Below are positions 1 to 64,000 of a stretch of DNA of 64,000 nt, in pieces. Position 1 is the first letter of the stretch. Every line of letters starts with the position of its first letter. This DNA is from Kofleriaceae bacterium (GTDB lineage: Bacteria > Myxococcota_A > Polyangia > Haliangiales > Haliangiaceae): contig CBDCCZ010000001.1 of NCBI GenBank assembly GCA_965215005.1, positions 64,001-128,000 on the forward strand, read 5' to 3'. The position numbers were made by a program, and so were the translations under genes. Below the pieces are notes generated by a model that did no database searches, was not told the DNA's origin, and saw nothing but the letters and a program-made list of their open reading frames with translations.

Positions 1-462
1 CGCCAGCGGTTGGTTCAAGCCGTTGGGATCATCGGAGAGCTCGCGGGTGTTATCGAGCTCCGGCGAGCCCACGCGAACCTCGACATCGAGCTGTCGGTCG
101 ACATCGTCATCGCTGGACACCAAGGCCCCGCCTTCGGCCTCGATAGCGACCCGGCGCGTGTCATAGACGTAGTAGGCGAGGTAGTAGGCGGGATCGGTGG
201 CGCCGGCGAGCGTATCCATCCAGCGGCGGTTTTCGGCCACCATGTTGTCGAGGATTGGCGAGCGGGCCGCAGGAGTGTGCTCAGCATCGGGGGCCATGCG
301 CGCTGCATCGACCTTGGCTGGCACCTCGGGAAGGTTGAGGAACGCCCCGGCGCTGCCGGGGCCGGTATCCGTTGAAGTGGTCTTGGTTTGATTACTGGAC
401 CCGCAAGATGCAGCGAAGGCCGCGACGAGCGTCGCGGCCGCCCAGCGAAATCGGACGTGCAT
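1..462 (-). CDS. TldD/PmbA-like (peptidase U62-related) lipoprotein, 5' part; runs off the window edge
   Basis: Not in the ORF track; translated by hand from ATG at 462: MHVRFRWAAATLVAAFAASC (lipobox) ... DPAYYLAYYVYD ... LDVEVRVGSPELDNT, resembling the N-terminus of exported TldD-related proteins. Frame is open to position 1. Confidence 0.65.
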   Translation of the reverse strand, partial: MHVRFRWAAATLVAAFAASCGSSNQTKTTSTDTGPGSAGAFLNLPEVPAKVDAARMAPDAEHTPAARSPILDNMVAENRRWMDTLAGATDPAYYLAYYVYDTRRVAIEAEGGALVSSDDDVDRQLDVEVRVGSPELDNTRELSDDPNGLNQPLA

Positions 463-612
463 ACGCCAAAGCGTAGAGGCCGGCGTGACAGTCGTCAAAC
501 CACGTTCGTGCGGGAATATGCGGCTGCCGCGGCCGGTCTAGCATGCTGCGCCTCGGGCGGTTCCCGCGGCATCCGCCTCGCCGGCGCGGTGTAGGTGTGA
601 TTAGCCGCGTTG

Positions 613-2595
<1,983 letters not shown>

Positions 2596-2646
2596 GACGG
2601 TCGTTTAGCACGCGAGCCGCGCTCGAGGAAAGCCGCTCCGCCGCGG

Positions 2647-3303
2647 CTACGAGTCGCCGCGGGGCGCGAGCAGCTCGACGGTGGGCTCGATGTTCTTGCA
2701 GCAGGTGCGCGCGCCATCGATCGCCCGTACCGCGTCAGCCCACGGCAGCGACCGCGGCAACAGCAGCTGTATATCGGTCATGCCGTAGGCCTTCACGGCC
2801 TCACGGATGAGCTCGCGGGTGCCGGCTCGATCGACGTGTTTGCCATCGAGCTGGCCGGTGCACTTGGCCTCTTTGACCTGCGGCGGCGAGACGCAAAACT
2901 TGTTATCGCTGGTGACCGTCGCTTGAATGGCGCGAGCCTCGTCGACTTTTTGAGAGAGCTCGAACGCGTAGATGCGCCGGCGCTGGCCTACGAGGATGAC
3001 GGGCGTAGCGCCCTTCTCGCGGATGCGCTCGAGCAGCATCTCGACCTTGCCGAACGGAGCCTCCCGATCGACGGCCAGCCGAATCACCGGAGCATCGGGA
3101 AGGGTCACCGGTGTGCCAGCGCGAACCTCCACGGTGGCGCCCTCCGGCGCCGCAGACACGCCGGTGGCCTGGGCCAACAGCGCGTCACCGACCTTGGCGG
3201 GTTCCGGGGCATCGCACGCCGTCGCGAGTGCGATGGCCACGAGGCCAACGCGAGCGACGACACCAGAGGAGCGAGCACGAAGGCGCGACGGTAGCAGACT
3301 CAC
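2647..3303 (-). CDS. Hypothetical lipoprotein with two ExbD/TolR-like periplasmic segments
   Basis: Lipobox ALATAC; IRLAVDREAPFGKVEMLLERIREKG and LLLPRSLPWADAVRAIDGAR resemble the ExbD C-terminal domain. Confidence 0.55.
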   Translation of the reverse strand: MSLLPSRLRARSSGVVARVGLVAIALATACDAPEPAKVGDALLAQATGVSAAPEGATVEVRAGTPVTLPDAPVIRLAVDREAPFGKVEMLLERIREKGATPVILVGQRRRIYAFELSQKVDEARAIQATVTSDNKFCVSPPQVKEAKCTGQLDGKHVDRAGTRELIREAVKAYGMTDIQLLLPRSLPWADAVRAIDGARTCCKNIEPTVELLAPRGDS

Positions 3304-3388
3304 CTCATTGAGGTACCACGCAGCAGCGCCCTCGCCAAATACGACGCGGCGGGATCGTGACGCGGAAGTGGGGCCGCTTCCGTTGCTG

Positions 3389-4774
<1,386 letters not shown>

Positions 4775-4986
4775 GAGGTGTTCTCCAAAGCATCGTTCGC
4801 GAAACGTGAACGCTTGGCCGAAATCGACGACCTAGCGGCGACCTGAGAAGCAGCTCAGCGCACGTCGGGCTGATGGAGAACTGTGCCTAGAAACCACATA
4901 AAGATGTCTGCCACCTTATAGTATGGCGCCCGAGCGAAGTAAAGAAGAGCGTCTGCGGGCTCGTCGCCGTGGGAGGCGGCAGCGAG

Positions 4987-5403
4987 TCAAGGCGTGTCAT
5001 CGGGCTCGGTGGTATGGGGGCCGGTGACGGTGTGATTGCACTCGGTATCGGCGTCGGCGGTGACCTGCGAGCGCAGGGCAAGGGTGTGATCGATCCACAC
5101 TCGCTGGACCTCGGGATCGACGCGATGCGCCGCCATGACATTTTTGAGGATCTGTAAGCGCCGCTCGAAGTGACCGCCGAGGATCGGTGAGCGGGCGTGG
5201 GCTTGGCGCATGGAGCGGCCGGTGTACGGCACGTCGGCGCCGAGAAACCGCGCCGCCAGCTCCCATTCCTTTTGGATCAGGCGCTCTTTGTCTTTGCCCC
5301 AGAAGAGAAATCCGATCATCACGTCTGCAAAGACGCGATCGTAGAAATCGCCGATCACCGCACGCAGTGCCTCGGGACCGATCTTGTCGTACGGAATGCT
5401 CAT
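4987..5403 (-). CDS. Group I truncated hemoglobin
   Basis: YDKIG...VIGDFYDRVFAD...FLF, FLGADVPYTGRSMRQAH (proximal His), GHF. Start overlaps the upstream stop (ATGA). Confidence 0.88.
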   Translation of the reverse strand: MSIPYDKIGPEALRAVIGDFYDRVFADVMIGFLFWGKDKERLIQKEWELAARFLGADVPYTGRSMRQAHARSPILGGHFERRLQILKNVMAAHRVDPEVQRVWIDHTLALRSQVTADADTECNHTVTGPHTTEPDDTP

Positions 5404-7559
5404 GAGTTGGCTCTACTCGCAGAAGAGCTCGATGTCGATCTAGCCACTTCAACAGGTACGCCCGAGAAGCTGGCATTACCAGACAGACGATCAACGAATT
5501 CTTCGTCGGTAATATCGTTGAGGCTCACCCCGGCATGCGCGGCGGCGACCGAGAGACTCACGCCTTCGCGGTCGTGTCCCCAGCCGTGGGGCAAGCTCAC
5601 GACGCCTTGCATGACATCGTCCGTGAGCTCGGCAGCCACGTGCAGCTCACCGACGCGCGAGCGCACACTGACTGTGTCGCCTTCGCCAATGCCGCGCACG
5701 GCAGCATCCTCCGGATGCATGAGCAGCGTGCAGCGCGGCTTGCCCTTCATGAGTCGGCGGCTGTTGTGCATCCACGAGTTGTTGCTGCGCAGATCGCGGC
5801 GGCCGATGAGCCGCAGCGCGGGCTCGGCATCGGCGTGGGCGAGCCAGGAATCGAGCCGCTTGAGATCTTCGATGAAGGCCTCGGGAGCAAGCTCGATGCG
5901 GTTGTCGCGGGTGAATAGCCGCTCGGGCAAGCGCGGCTCGAGCGGGCCGAGGTCGATGCCGTGCGGCTGCTTGCGCAGCGTCGCCAGCGACAAACCGCGG
6001 CTCCTCCATGGCCCCACCCGCAGGCCGAGATCAATCATCGCGGCGGGGCCCAGTCGCTTACCCGCGGCCCGCAGTAGCGCCAACATCGGCCGCTCTAGCG
6101 TGTTGCCCATGCGGCTGGCCAGCTCGAGACAGATCTCCCAGTCGTGGCGCTCATCCGGCGCCCGGGTGCCGAGCTCATCGACCCATTTGGCGTGATTGCG
6201 CACGCTCACGAGATTGAACGCCAGGTCGTAGTGCGAGCGCTGCAGCGGCGACGTTGGCGGCAAGATGATGTTGGCGTGGCGCGTGGTCTCATTGCGATAC
6301 ATGTCGATGGAGACCATGAAGTCCAGGCCCGCCAACGCCGATTCGAGCCGCGCGCCGTTGGGAATCGACAGCACGGGATTGCCCGCGGAGGTGATCAACG
6401 CGCGGATTTGCCGCGGCCCCGGTTCCTCGATTTCGGCCGCTAGCGCCGCTACCGGCAACTCGCCACCGAACTCGGGCAGGTTGGCGGCGCGGCTGCGATA
6501 CCGGCCGAAGCTGCCGACGAAGCGACTACTTGCGGCCATGCCGATCAAGTCGATCGCTGGAGTCGTAAACATCGCTCCGCCCGGCTGATCGAAGTTGCCG
6601 GACACGATGTTGAGCACGTTGACGAGCCAGCCGCAGAGGCCGCCAAATTCCTGCGTGCTCACGCCAACGCGGCCGTAGCAGACCGCGCTGGGAGCCGTTG
6701 CGAAGTCTTTAGCAAGCTGGCGAATGATCTCGGCTTCGACACCCACCGCCGCGGCCACCGCATTGGGCGCATAGCGCGCGGCAATCGCTTCAATGTGCTC
6801 GAGGCCATCGGTGAACGCTGCGAGTCGCCCGAGTGCGACCAAGCCTTCGGCAAACAGCGTGTGCAAGATGGCGAGCAGCAGCAGCGCGTCGGTGCCCGGG
6901 CGGATGAAGAGGTGCTGGTCGGCAATGCGCGAGGTTTTGGTACGGCGCGGATCCACGACCACCAACCGGCCACCGCGGGCGCGCAATGCTTGCAAGCGCC
7001 GCTTGATGCCAGGAGCCGTCATGACGCTGCCGTTGGAGACCAAGGGATTGGCGCCGAGCATCAACAAAAATGAGGTGCGATCGACGTCGGGGACCGGCAA
7101 CAGGCCCTGGTGGCCAAACATGAGCAGGGAAGCGAGCATGTGCGGAAGCTGGTCCGCCGAGGTGGCCGAGTACATGTTGCGGGTTCCGAGCCGGCGAAGC
7201 AGTAGCTGCCCGAACGTGAGCAGCCCCAGCGAGTGCACCGTGGGATTGCCCTGATACACGCCGATACTGTCGCGGCCATGCTCGCGCTGGATGCGGCGCA
7301 ACGCGGCGGCGACCTCGTCAAATGCCTCGTCCCAACCAATGGCGGTCCAACCCGAAGCAGTGCGTCGCTGCGGTACGCGCAGGCGGTCGGGGTCTTCGTG
7401 TAGGTCTTTTAGAGCCGCTGCCTTTGGACAAATGTAGCCCTGGCTGAAGGGATCCTCTGCGTCGCCGCGAATGGACACGACGTGTTCGTCCCGCATTTCG
7501 ACCAGGATTCCACAGGTGGCTTCACAGAGAGGGCAGGTGCGTACATGCGTCGCGTGCAT
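5400..7559 (-). CDS. Molybdopterin (bis-PGD) oxidoreductase family protein, cytoplasmic
   Basis: N-terminal CPLCEATC...ICPK Fe-S motif, GANPLVSNGS, VVDPRRTKT, NETTRHA, SNNSWMHN, C-terminal MHPEDA and LPHGWG; no signal peptide. Confidence 0.92.
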   Translation of the reverse strand: MHATHVRTCPLCEATCGILVEMRDEHVVSIRGDAEDPFSQGYICPKAAALKDLHEDPDRLRVPQRRTASGWTAIGWDEAFDEVAAALRRIQREHGRDSIGVYQGNPTVHSLGLLTFGQLLLRRLGTRNMYSATSADQLPHMLASLLMFGHQGLLPVPDVDRTSFLLMLGANPLVSNGSVMTAPGIKRRLQALRARGGRLVVVDPRRTKTSRIADQHLFIRPGTDALLLLAILHTLFAEGLVALGRLAAFTDGLEHIEAIAARYAPNAVAAAVGVEAEIIRQLAKDFATAPSAVCYGRVGVSTQEFGGLCGWLVNVLNIVSGNFDQPGGAMFTTPAIDLIGMAASSRFVGSFGRYRSRAANLPEFGGELPVAALAAEIEEPGPRQIRALITSAGNPVLSIPNGARLESALAGLDFMVSIDMYRNETTRHANIILPPTSPLQRSHYDLAFNLVSVRNHAKWVDELGTRAPDERHDWEICLELASRMGNTLERPMLALLRAAGKRLGPAAMIDLGLRVGPWRSRGLSLATLRKQPHGIDLGPLEPRLPERLFTRDNRIELAPEAFIEDLKRLDSWLAHADAEPALRLIGRRDLRSNNSWMHNSRRLMKGKPRCTLLMHPEDAAVRGIGEGDTVSVRSRVGELHVAAELTDDVMQGVVSLPHGWGHDREGVSLSVAAAHAGVSLNDITDEEFVDRLSGNASFSGVPVEVARSTSSSSASRANS

Positions 7560-7584
7560 AGACCCGTTTATAATGAGTATCGGG

Positions 7585-9447
7585 ATGGATGCGAGCGTGA
7601 CGATGGCAACGACGGCGGAGGACAGCTCTCTTTACGATTGGCCTAAGGAGCTGCTGGGGGGCCACAAGCCAGTAGAATGGCTGTGGAAGTTCGATCTCGA
7701 CGCGCCTGCCGACAAGCTCTGGCCGCTCATCACCGATTCGTCGCGATTCAATCGCGCTCTCGGCTTGCCGGTGATGGAAATCGAGGAGAAAGGCGGCCTC
7801 CTGCGCGGTGCGTCGGTCAATGGCGGGGTGCGGCTCGAGTGGACGGAGCTGCCCTGGGATTGGGTGGCCAATCGCTTCGTGAGCCTCACGCGCATCTATC
7901 ATCGCGGCTTTGTCCGCGCGCTGCGCCTGGTCTGCCGACTCGAAGATCGCGGCGCGGGAACCCGGGTATTGGTGTATTGGGGCTGGGTTCCGCGCAGCCT
8001 GGTGGGAGTGGCCCTGCTGCGCGTAGGAATGCCCAAGATCGAACGCGCGTATCGCCGCGTGCTCTCTCGCCTCGAACGCGACGTGCAGCGGGGCGAGGCG
8101 ACAGCCTTGCTACCGCGACATCGCCCAGAGCTAACGGCGCCAGAAGAAGCTCGGCTCGAGAAGATTGCCGAGTCGCTCTACCGACAGCCAATTTCTCGCG
8201 AGCTCGCCCAGCGGCTGGTCGAGCATATTCGCGGTGGGGATGAGCTCGAGCTCGAGCGGATTCGCGTCCAAGCGTTGGCGCGGCAGTGGGACGCCTCGCG
8301 CGAGGCGCTGCTTCGGGTGTGTTTGCACGCCACGCGGCTCGGTCTCCTCGAAATGAGCTGGGATGTCATTTGTCCGCATTGTCGAGGTGTCCGAGCGCAG
8401 GCGCCGCACCTAGGCGAGCTGCCGCCGCAAGGCATGTGCGACGTTTGTCGCATCGACTTCACCACCGACCGGCCAAGCGCTGTCGAGATAACGTTTCACG
8501 TGCACGCGTCGGTGCGGCAGATTCCCAAGCGGTTCTATTGCAGCGCCGAGCCGGCGACGAAGCGTCACATGCTTCTGCAACACGCGATAGCGCCTGGCGC
8601 CAAGGCTCAGCTCGCGACGCGACTCGAGCCGGGAACCTATCGAGCGCGGATGCGCGGGCAGCTCAGTAGCGGAGTGCTCGAGATCGACGCCTCTGTGCCC
8701 GAGACGCGGGTGTCGTGGCTGGCTTCACAGCGAGCACCCGCGCTACACGCCGGCATTGCGCCGGTGCTGGAGCTTCGCAACGACACCGCGCAAGAGCAGC
8801 TGTTCGTGGTCGAGAGAGTGAGCGAAGAGGAGGATGCTCTCCGGCCGGCGGCGCTGTTTGCTTTACAAGACTTTCATGATCTCTTCTCCGAAGAGTATCT
8901 ATCTACTGATGTGCAGCTACACGTTGGCGAACAAACGATTTTGTTCACTGATATCGTCGGATCGACCGTCTTTTACCGCCGTCGTGGCGATCCGGCGGCG
9001 TTCGTCGAGGTCAAAAAGCACTTCGCTCGCATCTTTGGTGCCGTGGCCGAGCATCACGGCGCGGTCATCAAAACCATCGGAGATGCGGCGATGGCTGCCT
9101 TCGCGGCTCCGCTCGATGCGGTACGTGCTGCGCACGCCATTGCCTGCAGCTTTGATGAGGAAGCCACGGTGCGGGTTCGAGTCTCCGTGCATACCGGCCC
9201 TTGCATCGCGGTGAACCTCAACACGCGTATCGACTACTTTGGCAGCACCGTCAATTTAGCTGCCAAGCTACAATCATGCGCCAACGCTGGCGACATTGCG
9301 CTGTCGGAGCGCGTGGTTGCCGCGGCCGGCGTGAGCGAGTTTCTGCGCGCGAACGACGCCATCATCGAACAGCGCAGCTACCGCTCGGAAGCCTTCGAAG
9401 ACGGCATCGACGTGAGCTGCTGGCGCACCGATGCAACGCGGTGCTGA
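7585..9447 (+). CDS. Class III adenylate/guanylate cyclase with SRPBCC-like N-terminus and DUF5939-like middle domain
   Basis: ILFTDIVGST, VIKTIGDAAMA, DYFGSTVNLAAKLQ; CPHC...CDVC zinc knuckle. Start uncertain (7573/7585/7603); the track start overlaps the divergent gene. Confidence 0.88.
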   Translation: MDASVTMATTAEDSSLYDWPKELLGGHKPVEWLWKFDLDAPADKLWPLITDSSRFNRALGLPVMEIEEKGGLLRGASVNGGVRLEWTELPWDWVANRFVSLTRIYHRGFVRALRLVCRLEDRGAGTRVLVYWGWVPRSLVGVALLRVGMPKIERAYRRVLSRLERDVQRGEATALLPRHRPELTAPEEARLEKIAESLYRQPISRELAQRLVEHIRGGDELELERIRVQALARQWDASREALLRVCLHATRLGLLEMSWDVICPHCRGVRAQAPHLGELPPQGMCDVCRIDFTTDRPSAVEITFHVHASVRQIPKRFYCSAEPATKRHMLLQHAIAPGAKAQLATRLEPGTYRARMRGQLSSGVLEIDASVPETRVSWLASQRAPALHAGIAPVLELRNDTAQEQLFVVERVSEEEDALRPAALFALQDFHDLFSEEYLSTDVQLHVGEQTILFTDIVGSTVFYRRRGDPAAFVEVKKHFARIFGAVAEHHGAVIKTIGDAAMAAFAAPLDAVRAAHAIACSFDEEATVRVRVSVHTGPCIAVNLNTRIDYFGSTVNLAAKLQSCANAGDIALSERVVAAAGVSEFLRANDAIIEQRSYRSEAFEDGIDVSCWRTDATRC

Positions 9448-9483
9448 AGGCTTCTTCACAAAGCTCGCGTACGGCGGCAGGCT

Positions 9484-10140
9484 TCAAAGAGTCGCTGCCC
9501 ATGCGGCGAGGGCGTCGGCGATCTCGTCGCGCGCCTGCGAGAGAGTGCGTCCAGAGCGCTTGCGCACCGCAAAGCTGTGATCGCCATCGTCGATGACGTG
9601 CAGCGTGGCGCGGCTGAGCTGAGCGCAGACGCCGCGGATCAGCGGCAGCTCCGCCAACGCGTCGCGAGTGCCCTGCAACATCAGCATGGGCACCCCGACC
9701 GCGGCTAGGTGGTCGGCACGCGCGACGCTCGGCTTGCGCGCTGGGTGCAGTGGAAAGCCCAGAAACGCCATTCCACGAACCTCGGCCATCGGCTCAATTG
9801 CGAGCAGTTGCGAGGTCATGCGACCGCCCATGGACTTTCCGCCGGCGATGATCGGCAGGCCGACTCGTGTAGCGGCGGTGAGGGCTGCGCGCACGGTCGC
9901 ATGAAGGAGCGGCGGTCGGCTGGGGAGCCGCGCGCCGGCTTCCATGTAAGGAAATTGATAACGCAGGGTCGCGATTTGCCGCTTCGCCAGGCGCGCGCTC
10001 AACTCTTCGAGAAACTCGTGTCGCATTCCTGCGCCGGCACCGTGCGCGAGCACGTAGAGCCAACGCGCGTCAGCTGGCAGGTTCCAGCACGTCGACACCT
10101 GGCCGGCATCGCCGAGGTCGAGGCGCGGCGGTGGTTGCAC
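9484..10140 (-). CDS. Alpha/beta hydrolase (KANL3/Tex30-like)
   Basis: LAHGAGAGM, GGKSMGGR nucleophile elbow, QGTRD, DGDHSF. Confidence 0.9.
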   Translation of the reverse strand: MQPPPRLDLGDAGQVSTCWNLPADARWLYVLAHGAGAGMRHEFLEELSARLAKRQIATLRYQFPYMEAGARLPSRPPLLHATVRAALTAATRVGLPIIAGGKSMGGRMTSQLLAIEPMAEVRGMAFLGFPLHPARKPSVARADHLAAVGVPMLMLQGTRDALAELPLIRGVCAQLSRATLHVIDDGDHSFAVRKRSGRTLSQARDEIADALAAWAATL

Positions 10141-10254
10141 GCCGGCAACCTACCATTGGTGCTGCGCGACTCCGGATGCTGCGCGCCGAACTGCGGATGG
10201 GCGCCGTATAGCGACGCACCTTGACAGCTCGATGCGTCGTGGGGAAAGTGACGC

Positions 10255-11115
10255 GTGGCGCCGACGCAGAGCACGCCCGAGGCGACATGGACCGCTTGCT
10301 CGACGCGCGATGCATCCGAGCTGGTCGGCCTGCCCGAGTCGGCGATACGCAGCTGCGTACGCGCTGGATTCCTTGAGATCGAGCCGAGCAGATTTCCGCT
10401 GCGCTTCTCGTTTCGCGAGCTCAAGCTACTGCGAGCGGTGAGTGCATTGGTGAGCGAAGGTGTGTCGCTGTCGCGGGTGCGGCGGCAGCTCGCGGCACTC
10501 AAGCAGCGGTTGGGCAATGCGCCGTTGGCCGAGCTTACGCTGTCGAGTCATGCGGGGCAGGTCATCGTGCGCGAGCGCGAGCTCATTTGGCGCGCCGACA
10601 GCGGCCAGCTCATTTTCGACTTCGTGCTAACGACCCCACCGGGGGTTTTGACGGCCCTGCCGGTGCGTCGTGAGGCAGTGGCGCCGGAGCCCATTGCGCT
10701 GCGCAGCGCTGATGAGTGGCTCGATCAGGCGAGCATGCTCGAAGAGGTCGATGTAACCGCCGCTGTGGCCGCCTATGGTCGTGCTCTAAAGCTGCGACCC
10801 GACTGCAGCGAAGGGTGGATCAACATGGGCCGGCTCCTCGCCGAGAGTGGCGAGAGCGAGCGTGCCACGCACTGCTTCGAGCGCGCGCTCGAGCTCAATC
10901 CGCGCGACGCGACGGCGCTCTACAATCTCGGTGTGGTGGCGCAAGACTCGAGCTGCGATGAGCGCGCCATCGAGCTCTATCGACGCGCTCTAGAGCTCGA
11001 GCCAACGTTGGCCGAGGCGCACTACAACCTGGCAACGCTGTTCGACCGCGGCGGCGATGCGCGCGCCGCCATTCGTCATATCAACGAATATCGCAAGCTC
11101 ACGCGCACTCGCTGA
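10255..11115 (+). CDS. MerR-like HTH plus tetratricopeptide repeat protein
   Basis: N-terminal [23 protein letters not shown]...[11 protein letters not shown]-terminal TPRs ([24 protein letters not shown]). Confidence 0.8.
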
Positions 11116-11235
11116 TGCGGCTCGCAAGCGGTTCTCGCCTTGGCTCAATGCTGGAGCCGGTCGCGTCACGACCGCCGCGGCCCGATTGAGTTTCATCCTT
11201 GACAGGCGCGGCGATGCGCGCGAAACCAAAGGCAC

Positions 11236-12201
11236 GTGCGGGGGGCACTCGTCATCATCGTCGCGGTCGCTGCGTGCTCGGGCGAGATCAGCGCAACGCT
11301 CGCGATCGATGCTGCAGACGCAGGTGTAGGTGGCGCCGTGATTCTTCGCGCGCCGGCCGACGGTGCGACGCTATTCCTCGATACTCTCGATGACGTCGGC
11401 AGCTTGGCCGCAGCCATCGACGTGGAGGTCGCAGCCAGCGGCGTGGACGAGCTGGCGATACTGGTCGATGGGCAGCTGCGCGTTGGCGAGCGAGTACTGC
11501 TGGCCGAAGGCCAGCACACCATTACCGTGGTTGGCCGCGATGTGGCAGGGGCGGTGGTTGGTATGGATACCGCTTCGGTCACGGTGACGGCGCCGGCGCT
11601 CGAACGTTGTCAGGATTGGCTTTCGCTCTATCAGCTGGATTTTTCGCCGGGGCCGGCTCGTGCGGGCGTCGCCGATCCAGTGACGGTGCGCGCGCCCATC
11701 AACGGGGTTCGCTATCGCTACTTGGCGGCGGAGACTCCACGCGAGTCGTTGTTCATGAGCTGCGAGTTGGCGCTGTCGCTAGCGCGGGCGGCTCCGCTTC
11801 TGCGCGCGCGGGACCTCGTCGAGGTGGTCGATCTGGGGATTTATAATTATCGCTGCATCGGTGGCGGCACTCCGCCCGACTGCCCGCGTGGAATGTCGCA
11901 GCATGCGTTGGCCAACGCTATCGACATCGCTGGCGTGGTAGACGCGGCGGGGCAATCTCATTCGGTGCTCGAGGACTGGCAGATCGATACCGAAGGCACC
12001 TGCGTCGCGGCGACCGAACCGGGTAGCGACACGCTGCTGCACGAGCTGATTTGCGCGCTGAAGGCGGCTGGGGTGTGGAACATCGTGCTCACGCCCAACT
12101 ACAACGCCGACCATCGCGATCATTTTCACGTCGACTTGACGGAAGATGGCGACTTCTTGCGCCATCGCCGCCCCGTCGACCACGGCCCCGACCACCACTG
12201 A
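11236..12201 (+). CDS. Extensin-like C-terminal domain lipoprotein (M15/LAS-type Zn motif)
   Basis: Lipobox VAAC; GIYNYRCI, SQHALANAID, VLTPNYNADHRDHFHVD. Confidence 0.82.
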   Translation: MRGALVIIVAVAACSGEISATLAIDAADAGVGGAVILRAPADGATLFLDTLDDVGSLAAAIDVEVAASGVDELAILVDGQLRVGERVLLAEGQHTITVVGRDVAGAVVGMDTASVTVTAPALERCQDWLSLYQLDFSPGPARAGVADPVTVRAPINGVRYRYLAAETPRESLFMSCELALSLARAAPLLRARDLVEVVDLGIYNYRCIGGGTPPDCPRGMSQHALANAIDIAGVVDAAGQSHSVLEDWQIDTEGTCVAATEPGSDTLLHELICALKAAGVWNIVLTPNYNADHRDHFHVDLTEDGDFLRHRRPVDHGPDHH

Positions 12202-13550
12202 TCGCGAACGGCAACGGCGATTTGCTCACGACGTCGCGCTGCCCATAAAAAGGCAGCGGCGCTCAAGGGAGCCAGGAGCGCGGCGGCAACGCCAATGGTG
12301 TCGAGCGCGCCGTTGGTGCGGGTAGCGTTCCACGTGAGCAGCTGCAAGCAACCGACGCTGAAGTCGGTGGCGGCGCCGCCGGCTAGCGCCATGGCAAGCC
12401 AACGACGCCATCGGCGTGAGAGAGCGAGCAAACCGCCGAGCAGCACGACATCGACCGCCACCCACAGTAGCCGCACCGTCTCGGAAGGGAACCAGGCGCC
12501 GTCTACGACCACGAGAAGGGCCGTCCACGGCACCAGCAGCAACGCGAGCACGAGCGTCACCAGGGGGGCGCGATGCAGCGCCGTGGCGAGGCCGAAGCGC
12601 AGGAAGCTGCCCCGCGCGAACGCCCGCAAGCTGTCGATCACCGCTCGAACACCCCGCTCGCGCGCGGGATACGCTAAGTACACCGGTTGCCACGCGATCG
12701 GCTGGAGCTTGGCTTTAAACCGCCACAGCCCCTCAAAGTCATAGAGCCAGCGGGTGTGCTCGGCGATCCAACGCAACGCCCGGTGCGGCGTGTTCGCCAG
12801 CGGCGCAAGTCCATAGGTGACATAGCGGCTGCCTTCGGCGGCCACTGCGCGCATCGCGTGGTCGAAGAGCAGCTCGATGGTTCCGTTGGGAGCCGATGGC
12901 GCGCGCAACACGTCTTCGAAGAACCAGCCGTGTGCGGCCAAAATCGGCGCGGCAGACAACAAACCAACCACTCGACCGTCATGCTCGGCAACGAACACAC
13001 GGCGAGCACCGGGCTGGTCAAAGGGCGACAGCTGCACGATGAAGCCCATAGGGGCCATTGCACGGCTCTGCAGCCAGGTGCGAATCATCGCGTCGATGCG
13101 TTGGCGGATAGCGCTTTGCGGATCGGCGCAGTCGGCGCTCGATACGCGATGAACGACAACGCCTTTTGCCCGCGCCCTACGAAGCTGCTCACGCAGGCTG
13201 CGCTTTGCCTGCAGAGCTTGCGACCACCGATGCGGATCCCACACCGGCTGCTCGCCGATGTGCAGGTGCCGAAGCGGCAGCGTCCCGAAGCAATCGGTTT
13301 CGGTGGCGAAGAAGCGCAGCCGGCGATGCGCCGCCGCTGCGGCCTCGGCAAGCTCGGCAAAAGCGTTTTGCAGGTGCTCCGGGGCGCAGATGGGCTCGCC
13401 TGCCACCACCCAGGCGCTGCCGGTGTCGAAGTAGCCGGCGCACGCGGTTTTATCGGCGGCGAGCCAGAAACTCAGACCCGGCTCGAGAATCTGAAACGAC
13501 GTGGTAGTGCGGCCGTGCTTCTCGAGAAGCGCGCGGATGGCGTCGGCCAT
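12126..13550 (-). CDS. DUF2156 / phosphatidylglycerol lysyltransferase-like domain protein with C-terminal membrane segments
   Basis: AWVVAGEPIC, APSAPNGTIELL, GLAPLA, LYDFEGLWRFKAKLQP...WQPVYLA; four hydrophobic helices at the C-terminus. Start taken at ATG 13550. Confidence 0.82.
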   Translation of the reverse strand: MADAIRALLEKHGRTTTSFQILEPGLSFWLAADKTACAGYFDTGSAWVVAGEPICAPEHLQNAFAELAEAAAAAHRRLRFFATETDCFGTLPLRHLHIGEQPVWDPHRWSQALQAKRSLREQLRRARAKGVVVHRVSSADCADPQSAIRQRIDAMIRTWLQSRAMAPMGFIVQLSPFDQPGARRVFVAEHDGRVVGLLSAAPILAAHGWFFEDVLRAPSAPNGTIELLFDHAMRAVAAEGSRYVTYGLAPLANTPHRALRWIAEHTRWLYDFEGLWRFKAKLQPIAWQPVYLAYPARERGVRAVIDSLRAFARGSFLRFGLATALHRAPLVTLVLALLLVPWTALLVVVDGAWFPSETVRLLWVAVDVVLLGGLLALSRRWRRWLAMALAGGAATDFSVGCLQLLTWNATRTNGALDTIGVAAALLAPLSAAAFLWAARRREQIAVAVRDQWWSGPWSTGRRWRKKSPSSVKST

Positions 13551-13709
13551 GGGAACGTACAAAGCATAGCCGCCTCGGCGACGCAAGCGGGGGTTGCTGG
13601 GACGCTGCTGCGGAATCAATGGTGCGGTTGTCGGGCGCCCCGATGCGGGACGAGGGCAACCGAGAACCGCCCCTCGAGCTTCTCATCCAGCCGTTCCCAT
13701 CGCTTTCTG

Positions 13710-15398
13710 CTAGCGATTGCTGATGAGGGCGCGGTGGTGCTTCTCGGCATCGGACAAGAGCGCGAGCAGGTCGCCGCGCTCGTTGGAGGTGCCGGCCGCG
13801 GCGGTGGCAATAGCGCGTATGTCGCGCAAGCGCCACGAGGCGGCATATGGGGAGCCGCGCAGCACTTCGGCGGTTGCCATGACGGCGACGGCAAAGCGAA
13901 AGTCGGCCGAGGCGGCTGCGAACGATGGCGCGAGCTCTTCGGACGCGAAGGAATAGGTGTGCTCGCTAGCGCGCGTGCCGCGCGGCTCCTTGGCGCGCAC
14001 CCGAACCGTTGCCAGCGGCAAGCGCGGGTCTTTGATCACCAGCTCGTAGAGCGCGGTGACCGTGTGTCCTGCGCCGATCTCGCCCGCGTCCACGGCGTCG
14101 TTGCGAAAGTCATCATCGGCGAGGTCGCGGTTCTCGTAGCCGATGAGGCGATAGCTGCTCACTGCCGCTGGATTCATCTCGACTTGGAGCTTCACGTCTT
14201 TGGCAACGACCTGCAGAACCCCGCCCAGTTGCTCGCCGAGCACGCGCTTGGCCTCGCGGAGCGAGTCGATGTAGTAGTAGTTGCCGTTGCCGCGGTCGGC
14301 GAGCTGCTCCATCATCGAGTCGCGGTAGTTGCCGGTGCCGAACCCAATGGTCGACAGCGTGACACCTTCGGCAACTTTGGCGGCAATGGCGGCGAGGATC
14401 TGCTCATGGCTCGTGGCGCCCACGTTGGCGTCCCCGTCGGAAAACACGATGACGCGACTGGTGGAGTTTGGGGCCAGATTCTTGGCTGCTAGCGCATACG
14501 CGAGCTCCATGCCAGAGGCCATGGAAGTCGAGCCACCGGCAGAAAGATCGTCGATCGCGGCGAGAATGGCGCTTCTCTTGGCGATGCTGGTTGGCTCGAG
14601 GACCACCCGCGTGTTGCCAGCATAGGTGGCAAGCGCGACAGTATCGCCCTGCTGCAGATTGTCCACCACGATGCGCAAGGCGCTCTTGGCGAGCTCGAGC
14701 TTATCGGGCGATTCCATGGAGCCGGAGACATCGACGAGGAATACCAGGTGGGCGGGCTGCCGCTGGTTGGCAGAGAGTCGTTTGGCCGCAACGCCGATCC
14801 GAAGCAGATGCTTGCCATTGCTGAGCGGCGAAGGCGCGGCGTCGAGGTGCACGGCAAATGGTGCTTGGTCGCGCGGACCCGCGTAGTCGTAGCCGAAGTA
14901 GTTGATGAATTCTTCAACGCGCACGTCTGCGGGCGGGACCGCATGACCATCGTGAAGTCGTCGTCGAGTGAGCGTATAGGAGCCGGCATCGACATCAATC
15001 GCAAAGGTCGATAGGCGGTCGTCCCTGGTGGCGATGAAGGGATTGACGACAGCGGTGTCATCTTCGGGAATGCGGATTAAGGGGGTTGATGCCGCGATCT
15101 GACCCGCACGAGGTTTCGACCGCCGTGCCGCGAGCTCAGCGTGCGCTGTGACTGGTGCGACCGGAGCTGGTTGCATCTCCGCCCGATGCGCATCCTCGTC
15201 GGCGGACGCAATGCCGGTGCTGGGGGCGTCGTCGCTTCCAGCGGTGGCACCGCCGACGCTAGAGGCCTGGTCTTTTGCTGCGATATACGGGGTTGGCTCG
15301 GCGGTGTGCGTTGCGGAGTGGGATTCGGGCGGGCGGTTGCAGCCGCCAAAGAGGGCGCTGGCAACCGCGCCGAGATAGAGAGCCTGAGTAGAGCGCAT
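13710..15398 (-). CDS. YfbK-like VWA domain lipoprotein (vWF_A / VWA / DUF3520)
   Basis: STFAIDVDAGSY, VRVEEFINYF, LVDVSGSM MIDAS, SDGDANVG, YRLIGYENR, DAGEIGAGHTVTALYE; SD AGGAGG before ATG 15398; lipobox FGGC. Confidence 0.92.
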   Translation of the reverse strand: MRSTQALYLGAVASALFGGCNRPPESHSATHTAEPTPYIAAKDQASSVGGATAGSDDAPSTGIASADEDAHRAEMQPAPVAPVTAHAELAARRSKPRAGQIAASTPLIRIPEDDTAVVNPFIATRDDRLSTFAIDVDAGSYTLTRRRLHDGHAVPPADVRVEEFINYFGYDYAGPRDQAPFAVHLDAAPSPLSNGKHLLRIGVAAKRLSANQRQPAHLVFLVDVSGSMESPDKLELAKSALRIVVDNLQQGDTVALATYAGNTRVVLEPTSIAKRSAILAAIDDLSAGGSTSMASGMELAYALAAKNLAPNSTSRVIVFSDGDANVGATSHEQILAAIAAKVAEGVTLSTIGFGTGNYRDSMMEQLADRGNGNYYYIDSLREAKRVLGEQLGGVLQVVAKDVKLQVEMNPAAVSSYRLIGYENRDLADDDFRNDAVDAGEIGAGHTVTALYELVIKDPRLPLATVRVRAKEPRGTRASEHTYSFASEELAPSFAAASADFRFAVAVMATAEVLRGSPYAASWRLRDIRAIATAAAGTSNERGDLLALLSDAEKHHRALISNR

Positions 15399-15487
15399 TG
15401 ATTCCTCCTGGATGGGTGGAGGGATCAACGAGCGGGATGCGCCCAGGGTCTGTAAAAAGTTGTCGCTTTCGGTGCTCGCGGCTTGCG

Positions 15488-18400
15488 CTACTCGACGAGC
15501 AACGGGCGCCGGAAAACCTCCACCCACGCGTCGCTTGCCGGCTGATCGATGACCCAGCTCGACATCACGACCTCATCGCCCGCGAGCGCTGCGGCGGCAT
15601 AGAAGCCGTAGCCACCGCGAAACGGTACGTCGTCGCCCGCGATCACGTCGCGACTCCAGGTGCCATCGGGGGCGCGCCGCGCGAGCAAGAGCTCATGGCT
15701 GGTCGCGTCCTGATACGCCACCACGGGGCCGGCGGGCCCGAGCACCAAGCTCGAGTCCTCGCCGACGAAGTGCAGCTCGGGGGTGGGCTCGGCGGCGCCC
15801 TCTTTGAGAACCTTGCGATAGCCGTCGTCGATGAGCTCGATTGAGCGATCGGCCGTGTTGATGTAGAAGAGGTCGTCGCTGGTGGCATTGACGTAGGTGA
15901 CGTGGATGACATCGTCGGCGCCCACCGCAATGCTGGGATACCAGCCGACGTCGGCGGACTCGCCATCGAGCACCTCGGGCGTGGTGAACACGCCGGCGAC
16001 CGGATCGAAACGCGCCAGCATCAGATCGCCCTGTTGTCGACTGTAGTAAGCGATGACCGGGCTCTGATCGGCGAGTCGTGCGGCATCGATGAAGAGGCCG
16101 GTGCCCGCGGGGATCGGAAACACGTCGCCCTCATCCGCGGCCGGCACCGTTGCTTCATCGACCACCCAAATCTGCCAATCGGCAGCGCTGGTGGGCGTTG
16201 CCGTCTGCGCCGAGGCGTAGCGCAGCTCGTTTCGCAGAGTTCCGTCGTCTGCGGTCACCTGCGCGAAGTACGCGATGCCCGGGCGGCCATCGTCACTGCG
16301 CAGAGTCAGGGAGGTATACAAGCCCGCCAGCTCCGCACCGCCTTCGTCGACGACGTGACTCTGCCAAACGCCACCGTAGTTGCCGATGAGGCGCAGCGCC
16401 CCCGCGTCGGCATCTAGGTAGCCAATGAGCACGGTGCCATCGGGCGCAACCGCGATGCTGGTGTGCTTACCGACATCGGGTCCCTTGGCGAAAACGCCGC
16501 CACGCACCTCAGACTGCGGCAGCACCACCGGCCCTTCCGGAACCCCGTCGATAAATTGCCAGCTTTCGCTTGAGATGCGGCCGGCACCTGCAACCTGCGC
16601 AACCATTAGATCGCCGTGGGTGGCGTTGTAGGCTGAAATCCACGCCGAGCCATCGGTGGCTACGGCGAGGTCTGAAAACTGGCCGACGTTGCCGTAGGTG
16701 ACGTCTTCGGCGCAGACGCATTGCTCCTGGAAGCACAGCGGGAACGTGTTCGTAGGGCACATCGCGGCGCAGTCCGCGTCGATGGCGCACATCGGCTCGG
16801 CATCAGAGGAGCTCGAGCCGCCGCAGCCGGATTGCAACGAGACGAGCGCCGCCAACAGCACGGTGAGGCTGCGTTTGACCCGCACGCCGCGCAGCGGGCG
16901 CCGTCGCAGAAAGAACATCGTGAAGGCGACCAAGAGCGCCAACACCGCGTGGCCACTGGCGCTGTCGCTGCGCGCATCGCAGTTGCAGCCGCCGCCATCA
17001 CCACCGCCGTGAAAGCCCGCAATCGGGGCCAAATCGAGCTCTTCGCGGCCTTCGTTGCCGCTGGAGTCGCGGGTCCAAACGGCAATGCGAGTGCCGGCGG
17101 CAATGCCTTGCAGCACGGTTTTCTCGATCGAGGTCTCATGTTGCCACTCGGTTGCCGGGCGATCGTCCTCAGGGCGGCCAAACGCCAGCTCGATCTCGTC
17201 GGCTTCGGCGACGAGGTCGGTGACCGGAAAACGAATCGCGTCGCCCTCTACCTCAATGCGATCGGTAAGTAGCTTGGGCGGAACCGAATCGATGATGACC
17301 GGCAGCGTCGTGCCGGCATCTTCGATGGTGCGATAGTCGCCGACCACCCGCGCCCGCAGCTCCAGCTGATAGCGACCCTGCCAAGCCAGCGCGCGGTCGG
17401 AAATGATCAATGGTGTCTGCTGGCTGAATGGACGATTCATTCCGCCATCGAGATTCCAGGTCCATTCGAGCGGCCGCCCGAGCGCGTCGGTGGCGTCGAC
17501 GTCGACGGTGATGGTTGGCAGCCGGCCTTCGGACGTTCCGGTGAAGAATCCGCGAACGATTTCTGGCGTGGGCACGTCGACGGCAGCGATCGCAGCGCGC
17601 GCGCCCGATACTTTCGGCGGCGCTGGTGCGGCGGCGAGCTCTGCAACGCGCGCGGTCAGATGCGCAAGTCGCGCCGGCTCTGCGGCTTGCGTGGGCACCG
17701 CTTGCGCAACGCTGTCGAGAAGCGCTGCGTTGGCGCCAAGACTCGCGTAGATGGCTAAGAACGTATCTTCGCTGGTTTGGACTTTCTGCAGGCGCAGGTC
17801 CGAGAGCGTGAAGCCTGCGATGTTTGGCAAGGTGAGGGCGCCGAGACCATCGGCGATGAGCGGCACGGCCAGGTCGAACACCGACGGCAGCACTTGCTCG
17901 AGCGTCGCCTTGTCCTCGCGGACGAACTCACTGTTGAGAACCTCGAGCGTGATGTTCTCGGTCTCGAGGCCAACCAGGGTGGGCATAATCGCGGGATTGC
18001 CCATTGCATCGGTGGTGAACTCGATATTGACGCCAACGTTCATCGATAGCTTGAGCGTAAAGCCGCGAACGAAGCGTTCGAACAAGAAGGCGTAGAAGTC
18101 GACCTCGAAGTTCTCGAGATGAATGGTGAGCGCTGGCGATTCGGCGGTGCCGTCACCGACGGTGAAGTCAGCTGGCTTTTGCGGTCGAGTGACGAGCAGC
18201 AGTGGGTCAGTTCCCTCGTCATTGCCGAGCTCCGATAGCGACGGCACGAGGATACCGATGGTCCCCAGGTTGAGCTGCTTGACCAAGCTCGTGCCAACGC
18301 CCAAACACAAGGCGCCCGAGGTGTAGGCGTGATGCGCGCCAAGGTCCAGTACGGTCTCGGAAACGCCAATCGCAACGTCTGAGGCGGGATCGGGCGCACC

Positions 18401-19471
18401 GAGGAACTCATCGGCTGGCGGCAGCTCGAAGGCGCCGCGCGCGTTGCGCGTGAGCGATGCGGGCGGGGCGGAGAAGTCGGGCGCTGCCACGCCGGGCACG
18501 CAGCGCACCGACTCATTGTCTTCTTCCTCGGAGCGCGTGGTGGGGTCGGCGTCGGCGTTGAGGCCGGTGACCATGCCGAGCGAAAGGCCGCCACCGGTGA
18601 GGCGGGCGTAGCCGCCGGGCACGCCGCGGACCTCCACCATCGCTTCGGTTCCGGGCGAGATTCCAGAGAGAATGGCGCCGACGTCGATGCGGCCCTCGAG
18701 GCCGAGCGGGGTCGGCAGAAATCCCTGCAACAGGTTGTTGATCGCCGGGCGCAAGACATTAAGCAGGAAGTCGCCGAGGAACGAGTTGATCACGCCCTCG
18801 AAGATATCGGCAACCACGTTGAGCACGGCGCGGGTGAGACCGCCGCCACAGCCCTGCACGTCCTCAAAGTCGACGCGGATGTCGGTGTTGTTGATCGACG
18901 CTAGGTCGATACCAACCTCGCCGGTCTCAGGCGATACGCTGAGCCGAATGTCACCATCGAGAGCGATGTCGGGAAATCGCATGGCGACGCGACATTCGCC
19001 ATCGAGGAGCCCCCAAAGCGCCTTCCATTTCAGCGACAGGGTGGTCGCGGCGGTGAACTCTGCGGCCACGCGCAACGTGTCTTCCCGATCCGCCACCGGC
19101 GAGGCCTCGGCGCTGGCGACCTCGAGCGAGATACGGCATCCAGGGCTGCAAGAGCCGTCCGCCTCATAGCAGATGGTGCCGTCGATGACGTCGCTGCTCA
19201 CCACTGAGCTTTCCGGCAGACAAAAGCCGCCACCGAGCACGTCGCGCACCGCCGCGGGTATTAGCGAGGTGATCTTCTCGAGGCCGGAGCGGGTCACGCG
19301 CACCTGCGCGCCGCCTTCGATGGTTTGGTCGGCGGGGAGGCCGCCTTCGGGCAGCGGCTCGATGCCGCACCCGCACCCGCTTCCGAGCCCGCCGAGCTCG
19401 CCGCAGGCGCCGAGCCCCACGAGCAAGACGAGCGATGAAATCCAGTTCCCCCAGCGTTGGCGAAAAAACAT
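15488..19471 (-). CDS. Large lipoprotein with internal MYXO-CTERM, second lipobox and C-terminal beta-propeller
   Basis: Lipobox GLGAC; internal GGGCNC-TM-RRR followed by KR-hydrophobic-LQSGC; seven G-x(2)-S-I-A-V-like blade repeats. Start at 19471 (GGAGG upstream) or 19543. Confidence 0.85.
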   Translation of the reverse strand: MFFRQRWGNWISSLVLLVGLGACGELGGLGSGCGCGIEPLPEGGLPADQTIEGGAQVRVTRSGLEKITSLIPAAVRDVLGGGFCLPESSVVSSDVIDGTICYEADGSCSPGCRISLEVASAEASPVADREDTLRVAAEFTAATTLSLKWKALWGLLDGECRVAMRFPDIALDGDIRLSVSPETGEVGIDLASINNTDIRVDFEDVQGCGGGLTRAVLNVVADIFEGVINSFLGDFLLNVLRPAINNLLQGFLPTPLGLEGRIDVGAILSGISPGTEAMVEVRGVPGGYARLTGGGLSLGMVTGLNADADPTTRSEEEDNESVRCVPGVAAPDFSAPPASLTRNARGAFELPPADEFLGAPDPASDVAIGVSETVLDLGAHHAYTSGALCLGVGTSLVKQLNLGTIGILVPSLSELGNDEGTDPLLLVTRPQKPADFTVGDGTAESPALTIHLENFEVDFYAFLFERFVRGFTLKLSMNVGVNIEFTTDAMGNPAIMPTLVGLETENITLEVLNSEFVREDKATLEQVLPSVFDLAVPLIADGLGALTLPNIAGFTLSDLRLQKVQTSEDTFLAIYASLGANAALLDSVAQAVPTQAAEPARLAHLTARVAELAAAPAPPKVSGARAAIAAVDVPTPEIVRGFFTGTSEGRLPTITVDVDATDALGRPLEWTWNLDGGMNRPFSQQTPLIISDRALAWQGRYQLELRARVVGDYRTIEDAGTTLPVIIDSVPPKLLTDRIEVEGDAIRFPVTDLVAEADEIELAFGRPEDDRPATEWQHETSIEKTVLQGIAAGTRIAVWTRDSSGNEGREELDLAPIAGFHGGGDGGGCNCDARSDSASGHAVLALLVAFTMFFLRRRPLRGVRVKRSLTVLLAALVSLQSGCGGSSSSDAEPMCAIDADCAAMCPTNTFPLCFQEQCVCAEDVTYGNVGQFSDLAVATDGSAWISAYNATHGDLMVAQVAGAGRISSESWQFIDGVPEGPVVLPQSEVRGGVFAKGPDVGKHTSIAVAPDGTVLIGYLDADAGALRLIGNYGGVWQSHVVDEGGAELAGLYTSLTLRSDDGRPGIAYFAQVTADDGTLRNELRYASAQTATPTSAADWQIWVVDEATVPAADEGDVFPIPAGTGLFIDAARLADQSPVIAYYSRQQGDLMLARFDPVAGVFTTPEVLDGESADVGWYPSIAVGADDVIHVTYVNATSDDLFYINTADRSIELIDDGYRKVLKEGAAEPTPELHFVGEDSSLVLGPAGPVVAYQDATSHELLLARRAPDGTWSRDVIAGDDVPFRGGYGFYAAAALAGDEVVMSSWVIDQPASDAWVEVFRRPLLVE

Positions 19472-19708
19472 GCGAACGAGGCCTCCCTGGCGACGCGTTC
19501 CCGACGCGCAACCCGTTTCCGTGATGCCGTAAAGCGGGTTCATGATAGCCGAGGTAGTCCTGGGTGGGAACGACGATCATGAGCGCTAGCTCATTAGAAT
19601 GACGGATGAATCTAGGGGGGTCCGGCCACTGACATGTAGGTCGTGGCTCGCAGACTCTTGACACTGGAGCGCCACCCGGATATCAAACCCGCCGGTCTCA
19701 TGACCTAA

Positions 19709-19782
<74 letters not shown>

Positions 19783-19815
19783 CTGCCAGTACCTTGAAAA
19801 CCGAATCGAGCCCGT

Positions 19816-19888
19816 GGGGGTATAGCTCAATTGGTAGAGCATCGGACTCTTAATCCGCTGGTTGAAGGTTCGAGTCCTTCTACCCTCA
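19816..19888 (+). tRNA. tRNA-Lys (anticodon CTT)
   Basis: Acceptor GGGGGTA/TACCCTC, loop CT-CTT-AA, T arm GAAGG TTCGAGT CCTTC; no CCA. Confidence 0.96.
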
Positions 19889-19899
19889 CCCAAGACGAC

Positions 19900-19930
19900 A
19901 CGCCGGGGCCTTCGGGTCCCGGCGTTGTTG
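19900..19930. terminator. Hairpin between the tRNA pair and the convergent gene
   Basis: ACGCCGGGGCC-TTCG-GGTCCCGGCGT followed by TGTTG. Confidence 0.7.
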
Positions 19931-19944
19931 CCCGGCGTTATTGC

Positions 19945-20580
19945 TCATTGCATCACGCCCAGCACGAACAATAGGTTGAGGTCCCAGCTCTGATAGTCGA
20001 GGTTGGAGTCGCCGTTGTCCTCGCTGTGAAACGCAATGGGGAGCCCCAACTGGGCGCCTAAGATGGTGTTGCCGTGCTCGAACGCAAACACCACCCCCGG
20101 ATCGATCAGGAAGCCCCAGCTGTCTTCGGTCTCGTCGTAGTCGACGATGTCGACTTGCGTGTTGAGCGTGACGTATTCGACGCCGGCGGCGAGCCGCCCG
20201 GCGATGAGCAAGTTTGCTGTCGGGCGCGTTGCCACCCGCAGGCCGCCCGTGCCGCGGAAGCGATTGGCGGAGAAGTCGGCGCCGACGTCGGTACCTGGAA
20301 CATTGATCTCTGAGTTCTCGAGGTGTAGCGGGCTCCACCCCAAGCCGATTTCGAAGCCAAGCAGAGGGCCTTCGTCATCGTCGCCATAGGAGCCGAGGCG
20401 CAGCCCGAGCTCGAAGCTGGTGTCAACGGCGGCGTCGTAGTCATCATCGTCCAGTGGTTGTGCGATACCCGCCGCGATTTCCGCAAATCTCTCCGCGTGA
20501 GCGGTTGATGCATGAAGCGTAGTAGCCACGCCGCCGAAGAAGACGGCGCAGGCGGTGATCGCGCACGAAGTAGTCCGCAT
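19945..20580 (-). CDS. Outer membrane beta-barrel protein
   Basis: Signal peptide ending AHA; about eight amphipathic beta strands. Start taken at MRTTSCA rather than the longer track start. Confidence 0.75.
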   Translation of the reverse strand: MRTTSCAITACAVFFGGVATTLHASTAHAERFAEIAAGIAQPLDDDDYDAAVDTSFELGLRLGSYGDDDEGPLLGFEIGLGWSPLHLENSEINVPGTDVGADFSANRFRGTGGLRVATRPTANLLIAGRLAAGVEYVTLNTQVDIVDYDETEDSWGFLIDPGVVFAFEHGNTILGAQLGLPIAFHSEDNGDSNLDYQSWDLNLLFVLGVMQ

Positions 20581-20855
20581 ACGCTGGACGGTACAGTGCT
20601 GCCGCCTCGGCTGCGACACACCGCCGCACGTATCGCTGAACCCGCTGTTTATTAACCGCAAAAAGAGACCGCGGCGTGTGTGTCCTAAGTACTTGTGGCG
20701 GAAGCCGTGAGCCGCTAGAAAACGACGAGCGACGGGGGAGACGCCGGAAGGAAGCGCCAGCTGCGGCTCGCGTCGGACCTCGCCCCGCATCGGTCGGGCG
20801 AGTCGCCTGATGATGACTAGAGGCGCAGCGGCTGCCGCGGTATCCTGCGAGAGTC

Positions 20856-21734
20856 ATGCAGTTGTTACGAGATATCGTTGATTACATAGAAGCGAACGCC
20901 GAGACCATTGCGATCACCTTGGCCACTGTGTTGGGCATCTTCATCGCGTCGTACATCGCGGCAAAGATGTTCTCTAAAGCAGCCGGGCGCGCGGTGCGTC
21001 GCGGTCACGACATGCGTCGCAAGACGCTGGCGCCCATCATCGAGACGCTGGTGTTCGCGGTGATCCTCGGCGCTGGCGCCATCATGGCGCTCGATGAGGC
21101 TGGGTTGAATGTTGCCACCATCTTGGCTGGCGCCGGTATCATCGGTTTGGCAGTCGGCTTCGGCGCTCAAACCTTGGTGAAAGACTGCATTAGCGGCTTC
21201 TTCCTAATTCTCGACGGCGTCATCGCCGAAGGCGACATCGCCCAAATCGGCGACAAATCCGGCACCGTTGAGCGCGTCGGGCTGCGCGTCACCCAGGTGC
21301 GAAGCTATAATGGAACACTTTGGTACGTTCCCAACGGCACAATCGAGGTCGTGGGCAACTTCACCCGCGGCTGGATGCGCGCCATTATCGAAGTTGGGCT
21401 CGCCTACGAGCAGGATGTGAGCAAAGGCCTGCGCGTGCTCGAAGAGGTGGGCGCGCAGTGGGCCGCCGACCACCCTGAGATCGTCCTCGATCCGCCCGAA
21501 GCTCAAGGTGTCCTCGGCCTCAACTCCTCCGACGTGAGCGTGCGCCTAGTGGTCAAAGTCGACAATTCCAAAGCCGCCGTGTGGGGCGCCGAGCGTGAGC
21601 TACGCAAGCGCGTAAAAGCCGCCTTCGACGCCAGCGGAGTCGAAATCCCCTTCCCCCGCTCCGTCGTCTATCACCGCCAAGAAGACGGCGACGGCCTCCG
21701 CATCGTCGCAGACCCCAAGTCCGACGCCGCCTAA
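20856..21734 (+). CDS. Small-conductance mechanosensitive channel (MscS family)
   Basis: LAGAGIIGLAVGFGAQTLVKD, GTVERVGLRVT, VPNG, GVEIPFP. Confidence 0.93.
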   Translation: MQLLRDIVDYIEANAETIAITLATVLGIFIASYIAAKMFSKAAGRAVRRGHDMRRKTLAPIIETLVFAVILGAGAIMALDEAGLNVATILAGAGIIGLAVGFGAQTLVKDCISGFFLILDGVIAEGDIAQIGDKSGTVERVGLRVTQVRSYNGTLWYVPNGTIEVVGNFTRGWMRAIIEVGLAYEQDVSKGLRVLEEVGAQWAADHPEIVLDPPEAQGVLGLNSSDVSVRLVVKVDNSKAAVWGAERELRKRVKAAFDASGVEIPFPRSVVYHRQEDGDGLRIVADPKSDAA

Positions 21735-21931
21735 ACCGCCGTTTCCCCGAGCAGCATTCGAGCCGGCACTAGGCGCGGCAACGCGCCCGCCGCTCATGCC
21801 ACGCGCCGTGTATTCGGCCTTGGCGCGTTACTTCTGCGCAGCCGCATCGGAGTTAAACGAGGCGGTACCACGTGTAGTGATGTCCTTTGCGGCGTTGCAG
21901 ACGCGAAGGCACGCGCTGCATACTCTGCCGC

Positions 21932-22093
21932 ATGTTGAGTACCGCTTGGATGCATCCTGGGCATGGGCACGTGCCTCCTGAGTCGGCGGCGCATTGGCTC
22001 GTTGAGCCTGTGCACGCGATCTTGCTCGTCGCGTTGCTTGGTGCCGCGACCGCTGGATTGGCTGTGTTCCGAACCCGGCGTTTTCGGCAATAG
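21932..22093 (+). CDS. Small His-rich membrane protein (53 aa)
   Basis: MLSTAWMHPGHGHVPPESAAHWLVEPVH, one TM helix, RTRRFR; TACTCT -10-like box 5 nt before the ATG. Confidence 0.6.
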   Translation: MLSTAWMHPGHGHVPPESAAHWLVEPVHAILLVALLGAATAGLAVFRTRRFRQ

Positions 22094-22248
22094 CTCGAAG
22101 AAAGAGCCGGAGCCGTGGCGAGAGCTGGCCTACGGTCGCGCATAGGCTGCTGTCTGATGAGGCGCCGAGGGCGCCGCGAAGCGAGGCCGAGCGGGGCTCG
22201 ACCGGCTTCAGCGGCGATGTTTCGGTCGGAGGGCTCGGCGGTGGCGGA

Positions 22249-23427
<1,179 letters not shown>

Positions 23428-23454
23428 CGTCAATCCTTTCTTCGTGTGGACGGC

Positions 23455-25824
<2,370 letters not shown>

Positions 25825-26033
25825 GGGTCCTCTGCCGTTGGTGTTGCGTTGGTGGAACATCGAAGAAAGAGAGGGACGATACCGTATGAGTGGCGCTCGC
25901 CTAAGTCTCCACGGGGCGCTTACCCCCGCCCTGAGGACCTGCGACCCGTCGATCATCCGCGTAACTAGCTGTGTTTGTTTTCATTTTTGCTGGTCTTCTG
26001 ATTGCAATTCCGGCCGGCGGGGAGAATTGCGAC

Positions 26034-26855
26034 ATGACCAGCACCGTGATCGACGTGGCCGCATCGACGAACCGCAAGTCCGGCGGCCGCACCGCCAAAC
26101 CGAAGCCAGGCGGCAAGAAAACCGCCGCCAAGCCGCCGCGTTCCAGCTCGAGCTTGGCGCCGTGGGTGCTGACGCTCGCCTTGGCCGCAGGGGCGGGAGG
26201 CGGTGGCTATTACCTATATGAGAAGTACCAGCTCACCCGCGATAGCCTCGCCCAGTCGCGGGCTGAGCTCGCGGTAGCGCATCGCCGCGCCGCCGCCGCA
26301 GACGCGCGGGTCATGGAGGTCCGAGCCGAGCTGTCGCGCGCAGAAGGTGAGTTCGCGCAACAGCAGCAGCTCGCCAAGGAACAGAAGCAGCTGGCCCAAG
26401 CCAAAGCCGCCGAAGCAGATGAGCTCGCCAAGCAGCTAGAGACGCTCATTTCGAGTGATCAGGGCGAGGTCACGAGCGAGGATGGCAGGATTCGCCTGCA
26501 GCTGCTCGACCGGGTGTTGTTCCGCTCGGGCGAAGCCGAGCTCACCGCTCGTGGCAAGCTCGTAATCGGCAAGCTCGGCGAAGCGCTCAATAAGTTTCCC
26601 GATAAGCAAGTGTGGGTGCAGGGACATACCGACACGGTTCCCATCGCGACCGCGGATTTCGCCAGCAACTGGGAGCTAGCGTCGGGACGAGCCCTCAATG
26701 TGGTGCACTACCTCCAGGATGACGTGGGGGTCGAGCCGAGCCGCATGGCCGCGGTTGCCTTCAGTCAATATCGGCCGGTCTCTAACCGCCACAAGTTCAA
26801 GAACCGCCGCATCGAGATCGTTCTCTACCCGAGAGAGATGAAGGTGGCCGACTGA
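26034..26855 (+). CDS. OmpA/MotB family protein (TM + coiled coil + peptidoglycan-binding domain)
   Basis: VLFRSGEAEL, VQGHTD, SNWELASGRALNV, NRRIEI; GGAG SD. Confidence 0.9.
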   Translation: MTSTVIDVAASTNRKSGGRTAKPKPGGKKTAAKPPRSSSSLAPWVLTLALAAGAGGGGYYLYEKYQLTRDSLAQSRAELAVAHRRAAAADARVMEVRAELSRAEGEFAQQQQLAKEQKQLAQAKAAEADELAKQLETLISSDQGEVTSEDGRIRLQLLDRVLFRSGEAELTARGKLVIGKLGEALNKFPDKQVWVQGHTDTVPIATADFASNWELASGRALNVVHYLQDDVGVEPSRMAAVAFSQYRPVSNRHKFKNRRIEIVLYPREMKVAD

Positions 26856-27040
26856 AGTGAGTCGGTGGCTCCCTATGCCGCACCATTGCGCAACGCTCCT
26901 GTGTCAATTCGAACGCGTTGCGTTCTAAGCCCATCGCGCAGCCGTCGCGTCTAGCTGCACAGCCAGGACATCCGAAGAGCCACAGCACGCAAGGCTGACA
27001 CGCCCAGTATTGGCGTGAAGCAGGCTCGGCTTAGATCGCG

Positions 27041-27562
27041 CTATTGCTGGGCGAAACCGCCAGCCTCTCGCAGGCTTGGCTTGCAGAGGCCCCACAGCCG
27101 CTGCACCGCGGCGGCGTCGGTGGCGTCGGGCGCATACGAGAGGTTTGCTTGGTTCATGACCGAGTGGCGCAAACCATCCTGGATATGCCGCAAACCAAAC
27201 GCGTGCCCGAGCTCGTGCGCGATCGTGATCGTACGACCGCGGGACGAGCCTAATCGGCGATTCACGACGATCTCGCCGAGCGCATCATCATAGAGCCCGA
27301 AGAAGACCGGAGCGGCGTCTTCGAAGCGTAGTGGCAGGATCGCCGCGGCGTGCGTTTCTCCCACGCGCAGTTGCACCACGCCGGTCGTGTTCCACATCGC
27401 GACGGCTTCGTCGATGCTGGCCAGTTCTGCGGCGGTTGCATCCGCTGCCGGCACCACGTTTACGGGCTCGCAAGCGTCGAAAACCACTTCGAAGGGGCCA
27501 CTTTCAGACGGGCTGGTACATGCCGAGGCGGTGAACACTGCAACTGCGATGGCCAAACGCAC
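27041..27562 (-). CDS. Matrixin-like zinc metalloprotease lipoprotein
   Basis: Lipobox ASAC; HELGHAFGLRH and SVM Met-turn. Confidence 0.88.
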   Translation of the reverse strand: MRLAIAVAVFTASACTSPSESGPFEVVFDACEPVNVVPAADATAAELASIDEAVAMWNTTGVVQLRVGETHAAAILPLRFEDAAPVFFGLYDDALGEIVVNRRLGSSRGRTITIAHELGHAFGLRHIQDGLRHSVMNQANLSYAPDATDAAAVQRLWGLCKPSLREAGGFAQQ

Positions 27563-27681
27563 AGAACAGCCAGATTATCACCTGTGGCAGCTTTGCACTA
27601 GCGAAAAATCTCTGCAGTTTCAGGGGTATGTAGGTTCAGTATGCATACTTGACACAACCCCGAATTTCCTGCCGTGGGGGT

Positions 27682-27697
27682 AGGCATGGCGGCTGCA
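27682..27697 (+). promoter_or_regulatory. Putative sigma54 -24/-12 promoter
   Basis: AGGCATGGCGGCTGCA (GG-N10-GC) upstream of the gene at 27763. Confidence 0.6.
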
Positions 27698-27762
27698 CAG
27701 TGCGAGGCCGGACGGTAACCGCAGCCAACGCAAAACTGAGAGACGAATCGGAGGCAGATGAT

Positions 27763-29007
27763 ATGACTAACTTCAAACGTGCGATATCCCTCGTTGCGGC
27801 CGGCGCTGCGTCGCTGGCGCTGGGCACCACCGCTCTCGCAGACCAGGAGAAGCAGTTGGACCCTATGGATGCTGAGGCCGCTCAGGCCGATGCACCGAAG
27901 CAAGGCGACGAGAAAGACACGGTCTTCTTCAAGCAAAGCTCGGCCAAGCTCACTCCTGCTGCCAAGAAAGACCTCGATACAATGGTCGAGTGGGCGAAAG
28001 CGAATCCAGACCAGAAGCTAGCGGTCGTCGGCTTCGCCAGTGAGCCCGGGACTGAGAAATACAACTTGAAGCTCAGCGAACGGCGCGCGAAAGCAGTCCG
28101 CGCGTATTTGAAGCTGAAGGGCATCGACGAGAGTCGCGTCGAGATCGATGCAATGGGCGAGAGCATCACTCCCTACGCGGTAGACGCGATGAACCGCCGT
28201 ACGGTGGTCTTTGGGGAGAAGGAGCAAGAGGCGGCGATGGAGGAGCAGCGCCAGAAGCAGCTCCTAATCATCGCTCAAGCGCAGCCTGCGCCCCAGGCGG
28301 ATGATGGGCCCGACGTGGTCGTGGTCGATACAAAGCCGGATGTCGTGGTGGTTGAAGACAACACGCCCTCGGAGCCGGTCGTGATCGAGAAGACCGAGAC
28401 CAAGACAGTCATGGTCGAAAACGACGACCCCACGTATGGAGATGACAGCTTTGCGAGCCGGTACGGCGTCGCGGTGTCTCTCGGTGGCGGTGTGATGGGC
28501 TTCACCAACGAAGACGTTCGTGGCTACACGGACACCGGCGGTACGTGGGAAGCACGGGCCACGTTCGGTACTCGTATGCCAATTGGTATTGAAGCGGCGT
28601 ACGTGGGTAGTGCACAAGATATCAATGCGCTAGGACTGGAAGGTAATGCCATCTTCCTAGGTAACGGCGGAGAAGGTGCAGTTCGTCTGCACATTCTTCC
28701 CAGTCAAGTGGTGCAGCCTTACGTCTTTGGCGGTCTAGGCTACACGCGCTACAGCTTAGTCAACGAAGACTCGAACACCTCGAATGTCGCCAACAGCCTT
28801 GATGTTGGTTACATTCCGGTTGGCGCTGGTGTCGGCTTCCGCTACGCGGGCTTCTTGTTCGACATTCGCGGAACGCTTCGCCCGGCATTCGGCGATGAGC
28901 TGTTCGAGACCAACGCCGGTGGCGGCGATGACAACCCCGACTTGCGCGTGGATGACTCGAACCTGACCAACTGGTCGGCTGCGGCGAAAGTGGGCTGGGA
29001 GTTCTAA
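27763..29007 (+). CDS. Protein with N-terminal OmpA-like domain and C-terminal outer membrane beta-barrel
   Basis: Signal peptide (ALA); VVGFAS..G..YNLKLSERRAKAV...NRR; low-complexity linker; beta strands ending KVGWEF; GGAGG SD. Confidence 0.85.
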   Translation: MTNFKRAISLVAAGAASLALGTTALADQEKQLDPMDAEAAQADAPKQGDEKDTVFFKQSSAKLTPAAKKDLDTMVEWAKANPDQKLAVVGFASEPGTEKYNLKLSERRAKAVRAYLKLKGIDESRVEIDAMGESITPYAVDAMNRRTVVFGEKEQEAAMEEQRQKQLLIIAQAQPAPQADDGPDVVVVDTKPDVVVVEDNTPSEPVVIEKTETKTVMVENDDPTYGDDSFASRYGVAVSLGGGVMGFTNEDVRGYTDTGGTWEARATFGTRMPIGIEAAYVGSAQDINALGLEGNAIFLGNGGEGAVRLHILPSQVVQPYVFGGLGYTRYSLVNEDSNTSNVANSLDVGYIPVGAGVGFRYAGFLFDIRGTLRPAFGDELFETNAGGGDDNPDLRVDDSNLTNWSAAAKVGWEF

Positions 29008-29055
29008 GAGCGGAACTATCGAGTTAAGTTCTCCGTTCGTTTCTTAGGCGGAGCG

Positions 29056-29101
29056 ATCGAGCCGGCTGGGCAGAGCTGCCATAGCCGGCTCGATTTCGTT
29101 T
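29056..29101 (+). terminator. Rho-independent terminator-like hairpin
   Basis: ATCGAGCCGGCT...AGCCGGCTCGAT followed by TTCGTTT. Confidence 0.65.
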
Positions 29102-29194
29102 GCACCTCAGCCCTCAGCATCGAGGTCACTCGCGAGCGCCTCGGCTTTGAGCATTCGGGTCGCTCGCGAGCATTCGCGCCACCCGCGAGGTTCT

Positions 29195-29506
29195 TCAGCC
29201 TGGCGGGACGACGCCAGCGCACTCATCGGTGCAGGTGAAATCCTCTAGGCAGGACATGCCTTCGATGCAGGTCTCGCAAGCCATCGCCTGTTCATTGTAG
29301 GCGGCGCTCATGTCGCTCATCTGCTCGCAGTCATCGATGCACCCAGGCACATCAAACTCATCGGTCACACATTCATCGTACCGATTGCAGATGTCCGTGC
29401 AGTTGGCCAGCTCGTCGAGCTCCTGAACGGCCTCATCGCAGCCGGCGGCCAAGAGTGCGCTCGCGAACGAGCCTGCGAGAAATAGGTTACGGAATAATTT
29501 CCTCAT
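29195..29506 (-). CDS. Cys-rich small lipoprotein
   Basis: MRKLFRN...LLAAGC lipobox; repeated CxxxC and CxxC motifs; GGAG SD. Confidence 0.75.
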   Translation of the reverse strand: MRKLFRNLFLAGSFASALLAAGCDEAVQELDELANCTDICNRYDECVTDEFDVPGCIDDCEQMSDMSAAYNEQAMACETCIEGMSCLEDFTCTDECAGVVPPG

Positions 29507-29759
29507 TGCATGTTCTCCGGTAGCTAGTACACCAGCGAGTCGCCGGCAGAGCGGGCACTGCCAAGGGTATGCCCAAGTTACGTGCGACTGCACAGCTGCG
29601 AAAGCAGCGATCAGGTCGTGGGCCGGCACTATACCAGCTGCTTGCACGATGCAGTCGTGCACGAGCGCGAAGAGCTACCGCGAGTGGCGCAGCGGCACGT
29701 GTGTGTCATGTTGGCCATTCTCGCAGCGCCGTTGGAAACGGGTTCCGTCCAGAGGGGCT

Positions 29760-29775
29760 TGGTTCTGGCTTTGCA
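29760..29775 (+). promoter_or_regulatory. Putative sigma54 promoter
   Basis: TGGTTCTGGCTTTGCA upstream of the MgtC-family gene. Confidence 0.6.
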
Positions 29776-29791
29776 TCCGTCGTCGCGATCC

Positions 29792-30301
29792 GTGACGCAG
29801 CTCTGGGAGACTGTATGGCACGCGCTTCAGTTCGACTCGATGCGAGCAGCAAGCTACCTCGTGCACTTGACGGTCGCGTACGTGCTGGCCCTGCCGGTGG
29901 CGTGGGACCGCGAGCGTTCTACGGTATCGCTGGGGCTGCGGACGATTCCGCTGGTGGCCGTTGCGAGCTGCGCATTCATGCTCTTGGGCCTGGAGTTGGC
30001 GGCAGCAAGTGCCGACGCTCGTTCCCGCATCGTGCAGGGGATCATCACGGGCATCGGCTTTCTCGGCGGCGGCGCCATCCTCAAACAAGGCAACAGTATC
30101 CACGGCACCTCTACGGCAGCCTCCATTTGGACGACCGCTGCGCTGGGGGTGGCCGTTGCGCTGAACCGCTACGAGGTCGCGGTGCTGCTGTCAGTGGTCA
30201 GTTTCGCTACGTTGCGCTGGCTGAAGCGATTCAAGCCAACCGATGAGGGCCATTGCGAAGCCGAGGGCGGATCTAGTCACGATACTGTGATAGAACCCTA
30301 G
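29792..30301 (+). CDS. MgtC/SapB family membrane protein
   Basis: WDRE...GLRTIPLVA, RIVQGIITGIGFLGGGAIL, GTSTAASIW; start uncertain (GTG 29792 or ATG 29840). Confidence 0.9.
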   Translation: MTQLWETVWHALQFDSMRAASYLVHLTVAYVLALPVAWDRERSTVSLGLRTIPLVAVASCAFMLLGLELAAASADARSRIVQGIITGIGFLGGGAILKQGNSIHGTSTAASIWTTAALGVAVALNRYEVAVLLSVVSFATLRWLKRFKPTDEGHCEAEGGSSHDTVIEP

Positions 30302-30332
30302 CCGGCATTTGCCGAAACAACGGAGAAGACAT

Positions 30333-30575
30333 ATGAAGAAACTATCTTTACTAGCGAGTCTATTGCTGGCGATCGGCGCCAGTGCCTGTGGTGGCAAGAG
30401 TGGCGAGGCCAACGAGCCGGTGGAGACCACCGAAGAGGCAGTGGAAGAGGGCTACGAGGAGACAGAAGAAGGCTTCGAAGCAGCCGGTGAGGAGACCGGC
30501 GACGCGCTCGAGGGCGCCGGGGATGAGGTGGAGGAGACTACCGATGAAGCCGAGTCCGAAACCGACGACTGGTAG
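30333..30575 (+). CDS. Small acidic lipoprotein (disordered, Glu-rich)
   Basis: MKKLSLLASLLLAIGASAC lipobox, Glu-rich repeats, GGAG SD. Confidence 0.8.
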   Translation: MKKLSLLASLLLAIGASACGGKSGEANEPVETTEEAVEEGYEETEEGFEAAGEETGDALEGAGDEVEETTDEAESETDDW

Positions 30576-30597
30576 GCGCTGATCGCCGAGTTGGCAG

Positions 30598-30867
30598 ATG
30601 CAGTCCACAGAGCTCGTAGGATGGGCCAGCTCGATCGTCCTGTTCGTGACGATCACTTACCAGGTCTTCAATCAGTGGCGTAGCGGCTCCAGCGAAGGAG
30701 TCTCGCCGCTGCTTTTCTGTGGGCAGATTGTCGCCTCCATAGGCTTCACGATCTATAGCGCTGTACTTGGCAATTGGGTCTTTTTGATTACGAACATCGG
30801 CTTAGTTACCAGCGCGGTGGTGGGGCTATGGATCCAATGGCGTCATCGCCGGGCTGAAGGCTCGTAG
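30598..30867 (+). CDS. PQ-loop/SemiSWEET-like small membrane protein
   Basis: Three TM helices; QVFNQWRSGSSEGVS...NWVFLITN. Confidence 0.75.
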   Translation: MQSTELVGWASSIVLFVTITYQVFNQWRSGSSEGVSPLLFCGQIVASIGFTIYSAVLGNWVFLITNIGLVTSAVVGLWIQWRHRRAEGS

Positions 30868-30879
30868 GCCCCGGTGGCG

Positions 30880-30895
30880 TGGCACTGCGCGTGCA
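30880..30895 (+). promoter_or_regulatory. Putative sigma54 promoter
   Basis: TGGCACTGCGCGTGCA. Confidence 0.7.
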
Positions 30896-30909
30896 GGGCC
30901 GCCTCGTCG

Positions 30910-31983
30910 ATGCCTACGAGCCCCGGTCGTTTCTCGAATAGCCACGGGACCTTCGCGGTCCGTGTCTTCATCGCCACGGTCGTAGTGGGCCTCGTCCTCT
31001 TGCTAGCGCTGCTAGTAAGCTACGCGACCACCGTTCTATTGGTGGGTTTCGCGGGTATCTTGGCGGCCGTCGCATGGAATGGCTGCTCGGCTGCTCTGGC
31101 GGAGCGCACGCGCTTGCCATACTGGGCAACCACGTTGATTGTGGCGCTGCTGGTAATCGCCATGGTTGTTGCCGCGGTCTTCATCCTCGGTGGCCGGGTA
31201 CTTCGCCAGTTCGACGCGCTCGTCACGCAGCTGCCGGCGGCCGTGAATGAGCTGCACCAGAGCATACAACAGACGTCATTTGGGCAACGGGCGCTGGAGC
31301 ACTTGCCGAGCCCCACTGAGATGCTCGCGCCCAGCGGCAGCTGGATGGGGCGGGTGACGAGTTTCTTTCGCACCGCGTTCGGGGTTGGCTTCGACCTGCT
31401 CATCATCCTGTTCATCGCGATCTACGGAGCTGCACGACCCGATGAGTACTTGCGAGGGCTATATCGGCTCTTTCCGCAGCAGCGGCGCCAGCGGGCACGA
31501 GAGGTAGTCAGTGCGTTGGCGCAAGCCTTACGACGGTGGTTGATCGGCCGATTCGCGTCCATGACGCTGGTCGGGCTCCTGACGTTTGTCGGGCTTTGGA
31601 TACTCGATATCCCGCTTGCGCTGACGCTGGGATTGTTCGCGGGCGCGGTCTGCTTCGTCCCCTACCTCGGACCGATTCTCTCCGCGCTCCCGCCAACCAT
31701 GATCGCCTTCTTGGACAGCCCTTCGCGCGCTGTTCAAGTGCTCATCTTGTTTGGTGTCATCCAGCTCGTTGAGAGCTTCTTGCTCACGCCACTAATTCAG
31801 CGTCGGGCAGTATCGGTGCCGCCGGCTCTACTGATTTCGGCACAGGCAATACTTGGGCTCCTCGCGGGAGTCATGGGCGTTGTGCTCGCCACTCCACTAC
31901 TGGTATCGCTGATCGTTCTCGTGCAAACACTGTACATCCAGTCGGTGCTCGAGGAGCCTGTGACTGTCGTGGGTGAGAAGTAG
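30910..31983 (+). CDS. AI-2E family transporter
   Basis: LRRWLIGR, FVPYLGPILS, IQLVESFLLTPLIQ, GVVLATPL. Confidence 0.9.
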   Translation: MPTSPGRFSNSHGTFAVRVFIATVVVGLVLLLALLVSYATTVLLVGFAGILAAVAWNGCSAALAERTRLPYWATTLIVALLVIAMVVAAVFILGGRVLRQFDALVTQLPAAVNELHQSIQQTSFGQRALEHLPSPTEMLAPSGSWMGRVTSFFRTAFGVGFDLLIILFIAIYGAARPDEYLRGLYRLFPQQRRQRAREVVSALAQALRRWLIGRFASMTLVGLLTFVGLWILDIPLALTLGLFAGAVCFVPYLGPILSALPPTMIAFLDSPSRAVQVLILFGVIQLVESFLLTPLIQRRAVSVPPALLISAQAILGLLAGVMGVVLATPLLVSLIVLVQTLYIQSVLEEPVTVVGEK

Positions 31984-31987
31984 CGGC

Positions 31988-32018
31988 AAAAAAAACGGCG
32001 CGGCTTGAGCCGCGCCGT
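31988..32018 (-). terminator. Intrinsic terminator for csbD (possibly bidirectional)
   Basis: ACGGCGCGGC-TTGA-GCCGCGCCGT preceded by an A run (U tract on the minus strand). Confidence 0.85.
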
Positions 32019-32040
32019 CTTTGCGAGACTGAAGGTCTCG

Positions 32041-32238
32041 CTACATCGTTTTCATCCAATCATCAACCTCGCGTTCAGCCTTGTCCTTTTCGATGCCATA
32101 TCGCTGCTGAATCCGGCCGACGAAGCGGTCGCGGTCGCCAGCTGCCTGCTGCAGATCGTCGTCCGTGAGCTTGCCCCACTTCGTACGCGCTTGGCCCTGC
32201 AGCTCTTTCCACTTACCTTTAGCGATGTCCCAATTCAT
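32041..32238 (-). CDS. csbD: CsbD/YjbJ family general stress protein
   Basis: MNWDIAKGKWKELQGQARTKWGKLTDDDL...GRIQQRYG; AAGGAG SD. Confidence 0.95.
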   Translation of the reverse strand: MNWDIAKGKWKELQGQARTKWGKLTDDDLQQAAGDRDRFVGRIQQRYGIEKDKAEREVDDWMKTM

Positions 32239-32269
32239 GAGAATCTCCTTTCGAATGCTCATAGCTTCA

Positions 32270-32285
32270 AGCAGATGACGTGCCA
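32270..32285 (-). promoter_or_regulatory. Putative sigma54 promoter of csbD
   Basis: Minus strand reads TGGCACGTCATCTGCT. Confidence 0.75.
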
Positions 32286-32509
32286 ATCCCCGTCCCCTGT
32301 CCGCGCGGCTCGGCTCCAGCCTGGGATCGGCAGGAGTGTCCCTTTGCGCCGATTCGACACACCTGCGCGACATCGGTGCACCGAGGCTGCGCCGAATCTG
32401 CGCAGCGAGCGCTCCCTCAGCTATCGAAGTTCTTGAGATGACTGGATTGGCCGTGACATGGCGGCGGGCCTCGTAGCTGCAATTCGCCGCCTCCTCGAAG
32501 GAGGCGCTC

Positions 32510-32896
32510 ATGGAGCTTGGTCTTGTTGTGATGCCGCTATTGCCCTCGCCCCAGGGGGAGCTCGTCGAGGAACCGGTCGAGTTCGAGTGCCGCGACGGCC
32601 AGCGGCTGCGACTGCCGCCGGCGCTGGCGCTGGCAATCCGTCGCTGGCTCGAACATGCATCCACTGTTGCACCGGCAGCGGTTGAGCCACTGCCGGTTCC
32701 GCCGCGCATGAGTAAGCGGGAGCGCGATGTTCTTGCGGGCCTGGTCGACGGCCAGTCCTACAAACAAATCGCCTACGAGCTCGATATCAGCATGGATACG
32801 GTGCGAACGTACATTCGCCGGCTATACCGCAAACTCGGTGTTCACAGCGCCGTCGAAGCCGTGACACTGGCGCATCGCACCGGCCTGGCGCGCTAG
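32510..32896 (+). CDS. LuxR-family HTH transcriptional regulator without a receiver domain
   Basis: SKRERDVLAGLVDGQSYKQIA..L.IS.DTVRTYIRRLYRKLGV; AAGGAGG SD. Confidence 0.85.
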   Translation: MELGLVVMPLLPSPQGELVEEPVEFECRDGQRLRLPPALALAIRRWLEHASTVAPAAVEPLPVPPRMSKRERDVLAGLVDGQSYKQIAYELDISMDTVRTYIRRLYRKLGVHSAVEAVTLAHRTGLAR

Positions 32897-32973
32897 CCTG
32901 CAGCTGCGTTCCCGCATCGCTCCTGTCGCGATTTAGTGTTGCGTTGCCCTCGTTGTGAGCTCAAAGCACGCAC

Positions 32974-34713
32974 TCAAAGGCCGTACTTCTTTAGCTTGGT
33001 CAAGAACGTGCGACGCGGCATGCTGATGAGCCGGGCGGCTTGCGACTGCACGCCGGCACTTGCCTCGAGCGCTTCTTGCATACGACGACGCTCGAGCTCG
33101 GCGACCTCGTCCGCGATGGGAACGAACTTGGTTGGGGCCTCTTCTGCAGGATTCAATGCGCGCGTGGAAACGCTGCGACGTCCAAGCTCCGCGGGGAGAT
33201 GCCATGGCTCAGCCACCTCGCCGACGACGGTGGCGGCCAGGTAATCGGCGATATTGGCCAGCTCGCGCACATTGCCGGGGAACGGGTATCTGGCAAGTGC
33301 GTGCATGGTGGCGTCGCTCAGCGTCAACTCTTCTCGCTGCTGCCGCGCGCACGCCCTCTCCAGGAGCGCCCGGCTCAGCAGCGGAATGTCTCGCGGACGG
33401 TCGCGAAGCGGCGGAAGCTCAACAGTAGCAGCGCCGAGACGATAATACAGATCTTCGCGGAATCGGCCCGCGGCAACCTCTTGGCGCAGGTCGCGGTGGG
33501 TAGCTGCGACCACGCGGAAGTCGGCGGCGATTGGCTGTATGTCGCCAAGTCGCTGCACCTGCTTAGTGTCCAGGACGCGGAGTAGCTTGGCTTGCAGCGG
33601 CAAAGGCAGCTCTCCGATCTCGTCAAAGAACACCGTGCCGCGGTTGGCGGCTTCGAGAAAACCGAGTTTGTCGCGTTCAGCGCCGGAGAATGCGCCGCGG
33701 CGATAGCCGAAGAGCTCGCTTTCGATCAGTGCTGCGGGCAACGCGGCCGCATTGACGGCGATAAACGGGCCACTCGCACGGCTGGAGCCAGCGTGAACTG
33801 CATGGGCGGCGGCTTCCTTGCCAACTCCAGTTTCGCCGAGGATCAACACCGCGAGCTCGCTTTTAGCTAGCCGCTCGAGCAGCGCATAGATGCGGCTCAT
33901 CGCAGGATCTGCAATGAGGATGGCGGTGTTGCCGAGCGTCAAACGTTGAGCTGCAGCAGCTGCATCGCGCACGCGCTCAGCTGAGGGTAGCTCCGCCGCG
34001 GCTCGAGCGGCGCCGAGTAATGCGTCACCGTCGCCGCCATCGCCGGGACAGACTGCCAAGCCCGCCGCGGCGTTCGGCGCGATCGGCGCCAGCGCATCGA
34101 GAATGGCGAGCAATCGCTGCCGCGCCGTGCTGCGCCGAAGCTCGGGCAGAAGCACGACGAGCAGGCCCCGCTGCAGCCAGCCCGCAACTTCGCAGCGCGA
34201 GAGGCAATGCCCGAGACGAGCCTGCACGCGCCGCTCGTCGCTCGCGTGCAGGTCGATCATAGCAACAGCGAGGGGGCGGCCATACCGCAGCGAACGCTCG
34301 ACCTCTTCGTCCAGCCGCGCCCGTAATGACTCTTCCGACAGCGCATCGCCTCGCCGACCTCTGCGTTCGACTCGGACCACCAGCACTGCTTCCCCGAGGC
34401 GAAGCACGTCGCCAGAGGCTAGTGTTCGAGCACCGTCGGCGAGTCGTTGGCCGTTGACGCAGGTCCCGTTGTGACTTTCGAGATCGCGAATGGTGACGGC
34501 GTCGTCAATGGACAATCGCGCGTGTCGTCGCGATACCGAAGGATGATCGATGGAGATGTCGGCATCTTCAGCGCGACCGATCTCGAGAATCCCTTGGCTA
34601 GGCATCGAGACTCGCCAGGAGCGATCAGCGACGATGACCAGCAGATGCGCGTCACTCGCTGCCGCAGGGCGCTCGAGACTGACGGTGGGTGGCGGTTGCA
34701 CCCTCGCGCTCAC
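32974..34713 (-). CDS. Sigma54-dependent enhancer-binding protein with FHA and degenerate GGDEF-like domains
   Basis: IGR...SVSRRHA...SHNGT (FHA); GETGVGKE, ESELFG, GAFSGA, FFDEIGE, FREDLYYRL, PGNVREL; Fis-type HTH. Confidence 0.93.
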   Translation of the reverse strand: MSARVQPPPTVSLERPAAASDAHLLVIVADRSWRVSMPSQGILEIGRAEDADISIDHPSVSRRHARLSIDDAVTIRDLESHNGTCVNGQRLADGARTLASGDVLRLGEAVLVVRVERRGRRGDALSEESLRARLDEEVERSLRYGRPLAVAMIDLHASDERRVQARLGHCLSRCEVAGWLQRGLLVVLLPELRRSTARQRLLAILDALAPIAPNAAAGLAVCPGDGGDGDALLGAARAAAELPSAERVRDAAAAAQRLTLGNTAILIADPAMSRIYALLERLAKSELAVLILGETGVGKEAAAHAVHAGSSRASGPFIAVNAAALPAALIESELFGYRRGAFSGAERDKLGFLEAANRGTVFFDEIGELPLPLQAKLLRVLDTKQVQRLGDIQPIAADFRVVAATHRDLRQEVAAGRFREDLYYRLGAATVELPPLRDRPRDIPLLSRALLERACARQQREELTLSDATMHALARYPFPGNVRELANIADYLAATVVGEVAEPWHLPAELGRRSVSTRALNPAEEAPTKFVPIADEVAELERRRMQEALEASAGVQSQAARLISMPRRTFLTKLKKYGL

Positions 34714-36368
34714 GGCCGTCTATGAAGGAACTCGCGCACGAAGTCACGGAGCGAGTCGACGGAAAGCGGTTTGTCCAGCACCGGCTTCGAGATGGTGGAC
34801 AAGAAGGCGCGCGCTTGCGAGGTAAATGCACCGCCGGTCAGGAAAGCCAGTTTGTCAGCCTGGGCCGGCCAGCGCCGCTGCAGCTGTTGAAAGACCTCCA
34901 TCCCGGAGGTGTCCGGCATCATCAGGTCGCACAAGATCAAGTCGAAGCGCTCGCCATTGGCCAATCGCGCCAACGCGTCATCGCCGCGACTCTCGAATAC
35001 CACCTCGTGGTCGCCGCCGAGGATGCGCTCGATGCTGCGGCCAACGAATTGCTCATCGTCGATGACCAGAATGCGAGCCCGCGAGGGCGCCGGCCCCGCC
35101 ACTTCCGCCGCGGCAGGCTCGGCGCTCACCAACTCGTATCGCGGCAAGCGAATCTCGAAGCTCGAGCCGCGGCCGAGCTCGCTCGTGACCGTGAGCTCAC
35201 CGCAATGCGCGTGGACGATGTCGCGCGCCATGGTGAGACCTAGCCCCGTGCCTTCGCCGACGGCGCGAGTGGTAAAGAATGGGTCGAACAAGCGCGGAAG
35301 GTTCTCGGGTGGGATCCCCTCGCCGGTATCGCTCACCGCTAGCACGGCTGTTTCGTCTACCTGACGCAGGCGTACGGTGATCTGATGCTTCGGTGCGGCA
35401 CCCTCTCGTATTGCTTGCGCCGCGTTGAGGAGCAGGTTCAGTACCACTCGGCTCAGCTGCGAGGCGCAGCCATAAATTGGCGGCAATGGCTCGTAGTCTT
35501 TCACGAGTCGCGCTCGATGACGGATCTGATTGAAGGCCATATTTACGGCCGCATCGGTGATACGGGTGAGGTCAACGCTGTCCCAGGTGCCGCCGACGCG
35601 AGATATCGTTCGCAAGTCGCGGATGATTCCCGAGATGCGCTCGGTGCCCTCCCGGGCCTCGTACAGCGCTACCTGAAGGTCATCGACCATCTTGACCGCT
35701 GCACCGCGCTGCTCATCATCGGCCCCGCTGGTCAGCGCGCGGGCGATGACCTGAAGATCACGTCTCACGATGTCGATGTTGCCGCCGATGTAGGTCAGCG
35801 GGTTGTTGATCTCGTGGCCGACTCCTGAGGCCAGAGTGCCGACGGCGACCATTCGGTCGAGCTCCATCATCTTGGCGACCAGCTTTTGCTGGCTGGTGGT
35901 GTCGCGTAAGACGCACATCACCTCGTCGGCTGCACTCGGCGCGCTGGCGACTTGAAAGTGGCGCGCGCCGCCGTCGAGCTCGATTTCCAGCTCGAGAGAG
36001 TGCGTGGTTTGAGTGGCCAACGTCGTGGCAACCAGCTCGCCGAGCTCTCGGCAGATCGCTTTCGGCAGGTTCAGCTCGTCAATGCAACTGCTTTCAACAC
36101 CGTCAACGGACACCCCGAGCATTTCCAGACCGCTGCCGTCGCGCGCTTTGATGCTCACGAACGTGCCGTCGCCGCGAATGCAGAGCACCGCGTCGGCCAA
36201 GGCTTCACCGAGCGCTCGCGCGCGGCGCTGTGCCTCCTGTGCGCGACTCTGCGCGCTCTCGAGCTCCGGGCCGGGATCAGCGGCGCCAGCCGTGCTCTGT
36301 TGGTGTTGCATGGGGCGGCGATGATGATAACGCACGCCAGCACGTGTGGGTGGATGACGTCGTGTCAC
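34710..36368 (-). CDS. Hybrid sensor histidine kinase (PAS-HisKA-HATPase-REC)
   Basis: GHEINNPL, NLLLNAAQA, DTGEGI, FDPFFTT, GTGLGL, ILVIDDE, CDLMMP. Confidence 0.92.
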   Translation of the reverse strand: MTRRHPPTRAGVRYHHRRPMQHQQSTAGAADPGPELESAQSRAQEAQRRARALGEALADAVLCIRGDGTFVSIKARDGSGLEMLGVSVDGVESSCIDELNLPKAICRELGELVATTLATQTTHSLELEIELDGGARHFQVASAPSAADEVMCVLRDTTSQQKLVAKMMELDRMVAVGTLASGVGHEINNPLTYIGGNIDIVRRDLQVIARALTSGADDEQRGAAVKMVDDLQVALYEAREGTERISGIIRDLRTISRVGGTWDSVDLTRITDAAVNMAFNQIRHRARLVKDYEPLPPIYGCASQLSRVVLNLLLNAAQAIREGAAPKHQITVRLRQVDETAVLAVSDTGEGIPPENLPRLFDPFFTTRAVGEGTGLGLTMARDIVHAHCGELTVTSELGRGSSFEIRLPRYELVSAEPAAAEVAGPAPSRARILVIDDEQFVGRSIERILGGDHEVVFESRGDDALARLANGERFDLILCDLMMPDTSGMEVFQQLQRRWPAQADKLAFLTGGAFTSQARAFLSTISKPVLDKPLSVDSLRDFVREFLHRRP

Positions 36369-37594
36369 CCCCGCGGTGCGAACAGCTCAGGCAGGACTTG
36401 TCCGCTGTCCACGGCGCTTATTGGCCGCCCAGCGCGCGACATTCGCCGGCGATCCCCGTCGATCCCGAGGGACGCCGCGACGGACGCGTAGACATCAGCC
36501 ACCGAAGCCGGGCTGCCGACGACGTTGCTGCCGTCTGCGGTCGTGGCGCCGAGCGCGATGCCGCCGCGTACTCCGCCGCCGGCCAGCACCAGCGGCGTGA
36601 CTTTGGGATAGTGATCGCGTCCGCCGCGAGCGTTGAGGTGCGGGGTCCTGCCGAACTCGCCGGCCCAGACGAGCAGCGTACTTTCGAGCTGTCCACGGGC
36701 CGACAGATCGTCGAGCAGCGCCGAAAATCCCAGATCGAGCTCGCCGAGCAGCGGCTGGGTGCGCGCCTGATGATCGGTGTGCGTGTCCCAGCCGCTCTGA
36801 GTGACGGTGACAAACGTCGCGCCCGCCTCGATGAGCCGTCGCGCCATTAGGCAGCCGCGGCCAAATTTGTTGTCGCCGTAGCGACTGCGAACCTCGAGCG
36901 GCTCGACGTCGATGTCGAAGGCGGCCGCTTCAGCGGCGCGGGCGAGGGCGATGGCGCGCTCGTGGGCGGTGCGGTGCGCGGTGACCACCGAGTCGTCGTG
37001 TTGCCGCGCAAAGTCGCGCTCGAGACTCCGCCAGAGCTGTTCGCGATCCGCGACGCGGGCAGCGGCTAGACCGCCAGCTGGAGCCAGATTTTCAGCCCCT
37101 CGGCGGGCATCGGGAACCTGAAAGGGCGCTTGTGCAGGGCCGAGGAACCCCGGGCCGGGCCCCGGCTCGCCGATCTCGATGAATCCCGGCAACGCACTCG
37201 CTTGGCGCTCGGAGGCGACCAGTGCGCCGAACGCCGGATGTTCGACCCCGGCCGCTGACGCATGGCCGGTGAGCATGAGGTGCCGAGCCCGCTGATGGTT
37301 GCCTTCGCCGCTCGCCAGCGAACGCACGATGGCCAGATGATGCGCTCGCTCCGCCAGCTGCGGCAGCCGCGCGCCGAGCTCGATGCCTGCGACACTGCTG
37401 GCTAGCGCGGCCGATGCGTTTGGCAGGTCGGGTTTGGGATCAAAGGTGTCCAAGGCGCAAGGGCCGCCGGCCATGAAGAGGAAGATGCAGCGCTTGCGAG
37501 CGGGTGAGGCCGCGGCCGCCTGCTCGAGTCGTAGCGGCAGCGCGGCCATTCCGAGCGCGCCAAGCCCCACCTGTAAGAACTGTCGCCGTTTCAT
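36365..37594 (-). CDS. DUF1501 domain protein with Tat signal
   Basis: MKRRQFL; IFLFMAGGP..LDTFDPKP, FGRGCLMARRLIEAG, GWDTH, GEFGRTP, GRDHYP. Confidence 0.92.
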   Translation of the reverse strand: MKRRQFLQVGLGALGMAALPLRLEQAAAASPARKRCIFLFMAGGPCALDTFDPKPDLPNASAALASSVAGIELGARLPQLAERAHHLAIVRSLASGEGNHQRARHLMLTGHASAAGVEHPAFGALVASERQASALPGFIEIGEPGPGPGFLGPAQAPFQVPDARRGAENLAPAGGLAAARVADREQLWRSLERDFARQHDDSVVTAHRTAHERAIALARAAEAAAFDIDVEPLEVRSRYGDNKFGRGCLMARRLIEAGATFVTVTQSGWDTHTDHQARTQPLLGELDLGFSALLDDLSARGQLESTLLVWAGEFGRTPHLNARGGRDHYPKVTPLVLAGGGVRGGIALGATTADGSNVVGSPASVADVYASVAASLGIDGDRRRMSRAGRPISAVDSGQVLPELFAPRG

Positions 37595-37602
37595 ACATTC
37601 CC

Positions 37603-39120
37603 TCAGTGGTTGGTGGTGAACTCGGTGGAGGTGAGAAGCGCATGAAAAAGATCTTCGTAGGCGCTGCGGGCATCGCCTCGCACTTGCAGAAACTCCAGAA
37701 GTCGCTCTGATTCAGCCGCCGTTGGCTGGCGCGTGAGAGCTGTCAAGAACAGCCAATCGAGGCGCAGTGCCGGATCGGTGGTGCGTTCATAGATGCGCGC
37801 CAGGACGCTGCCCCGGTGAGCTCGTGCGCCGATGCTGGTGAGCACGCCATTTCGCTCCAGCAGCGCGCGAGGCATGCTGCCGGCGTCCTCCGCACCTTCG
37901 CCGAGCACCGTGCGCAGCTCGCGGAGCCAGCGATTGCGGCGATTGTTGGTTCGATCGGCGGGATCGCGCTCTTGCGCGTCGCGGTCGAATCCGGTCGCCC
38001 ACAGCAGTGACTCGAGGAGCTGCTCGGGACTCAGCACGCGAACGCGAGCCGCCGCGAAGTGCTGTCGCTGCTTCGCAGTGGTGTTTCGCGAGGTGCGCTG
38101 ATACGTCCTCGAGGTGACCAGCCCCTTGAGGAGCGCCCGCCGATCAAAGCCGCTCTTGCCGAACGCGCGGGCAAGCCGCACGAGCAGGCGCGGCGGCGCA
38201 TCTTCCAGATCGTCCCACGCATCGACGGGTGCGGCGCCAAACAGCTGCTGCCAGTGAAACGCTACGGTCACCTGCGCAAAGCGTCGCGTGCCGACGATGG
38301 CCCTGGCCAGAGCTGCGCGGCGCTGCGTGGCGTCGCTAGGACGGGCGCCGAAGAACGCCGGTTCCAGGTCGCGGAAGTCGCTCTTCTTGCCGCTGCCGTC
38401 GACGAGCACGCGGTCGCCGGTGGTGTGGTCTGGGCGAACCGCGGAGTCGCCAAAGAAGGCGGCAAAGCGGCGGAAATCGTCCTGCTTGAAGCGGCGATCA
38501 TATGGATGGTCGTGGCACTGGGCGCACTGGAGCTGGAGGCCGAGAAAGACTCTGGCGGTGGTGCCGGCGAGGTCTTCGATGCCGCCGCTGCCGGTTAGCC
38601 GCGAAGCGACGAAGAACGCCGGTCCTTCATTGATTGTGCCGGTGGCGGTGAGGAGTGCCGTGACGAGGGCGCTCATGTCGATGTTGGCGGCGAGCTGCTC
38701 GATGAGCCAACGGCGCGAGCCCGAGCGCTCGATCGACGCGCGCTGCTGTGCAGGCACCAGCAGCCCGAGGTAGATGTCGGCCCAGCGCGCCGGGTGCGCC
38801 GGTGAGTCGAGCAGCCGGTCCACCAAGCGCTCGCGCTTGTGCTCATCCCGATCGGTGAGAAATTCTAGCGCTTCGCCAGTGGTCGGTGTGCGCCCTACCA
38901 AATCGAGGGTAACGCGCCGCAAGTACTCGCCATCGCCTGCTCGGGGAGCGGGCTCGATATCGGCGCGTTGCCAGCTGGCGTGGGATTCCTCGTCAACGAG
39001 GCGCGCGAAGGCACGCCACGAGGTGTCAGCGTCATTGGGGGCGGCCTGCACGTGCGCAGCCGAGGCGGCTACGAGAAGCATCGCGGCAACACGAACCAAT
39101 CTGGCGCAGGACATGCTCAT
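37603..39120 (-). CDS. DUF1549/DUF1553 domain protein
   Basis: YLRRVTLDLVGRTPT, VDRLLDSP, FLGLQLQCAQCHDHP, R.LSPEQLLES, LLTSTEFTTNH; signal peptide; start approximate. Confidence 0.9.
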   Translation of the reverse strand: MSMSCARLVRVAAMLLVAASAAHVQAAPNDADTSWRAFARLVDEESHASWQRADIEPAPRAGDGEYLRRVTLDLVGRTPTTGEALEFLTDRDEHKRERLVDRLLDSPAHPARWADIYLGLLVPAQQRASIERSGSRRWLIEQLAANIDMSALVTALLTATGTINEGPAFFVASRLTGSGGIEDLAGTTARVFLGLQLQCAQCHDHPYDRRFKQDDFRRFAAFFGDSAVRPDHTTGDRVLVDGSGKKSDFRDLEPAFFGARPSDATQRRAALARAIVGTRRFAQVTVAFHWQQLFGAAPVDAWDDLEDAPPRLLVRLARAFGKSGFDRRALLKGLVTSRTYQRTSRNTTAKQRQHFAAARVRVLSPEQLLESLLWATGFDRDAQERDPADRTNNRRNRWLRELRTVLGEGAEDAGSMPRALLERNGVLTSIGARAHRGSVLARIYERTTDPALRLDWLFLTALTRQPTAAESERLLEFLQVRGDARSAYEDLFHALLTSTEFTTNH

Positions 39121-39391
39121 GAGACGTTCGGACCCCGCAGCAGCCGCAAGGTTAACCGCTCGAGTCGGAGCGAATCCTGAAGCAGGCATCGGACTCGGCG
39201 GAGCGCGGGTGCGAAAACGTCGCGCAGGTGGCGGTGAAATGCCCGCTGCTCCATCGACTGGTGTAACCTCCGCGCGCCTTTGCGACTGCAACGAAACAGT
39301 GGGTGCGAGCTTCCAACGCAGCTAGAGCGACGGCAGGCGCGTTTGACGCGCGTGAAGTAAATGTGATTACAGTCCGCGGCCGGAGTTATCG

Positions 39392-40081
39392 ATGAGCTGG
39401 TTCAGCAAGTATGTACGTTCCTCGGTGGGTGCCAAGCACCTCATGGCGGTCACCGGTATCGCGCTGGTGATGTTCGTGGTCGCCCACATGCTCGGCAACC
39501 TGCTCGTGTTTGCGGGACCGAACGCGCTCAACGGGTATGCGCAGAATCTGCACGATACCGGTGGACTGCTGTGGGTAGCCCGCGCCGGGCTGTTGCTCGC
39601 TGTGGTCCTCCACATCGCCGCCTCGGTTCGGCTCACGGCGCTCAACAAGGCGGCTCGGCCGGACGGTTACGTTCGCTACAAACCGCGGCGCTCGCCGTTC
39701 TATTCGCGCGTCATGCCGTGGACTGGCCTGCTCCTGCTGCTCTTCATCATCTTTCATCTCTTGCACTTCACCTTTGGCGTGGTGCTGCCTGATGCCTATG
39801 GCCACACCGATGCGCTGGGGCGGCACGATGTATACGGGATGGTGGTGCGCGGCTTTCAGCAGCCCATCGTCACCATCACGTACATCATTGCGATGGTGTT
39901 TCTGTGCATGCACCTGGCGCATGGCGTCTCCAGCATGTTTCAGTCGCTTGGCATCAATCATCCCAAATACAACCCCATCATCATGAAGCTCGGGCCGATC
40001 ACCGGCATCGTTCTCTTCCTTGGCAACGCAGCGATGCCCCTCGCGGTTCTCGCCGGCCTCGTCACTCTGCCCGGAGCGTAG
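39392..40081 (+). CDS. sdhC: Succinate dehydrogenase cytochrome b subunit
   Basis: SSVGAK..MAVTG, HMLGNL, FHLLHFT, HLAHG..SMFQSLG. Confidence 0.93.
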
Positions 40082-40086
40082 TTCTC

Positions 40087-42003
40087 ATGGACCTCGACGC
40101 ACGCATTCCCAGTGGTCCCATCGAGCAAAAATGGGACAACGCCAAGTTCGAGCTCAAGCTCGTCAATCCGGCCAACAAGCGCAAGTTCGACATCATCGTG
40201 GTGGGTTCGGGTCTGGCGGGTGGTGGCGCGGCCGCCACGCTCGCTGAGCTTGGCTACAATGTTGCCTGCTTTTGCTATCAAGACAGTCCGCGGCGCGCGC
40301 ACTCGATCGCCGCACAAGGCGGCATCAATGCCGCCAAGAACTATCAGAACGACGGAGATAGCGTCTTTCGACTGTTCTACGACACAGTGAAAGGCGGGGA
40401 CTTCCGGTCGCGTGAGGCCAACGTATATCGGTTGGCGCAGGTGAGTGTCGACATCATCGATCAAGCCACGGCGCAGGGCGTGCCATTTGCGCGCGAGTAC
40501 GGCGGTACGCTGGCCAATCGCTCGTTTGGCGGCGCGCAAGTTTCCAGGACGTTCTATGCGCGCGGCCAAACCGGCCAACAGCTGCTGCTCGGGGTCTACG
40601 CGGCGCTGAGCCGGCAAATCGCTGCTGGCAAGGTCACGATGTTCCCGCGCAGCGAGATGCTCGAGCTGGTGGTGGTCGATGGTCGTGCCGCCGGCGTGAT
40701 CATCCGCAATTTGGTCACTGGAAAGGTCGAGTCGTTCTCTGGGCACGCGGTGCTACTGGCCACCGGCGGCTACTCCAACGCGTTCTTCTTGTCGACCAAC
40801 GCTATGGGCTGCAATGTCACAGCGGCTTGGCGCGCTTACAAGAAGGGCGCAGGCTTCGCCAATCCTTGCTACACGCAGATTCATCCAACCTGCATCCCGC
40901 AAAGCGGCGACTACCAGTCCAAGCTTACCTTGATGAGCGAGTCCCTGCGCAACGACGGCCGGGTCTGGGTTCCGAAGAACAAGGATGATCTCGACAAGAA
41001 CGCAACTGACATCCCCGACGATCGCCGCGATTACTACCTCGAGCGCAAGTACCCGAGCTTTGGCAATCTAGCGCCGCGCGACATCGCGTCGCGTAGCGCC
41101 AAAGAGGTGTGCGATGCGGGGCACGGCGTTGGGCCTGGCGGCCGCGGGGTTTATCTCGACTTTCGCGACTCAATCAAGCGGCTCGGGGCGGATATGATCA
41201 GCGCCCGCTACGGCAACTTGTTCGACATGTACGCCAAGATCACGGATGAGAATCCGTATCGCGCGCCTATGCGAATCTATCCAGCGCCTCACTACACCAT
41301 GGGTGGGCTATGGGTGGATTATCACCTGCAAAGCACGATTCCTGGCTTGTTCGTGCTCGGCGAGGCCAACTTCTCGGACCATGGTGCCAATCGTCTCGGT
41401 GCATCAGCGCTCATGCAGGGACTAGCCGATGGATACTTCGTCATCCCCTACACGCTCGGCCATTACCTCGCAACTGCCAAGCCGCAGAAGGTAGCAACGG
41501 ATCATCCCGAGTTTCGCCGCGCCGAAGAGGAGATTCGCGGCAAAGTCAATCGCTTCTTATCGATAAATGGCAAACGCACGGTAGATTCCTTCCACCGTGA
41601 GCTCGGAACGCTTCTTTGGGACCATTGCGGCATGGCGCGCAATCGGGTTGGCCTCGAGAAAGCAATCGCTACGATTCCGGCACTGCGCGCGGAGTTCTGG
41701 GAGAACGTGCGCGTTCTCGGCGACGGCGACACGTTCAATCAGAGTCTGGAGAAGGCAGGCCGAGTTGCCGACTTTCTCGAGTTTGGCGAGCTGATGTGCC
41801 GCGATGCTCTGGCTCGTGAAGAGAGCTGTGGCGGCCATTTTCGTGAAGAACATCAGACCGCCGAGGGTGAGGCCGAGCGCGATGATGAGAACTTTGCTCA
41901 TGCCGCCGTCTGGGAGTACACGGGCGCGCAACGTGATCCCGTACGTCACAAGGAAGAACTGACGTTCGAAAACGTCAAGCTCGCTATCAGGAGTTATAAA
42001 TAA
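40087..42003 (+). CDS. sdhA: Succinate dehydrogenase / fumarate reductase flavoprotein subunit
   Basis: [48 protein letters not shown]. Confidence 0.96.
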
Positions 42004-42752
42004 TGCGACTGACGCTGCACATCTGGCGACAGAAGGGCCCGAAGGCTCCTGGCAAGATGGTCAAATACGTCCTTGATGACGTAAGCGAGCACATGTCTTT
42101 TCTTGAGATGCTCGATGTCCTCAATGAGCAACTCACCGTGAAAGGCGAGGAGCCGGTCGCGTTCGACAGCGACTGTCGCGAAGGCATTTGCGGCACCTGT
42201 TCTATGGTGATCGACGGTCGCACCCACGGTCCGGAGAAGGGCACCACCGTCTGCCAGCTCCATATGCGCCGTTTCAAAGACGGTGATGAGATCTACATTG
42301 AGCCGTGGCGGTCGCGGGCGTTCCCAGTGCTGCGCGACCTGTGCGTCGACCGCTCCGCGTTCGACAAGATCATTCAAGCCGGCGGATACATCAGCTCGAA
42401 TGTCGGCTCAGCGCCAGACGCCAATGCCGTACCGATTCCCAAGGAAGAAGCCGATCGCGCTTTCGACGCCGCCACCTGCATTGGCTGCGGCGCGTGCGTG
42501 GCAGCGTGTCCCAACGGTTCGGCGATGCTGTTCACCGCCGCCAAGCTAGCCCATCTCCATCAGCTGCCGCAGGGGCAGGCGGAGCGCAAGCGGCGCACCA
42601 AAGACATGGTCGAGGCTATGGACGCCGCGGGATTTGGCAACTGCACCAATCTCTACGAGTGCGAAGCGGCTTGTCCAAAGGAGATCAAGCGCGAGGTCAT
42701 GGCGCTGATGTACCGGGATTACGCGAAGTCCGCGCTCACGTACCGCGACTGA
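42003..42752 (+). CDS. sdhB: Succinate dehydrogenase iron-sulfur subunit
   Basis: [34 protein letters not shown]. Confidence 0.96.
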
Positions 42753-42873
42753 GGGTTTCTGCTGCACACGCCACTCAGGCGTATTTCACCCGCGCTTTGG
42801 GCACGGTGGGTTTCTCGACTTTCTGCAGCTCCGGCCGGGCTCTCCTGGATTTGCGATGACCGCGACACGTTGG

Positions 42874-42889
42874 CGGCATGTGCTTTGCA
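42874..42889 (+). promoter_or_regulatory. Putative sigma54 promoter
   Basis: CGGCATGTGCTTTGCA. Confidence 0.7.
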
Positions 42890-42941
42890 AACTGGCGTTT
42901 ATGCGCCCACGGCGCAGGACTCGTCCAAAGGAGAACCCCGC

Positions 42942-43475
42942 ATGCAGAAACGTGTCGCTATTGCCTCCTATGAGGATCCTCAGGTCGCCCGCGACGTGAT
43001 CGCGGACCTGCGCGAATGCGGCTACGCCGATGAGCACGTGGGGGTGATTGTCCGCGATGCCGACGGCGAAGCGCGCGTCAAGACGGTCGATGAGGCTCGC
43101 GAGAGCCAGGTAGGTGCGGGCGCTGCCGCTGGTGCTGCGGCAGGCGCGGGTCTTGGCGGATTGTGGGCCCTGGCCGTGGCTGCCGGCGTGTTGCCCGCTA
43201 TCGGACCGGTGCTCGCGGGCGGCTTGCTCACCGCGATCGTTGCGAGCGCCGCTGCTGGCGCAACTGCAGGAGGGGCCACGGGGGCGCTGTTGGGTCTCGG
43301 CGCGGAGAAGGACGAGGCGGAGTTTTTCGCCGATGAGCTGAAGCGGGGACGCACGGTGGTCTTGGTGACCGCGGAAGACGATCTCACGCGGGCTTCAGCG
43401 ATACTGCGGCAGCATCGTGGCATTGACCAAGCGCGCTCGCTGGCGCGACTAGACGAGCAGGGCGCACCTATTTGA
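42942..43475 (+). CDS. General stress protein (17M/YflT-like, glycine zipper)
   Basis: GAAAGAAAGAGLGG, PAIGPVLAGG, GALLGLG....A......LKRGRTVVLV; AAGGAG SD. Confidence 0.85.
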   Translation: MQKRVAIASYEDPQVARDVIADLRECGYADEHVGVIVRDADGEARVKTVDEARESQVGAGAAAGAAAGAGLGGLWALAVAAGVLPAIGPVLAGGLLTAIVASAAAGATAGGATGALLGLGAEKDEAEFFADELKRGRTVVLVTAEDDLTRASAILRQHRGIDQARSLARLDEQGAPI

Positions 43476-43724
43476 CACACGGTGGCGGGACAACCCGCTC
43501 GATGTCGACGTGCCTCCCTGCCACGATGTGTCGCGACTCCGCACCCATCTCCTAGGGATCGTCGTGGCTCTAGCAGTAGGTGGTGCAGCAGGCTTGTGCG
43601 AGACGGTTTGGTACACGGACGCCCTCGTGACCAGGGACTAACCCGAAGCTCACCTCGGGTAACACGTAAAACCTCAGAGAACACGCGTTAACGACTCGGA
43701 TCTCCCCGCCATCACAGCCGTTTC

Positions 43725-43740
43725 TGGCCAGAGACTTGCA
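43725..43740 (+). promoter_or_regulatory. Putative sigma54 promoter
   Basis: TGGCCAGAGACTTGCA. Confidence 0.72.
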
Positions 43741-43754
43741 AAATGGCCGCACCC

Positions 43755-44690
43755 ATGGACACCGCGGTGCTCAATCGCATCTGGGAAAAAGTCGTTGGCT
43801 GGGGGGAGACACTGGTGGTGATGCTGCCGAACTTGGCAGTTGCCACTGTCGTCATCGTTCTCGCGTGGTTCTTCTCGCGTCTCGTCGCCAACGGCATCTG
43901 CCGGCTCATCCGTCGTTTCTCGAACCACGAGAGCCTCATCGAGCTGGTTCGCAAGCTCATTCGAGTCATCGTTCTCGGTATCGGTTTCGTGGTGGCGCTG
44001 CAGATTCTCGAGCTGGATAAGGCTGCCACGACGTTTCTCGCCGGCGCCGGTATCATTGGATTGGCTCTTGGTTTCGCATTTCAAGACTTGAGCGCCAACT
44101 TCATCTCTGGCGTGTTCCTCGCAGCTCGGCGGCCCATGCAAATCGGCGATATCGTCGAGACCAACGACTATATCGGTGTCGTGCAGGCGATTGAGCTGCG
44201 GTCTTCTCTCATCCGCACGTTTCAAGGCCAGATGGTGATGATGCCCAATCGTAAGATCTTCGAGGAGCCGTTGGTCAACTACTCGCAGCTCGGGCGCCGG
44301 CGAGTGGATCTGCCCGTGGGAGTCTCTTATGGAGACGATCTGCCAAGGGCCGCCGAAATTGCTGTGGAGGCGGTGCGCAGCGAGGTGGGGGGGGCCGAGC
44401 AGGTCGAAGCGTTCTACGAGGCGTTTGGCGATTCTTCGATCAACTTTCAGCTGCGATTTTGGGTATCGTTTCGCCGCCAGCCCGACTATCTCGAGGCGCG
44501 CAGCAAAGCGATCATGGCGATCAAGGCAGCATTCGATGCCAATGATGTAACTATCCCGTTCCCGATCCGCACGCTCGACTTCAGCGCTGTTGGTGGTGAG
44601 CAACTCGATGCGCAACTTTCGACGATCACCAACGATGCGCGACTCGCCCCGGCCGCATCGGCGCAATCGAGCGAACGCAGCAGGTCATGA
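43755..44690 (+). CDS. MscS family mechanosensitive channel
   Basis: LAGAGIIGLALGFAFQD...NFISG, FGDSSINF, TIPFPIRT; start 43755 preferred because 43743 lies upstream of the predicted sigma54 start site. Confidence 0.93.
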   Translation: MDTAVLNRIWEKVVGWGETLVVMLPNLAVATVVIVLAWFFSRLVANGICRLIRRFSNHESLIELVRKLIRVIVLGIGFVVALQILELDKAATTFLAGAGIIGLALGFAFQDLSANFISGVFLAARRPMQIGDIVETNDYIGVVQAIELRSSLIRTFQGQMVMMPNRKIFEEPLVNYSQLGRRRVDLPVGVSYGDDLPRAAEIAVEAVRSEVGGAEQVEAFYEAFGDSSINFQLRFWVSFRRQPDYLEARSKAIMAIKAAFDANDVTIPFPIRTLDFSAVGGEQLDAQLSTITNDARLAPAASAQSSERSRS

Positions 44691-44772
44691 TGGGCTCGGC
44701 AACAGCCGTTCATCACCTACTAGTGAAGCGACCAGCGAGCACGGCTCACGCGGTGTCGCACGAGGATGGACT

Positions 44773-44788
44773 CGGTATTCCAATTGCA
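44773..44788 (+). promoter_or_regulatory. Putative sigma54 promoter
   Basis: CGGTATTCCAATTGCA. Confidence 0.6.
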
Positions 44789-44801
44789 GACTGGAGAGAG
44801 C

Positions 44802-45401
44802 ATGAGCAAGGACGAAGGCTACAAAAAGCAGAACGAAGGCGAAGGCAGCAAGTCCGGCGCTCGCGCCTACAATAAAGGCGCAAAGGACTTTGCAGAGGAG
44901 GGACGTGTCGACTCCGCGGCTCGTGAAGCGGCCGAGAGCCTCGAGCGAGACCAGAAGGAGCTGAACGAGGCGGAACGAATCGGTCGTGCGCGCGCAGCGG
45001 AGGAAGACCCGCTGCTACGCGGCAAACGCGAAGATTTGAGCGCCACGCCGGAAACCTGGCGGCAAGCGATTTCGATCGCCAATAAGCTGGTCGAAAAGGG
45101 CTGTTCGGAGATGGACGCGCTGCGGCAGGCAATCGACGAGGTCGAGGCCGGAGGCAGCGATTCGAAATCTACTAAGGCCAAGAGCGGTGCTGCTCAGCAC
45201 GTGCTCTTCGAGCAAAATGCGTGGGTCATTCGTGCCGAAGGTGCCGATAGTCCCGCGGCACGATTCGACCATCTCGAAGATGCTTTGCGTCGCGCTCGCG
45301 ACCTCGCCATGGAGCAGAGCGCCACGCTCTGCGTGCATGATCCGGACGGCGCGATCATCGGCACGTATCGGCCCGGGCAGGGAGACGCGGTCCGGCACTG
45401 A
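44802..45401 (+). CDS. DUF2188 domain stress-type protein
   Basis: NEGEGSKSGARAYN module, AISIANKLVEKG module and C-terminal HV....W.IRAEG...A...ARDLA.....L.VH..DG.I. Confidence 0.75.
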   Translation: MSKDEGYKKQNEGEGSKSGARAYNKGAKDFAEEGRVDSAAREAAESLERDQKELNEAERIGRARAAEEDPLLRGKREDLSATPETWRQAISIANKLVEKGCSEMDALRQAIDEVEAGGSDSKSTKAKSGAAQHVLFEQNAWVIRAEGADSPAARFDHLEDALRRARDLAMEQSATLCVHDPDGAIIGTYRPGQGDAVRH

Positions 45402-45492
45402 GCCCAGGGTCGGACCGGTGCGGTTGGCGCTGCGTTGATTGACCAACCGCACCCTCGTGCGCCCGCGCAGGGCTCCGCGCTAAGCTGTCGGC

Positions 45493-48063
45493 GTGGGCAT
45501 CTCACGTCGCAGCCCGAAGTGGCAGGTTCCCAGCCGTGCGACCGGCGGTGTGGTGCCCTATATCGTTCTCGTCGTCAGTCTGACGGCGACGCTGTTGGTG
45601 GTTGTCGGCTTTCGTCATGCAGCCGACGAGCGCGACTTCAGCCGCTTCCGTGCCGCTGTGCAGAGCACGCGGTACCTAATCAAGAACCGAATCGATACCT
45701 ATAGCGCCGTGCTGCTGGCGACTCGCGGCATGCTCGAGACGCGCGAGCGAGTAAGCCGCCAGGAGTTTAGCGACTTCGTCGAGCGCCTAGAGCTCGCAAG
45801 ACTGTATCCCGGGCTTCAAGGCGTGGGGGTGACGAGGCGTGTCTCTGCTACCGAGCGAGAGGCTCTGGAACAGCAGATGCGCAGCGAGGGGCTCGAGGGA
45901 TTCGCCGTTTGGCCCCTTGATGACCGTTCTGAGCTATTCCCTATCACGTATATTGAGCCGCTAGACAGACGAAATCGAGCCGCCCTCGGCTACGACATGT
46001 CTACTGAGCCTGTTCGGCGAGAAGCGATGGCTCGGGCGCGCGACACCGGTTTACCCGCGGCGTCGGGGCCGGTGACCCTGGTGCAGGAAATCGACGGTGA
46101 CCTGCAGGCCGGATTTCTGATTTACGCGCCGTTGTACAGCGATGGTCCTGAGCCTACTACTGTGGCCGAGCGACGCGAGCGCCATGTTGGATTCGTCTAT
46201 AGTCCATTTCGCGTAGGAGACTTGCTAGCCGGCATCTTCGGTACAGAAAACCAGACGCGAGTAAGCTTTGCCATCTACGATCGAGTAGATGATGGCTCCG
46301 AACAGCTTCTATTTCAGTCCCCGCAGCGCTCGCCTGACCCGCAATTTCAGTACCGGCAGCCGCTCGAGGTAGGAGGACGAACGTGGAGCCTTTCCTTTGC
46401 TTCTCAGCCGGTCTTCGAGCAGGCGTCCGACGAAAGGCTACTGCCGTACATAAGCTGTGCTGGGTTTCTAGTCAGCCTCATGCTCTTTCTACTATCTCGT
46501 CGGCAAGTTCGTGCGCAGGAGAGCTTGCGGCTGCACGCGCGGGTGGTGGAAAGCATGGCAGAAGGCGTGAGCGTCTCGGATGAGCACGGCACCATCCTCT
46601 ACACGAATCCCGCAGAAGACGACATATTCGGCTACCAACGCGGAGAGCTGGTGGGCCAGTCGGTGATGGTGCAGAACAACTACTCTCCCGAAGAGAACCT
46701 GCGCGTCGTGGAGGAGGTCATGACAGTACTGCGTGAGCAGGGGAGCTGGAGCGGCGAATTCCTCAACGTCAAGAAGGACGGTACGCCGCTAGTCACCGCA
46801 GCCCGCATCAGCGCACTGGAGATCGGTGGCCGACCGCATTGGATTTGTGTGCAGGAAGACATCAGCGAGCGCAAGCGCGGGGAGCAAGAGCGAGCAGCTC
46901 TTTTGGAGCGCGAGCATCAAGCGCGTGCCGCTGCCGAGGCCGCGAGCCGGGCCAAGGACGAGTTCCTCGCTATGCTAGGGCATGAGCTGCGTAATCCACT
47001 TGCGCCCATCGTCACCGCTCTCCAGTTGATAGAGCTCAAGAGCGATGGTCAGCTCGATCGCGAGCATTTGGTGATAGAGCGCCAGGTGAGCCATTTGAGT
47101 CAACTCGTCGACGACCTGCTCGACGTATCGCGAATAACTCGCGGTCGCGTCGAGTTAGCTCGTCGCCCGCTGGACGTTCGTTCGGTGCTATCGCGGGCGA
47201 TCGAGATGGCCAGTCCGCTCGTCGAGCAGCGCGAGCACGAGCTGATAGTGGACGTGGCGGATGATGCGCTGCAGGTCGAAGGCGACGAGCTGCGGCTGGC
47301 GCAGGTATTCTCCAACCTGCTCACCAATGCTGCAAAGTACACTGAGCCGGGAGGTCGAATCCGAGTCCGTGCGAGGCGCGAAGGAGCAGAGATTTGCGTC
47401 GCTGTTCGAGACAGCGGGCTGGGCATTCCCGCTGAGTTACTGCCGCGCATCTTCGACCTCTTTACCCAAGGAGAGCGCACCATCGATCGCTCACAAGGCG
47501 GTCTCGGCATCGGGCTCACCCTGGTGAAACAACTCGTCGAAGCCCACGGAGGACGCATAGAAGCGCATAGTGACGGCCTCGGTGAAGGAAGCGAGTTCGT
47601 CGCGTGCTTACCAGCGCTCGAAGAAACTACCGCGCCCGCCGAGCCACCCCGCGCAGATGCCGCCGCAGCCGACCGCGGAGAGGGTCGTCGCATCCTCGTC
47701 GTCGATGACAACGAAGACGCCGCCGAGCTACTCGCGGAACTGTTCCGCGTCGCCGGTTACGATGTCCAGACTGCCCACGATGGCCCTAGCGCACTTGAAT
47801 TGGCGCTAGAGTTCAAGCCAGAGCTCGCCGTCCTCGACATTGGGTTGCCGGTCATGGATGGAATCGAGCTGGCGGCAAAGCTCAGGGAGCTGGGTCCGAT
47901 CGCGCTCATCGCGTTGTCGGGCTACGGGCAACCTGGCGATCGCGAGCGCACCAGCGCCGCCGGATTCGCCAGTCACTTCGTAAAGCCAGTCAACGCCAGC
48001 GTCCTCATCGCCGACCTCAGTACGCTGCTATCGACGCCTCCACCTCCCCCCGAGCCCGCCTAG
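45493..48063 (+). CDS. CHASE-PAS hybrid sensor histidine kinase
   Basis: YIEPLDRRNRAALGYDM..EPVRREAM (CHASE), PAS, AKDEFLAMLGHELRNPL, GGLGIGL, REC LVVDDN / LDIGLP. Confidence 0.94.
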   Translation: MGISRRSPKWQVPSRATGGVVPYIVLVVSLTATLLVVVGFRHAADERDFSRFRAAVQSTRYLIKNRIDTYSAVLLATRGMLETRERVSRQEFSDFVERLELARLYPGLQGVGVTRRVSATEREALEQQMRSEGLEGFAVWPLDDRSELFPITYIEPLDRRNRAALGYDMSTEPVRREAMARARDTGLPAASGPVTLVQEIDGDLQAGFLIYAPLYSDGPEPTTVAERRERHVGFVYSPFRVGDLLAGIFGTENQTRVSFAIYDRVDDGSEQLLFQSPQRSPDPQFQYRQPLEVGGRTWSLSFASQPVFEQASDERLLPYISCAGFLVSLMLFLLSRRQVRAQESLRLHARVVESMAEGVSVSDEHGTILYTNPAEDDIFGYQRGELVGQSVMVQNNYSPEENLRVVEEVMTVLREQGSWSGEFLNVKKDGTPLVTAARISALEIGGRPHWICVQEDISERKRGEQERAALLEREHQARAAAEAASRAKDEFLAMLGHELRNPLAPIVTALQLIELKSDGQLDREHLVIERQVSHLSQLVDDLLDVSRITRGRVELARRPLDVRSVLSRAIEMASPLVEQREHELIVDVADDALQVEGDELRLAQVFSNLLTNAAKYTEPGGRIRVRARREGAEICVAVRDSGLGIPAELLPRIFDLFTQGERTIDRSQGGLGIGLTLVKQLVEAHGGRIEAHSDGLGEGSEFVACLPALEETTAPAEPPRADAAAADRGEGRRILVVDDNEDAAELLAELFRVAGYDVQTAHDGPSALELALEFKPELAVLDIGLPVMDGIELAAKLRELGPIALIALSGYGQPGDRERTSAAGFASHFVKPVNASVLIADLSTLLSTPPPPPEPA

Positions 48064-48170
48064 CCCCTCAACTTCTACCGCCGCACCGCCGCTCGTGGCC
48101 CTCCACGGCGACGCCGCCACGCCGCGCGGGGCTTTCGCGCCGCCAAGGCTCATGCTAGGTTCTGCCTCCT

Positions 48171-48252
<82 letters not shown>

Positions 48253-48274
48253 CGCATATTCCCTGCGGTTGAGG

Positions 48275-48490
48275 CACGATGAGTCGGTACCCCGGGGGGG
48301 ATTGGCTCACGTTGATCTCGAGGTCGAGCGTATTTGCGAGGCCTTGGAGCTGCGTCTTATAGACGCGTGAGCGATAGCTGTTGCTGCCGTCTGCATCAGC
48401 GTCGATGAAGCTCTCTCGTGCGTTGGGATATCGCTTTGATGCCACTCTCACTTCCAACACGCCACAATTGATATCGGCGCGAGCCAGTCA
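48275..48490 (-). mobile_element. Degenerate ISAzo13-family transposase fragment
   Basis: RYPNARESFIDADADGSNSYRSRVYKTQLQGLANTLDLEINVSQSPPG resembles the ISAzo13 pattern RYP.A..LLITADGGGSNGYR.RLWK..LQ.LA..LGL.I.V.HFPPG; no intact gene or ends. Confidence 0.78.
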
Positions 48491-48680
48491 CCTCGAACGC
48501 GTTCCTTATGCAAAGACTCTAAAGGAGTTGCCTTCAACCGTGAAGCGGCAGCCATCGTGTGGTGTGGGTGGTATGCGTGCGATGGTGCAGCTTGAGCTAC
48601 CCGCGCGTTCACTGACGCGCGCTCGGGCTATCTCGAGATGTTCGCCGCTACCAAAACCGCGTTACCATGAACAGGGGGGC

Positions 48681-49958
48681 ATGAGGATTAGCTATCGCTA
48701 TCTAGTTTTGTCGCTGGTCGCAGCGCAGCTGGCCAGTCTGTCGGCAGCGGCGGAGGCATCGCCGCCGCCGTCACACGTGGTGGCCGAGGCCGAGCGTCGC
48801 AACGACCGTGCTTCGCTGCTATACCGCCAGGGGCGTTTTGAGGACGCCCTTCGCCTGTATCAAGCGGCCTATGATCTGAGCCCGGACCCGCGCTTCTTGT
48901 TCAACATTGGATTGGCTCGCGAGAAGGTCTTCGATTTCGAGCAATGCGCGCTGGCGTTCGAAGCGGTGATAGGGGACGAGCGCGTCACAGGAGAGGTTCG
49001 CGCTCAGGCCCGCGTGCGGCTGGCGTCCTGCCGGGACCGAGCGAAAATTGCGGTCCTGTTCACCTCGGCGCCGCCGAACGCCGCTGTGTCGATCGTCGAG
49101 GGTGACGATGCCCGCCTGGTGGGGCGCACGCCGATGACGCTCGAGCTGTCGCCTCGGAGCTATACGGTTCGAATGGAGCTCGACGGCTATCGCCCGCGCT
49201 CCGATGCGCTCGTCGTAGATCTCGGAACACGCCCGAAGGTCGACTTCGTGCTCGAAAAGCTGTCCTCGCTCCAGGTCGAGGTCGATCCTGCGGGTGCCAA
49301 GGTCAAGATCGGTGAACTGCCATGGGAGGCGGCCCCGATCAGGCGTGAGGTGGTCGCCGGTCTCTACACGGTCCGCGTGGAGCGCGCGGGATACGAGCCC
49401 GTATCGCGCGAGGTGCGGATCGCCGCGGGGCAAGAAGTATCTCTCGTGCTGCCGCTGCGCCACGTTATTCCCACGCGCAAGGTCGAGCTGCGGGCTGGTC
49501 GCCACCTCGGAGAGATGCACCTGCGTATCGACGGCGACCCGATACCGCTGCCGCGACCCGGCAATCTGCAACTGCGCGCCGGGCCGCATCGCGTCCAAGC
49601 GCGTGCGCCGGGACATCTTCCCCTCGACGCCGAGGTGGTGATTCCTCAGGAGCGGGACGTTGCGCTCGAGCTCACGCTCGCCGCGACGCGAACGCCGATA
49701 GAGCGCACGGCGCTGTGGACTGTTGCTGGTAGCGCGCTGGCCTTTGCCGGCGGGGGCGCGTACTTCGGAGGGCTGGCGCTCCGCGATCAGGCCGAGCTCG
49801 GACGCGCTCCTAGCCCGGCGCTTCGCGATCGAGGTGAGGACAGGGCCGCATATGCCGATTGGGCGTTTACGACGGCGGCAGTACTGGGAGGAGCAACCAT
49901 TGTCTACTACTTCATCACCAAACCCGGATCGTCGAGAGCGCAGGTCGCCTATGAGTAA
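48681..49958 (+). CDS. TPR + PEGA domain protein
   Basis: Signal peptide; LYRQGRFEDAL..YQAAY.L.P.P..LFNIG; three PEGA-like repeats; C-terminal hydrophobic hairpin. Confidence 0.85.
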   Translation: MRISYRYLVLSLVAAQLASLSAAAEASPPPSHVVAEAERRNDRASLLYRQGRFEDALRLYQAAYDLSPDPRFLFNIGLAREKVFDFEQCALAFEAVIGDERVTGEVRAQARVRLASCRDRAKIAVLFTSAPPNAAVSIVEGDDARLVGRTPMTLELSPRSYTVRMELDGYRPRSDALVVDLGTRPKVDFVLEKLSSLQVEVDPAGAKVKIGELPWEAAPIRREVVAGLYTVRVERAGYEPVSREVRIAAGQEVSLVLPLRHVIPTRKVELRAGRHLGEMHLRIDGDPIPLPRPGNLQLRAGPHRVQARAPGHLPLDAEVVIPQERDVALELTLAATRTPIERTALWTVAGSALAFAGGGAYFGGLALRDQAELGRAPSPALRDRGEDRAAYADWAFTTAAVLGGATIVYYFITKPGSSRAQVAYE

Positions 49959-50889
49959 TACCTTTCGTGCAGCGCTCGCTGCGATCGGCGGCCTTCTGGT
50001 CGCCGCGTGCGGCAGCGGTGGTGCTGCCGAGGCCGTGGACGCCGCCCCCTCGATCGACGCGTATACAGGGCTGTGTCCGATTCCTCCCGGTGCCCAGTTC
50101 GTCTTCCGCACCATGGAAATATCCGCTTACGAGGAGGGACGAGATCTCACCGGCGATGATGTGATCGATAACGAGTTGGGGAACCTTCCCTCGTTCGTGC
50201 GCGACGAGCTCGCGCGCTCCATCGATTTGGGAATATCCCGCGGCGAGATCATGATTGGCCTGCTGTTCGAGGGGTGGGAGCTGCCCGCACCGCCGCCCGC
50301 AGCGCTCACGGCGCACATTTTCATTTTACTCGATGCTGACTCCCCGCAGGACCCCAGTGACAACATCGGTGGTCACGGTCGGTTCGAGATCGATGCGTCG
50401 CGAAGCTTCGATCTGTCGTGCAACTCGCTCAATAGATTCTCTCTGGCAGTCTCCGATGATGGCGTCGCGGTCTCGCCGGAGACATCACTCACCTTCCCCC
50501 TCGGCGTGGGAGAGGGTGTTCTCGATTACCAGCGCGCCGTCTTCACGTTGGCACTCGACGCCACTGCGCAGCCGATGCCGGGCAAGTTCACGGCAATGGT
50601 CCCGATCTGCGCCGCCTCGAAAGTCATCTTCCCTGGCCTCGACGGCACTCTGCTGCAGAACCTCGCCGCCAACCCGCTGCTCGCGCCCTATGTCTCAATC
50701 GACATCGACCTCGACGACGACGGTCTGGAGCAGATTCTCGCCGATGAGGACGGGATCTCTGGCTGCGTTGACGGCGACAGCACCGCGTACGACCAAGCGG
50801 ATTGTCCGTGCTTGCCGATGATCGTCGACGGCTATTCGATGGCCCAGAGTTTCGATCTGGTGAGCGCAACCTTCGTAACCGTGCGGTGA
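49951..50889 (+). CDS. Hypothetical lipoprotein with DxDxDG-like Ca-binding motifs
   Basis: Lipobox VAAC; DLTGDDVIDN, DIDLDDDG; overlaps the upstream stop. Confidence 0.75.
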   Translation: MSNTFRAALAAIGGLLVAACGSGGAAEAVDAAPSIDAYTGLCPIPPGAQFVFRTMEISAYEEGRDLTGDDVIDNELGNLPSFVRDELARSIDLGISRGEIMIGLLFEGWELPAPPPAALTAHIFILLDADSPQDPSDNIGGHGRFEIDASRSFDLSCNSLNRFSLAVSDDGVAVSPETSLTFPLGVGEGVLDYQRAVFTLALDATAQPMPGKFTAMVPICAASKVIFPGLDGTLLQNLAANPLLAPYVSIDIDLDDDGLEQILADEDGISGCVDGDSTAYDQADCPCLPMIVDGYSMAQSFDLVSATFVTVR

Positions 50890-50938
50890 CGAACTCGCGC
50901 GCGGTGTGCAGAGCATTGATGACGATGGCAAGTGGGCG

Positions 50939-52762
50939 ATGAACCAGCCAGACGAACATGGCTGGACGCGGAGCGGCAGCCGCAGACTGCGACTGGGCGT
51001 GGTGGTTGCCGTCGCCCTGCTATCCGGCTCGTGCCAATGGCTGACCAACTTCGAGCTCGATCCGGAAGCCGAGCTCACGCAGGCGCTGTGCGAAGACGGG
51101 CGCGACAACGACTTCGACGGGTTCGTCGATTGTCAGGAATCCAGCTGCGCTCGCTTTTCGCGCTGCTGCGACATCCCCGAGGTTCTGCTCGAGGACGACT
51201 TCGACGGTCCGTCGTGCGCTGATGCCGAGTGCGCGGGGGCAACCTGTGGCGCCCTTGAGTGTGGACCCTCGGAGGAGCGCTGGGTCACGTGGCCGTGTCC
51301 GTTCCCGAAAGTGTGTGATGGAGCGCTACGCCTCGACAAGCAAGCGTGCTACGCGCAGGGTGTCCTCAGTAGGGAGCTGCTTCCGATTCGGCCCGGCCTG
51401 TCGGTTGAGGTCGATTTGCTGCATGCTCCCGAAGCGCGCGGATACCTCGAAGTCGCGCTTACCCTGCAGGGGCCGGACGAGTTCCAGGGAGCCCTCGACG
51501 AATGCAGCGCCTATCAATACGTGCGCGGGTTCGCGGCGTTACGCCAGGAGCGCCGCGATGACGGATATGAGCTGGTAGCAATCTTTCAGTCGACGGAGAT
51601 AGGTCGCTCATCGCCGGTAACGGATCCGGAGGTGCCCCACCGGGCAACCCTGCGGATCGACGTCGAGGGGAGGCTGTTCTTCGAGCTCGATGGTGCGCCC
51701 ATCGCCTCGGCGACCGTGCCGGTCCCGGAGGAGGGAAACGTGGCGGCACACCTGGCCATTTCCGGCCTAACCCAGACGGCGGCGGTGAGCCACGTGCGCG
51801 TCGAGGCAGGGTTGCGCTGCGAAGCGCCAGGCCAGTGGCAGCCGGCAGGGCAAACGATCGAGGAATCGGTTGCGCTCGCGCCTACAGGGTCGGATACGTT
51901 CGATGCTTCAGAGGTGTTTTATCCGAGCGTTGCGGCGACCCCCGCCGGCTACGAGCTCCTTTACTCCGGGTGTACGTGGACGCAAAACGACGATCGCTGC
52001 AGGGTTGCAGAGGTGGGGCTCGGGCGCGCGGTCGGACGCAGCGGTCGCGACTTTGATCGTCTGGCGAGCACACCGGCGTTGTCTGCGCGAGACGTGTTTC
52101 CGTCCTCAGCGTTTTACGAGCAGGATGTTTGGGCGGGCGAGCTTTCGCGCGACGGCGTGAAGACAGTCCTCGTTGGCGGACCAGGGATCCTCGGCAGCAT
52201 CGGGTTGGATCCTCCGCAGCTCACTGAAATTCTCGCCAAGTCCGGCTCTGGGTGGGACTACCGCATGTGTTGCCCAAGCGCCGCCGTCGGCTCCGACGGC
52301 AGCACGTACCTGTACTACGCGGGCCGGGGCCAAAACGACTCGCAGTCGGCTATTGGCCTCGCCACACTCGGCACCGACGGCAAGGCCGTGCGCCACCCTA
52401 GCAATCCCATTTTTCTCGGGAGCACGTCATTCGACGCGGCAGGCAGCGGCCATCCCTCAGTGTTGTACGATGTAGAGCGCCAGCTGTTTCGGATGTGGTA
52501 CGAGACCACCGACTTCTTCGGCCGCGTCGGCATCGGCTACGCGACCTCGGTGGATGGTATCGATTGGCAGCCGTTCGAGGGCAACCCGGTACTTCGCGCC
52601 GAGGATGTCGGACTGGTGAGTATGGGAGCGCCAAGCGTTCTCCTCACGCCCGATCGCCGCCTGTTGATGTGGGTCGACGGAACCACGTCGGATAACCCGC
52701 GCCGGCGAATCTTCATGCTCGAGAACGCGGGCACACGCATCGAGGATTTCCCGGACGAATGA
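50939..52762 (+). CDS. Lipoprotein with Cys-rich repeat and C-terminal glycosidase-like beta-propeller
   Basis: LSGSC lipobox; CEDGRDNDFDGFVDC; propeller motifs YLYYAG, IGLAT, HPSV, RMWY, IGYATSVDGIDW, NPVL. Confidence 0.72.
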   Translation: MNQPDEHGWTRSGSRRLRLGVVVAVALLSGSCQWLTNFELDPEAELTQALCEDGRDNDFDGFVDCQESSCARFSRCCDIPEVLLEDDFDGPSCADAECAGATCGALECGPSEERWVTWPCPFPKVCDGALRLDKQACYAQGVLSRELLPIRPGLSVEVDLLHAPEARGYLEVALTLQGPDEFQGALDECSAYQYVRGFAALRQERRDDGYELVAIFQSTEIGRSSPVTDPEVPHRATLRIDVEGRLFFELDGAPIASATVPVPEEGNVAAHLAISGLTQTAAVSHVRVEAGLRCEAPGQWQPAGQTIEESVALAPTGSDTFDASEVFYPSVAATPAGYELLYSGCTWTQNDDRCRVAEVGLGRAVGRSGRDFDRLASTPALSARDVFPSSAFYEQDVWAGELSRDGVKTVLVGGPGILGSIGLDPPQLTEILAKSGSGWDYRMCCPSAAVGSDGSTYLYYAGRGQNDSQSAIGLATLGTDGKAVRHPSNPIFLGSTSFDAAGSGHPSVLYDVERQLFRMWYETTDFFGRVGIGYATSVDGIDWQPFEGNPVLRAEDVGLVSMGAPSVLLTPDRRLLMWVDGTTSDNPRRRIFMLENAGTRIEDFPDE

Positions 52763-52783
52763 CCCGCAGGTGCCGCTCCACCC

Positions 52784-54427
52784 TCACAGAGGGCTGTCGG
52801 GGAGTCGGATCGGCGGCGGCTTCTTCCGCAGCCGCCGCAGCTCGAGCTTCAGCTCTCCGCTAGCGAGGGGCGTCAGCATGTGGACGAGCGGCGCATAGCC
52901 GGGTGCTGTCACTTCGACACGCACAGGAGTTCTTGATGTCGGGACACGGAGGGTCGAGGACTCGAGCGCGATGCCACCCACCTCCACAGTTGCGTTGGCG
53001 GGCACAGTGACGAGGTGAATGGTTGCGATCTCGAGCGCAGCATCGGCGTCGTCACGCGGTCCGGCGTCGACGGGCGTGGGTACCGGCGCGTTGCTGGCTG
53101 CAGGCGGCGTGGCGGCGATACCCGCGGGTGTCGCTGGTGCAATGTCGTATGCGGCCGACGTGGGCGCGCCGCTCGAGCTCCGGCTAGCCGGCCGCAGCAT
53201 CCACGCGACCAGCGCGACCGTAGCGATGCTCGCGGCGGCCAGTGCGAGCATCGCTCGCTTCGGAATGCGGCGGCGCTGCGACGCTACTATGGGCTTCGCT
53301 TGTTCGCCGGAGCTAGACGCTTCGCCTCGTCTCGCCGCGCCGGGCGCAGCGATCACGCCGGAGACCGCTGGCCCGCCGTGCAATAGCCGGGTCTCGACGC
53401 TAGCCGCGAGATCCTTTCGTCGCCGTACCGACGGCGAGGTCACCGGCGTAGAATCGTGCAGCTCGACCGACGACAGGGAGCGCGGCGTGATCTCCGCCGG
53501 GCGTGCAGCTCGCGCCGCAGCCGGGTCGAACGCCTCCAGGCACGACAGTACCTCCGCTGCGAGCTCGTCCATGGTTGGAAAACGTCGCTCCGGGTCGGGA
53601 TCGAGGGCTTGTAAAAGGAGCTGATCGAACGCCGCGGAGACCTCCCCCTCGATCCAGTGAGATGGCGGTGGTGGGAGTCCCGAAGACTTGTTCTGCAGCA
53701 GCTGAAACGGAGTCGACCCGGAATGAGGCGCGCGACCGGTGCTCATCTCGTAAAGGATGACGCCTAGTGCGTAGATATCGGCCCGCTGGTCGACGCGGGC
53801 GTCGTTGAGTGCCTGTTCCGGGGCCATGTAGCGTGGCGTGCCCACGAACTCGCCAGCGGCCGTGAGCGACAAGCTCTCCTCGGAGACCACCATCATCTTG
53901 GAGATTCCGAAATCCAGGACCTTGACGAAATCCGTCACGGGGCCGATGACGGTGAGGAGCACGTTGCCGGGCTTGAGATCTCTATGGACGATCCCGGCGC
54001 GATGGGTTGCGGCGAGGGCGTGCGCGATTCCCGCCGCGATCGACAGCGAGCGAGCTAACGAAAATGGCGCCTCCTCGGCGATCGCTTGCCTGAGGTCGAC
54101 ACCCTCGATGTACTCCATCACCATGAAGTGCGTATCGCCGTCGCGATCCACGTCGGTCACGTTGACGATGTTGGGATGGCCAATACGCGCGGCCGCGATC
54201 GCCTCCTGGATGAAGCGGACCAGCATGGCTGGGCGCTCGGCGACACTTGGCCGCAGAACCTTGACCGCCACCCGTTTGTCGAGGCGGAGATCTCGGGCCT
54301 CGAAGACGACTCCGAAGCCGCCTTGACCAATGGCGCGGGTCAGTCGGTAGCGGTCATTAAAGACGTCACCCTCGACGGCTTGCGTCGCCGATCCCGAGCT
54401 ACCTCGCCGTTCCCTACCGAGCGCCAC
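52784..54427 (-). CDS. Membrane Ser/Thr protein kinase with C-terminal PEGA-like domain
   Basis: GQGGFGVV, VAVK, HRDLKPGN, DFGISK, GTPRYMAPE, TM helix. Confidence 0.95.
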   Translation of the reverse strand: MALGRERRGSSGSATQAVEGDVFNDRYRLTRAIGQGGFGVVFEARDLRLDKRVAVKVLRPSVAERPAMLVRFIQEAIAAARIGHPNIVNVTDVDRDGDTHFMVMEYIEGVDLRQAIAEEAPFSLARSLSIAAGIAHALAATHRAGIVHRDLKPGNVLLTVIGPVTDFVKVLDFGISKMMVVSEESLSLTAAGEFVGTPRYMAPEQALNDARVDQRADIYALGVILYEMSTGRAPHSGSTPFQLLQNKSSGLPPPPSHWIEGEVSAAFDQLLLQALDPDPERRFPTMDELAAEVLSCLEAFDPAAARAARPAEITPRSLSSVELHDSTPVTSPSVRRRKDLAASVETRLLHGGPAVSGVIAAPGAARRGEASSSGEQAKPIVASQRRRIPKRAMLALAAASIATVALVAWMLRPASRSSSGAPTSAAYDIAPATPAGIAATPPAASNAPVPTPVDAGPRDDADAALEIATIHLVTVPANATVEVGGIALESSTLRVPTSRTPVRVEVTAPGYAPLVHMLTPLASGELKLELRRLRKKPPPIRLPDSPL

Positions 54428-54626
54428 GCCTTATCCATCATAACTCTTCTCCCTTCGCGCACGTGCCACAAATCGCTCGTAAGTACGAAGAGCGCGAGTA
54501 ACCATCAGACGTTCACCACGTACCTCCGTCGCAGACGAGGATGGGCAGATGCGTCTGTTGCCGGTGTGCCGGCTCGAGCTCACTCGATTCACTGGGCGGA
54601 GCAAGCGATGGCGAACATTTGCGCGA

Positions 54627-55661
54627 TCACGGATGCGAGTGGACGATGGTGCCGTGGGTGTGCTCGCGGCTGTTGCCGGAGGCGGCGGCTTCGAGGTGAT
54701 GGATGAAGGCTTGGGGGTGGCGTTTTGCCAAGGCTCGGAGCTCGGCTAGGGCGGTGGCGGCGATGGGTTTGGCTTCGGCGACTTTGCCTTGGCTGGTTAG
54801 GAGCTCGGCCAGGAGCACGCGCACGTCGGGGTCGGCGGTGGGCTCTGCGGCGCGAAGTAGCGCCGTTGCCTGCTCGAGCTGGCCGTCGGCTGCCTCGAGT
54901 CTTGCGAGTCGCTTGAGCGGAACGACGTAGCCGGGCAAGCGCTCGAGCGCTGCTTGGTAGTAGGCACGGGCGCGGCTCATGCGGCCGCGCGCTTCTTCGA
55001 TGCGGCCGAGCTGCGCGTAGGTCCAGGCGACTGGAAAGGGCGAGGTGCCGCGAAGGGTTGCGAGCGCCTGGCGATGGAGCGCGGCAGCTTCGCTGGTGTC
55101 GCCCGCGTCTTGCGCGATCATCGCGCGCGCGATGACGATAGCGTTGCGCGGGGCGGCGGCGAGGGCACGGCGCGCTTCTGCAGAGTGACCACTGGCGCGC
55201 AAGGCGCTGGCGCGCTCATGAGCGAGCATGGCCGCTGGGATGCCTGCTGCTTCTGCGCGCTCGTAATCGGCGAGGGCTTCCTCCCAAAGATGGAGGCGGG
55301 CCCGCGCGCGGCCGCGCGCAGCGATGATGGCTCCGGTGGCAGGGCTCGCTGCGACTGCGTCGTCGGCAATGGCCAATGCGCGGCCGTAGTCGTTCATCTC
55401 ACCAAAGAACTCAGCGCGGGTGAGAAGCAGATCGACGAGCTTGGCGGCGCCTGCAGGTCCGAGCCGCTCTTCCCTGAGTGCCCGGGTCATGCCGTCGATC
55501 TGGCCGTCGAGGTTGCGCCGCGCGAGCACGCCGGTGGTGCTGCGGGGCGCCGTCTCGACCTGCCAGCTTGCAGTTGCGAGCACCACTGGCGCCGCGGGCT
55601 CTGCTCGCGAATCACATCCGAGCAGCGTAAGCACCGCGACGCTCAGTAGGGCGAGCCGCAT
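54627..55661 (-). CDS. TPR lipoprotein associated with DUF4331 genes
   Basis: Lipobox LLGC; TPR-like helices; SPFPVAW. Confidence 0.78.
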   Translation of the reverse strand: MRLALLSVAVLTLLGCDSRAEPAAPVVLATASWQVETAPRSTTGVLARRNLDGQIDGMTRALREERLGPAGAAKLVDLLLTRAEFFGEMNDYGRALAIADDAVAASPATGAIIAARGRARARLHLWEEALADYERAEAAGIPAAMLAHERASALRASGHSAEARRALAAAPRNAIVIARAMIAQDAGDTSEAAALHRQALATLRGTSPFPVAWTYAQLGRIEEARGRMSRARAYYQAALERLPGYVVPLKRLARLEAADGQLEQATALLRAAEPTADPDVRVLLAELLTSQGKVAEAKPIAATALAELRALAKRHPQAFIHHLEAAASGNSREHTHGTIVHSHP

Positions 55662-55664
55662 GGG

Positions 55665-56360
55665 CTATTGCGGCGCTGCGAAGAACGGAAAGGTGTCCAT
55701 GAACTCAACGTCGTTGGCGACGATGCCATCGTCTGGGTCGTTCATTGGATCGATTCCGTAGCCGGCGCCAGAGAGCACGGCATAGCTGGTGCGGATCACG
55801 TCAGTGGTGGGCTTGCGGCCGCCGCAGTCATTGTTGGCAAGAGTGCCAGTGGCATTGGCTTCAACCGCCAGGTAGATACCGTCGCACGAGTCGGGCATGA
55901 CGTTTACCCAAAGGAGGTCGGTGGCGAGCACGCTGCCAAGCGGCGCGTATCGCGTGGGAGGAATGTTCCCGCCCATGGCCGGCATCGCCAACAGCTGATT
56001 GCCGCACGTGGTATCGAGCGCGTCGTAGATCGCAAGACTGCCGGCGATCGCCGGTGTGAACTCTGCGACCCATGTTGATGGATCACCATTCTGGTTGTAG
56101 GCGTTCTTGGTCTCGCCTTTGGCCATCATGTCGCCGGAGAAGGTGGCGATGAGCGCCGTGCTAACCGCTGGGCGTCCCATGCGGTCGAGCTGAGCGCCGA
56201 GCATGGGCATTGGAGGGCCGTCGTCCCCGCCCGCATCTGGCTGCGGGACACTGGCGTCGGGCACGCCATTGCCGCCGCTGTTGTCTTCATCGTCGCCGCA
56301 GCCCAATGGGGCAATGAGCGTAAGGGCCAAGAGGAGCTTCATTGTCGTTTGCGTTCTCAT
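55665..56360 (-). CDS. DUF4331 family lipoprotein
   Basis: PLGC lipobox; QLDRMGRPAVSTAL, GGRKPTTDVI, FPFFAAP. Confidence 0.85.
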   Translation of the reverse strand: MRTQTTMKLLLALTLIAPLGCGDDEDNSGGNGVPDASVPQPDAGGDDGPPMPMLGAQLDRMGRPAVSTALIATFSGDMMAKGETKNAYNQNGDPSTWVAEFTPAIAGSLAIYDALDTTCGNQLLAMPAMGGNIPPTRYAPLGSVLATDLLWVNVMPDSCDGIYLAVEANATGTLANNDCGGRKPTTDVIRTSYAVLSGAGYGIDPMNDPDDGIVANDVEFMDTFPFFAAPQ

Positions 56361-56369
56361 CGGGTCCTC

Positions 56370-57083
56370 CTAGTTGGCAACTTCGTTGGTCGAGGCCCAG
56401 ACACCGACGATGTTGCCGCCATCGTTGATGAGAGCGATGTCGAGTTGCAGCACTAGAGCCAGCACGTTGGCACCGGCGAAATCGTCGGTCGCGGGCGAGC
56501 CGTCAGGCTCTGTTTCTAGCTGCGTGAGCAGTGTTGCGGAGGTATTGCCGTCGAGCGCTGGGCATCCGGCTTCATCAAACGTGAGGTTTGGCGCAGCTTC
56601 CATCACGGCCGCCACCGTCGCTTGAAAGCCGCTCAGGTTGAAGAAGAAGGGATCATCGCGCCGGCCGGCGAACACCTTCACGCCCTCGCCCTCGAGTCCC
56701 GTAGCCGCCGATGCGTCGCCCGATGCGATCACCTTGCCATCGAGCCAGCACGTGACCGCCTGTGAGGCGTCGAACTGACAAACGATGAGGTGGTCCTCGG
56801 TCGTCGTCGGCTCGAGCAGCATGTTTTGGCTGCGGATGTGAAACGCGTAAAGCCCCGCATCGGAGAACGACGCGTCGCCGTCAGCAAACGGCGACACCAT
56901 CATGGCGAGGTTCAACCCGTCATCGTTGGTCCACGCGTACAGATCGGTGATGTCATTGGCGGCTTCATCCGTCAATGACGGCGAGTCGAGGTGGTCGGCG
57001 GCACGCAGGGCGCGCTGGCCTCCCACCATCACGAGTGCTGCGGCGAATATCGCCACTCCAGTTGCAATAGTCCACGATCGCAT
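56370..57083 (-). CDS. DUF4331 family protein
   Basis: AADHLDSP, DITDLYAW, VFAGRRDDPFFFNL, DDFAGANVLALVL, VWAST. Confidence 0.9.
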   Translation of the reverse strand: MRSWTIATGVAIFAAALVMVGGQRALRAADHLDSPSLTDEAANDITDLYAWTNDDGLNLAMMVSPFADGDASFSDAGLYAFHIRSQNMLLEPTTTEDHLIVCQFDASQAVTCWLDGKVIASGDASAATGLEGEGVKVFAGRRDDPFFFNLSGFQATVAAVMEAAPNLTFDEAGCPALDGNTSATLLTQLETEPDGSPATDDFAGANVLALVLQLDIALINDGGNIVGVWASTNEVAN

Positions 57084-57119
57084 AACGAAGCTCCCTCCCT
57101 TGGTTTCTGTTCTCGTAGT

Positions 57120-57518
57120 TTACGCTGCGGCGCGTGCAAAGGATCGCTGAAAAGGCACATCTTTGACGCGTGACCACAAGCGCTGGTAGATGCGAGTGTG
57201 CTCCAAGCCAGGCAGTTTGGAGATACGCTTATCCATCTTCGGCGCCACCACGTCGAGAGCGCCCTGCGGAAACACGCACTGTGTCAGGCGCGCGATGTCT
57301 GCGTCCGACTTGACTCCCGAGCCGACAGGCGACCAACGCGACAACAGCCATCGCACCATCGTCTGCGCCGTTGGAGCTCTGGCGAGGCGCTCACGTGCGG
57401 CATTGTAGTACCACGCGAAGTGGCGTCGCTCCTGCTTGGCGATGCGCCTGCAGAGCTCGGCGAGAACTGGATTTGCGGTGTGACATGCGAGAGCTTCGTA
57501 ACCCCTTAGGGTGAGGAG
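57120..57518 (-). pseudogene. 5'-truncated ferritin-like (acyl-ACP desaturase-related) gene
   Basis: Hand translation LLTLRGYEALACHTANPVLAELCRRIAKQERRHFAWY...WSPVGSGVK...RISKLPGL; contains ExxH; in-frame stop shortly upstream and no N-terminal half. Confidence 0.7.
57121..57145 (-). promoter_or_regulatory. Putative ECF sigma promoter (GATCC-N16-CGTA) for the DUF4331 operon
   Basis: Minus strand GATCC tttgcacgcgccgcag CGTA, 37 nt upstream of the ATG at 57083. Confidence 0.55.
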
Positions 57519-57749
57519 CGCTTGCCCCCGCCGGGACCTGGCAAGGAGTATCAGCTGTGGTTTTTACCCAAGCAGCCGAACGCCGCACCGGTCCCCGGCG
57601 CTGTGCTGCGCCTCGAAGATGGAGTTGCCGGCCCGATCACCGTGCCCGCAGAGCTCAACGTCGCCGGCGCTGCGATTTCCATCGAAGATGCCGGAGGTGC
57701 GCAGGTGCCAACCGACATCCGCATGGTGGAGATGTTTGGACCGCTGTAG
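57513..57749 (+). pseudogene. C-terminal fragment of an RskA-type anti-sigma factor
   Basis: ERLPPPGPGKEYQLWFL...PVPGAVL...AAISIEDAGGAQVPT; preceded by in-frame TAG at 57507; no N-terminal or TM part. Confidence 0.75.
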
Positions 57750-57768
57750 CTCGCACAAACTTCTAACT

Positions 57769-59451
57769 TCAACGCTCTTGGTGCGCGAGCGCCTTGTCCC
57801 AGACTGCCGTGATGGCTTTGAGCGTCTCGCGCACCGGCTCCGGGCTCACCTCACCACCGCCGGGTGGCGCCTTGGCCACGACGAATAAACGATCGAGAGC
57901 CATCACGCCACTAGCATCTCGATACGTGGCCGCCCATGCGGTGATGTTGTCATCTGCGTGATTATCCTCGAGCTGATCCGCCACCGCGCGATACGCGAGC
58001 ATGCGAGTGATCAATGCGGTACATACCTGCGCCGAGGCGCTCGCGCCTTGCCAGCTCGCGATGGTTTTCTGCGCCTGCTCGAGCGCAGGGATGGCCGCCG
58101 CTGATTCTGCATCGAGCTGGCAATAGCCGACGACGTTGAGAACGTTGCTGAGGATGCGCATCTCGACGACCAGCGCGAAACGGAGCACCGCGGCAACGGC
58201 TGCGGCGGTGTCAGGGTCGCGTCCGCTGGCGAGCTCTCCGGCGCGATCGCACAGCGTCAAGAGCAGGCGCCGATCTTGTACCAAGAACTCTCTGAGCGAC
58301 GTGCTCGACAGCTCACCAGCCAGCAGCTGCCGCGCAAACGGATGCGCTGCCACGGCACGCCACTCGTCTTCACATCCTTTCGGAGGCCAGCCCTCGCGCG
58401 GGGCGCCTTTCTTGGCCTGTTCGCCTCGCCGCTCGCCATGCGAGACAGGCATGCCGAGGCGCGAGAGAGTACGGGCGCCGCCGGCCGATACCGCGCTGCC
58501 GAGCACGCGAGTCGTTTTCTGCAAAAGCGAAAAAGCGGGGCGCGAGACCGCATGGTCACTCGGCTCGATGGCGCGGCCGCACGCGCGCGCGTAAGCCTGG
58601 GTGAACTCTGCCCCGAGAAACAAGATGAACGAGGAGTAGTAAACCCAAACCAGCAGCACCACCAGTGAGGAAGCGGCGCCGAAAGCCGATCCCACAGCGG
58701 TGCGTCCAATGTAGATAGCAATCAGCTTCTCACCCAGCGCGAACAACACGGCGGTCGCAAACGCACCCACCCAAACGTCCCGCCACGCTACCTTTGCATC
58801 CGGCAGCACGCGAAACAACAACGCGAAGAGCCCGGTGTAGAGGACGAGTGACACCAAGGCGTTGACCAACGCCCAGACCACGTCCGGCCCTGGTATGCCG
58901 CCGTCGAGCCGGTCGACTAGGAAGCTGAGCGCAGCGCTGGCGCAGATCGACAGCGTGAGCAGCAGCCCAATCCCTATCACCACCGAAAGCGACAACAGCC
59001 TCTTGGCAATAAAGTCGCCAATGCTGCTACCGCGCTTGACCTCTACATTCCAGATGCGATTGAGCGCGTCTTGCAGCTGCGCAAATACGACGGTTGCGCC
59101 AAACAGCAGTGCGACGATGCCAACCACCGCTGCCCAGCCACTGCTTTCGACCTCACTGGTCTTGGCAAGTGCCGCAGCCACCGTCTCCGCCGTGTCGGGG
59201 CCGACGATCTTGGATAGCTCGGTCATCAGCGCCTGTTGCGCCGATGCGGAATCCCACACCGCACCGGCGACCGCTACGACGATGACCAGCAGCGGGGCCA
59301 TGGACAACGCGGTGTAAAAGGCAAGCGCTGCACCGAGTCGCATGGCGTCATCAGCAAGAAATCCCGTGAACGCCTGCTTGCTCACGTTCAGGAGTAACCG
59401 GCCGCGCTCTTTGAGCGTTGCGGTCGTCGAGCTCGATCCCTCATTCTGCAT
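57769..59451 (-). CDS. YihY/BrkB membrane protein fused to a TenA-like C-terminal domain
   Basis: GAALAFYTALSMAPLL, QDALNRIW, FGAASSLVVLLVWVYYS..ILFLGAEF; then WRAVAAHPFARQLLAGELS...FLVQD. Confidence 0.85.
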   Translation of the reverse strand: MQNEGSSSTTATLKERGRLLLNVSKQAFTGFLADDAMRLGAALAFYTALSMAPLLVIVVAVAGAVWDSASAQQALMTELSKIVGPDTAETVAAALAKTSEVESSGWAAVVGIVALLFGATVVFAQLQDALNRIWNVEVKRGSSIGDFIAKRLLSLSVVIGIGLLLTLSICASAALSFLVDRLDGGIPGPDVVWALVNALVSLVLYTGLFALLFRVLPDAKVAWRDVWVGAFATAVLFALGEKLIAIYIGRTAVGSAFGAASSLVVLLVWVYYSSFILFLGAEFTQAYARACGRAIEPSDHAVSRPAFSLLQKTTRVLGSAVSAGGARTLSRLGMPVSHGERRGEQAKKGAPREGWPPKGCEDEWRAVAAHPFARQLLAGELSSTSLREFLVQDRRLLLTLCDRAGELASGRDPDTAAAVAAVLRFALVVEMRILSNVLNVVGYCQLDAESAAAIPALEQAQKTIASWQGASASAQVCTALITRMLAYRAVADQLEDNHADDNITAWAATYRDASGVMALDRLFVVAKAPPGGGEVSPEPVRETLKAITAVWDKALAHQER

Positions 59452-59626
59452 GGCGCCCCCGTCTCAGTTGGAAAGGCACCATGAGCTTTGTCGGGCCCAC
59501 GGCACCTGGATCAGGAGGTGTCTGCGCCGCCTGCAACGGCGACCGACCTCTTGGCGGGATATACGCCGGTGCGAGGTCCGTTGCAATCGCTGCGACTCGG
59601 AGTAAGCGCTGCAGCGATTTCTGAAC

Positions 59627-60901
59627 TCAGTGCACGAAGACGTCGTCGATGCGCACCGCGTCCGGACCGTGGTATCGCTGGAGCCGCGCGCTTTCACTGC
59701 TATAACGAGCGCGCGCGAGCAGCTCGAAGACGTTGCCGCGCAGGCCGCCGCCGCGGATGGGGCGTGGCTGGTCATCGTGGAGCCAACCAAAGCCGAGCTC
59801 GGCGGAGAACCCGCCGGTGCGTGGATCGACCTCGAGCCACGCCAAGTCGAGAACCTCGAGCAGCGGCCGCCGCGAACGCCGCCGCTTCGCTGCCGGCTCG
59901 AGGCTGCCAGTGGCAACGACGAGATTGCGCACGCCGCCGTTGGCCGGCTGATCGAGGAGCGCGGCCTCACGTAGCGGCAAGCTCAATCCCGCGACGACGC
60001 CATCTCGCACCAGCTCAAAACGTCGTACCGGCTCGCCGAGCTCACCCATGGGCGCACTGAGAAGCTCGGCCGGTAGGGTGCCATCGCTGGTAACGCTCAG
60101 GCGGTCGCCCGTTACCTCGTGCTCGGCGTAAATCGCTTGTCCGACGCGATACAGACCGAGCCGCCGTCGCGCCAAGGTCGCGCTCGCTTGAGCAACCACC
60201 GCGTCGAGCCATCCAAAGCCAATTTTTTGGCCTACCGCTGGGGGCATCCACGCGGCGTCGACGAGCAGCAGATCGTAACGACCAGGTGTGGTCGTGGTAG
60301 CGGTTGCGCGGGCCGAGAGCTGCTCGCTGAGTTGCGCCGCGTGCTCTTGCACCCGTGCATCGCGTAGGCGCCGGCAACGTATTGCCAGTGGTGCCGTTGC
60401 GTTGCCAGCCATACGAGCCCAGAGCTGCAGCTCACTCGCTCGATAGCTGCTTGTAAAGCCACTGCTGCTGGCGATGCGCGTGGTCGTGGTTGTGATTCGT
60501 GCGGCCGGCGTTGCCGCGTTGGGCACCGCCGCCAGCACGTTGAAGAGGTCCGTTGCGGCAGGCAGCAGCTCGTTATCGAACGCAGGGTCGAACACCTCGA
60601 CGCGCGCGGGTGCGGCAGGCGGTGGTAGCCGCCACGACGGCCCAACCGCGTTCGCCGCTCGCCGCGACGTCGATCCCACGAGCGCCGCAGGATCGATGGC
60701 ATCGGTAGGCTCAATGGTCACGGTCGCCGCACCGCGTCCGCCGCGAACGTCGCGCCACAGGACTAGCTCGAGCTCACCGGCGTCACCGCTGCGATGGACA
60801 GCGCCGGTAACCTCGGCAAACTGCCGACGCACTTCCCGCACCACCCACTCGTCGACCAAGGGCGCGTACTGGAGCGCACGCACTAGGTCTTCGAGCCTCA
60901 T
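59627..60901 (-). CDS. PmbA/TldE-like protein
   Basis: TldD/PmbA C-terminal features (SAP..ELGEPVRRFELVRDGV, RNLVVATG, TGGFS..GNVFELL); ATGA-coupled to the upstream tldD-like gene. Confidence 0.78.
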   Translation of the reverse strand: MRLEDLVRALQYAPLVDEWVVREVRRQFAEVTGAVHRSGDAGELELVLWRDVRGGRGAATVTIEPTDAIDPAALVGSTSRRAANAVGPSWRLPPPAAPARVEVFDPAFDNELLPAATDLFNVLAAVPNAATPAARITTTTTRIASSSGFTSSYRASELQLWARMAGNATAPLAIRCRRLRDARVQEHAAQLSEQLSARATATTTTPGRYDLLLVDAAWMPPAVGQKIGFGWLDAVVAQASATLARRRLGLYRVGQAIYAEHEVTGDRLSVTSDGTLPAELLSAPMGELGEPVRRFELVRDGVVAGLSLPLREAALLDQPANGGVRNLVVATGSLEPAAKRRRSRRPLLEVLDLAWLEVDPRTGGFSAELGFGWLHDDQPRPIRGGGLRGNVFELLARARYSSESARLQRYHGPDAVRIDDVFVH

Positions 60902-62376
60902 CCTATGACCTCGCCACGGCCGTGTAGCGCCGGAGCGGTGACCGAGATCGCCACGTCGCCCGCTTGGTGCTCGCAGCGCGACGCGAATCGCTCGAGCTCG
61001 CGCCCCACGCCGGTGACCGACTGCAGGAATTCGGGAACCACGCCGCGAAAACCGACATTCCCGTACAGTCGACCCGACAGGCGACCATGGCGAATTTCGC
61101 GAGCCTGCGCCGCTTGCAGGCCAAAGCGCCAACTCATGTCGTCGCAGCGGGCGCCGCGTGCTCCTTGCAAGAGGAACCCGCTCTCGACTCCGGCGATTAG
61201 CCCCTCGAGATCGGATTCGCCGGGATCGAGTATGAGGTTACTGATTCGCGGGGCGACTGCGTGAGCGGCTCCGGCGCGCCGGCCATTGCCGCTTCGCTGC
61301 ATGGTGAGCGCTGCCGCCGTGGCCTCATCGGTCAGCGGCTGCGCCAGATTTCCAGCTTCGATGATGGGAGTGGATTGCGCCGGCCAGCCCTCGTCGTCAA
61401 AGAAGTACGAGCCAAAGCCGCCGCTCGTGGGGTCGTCGCGGACGCTGATGCTGGGAGCGGCAATGCGTTGACCAAGCAACGCCGCAGCGCGATTTCCGGG
61501 CGCGAGCCAGCGGCTAGCCTCGCACGGCACGCCGATGCAGCGATGGGTAAACGCGGCAACGAGTGACGGAGCGAGAATGACATCGGTCGCGCCGGTCTGC
61601 ACCGCTTGCGGAGCGGCCAGCGCCAAGGCATCGCTAGCGGCGCGTTGCAGCGCCGCGTCGGGTATCGCCAGCACTTCGAGCCCGGCGCTTGCCCCCAATG
61701 CCGCTTCTTCGAATACCGGCGCGCGCTCGAGCTTGGCGAGCATCAGCACGCCAGCGCGACTGCGAACGACCCGCTGCAGGCGATCGATGCTCGGGCTGAT
61801 GAAGAGCAGGTCGCTGTCGACGAAGGCGAGATAGGCGCCGCGATAGAGAATGCGGCTACTGCCGAATCGACGCGCTCTAACCGACAACGCTTCGAGATCC
61901 TCTAGCCACGCGCTAGGGGTGCTAGAACGCGGATCGCGCTCTAGAGTGGCTTCGTGATCGCTGCGAGCTTGTTCGAGCGGCGGTCCAGGTTCGCCACTAC
62001 CGGCGTCAGCTTGCAGCGCAAATGCCGCACGGTGCAGGCCATCGGAGGTGAGCTCGGTGGTCGCGCGTTCGAAACGACCTGCGGGCGTGGTGACCGACAA
62101 CACGACCTCGCGCTCGAACCAGCGGCTGGCGGCGCGCTCGCTGTCGTCCAGAGAGGCGACGCCGACGCGGCGGATCGCGGCCCAGGCGGAAGCGTGTTGA
62201 TAGCGCCCGCTCAAAACTCCGATCAACGCGCGCAGATCCTCGCGCACCGCCTCGATCGGCCGCGGCTCGCGGCGAAAGAAGCCATCAAAGGATGCAAAGC
62301 GGCTGGTACAGGCCGCTGCCATGGGGCTCAACGCGCAGGCACCCAAGGCTTGAAGTGCTCGTCTGCGGGTCCACAC
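60898..62376 (-). CDS. TldD-like protein with Tat/lipoprotein signal and degenerate metal motif
   Basis: MWTRRRAL...AAAC; VRDDPT..GFGSYFFDDEG, IIEAG.L, SGNGRR, PRISNLILDPG; HRCIGV in place of HExxGH. Confidence 0.85.
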   Translation of the reverse strand: MWTRRRALQALGACALSPMAAACTSRFASFDGFFRREPRPIEAVREDLRALIGVLSGRYQHASAWAAIRRVGVASLDDSERAASRWFEREVVLSVTTPAGRFERATTELTSDGLHRAAFALQADAGSGEPGPPLEQARSDHEATLERDPRSSTPSAWLEDLEALSVRARRFGSSRILYRGAYLAFVDSDLLFISPSIDRLQRVVRSRAGVLMLAKLERAPVFEEAALGASAGLEVLAIPDAALQRAASDALALAAPQAVQTGATDVILAPSLVAAFTHRCIGVPCEASRWLAPGNRAAALLGQRIAAPSISVRDDPTSGGFGSYFFDDEGWPAQSTPIIEAGNLAQPLTDEATAAALTMQRSGNGRRAGAAHAVAPRISNLILDPGESDLEGLIAGVESGFLLQGARGARCDDMSWRFGLQAAQAREIRHGRLSGRLYGNVGFRGVVPEFLQSVTGVGRELERFASRCEHQAGDVAISVTAPALHGRGEVIG

Positions 62377-62400
62377 GCGGCATCACTCTAGCGGCGAGCG

Positions 62401-63369
62401 CTACAAGGTGCCAACGCCAGAGGCGTGCACACCGACCGTGACCGTAGGAATATGCGCAGGACGCGGGACCTGCGCGGGCGGCAAGGTCTCGCCGCTGGTC
62501 ATCCACTGCGCCGTGCGATTGAAATCGCCATAGCGTGTGAGGCGGCCGTTGCTCACCCCGAGAAAGACGATATAGACCTCGCGACCGAAAAACTCGACTG
62601 CCACGATGAGACAATACCCAGCGGCATCGGTGTAGCCGGTCTTGCCGCCGATGACGTGCCACTGGCTGGAATGCAGGGCTCGGTTGGTGTTGCGGTAGTG
62701 GATGGGCCGCGGTCGAGCGCTGTTGGTCGCGTAGATGCTCGCGACCTCGAGGCCGAGGAGCTCTCGCAACACCGGGTCGGCCATCGCAATTTGTAGCGCC
62801 TTGGCCATCTCGCGCGCGGTGGAGACGTTTCCGCGCAATCCGTTGGGGCTGGTGAAGTGGGTATCGATGAGCCCGAGCTCGAGCGCGAGATCGTTCATAG
62901 CCTCGATCAGCGCTTGGGCGTCGAGACCAACAGCGCGCCCCAAGGCGGTGCAGGCGCGATTGTCAGAGGCGATGAGCATGGCGGTGAGGAGGTCGCGGTT
63001 GCGGTACGCGTGGCCGAGCTGCAACTTGGTGCGGGCACCGCCGCGGGCGAAGCTGTGGTCAATGCGATTGACTTCGGTCGAAGCCTCGAGGTCGATGCCG
63101 CGCTTGCGTACCACCATTGCCACGAAGATCTTGCCAGTAGAGGCAATGTGACGTGCAGCGTCTGGGTCCTTGGCGTAGTAGATGCCGCCGGTGGCGCCGT
63201 CGAGGGCGATAGCGGAGGCCGCCTGAATGTTTGGCAAGCCATCGCTGGTCAGCGACGGAAAGGATGGCTCCGAGGGCTGCCTGCGGCGGCGTTTGCGAGC
63301 GTCGGCTGAGGCGCCGAGGAGCGCGACTACGCCGAGGACGACCAGGAGCAGCGAGAGCCGGCGAGCCAT
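62401..63369 (-). CDS. D-alanyl-D-alanine carboxypeptidase/endopeptidase (peptidase S11, PBP7-like)
   Basis: ASTGK (SxxK), SDN, KTGYT; signal peptide. Confidence 0.92.
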   Translation of the reverse strand: MARRLSLLLVVLGVVALLGASADARKRRRRQPSEPSFPSLTSDGLPNIQAASAIALDGATGGIYYAKDPDAARHIASTGKIFVAMVVRKRGIDLEASTEVNRIDHSFARGGARTKLQLGHAYRNRDLLTAMLIASDNRACTALGRAVGLDAQALIEAMNDLALELGLIDTHFTSPNGLRGNVSTAREMAKALQIAMADPVLRELLGLEVASIYATNSARPRPIHYRNTNRALHSSQWHVIGGKTGYTDAAGYCLIVAVEFFGREVYIVFLGVSNGRLTRYGDFNRTAQWMTSGETLPPAQVPRPAHIPTVTVGVHASGVGTL

Positions 63370-63699
63370 GAGCTATCATTAAAGGGGCAGGTGGCGGCGG
63401 CCGTCAATGAAGGACATTCGGCTACCTGCCGGCAAATGCCGTTCTTTGCCGATCAACAGTCTTGCGGCTCGGCGGCGCGGGCGTCAGGCTGCTCGGTGTC
63501 TATCCCGCGAGCAACGGCCTCGGTATGTGTGGTGAAATTGAGCTTCCAGTGCGATTGATACACGATCATGCGATGACGCGGGCATTGCCGCCCAGCGCCG
63601 CCTATCCTTTGGGCGGCTCATGCGTATGATCGATGGTGTTTGCGGGGGCGCGGCGGAGCTGATTACCGCGAAAGCCCGTGCACTGGGGGAGATGTAGTG

Positions 63700-64000
63700 A
63701 TGGAGCAACCGGCGCCCGCAGATAGGCTCATTGGCCAAACCGTCGGCAATTATCGCGTCGTGAGCAAGCTCGGCGAAGGCGGCATGGGCGCGGTGTATCT
63801 GGCGGAGCATCCGCTCATTGGCAAGAAGGTGGCCGTTAAGGTGCTACATGCCGAGCTCACCGCCAACCAGGAGCTCACCGAGCGCTTTCTGCAGGAAGCC
63901 AAAGCCGTCAACGACATTCGTCACCGCAACATCGTCGACATCGTCGACTACGGCGTCACCGCGCACGGCGGCCAGCGGATGGTGTACTTCATCATGGAGC
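63700..64000 (+). CDS. Ser/Thr protein kinase, 5' part; runs off the window edge
   Basis: Hand translation MEQPAPADRLIGQTVGNYRVVSKLGEGGMGAVYLAEHPLIGKKVAVKVLH...RFLQEAKAVNDIRHRNIV. Confidence 0.92.
   Translation, partial: MEQPAPADRLIGQTVGNYRVVSKLGEGGMGAVYLAEHPLIGKKVAVKVLHAELTANQELTERFLQEAKAVNDIRHRNIVDIVDYGVTAHGGQRMVYFIME

Follow-up and report, generated by a model that had tools for sequence, protein, structure and literature searches.

A gene on the minus strand of the window, the whole 64,000-nucleotide stretch of DNA that was analysed, was found to encode an in-frame fusion of two exported proteins which are separate elsewhere. The gene was confirmed as real and the fusion as conserved, and both sorting signals that meet at its junction, a MYXO-CTERM tag and a lipoprotein-type signal, descend from terminal signals. 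It is probable that the product is a precursor which is cut at both signals to give two lipid-anchored proteins; its topology, the two cuts and where the products end up are what we infer from these features.

Layout of the gene and its two parts

Read from its first ATG, the ORF spans 15488..19543 and encodes 1351 amino acids. Met25 (19471) is judged to be the likelier start and the upstream in-frame ATG at 19543 the less likely one, since matches to the orthologues begin near residue 23 or later and a normal lipoprotein signal results from the later start. The gene from Met25 to the stop codon (15488–15490) thus covers 15488..19471, and all features described below lie on the same minus strand. 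Its predicted N-terminal lipoprotein signal peptide (residues 25–47, 19403..19471) ends in LVGLGAC with the lipobox L-G-A-C and Cys47, the GLGAC motif already recognized in the initial annotation. Orthologues with an aligned N-terminus have a lipobox-like [A/G/S]-C at the position equivalent to Cys47. Along the protein this signal is followed by a BPI/CETP-like domain and Ig-like domains (part A), a MYXO-CTERM tag, a basic loop, a signal-like helix, and then a Cys-rich linker and a propeller (part B). The tag begins 62% along the protein, so that its earlier description as lying about two thirds along is a fair one. All motifs quoted at that time were located in the sequence, with GGGCNC at residues 850–855 (window positions 16979–16996), and the frame reads continuously through the junction with no stop or frame change.

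No Pfam family, including LBP_BPI_CETP, was matched by the whole protein or by either half at E-values up to 1. An AlphaFold2 model of residues 47–850 (pLDDT 83.9, pTM 0.79) predicted a two-lobed BPI/LBP/CETP-like (TULIP-type) lipid-binding domain at approximately residues 74–606 (17726..19324). The best Foldseek match of part A was human BPI (1bp1, E 3.6e-21, TM 0.62 on the target, 551 columns), with LBP (4m4d) and CETP (2obd) also among the best matches. The predicted likeness is one of fold only. The lipid-binding domain is followed by predicted beta-sandwich (Ig/FN3-like) domains at approximately residues 650–837 (17033..17596), an approximate assignment from AlphaFold2 secondary structure and Foldseek, with pLDDT mostly above 90 and FN3/Ig-type matches over about 200 columns. 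A complex prediction for the Ig-like domains (residues 598–800 of the N-part segment) with the propeller part gave a score of 0.00 against a mark of 0.32, a value which weighs neither way on binding.

Part B opens with a Ser/Gly spacer and a Cys-rich linker containing six further Cys (16700..16822), the columns of which are invariant or nearly so in the orthologue alignment (alignment A1). This leads into a predicted seven-bladed beta-propeller at residues 949–1351 (15491..16699), as had been suggested from the sequence, with the AlphaFold2 model (pLDDT 92.2, pTM 0.91) displaying about seven four-stranded blades. The best Foldseek matches were the Photorhabdus PLL/PHL seven-bladed lectins (E 1e-13, 12% identity), followed by sialidase-like propellers. 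The match to the lectins is a moderate one at the level of the fold (TM 0.52 on the query and 0.66 on the target). It should also be noted that a downstream VWA/YfbK lipoprotein gene adjoins the orthologue in five of 19 loci with short flanks and in none of the 14 whose flanks extend to as much as 6 kb.

Conservation of the fusion and unfused relatives

The closest relatives of the protein were found in Kofleriaceae/Haliangiales (Myxococcota) MAGs; public records call these proteins 'hypothetical protein'. In 27 of 40 other genomes a single match spanned the junction; 26 of these matches are free of stops and one (G012) contains two TAG codons. The fused single frame also recurs in independent public assemblies and, in a survey of 301 genomes, in most of the matches. 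The junction is no product of chance: all 20 aligned orthologues (41–50% identity) retain the order of Cys, helix, Arg cluster, basic loop, helix and Cys, with the equivalents of Cys853 and Cys907 each invariant in 20/20. Fractional identity to the orthologues is 0.20–0.32 over the helices and loop compared with 0.43–0.51 over the domains, both Cys being invariant, a pattern of constraint like that of a sorting signal. The loss of the second Cys and a missed stop between the signals had been named in the initial annotation as grounds for rejecting its reading; the Cys is kept throughout the alignment and the frame is open both here and in the 26 other genomes.

Among 70 long family representatives (1000 aa or more), the junction was detected in 63 by one pattern and in 50 by a stricter pattern. 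Gly or Ala directly precedes the second Cys (position −1) in 60 of the 63 junction-bearing representatives, and one lipobox pattern was passed by 53 of the 63 compared with 443 of 1260 shuffled controls. The curated MYXO-CTERM model TIGR03901 was passed by 19 of 25 orthologue junction fragments, the other six scoring below the cut-off.

Homologues split into two genes at the junction, for which a search had also been proposed, were found as well. In L061 the N-part and the propeller lipoprotein are neighbouring genes, with the TGA stop of the first overlapping the ATG of the next (ATGA), and each half is also known in stand-alone form. L029 encodes an N-part of 843 aa that has a lipobox of its own and ends, at a stop codon, with a terminal MYXO-CTERM, while L065–L067 encode stand-alone propeller lipoproteins, with the N-part absent within about 4 kb upstream. 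The homologous second signal is N-terminal in L061, L066 and L067. One further candidate for a stand-alone form, P0034, was set aside as its best genome matches were all fused, and L065–L067 were used instead; a length of 489 aa is given for P0034 in two sources. A FastTree phylogeny was constructed from 78 propeller parts, comprising 10 of 30 orthologues (every third), 62 fused representatives, one split form and three verified and two unverified stand-alone forms. In this tree the split form groups with the verified stand-alone forms in a single clade (support 94), next to clades of fused forms; being unrooted, the tree (n = 78) does not tell fusion from fission.

Junction signals, maturation and alternative explanations

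The internal MYXO-CTERM tag at residues 850–882 (16898..16996) consists of GGGCNC with Cys853, a spacer, helix 1 (residues 866–879) and an Arg cluster (RRR, 880–882). Its TIGR03901 score (cut-off 20) was 25.7 bits for a 55-aa fragment, 25.0 bits in the scan of the genome and 17.9 bits, below the cut-off, within the full 1351-aa protein. Its layout of a Cys in a Gly-rich motif, a helix and an Arg cluster is that of the terminal tags of the genome, and it is not itself C-terminal, with 469 residues after the Arg cluster. Of the 25 MYXO-CTERM matches inspected by position in the genome, as the initial annotation had advised, 20 were terminal and five internal. At the 20 terminal tags the protein ends 37–51 residues past a point 10 residues upstream of the match. 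All five internal tags, in this gene and four others, are directly followed by a lipobox-type or signal-peptidase-I-type signal, with two of the proteins having the tag, then a signal-peptidase-I-type signal and then barrel-like sequence.

The basic loop (residues 880–892, 16868..16906) contains seven Arg/Lys and no acidic residues, is predicted to be cytoplasmic, and closes the tag while also providing the second signal with its n-region. Across the orthologues it ranges from 4 to 23 residues in length and is basic in every one. The second signal had been reported to come at once after the tag; it does adjoin it, with the 13 residues of this loop lying between. It comprises a signal-like helix (residues 893–906) and a lipobox-like L-Q-S-G-C ending at Cys907 (16823..16867, with Cys907 at 16823–16825), identified from sequence and alignment. 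The seven Arg/Lys of the n-region, a 14-residue hydrophobic core and S-G-C are all present, in a signal which starts near residue 880 and not at an N-terminus. With Gln at −3, its lipobox fails both of the lipobox patterns applied, and several close orthologues have Pro at −2 of the second Cys. The claim of a second lipoprotein signal after the tag needs correction on one point, as the lipobox of the window protein is non-canonical. Pfam searches with 40-aa signal fragments gave no matches, and even bona fide N-terminal signals gave none.

The succession of hydrophobic, basic and hydrophobic segments fits the membrane hairpin envisaged in the initial annotation. On sequence grounds, the first half of this putative hairpin is taken to be a genuine MYXO-CTERM and the second half to descend from a genuine N-terminal lipoprotein signal. 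A weak match of residues 866–914 to NCBIfam NF058595 ('invert_tail', lipo-invert putative C-terminal anchoring domain) was rejected as membership, as its 18.4 bits lie below the cut-off of 37 and comparable weak matches occur genome-wide and in all 14 control genomes. A search of 151 genomes from the phylum at E 1e-6 gave no member of NF058595, and a literature search found the term 'lipo-invert' in no paper.

The genome contains candidates for the processing enzymes. Of its six CPBP proteases, one (G000:C47:53-949) passed the myxosortase-family model Mrt_core (NF040914, 110.3 bits, cut-off 100), with scores below the MrtP and MrtX cut-offs, and Lgt (PF01790, 145.2 bits) and LspA (PF01252, 124.9 bits) are also present.

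Maturation would probably proceed as follows. Part A would be a lipoprotein with BPI-like and Ig-like domains and a MYXO-CTERM end, and part B a lipoprotein with a propeller behind a Cys-rich linker, the tag helix of the former and the signal helix of the latter forming a membrane hairpin around the short basic loop. The N-terminal signal would export part A over the inner membrane via Sec, with lipidation of Cys47, until helix 1 halts the transfer and leaves the Arg-rich loop in the cytoplasm. Helix 2 would then insert N-in/C-out and export of part B would resume. Cys907 could be lipidated and the chain cut ahead of it by Lgt and LspA, with the myxosortase-family protease cutting after a modified Cys853. 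The expected outcome is two lipid-anchored proteins of about 807 and 445 residues in a 1:1 ratio, with a hairpin of about 53 residues being discarded and part A carrying a lipid at each end.

In the best-surviving alternative, considered unlikely, the protein is uncut: the helices stay in the inner membrane as a permanent hairpin holding two domains in the periplasm, and the tag and lipobox features are relics of the fusion. The atypical lipobox with its Gln at −3, the Pro at −2 in close orthologues and the full-length tag score under the cut-off are all in its favour, and the Cys flanking both helices could pair as a disulfide. Relics would be expected to decay, yet both Cys are kept in 20/20 orthologues, Gly or Ala is retained at −1 in 60/63 representatives and the curated tag model is still passed by 19/25 fragments, while the rest of the hairpin drifts freely. 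A disulfide is also disfavoured by CxC on both sides not being a general feature; helix 2 of the window protein is followed by a single Cys, and 13/63 representatives have a Cys at +2.

Rather improbable too is that only one cut takes place, so that LspA frees the propeller with part A held by the hairpin, or myxosortase frees part A with the propeller anchored by the hairpin. The two signals are indeed unequal in the window protein, where the tag fragment passes its model and the lipobox fails the patterns, and myxosortase and LspA act independently in the current models described (PMC11980579). Both Cys and both signal contexts are nevertheless conserved family-wide, and in the split L061 each protein has to use its own signal.

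Translation of part B from an internal start codon, such as the GTG at Val886, would make the gene two overlapping cistrons. This GTG lies in the loop 20 codons ahead of Cys907, and reading from it gives a normal-looking lipoprotein signal. The explanation is very improbable, as an in-frame ATG, GTG or TTG occurs in the loop in only 12/20 orthologues and is absent in 8/20, a Shine-Dalgarno-like motif was found upstream in 0/20, and part A would still read through to part B. Lastly, a missed stop or one-base error joining two genes in assembly or sequencing, for which could be cited that the split form differs from the fusion only by frame at the ATGA overlap, that the genome is a draft of 62 contigs and that frame changes interrupt a paralogue located on a different contig, was rejected as having a negligible chance, since the same single frame crosses the junction in the 26 other genomes, in most survey matches, in independent public assemblies and in the orthologue alignment, where both Cys are kept in 20/20.

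If processing at both signals does occur, LspA and Lgt would be able to act on an internal signal and myxosortase on an internal tag. This would explain why gene callers and domain models overlook internal tags, which are expected at protein ends only. It is quite possible, although somewhat less likely than not, that a sorting tag placed head-to-tail with a lipoprotein signal is a maturation route of Myxococcota that has yet to be described as such, acting as a disposable hairpin from which myxosortase and Lgt/LspA give two lipid-anchored proteins 1:1. A BPI-like protein with a lipid at both ends and a lectin-like propeller could then form a module at the cell surface, binding lipopolysaccharide or lipids in the envelopes of other cells or extracting them, in predation or in the exchange of outer membrane. 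The family is a natural test set, containing fused, split-and-coupled and stand-alone forms, and adds a predicted bacterial BPI-like fold.

Comparison with known systems

Terminal MYXO-CTERM proteins such as TraA (TIGR03901) are handled by the myxosortase MrtX (PMC11980579; bioRxiv 10.1101/2023.06.07.544157), and lipidation at MYXO-CTERM is still a proposal in the literature (PMC11980579). The tag described here has in common with them the Gly-rich motif, invariant Cys, spacer, helix and Arg cluster, as well as the occurrence in Myxococcota with a myxosortase-family protease. It differs in position, as the tag is at the C-terminus in those proteins and is followed by 469 residues here.

An internal MYXO-CTERM fusion is not entirely new. 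MXAN_5598 of Myxococcus xanthus also has a mid-ORF MYXO-CTERM and was read as a two-gene fusion, with its N-terminal part proposed to be processed and surface-anchored and its downstream part being an outer-membrane barrel with an OmpA domain (PMC11980579, Wall laboratory, mBio 2025). The two internal-tag proteins of this genome with barrel-like sequence resemble MXAN_5598. The domains of the protein described here are unrelated to it, with a lipobox-type signal, Cys-rich linker and propeller in place of the barrel and OmpA domain. A second signal or lipobox is not discussed in the passages of that report which deal with MXAN_5598, and relative to those passages the lipoprotein-type signal behind the tag is what is new here. 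Because the downstream part opens with such a signal, the fusion points to two lipid anchors and to two systems for processing. A literature search found the wording 'internal lipobox', 'internal lipoprotein signal' or 'second lipobox' in no paper.

BPI, LBP and CETP share with the model of part A the two-lobed TULIP fold of long twisted sheets around long helices. Part A differs from them in its identity of about 15%, without a Pfam match, and in being bacterial and predicted to be lipid-anchored.

Classical lipoprotein maturation uses Lgt and LspA. The second signal resembles classical lipoprotein signals in its positive n-region, hydrophobic core (14 residues here), small residues at −1/−2, invariant Cys and the presence of Lgt and LspA, and differs from them in being internal, about 890 residues into the protein, in forming the second leg of a putative hairpin and in its Gln at −3.

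In viral glycoprotein precursors and the Bradyrhizobium cytochrome bc1 precursor FbcH, a single chain yields two membrane-associated products through cleavage at an internal signal, by signal peptidase I or by the signal peptidase complex of the host. The common features are a helix, a cytoplasmic loop and a cleavable internal signal. For the fusion described here, the enzymes implied are instead a lipoprotein signal peptidase and a CPBP-type protease, and each product would carry lipid. With both cuts, the protein would be a bacterial counterpart of such membrane polyprotein processing with no dedicated protease, the back-to-back placement of two ordinary sorting signals being enough.

Layout of the protein and its first sorting signal

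The protein is encoded on the minus strand by an ORF (15488..19543) of 1351 amino acids as counted from its first ATG. A start at Met25 (19471), as assumed in the initial annotation, is a sensible preference on the sequence, since it results in a lipoprotein signal of 23 residues and since the matches to orthologues start at this position or later. This signal (19403–19471) ends in L-G-A-C with Cys47. Much further along, a Gly-rich motif with Cys853 and Cys855 (residues 850–855) is followed by a spacer (856–865), helix 1 (866–879), a basic loop with seven Arg/Lys and no acidic residues (880–892), helix 2 (893–906) and Cys907 in the context L-Q-S-G-C. A Ser/Gly spacer and Cys-rich linker (908–948) then lead to the propeller (949–1351). 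The junction DNA forms a single unbroken reading frame, with the GC content and GC3 of the gene being ordinary for the region. On the same strand lie a downstream gene for a VWA/YfbK-type lipoprotein (13710–15401, minus), found again at five of 33 related loci, and an upstream gene for a small outer-membrane beta-barrel (19945–20790, minus).

Against TIGR03901 (cut-off 20 bits) the whole protein scored 17.9 bits, below the cut-off, and the tag scored 25.0 bits in the genome scan and 25.7 bits as an isolated fragment. In the genome, 22 hits reach the cut-off. Inspection covered the best 25 of 29 listed hits (the four omitted having E values of at least 0.17), and 20 of the 25 are terminal tags with a stop within 37–51 residues, whose common layout the window tag shares. 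Junction fragments from the window protein and 24 orthologues passed the cut-off in 19 of 25 cases; this set leaves out eight of 33 loci without a pattern match, as well as L033, whose fragment is identical to that of locus L017.

Conservation of the junction and its unfused relatives

A whole-protein search of 41 genomes, being its own and 40 relatives, gave matches in 37. The junction was spanned by one single match in 27 of the 40 other genomes, 26 of them without a stop and one (G012) with two TAG codons. A missed stop between the two signals, against which the initial annotation had cautioned, is therefore not the case, the frame being open both here and in those 26 genomes. An assembly artefact as the source of the fusion was likewise rejected, as the same junction occurs in one frame across many other genomes. 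When the protein was aligned with 19 orthologues (41–48% identity), the order of Cys motif, helix, Arg cluster, basic loop, helix and Cys was identical in all 20 sequences, with loops of 4 to 23 residues. Both junction cysteines were kept throughout, including the second Cys on whose conservation the initial annotation had placed weight, and its observation of one ORF joining an internal MYXO-CTERM to a second signal is thus confirmed.

A protein search with the C-terminal part returned 3919 proteins (E ≤ 0.001), and 70 among the 150 best of these were at least 1000 amino acids long. The junction was detected in 63 of the 70 with a relaxed pattern and in 50 with a stricter one. Four of the seven relaxed-pattern misses matched the stricter pattern; in another, P0077, the junction is visible by eye, while P0095 has a different architecture. 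Of 301 genomes from the class, 154 had matches in a profile survey, and all except 22 of the survey matches listed lie in open frames of at least 1000 amino acids, several of the 22 being interrupted by contig ends. The relatives with names are Kofleriaceae and Haliangiales MAGs. The window gene is a conserved natural fusion in which both sorting signals have been kept, one directly after the other.

It should also be noted that a paralogue in the same genome (L031, G000:C42:119500-125500) shares the junction and has a canonical L-A-G-C box there, its coding sequence being scattered across several reading frames; this represents either a pseudogene or indels of the draft assembly. In a paralogue from a relative (L062, G020:C19:80500-86500) the reading frame of the N-part differs from that of the propeller part, switching somewhere after the Arg cluster and before the second helix, and either a one-base error or a real split would account for it.

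Unfused forms were also found. An N-part homologue of 843 amino acids (L029, G013:C15) carries a lipobox of its own and ends in a MYXO-CTERM just ahead of the stop codon, with no propeller gene behind it; it has the same double signal of lipobox and MYXO-CTERM as part A, the N-part of the window protein. In another family of the same class (L061, G035:C41), an N-part homologue also ends in a terminal MYXO-CTERM, its stop codon TGA sharing bases with the start codon ATG of the following gene (ATGA), which encodes first a lipoprotein signal and then the Cys-rich linker and propeller. Homologues split into two genes at the junction, as sought by the initial annotation, are thus represented by L061. 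Stand-alone propeller lipoproteins were found with canonical lipoboxes (L066 and L067) and with the box A-P-A-C (L065); tblastn of approximately 4 kb upstream of each found no N-part. These unfused forms indicate that each half can stand alone and, as read from their sequences, each of the two signals functions at a protein terminus in relatives. A tree built from 78 propeller parts groups the split form with the stand-alone ones in one clade adjoining the fused clades; the tree is unrooted, and the order of fused and unfused states is not readable from it.

Possible roles of the halves and use of both signals

No Pfam family matched the protein or its halves, and the public record of one fused member names it only as "hypothetical protein". 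The model of the N-part (residues 47–850; pLDDT 83.9) matches human BPI (E 3.6e-21), LBP and CETP over its first approximately 560 residues, with FN3/Ig-type structural hits over about 200 columns further along. The C-part model (pLDDT 92.2) has about seven blades and is closest to the PLL/PHL lectins of Photorhabdus (E 1e-13, 12% identity), followed by sialidase-like propellers. As a guess from these models, the protein may bring a lipid-binding module and a possibly sugar-binding propeller to the envelope.

Identity to the window protein is 0.20–0.32 in the helices, spacer and loop versus 0.43–0.51 in the domains, with the two cysteines invariant. Signal sequences typically vary in this manner, with drifting helices and loop and a fixed Cys. 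Directly before the second Cys, 38 of 63 representatives have Gly, 22 Ala, two Ser and one Asn, and 53 of the 63 match one of two lipobox patterns, PROSITE-like and G+LPP-like, versus 443 of 1260 shuffled second helices. Of 20 orthologues, 12 have an in-frame start codon within the loop, and none has a Shine-Dalgarno-like motif. As there is no conserved internal start, the propeller part would have to leave the cell interior as a portion of the precursor, and helix 2 would consequently need to insert N-in/C-out. The genome encodes six CPBP candidates, one of them a myxosortase-family protease (Mrt_core 110.3 bits, cut-off 100) which falls below the MrtP and MrtX cut-offs, and both LspA and Lgt.

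It is rather likely from these sequence features that the protein is processed at both sites. The interpretation in the initial annotation, of one precursor giving two anchored proteins, is plausible and gains from the comparative evidence. It is unlikely that the protein remains uncut as a hairpin protein; in that case a disulfide could form between cysteines flanking the hairpin, but a CxC pair is not a general feature, the window protein having a single Cys after helix 2 and 13 of the 63 representatives a Cys at +2. Cutting at a single site is improbable. Against the use of both signals stand the L-Q-S-G-C box of the window protein, which fails both lipobox patterns owing to Gln at −3, the six of 25 tag fragments under the TIGR03901 cut-off and the frequent Pro at −2 among close orthologues, although the stand-alone lipoprotein L065 also has Pro there. 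Should part A be processed at each end in the predicted way, it would carry lipid on Cys47 at its N-terminus and on Cys853 (16985–16987, minus) at its C-terminus.

Internal tags in the genome and in print

Four further internal tags were confirmed in the genome, each with a second signal directly after it: two with a lipobox, one of these in a frame-broken paralogue, and two with a signal-peptidase-I-type signal and barrel-like sequence. The latter two lie in open frames of 2140 (G000:C6:98782-105201) and 1401 amino acids (G000:C3:31089-35291), with the signals A-K-A/Q-Q and A-R-A/D-V, respectively. Among the tags with a lipobox behind them is one in an open frame of 1892 amino acids (G000:C3:192711-198386), where L-V-S-G-C and then long repeats rich in Cys come after the tag; it represents a third family in this genome with a tag-plus-lipobox junction. 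Two Rhs/YD-repeat proteins (L001, G000:C61:107235-110426; L002, G000:C61:110136-113324) have, inside the repeat region and ahead of the C-terminal tip, a segment of helix, Arg-rich loop and second helix ending L-S-C-G-G-G; they are the genome's best sub-threshold NF058595 hits, at 29.6 and 27.6 bits against a cut-off of 37.

Passages of a paper on myxosortase (PMC11980579, mBio 2025) describe internal MYXO-CTERM motifs as rare cases. They interpret MXAN_5598 of Myxococcus xanthus as probably an adhesin fused to an outer-membrane barrel/OmpA protein and propose processing of its N-terminal part, citing work on sorting tags that function internally. In the portions of the literature covered, this is the one mention of the general kind, a fusion retaining an internal MYXO-CTERM. 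The Haft preprint (10.1101/2023.06.07.544157) makes no mention of "internal", "fusion", "lipoprotein signal" or "polyprotein", and no use of "internal lipobox", "internal lipoprotein signal" or "second lipobox" was found in the literature searched. New here are the lipoprotein signal after the tag, the family combining a BPI-like part with a propeller, and the documented split form. The 2140- and 1401-amino-acid frames resemble the MXAN_5598 type known from print, whereas the window protein, as compared with the published description, has a lipoprotein signal and propeller where MXAN_5598 has an outer-membrane barrel/OmpA part.
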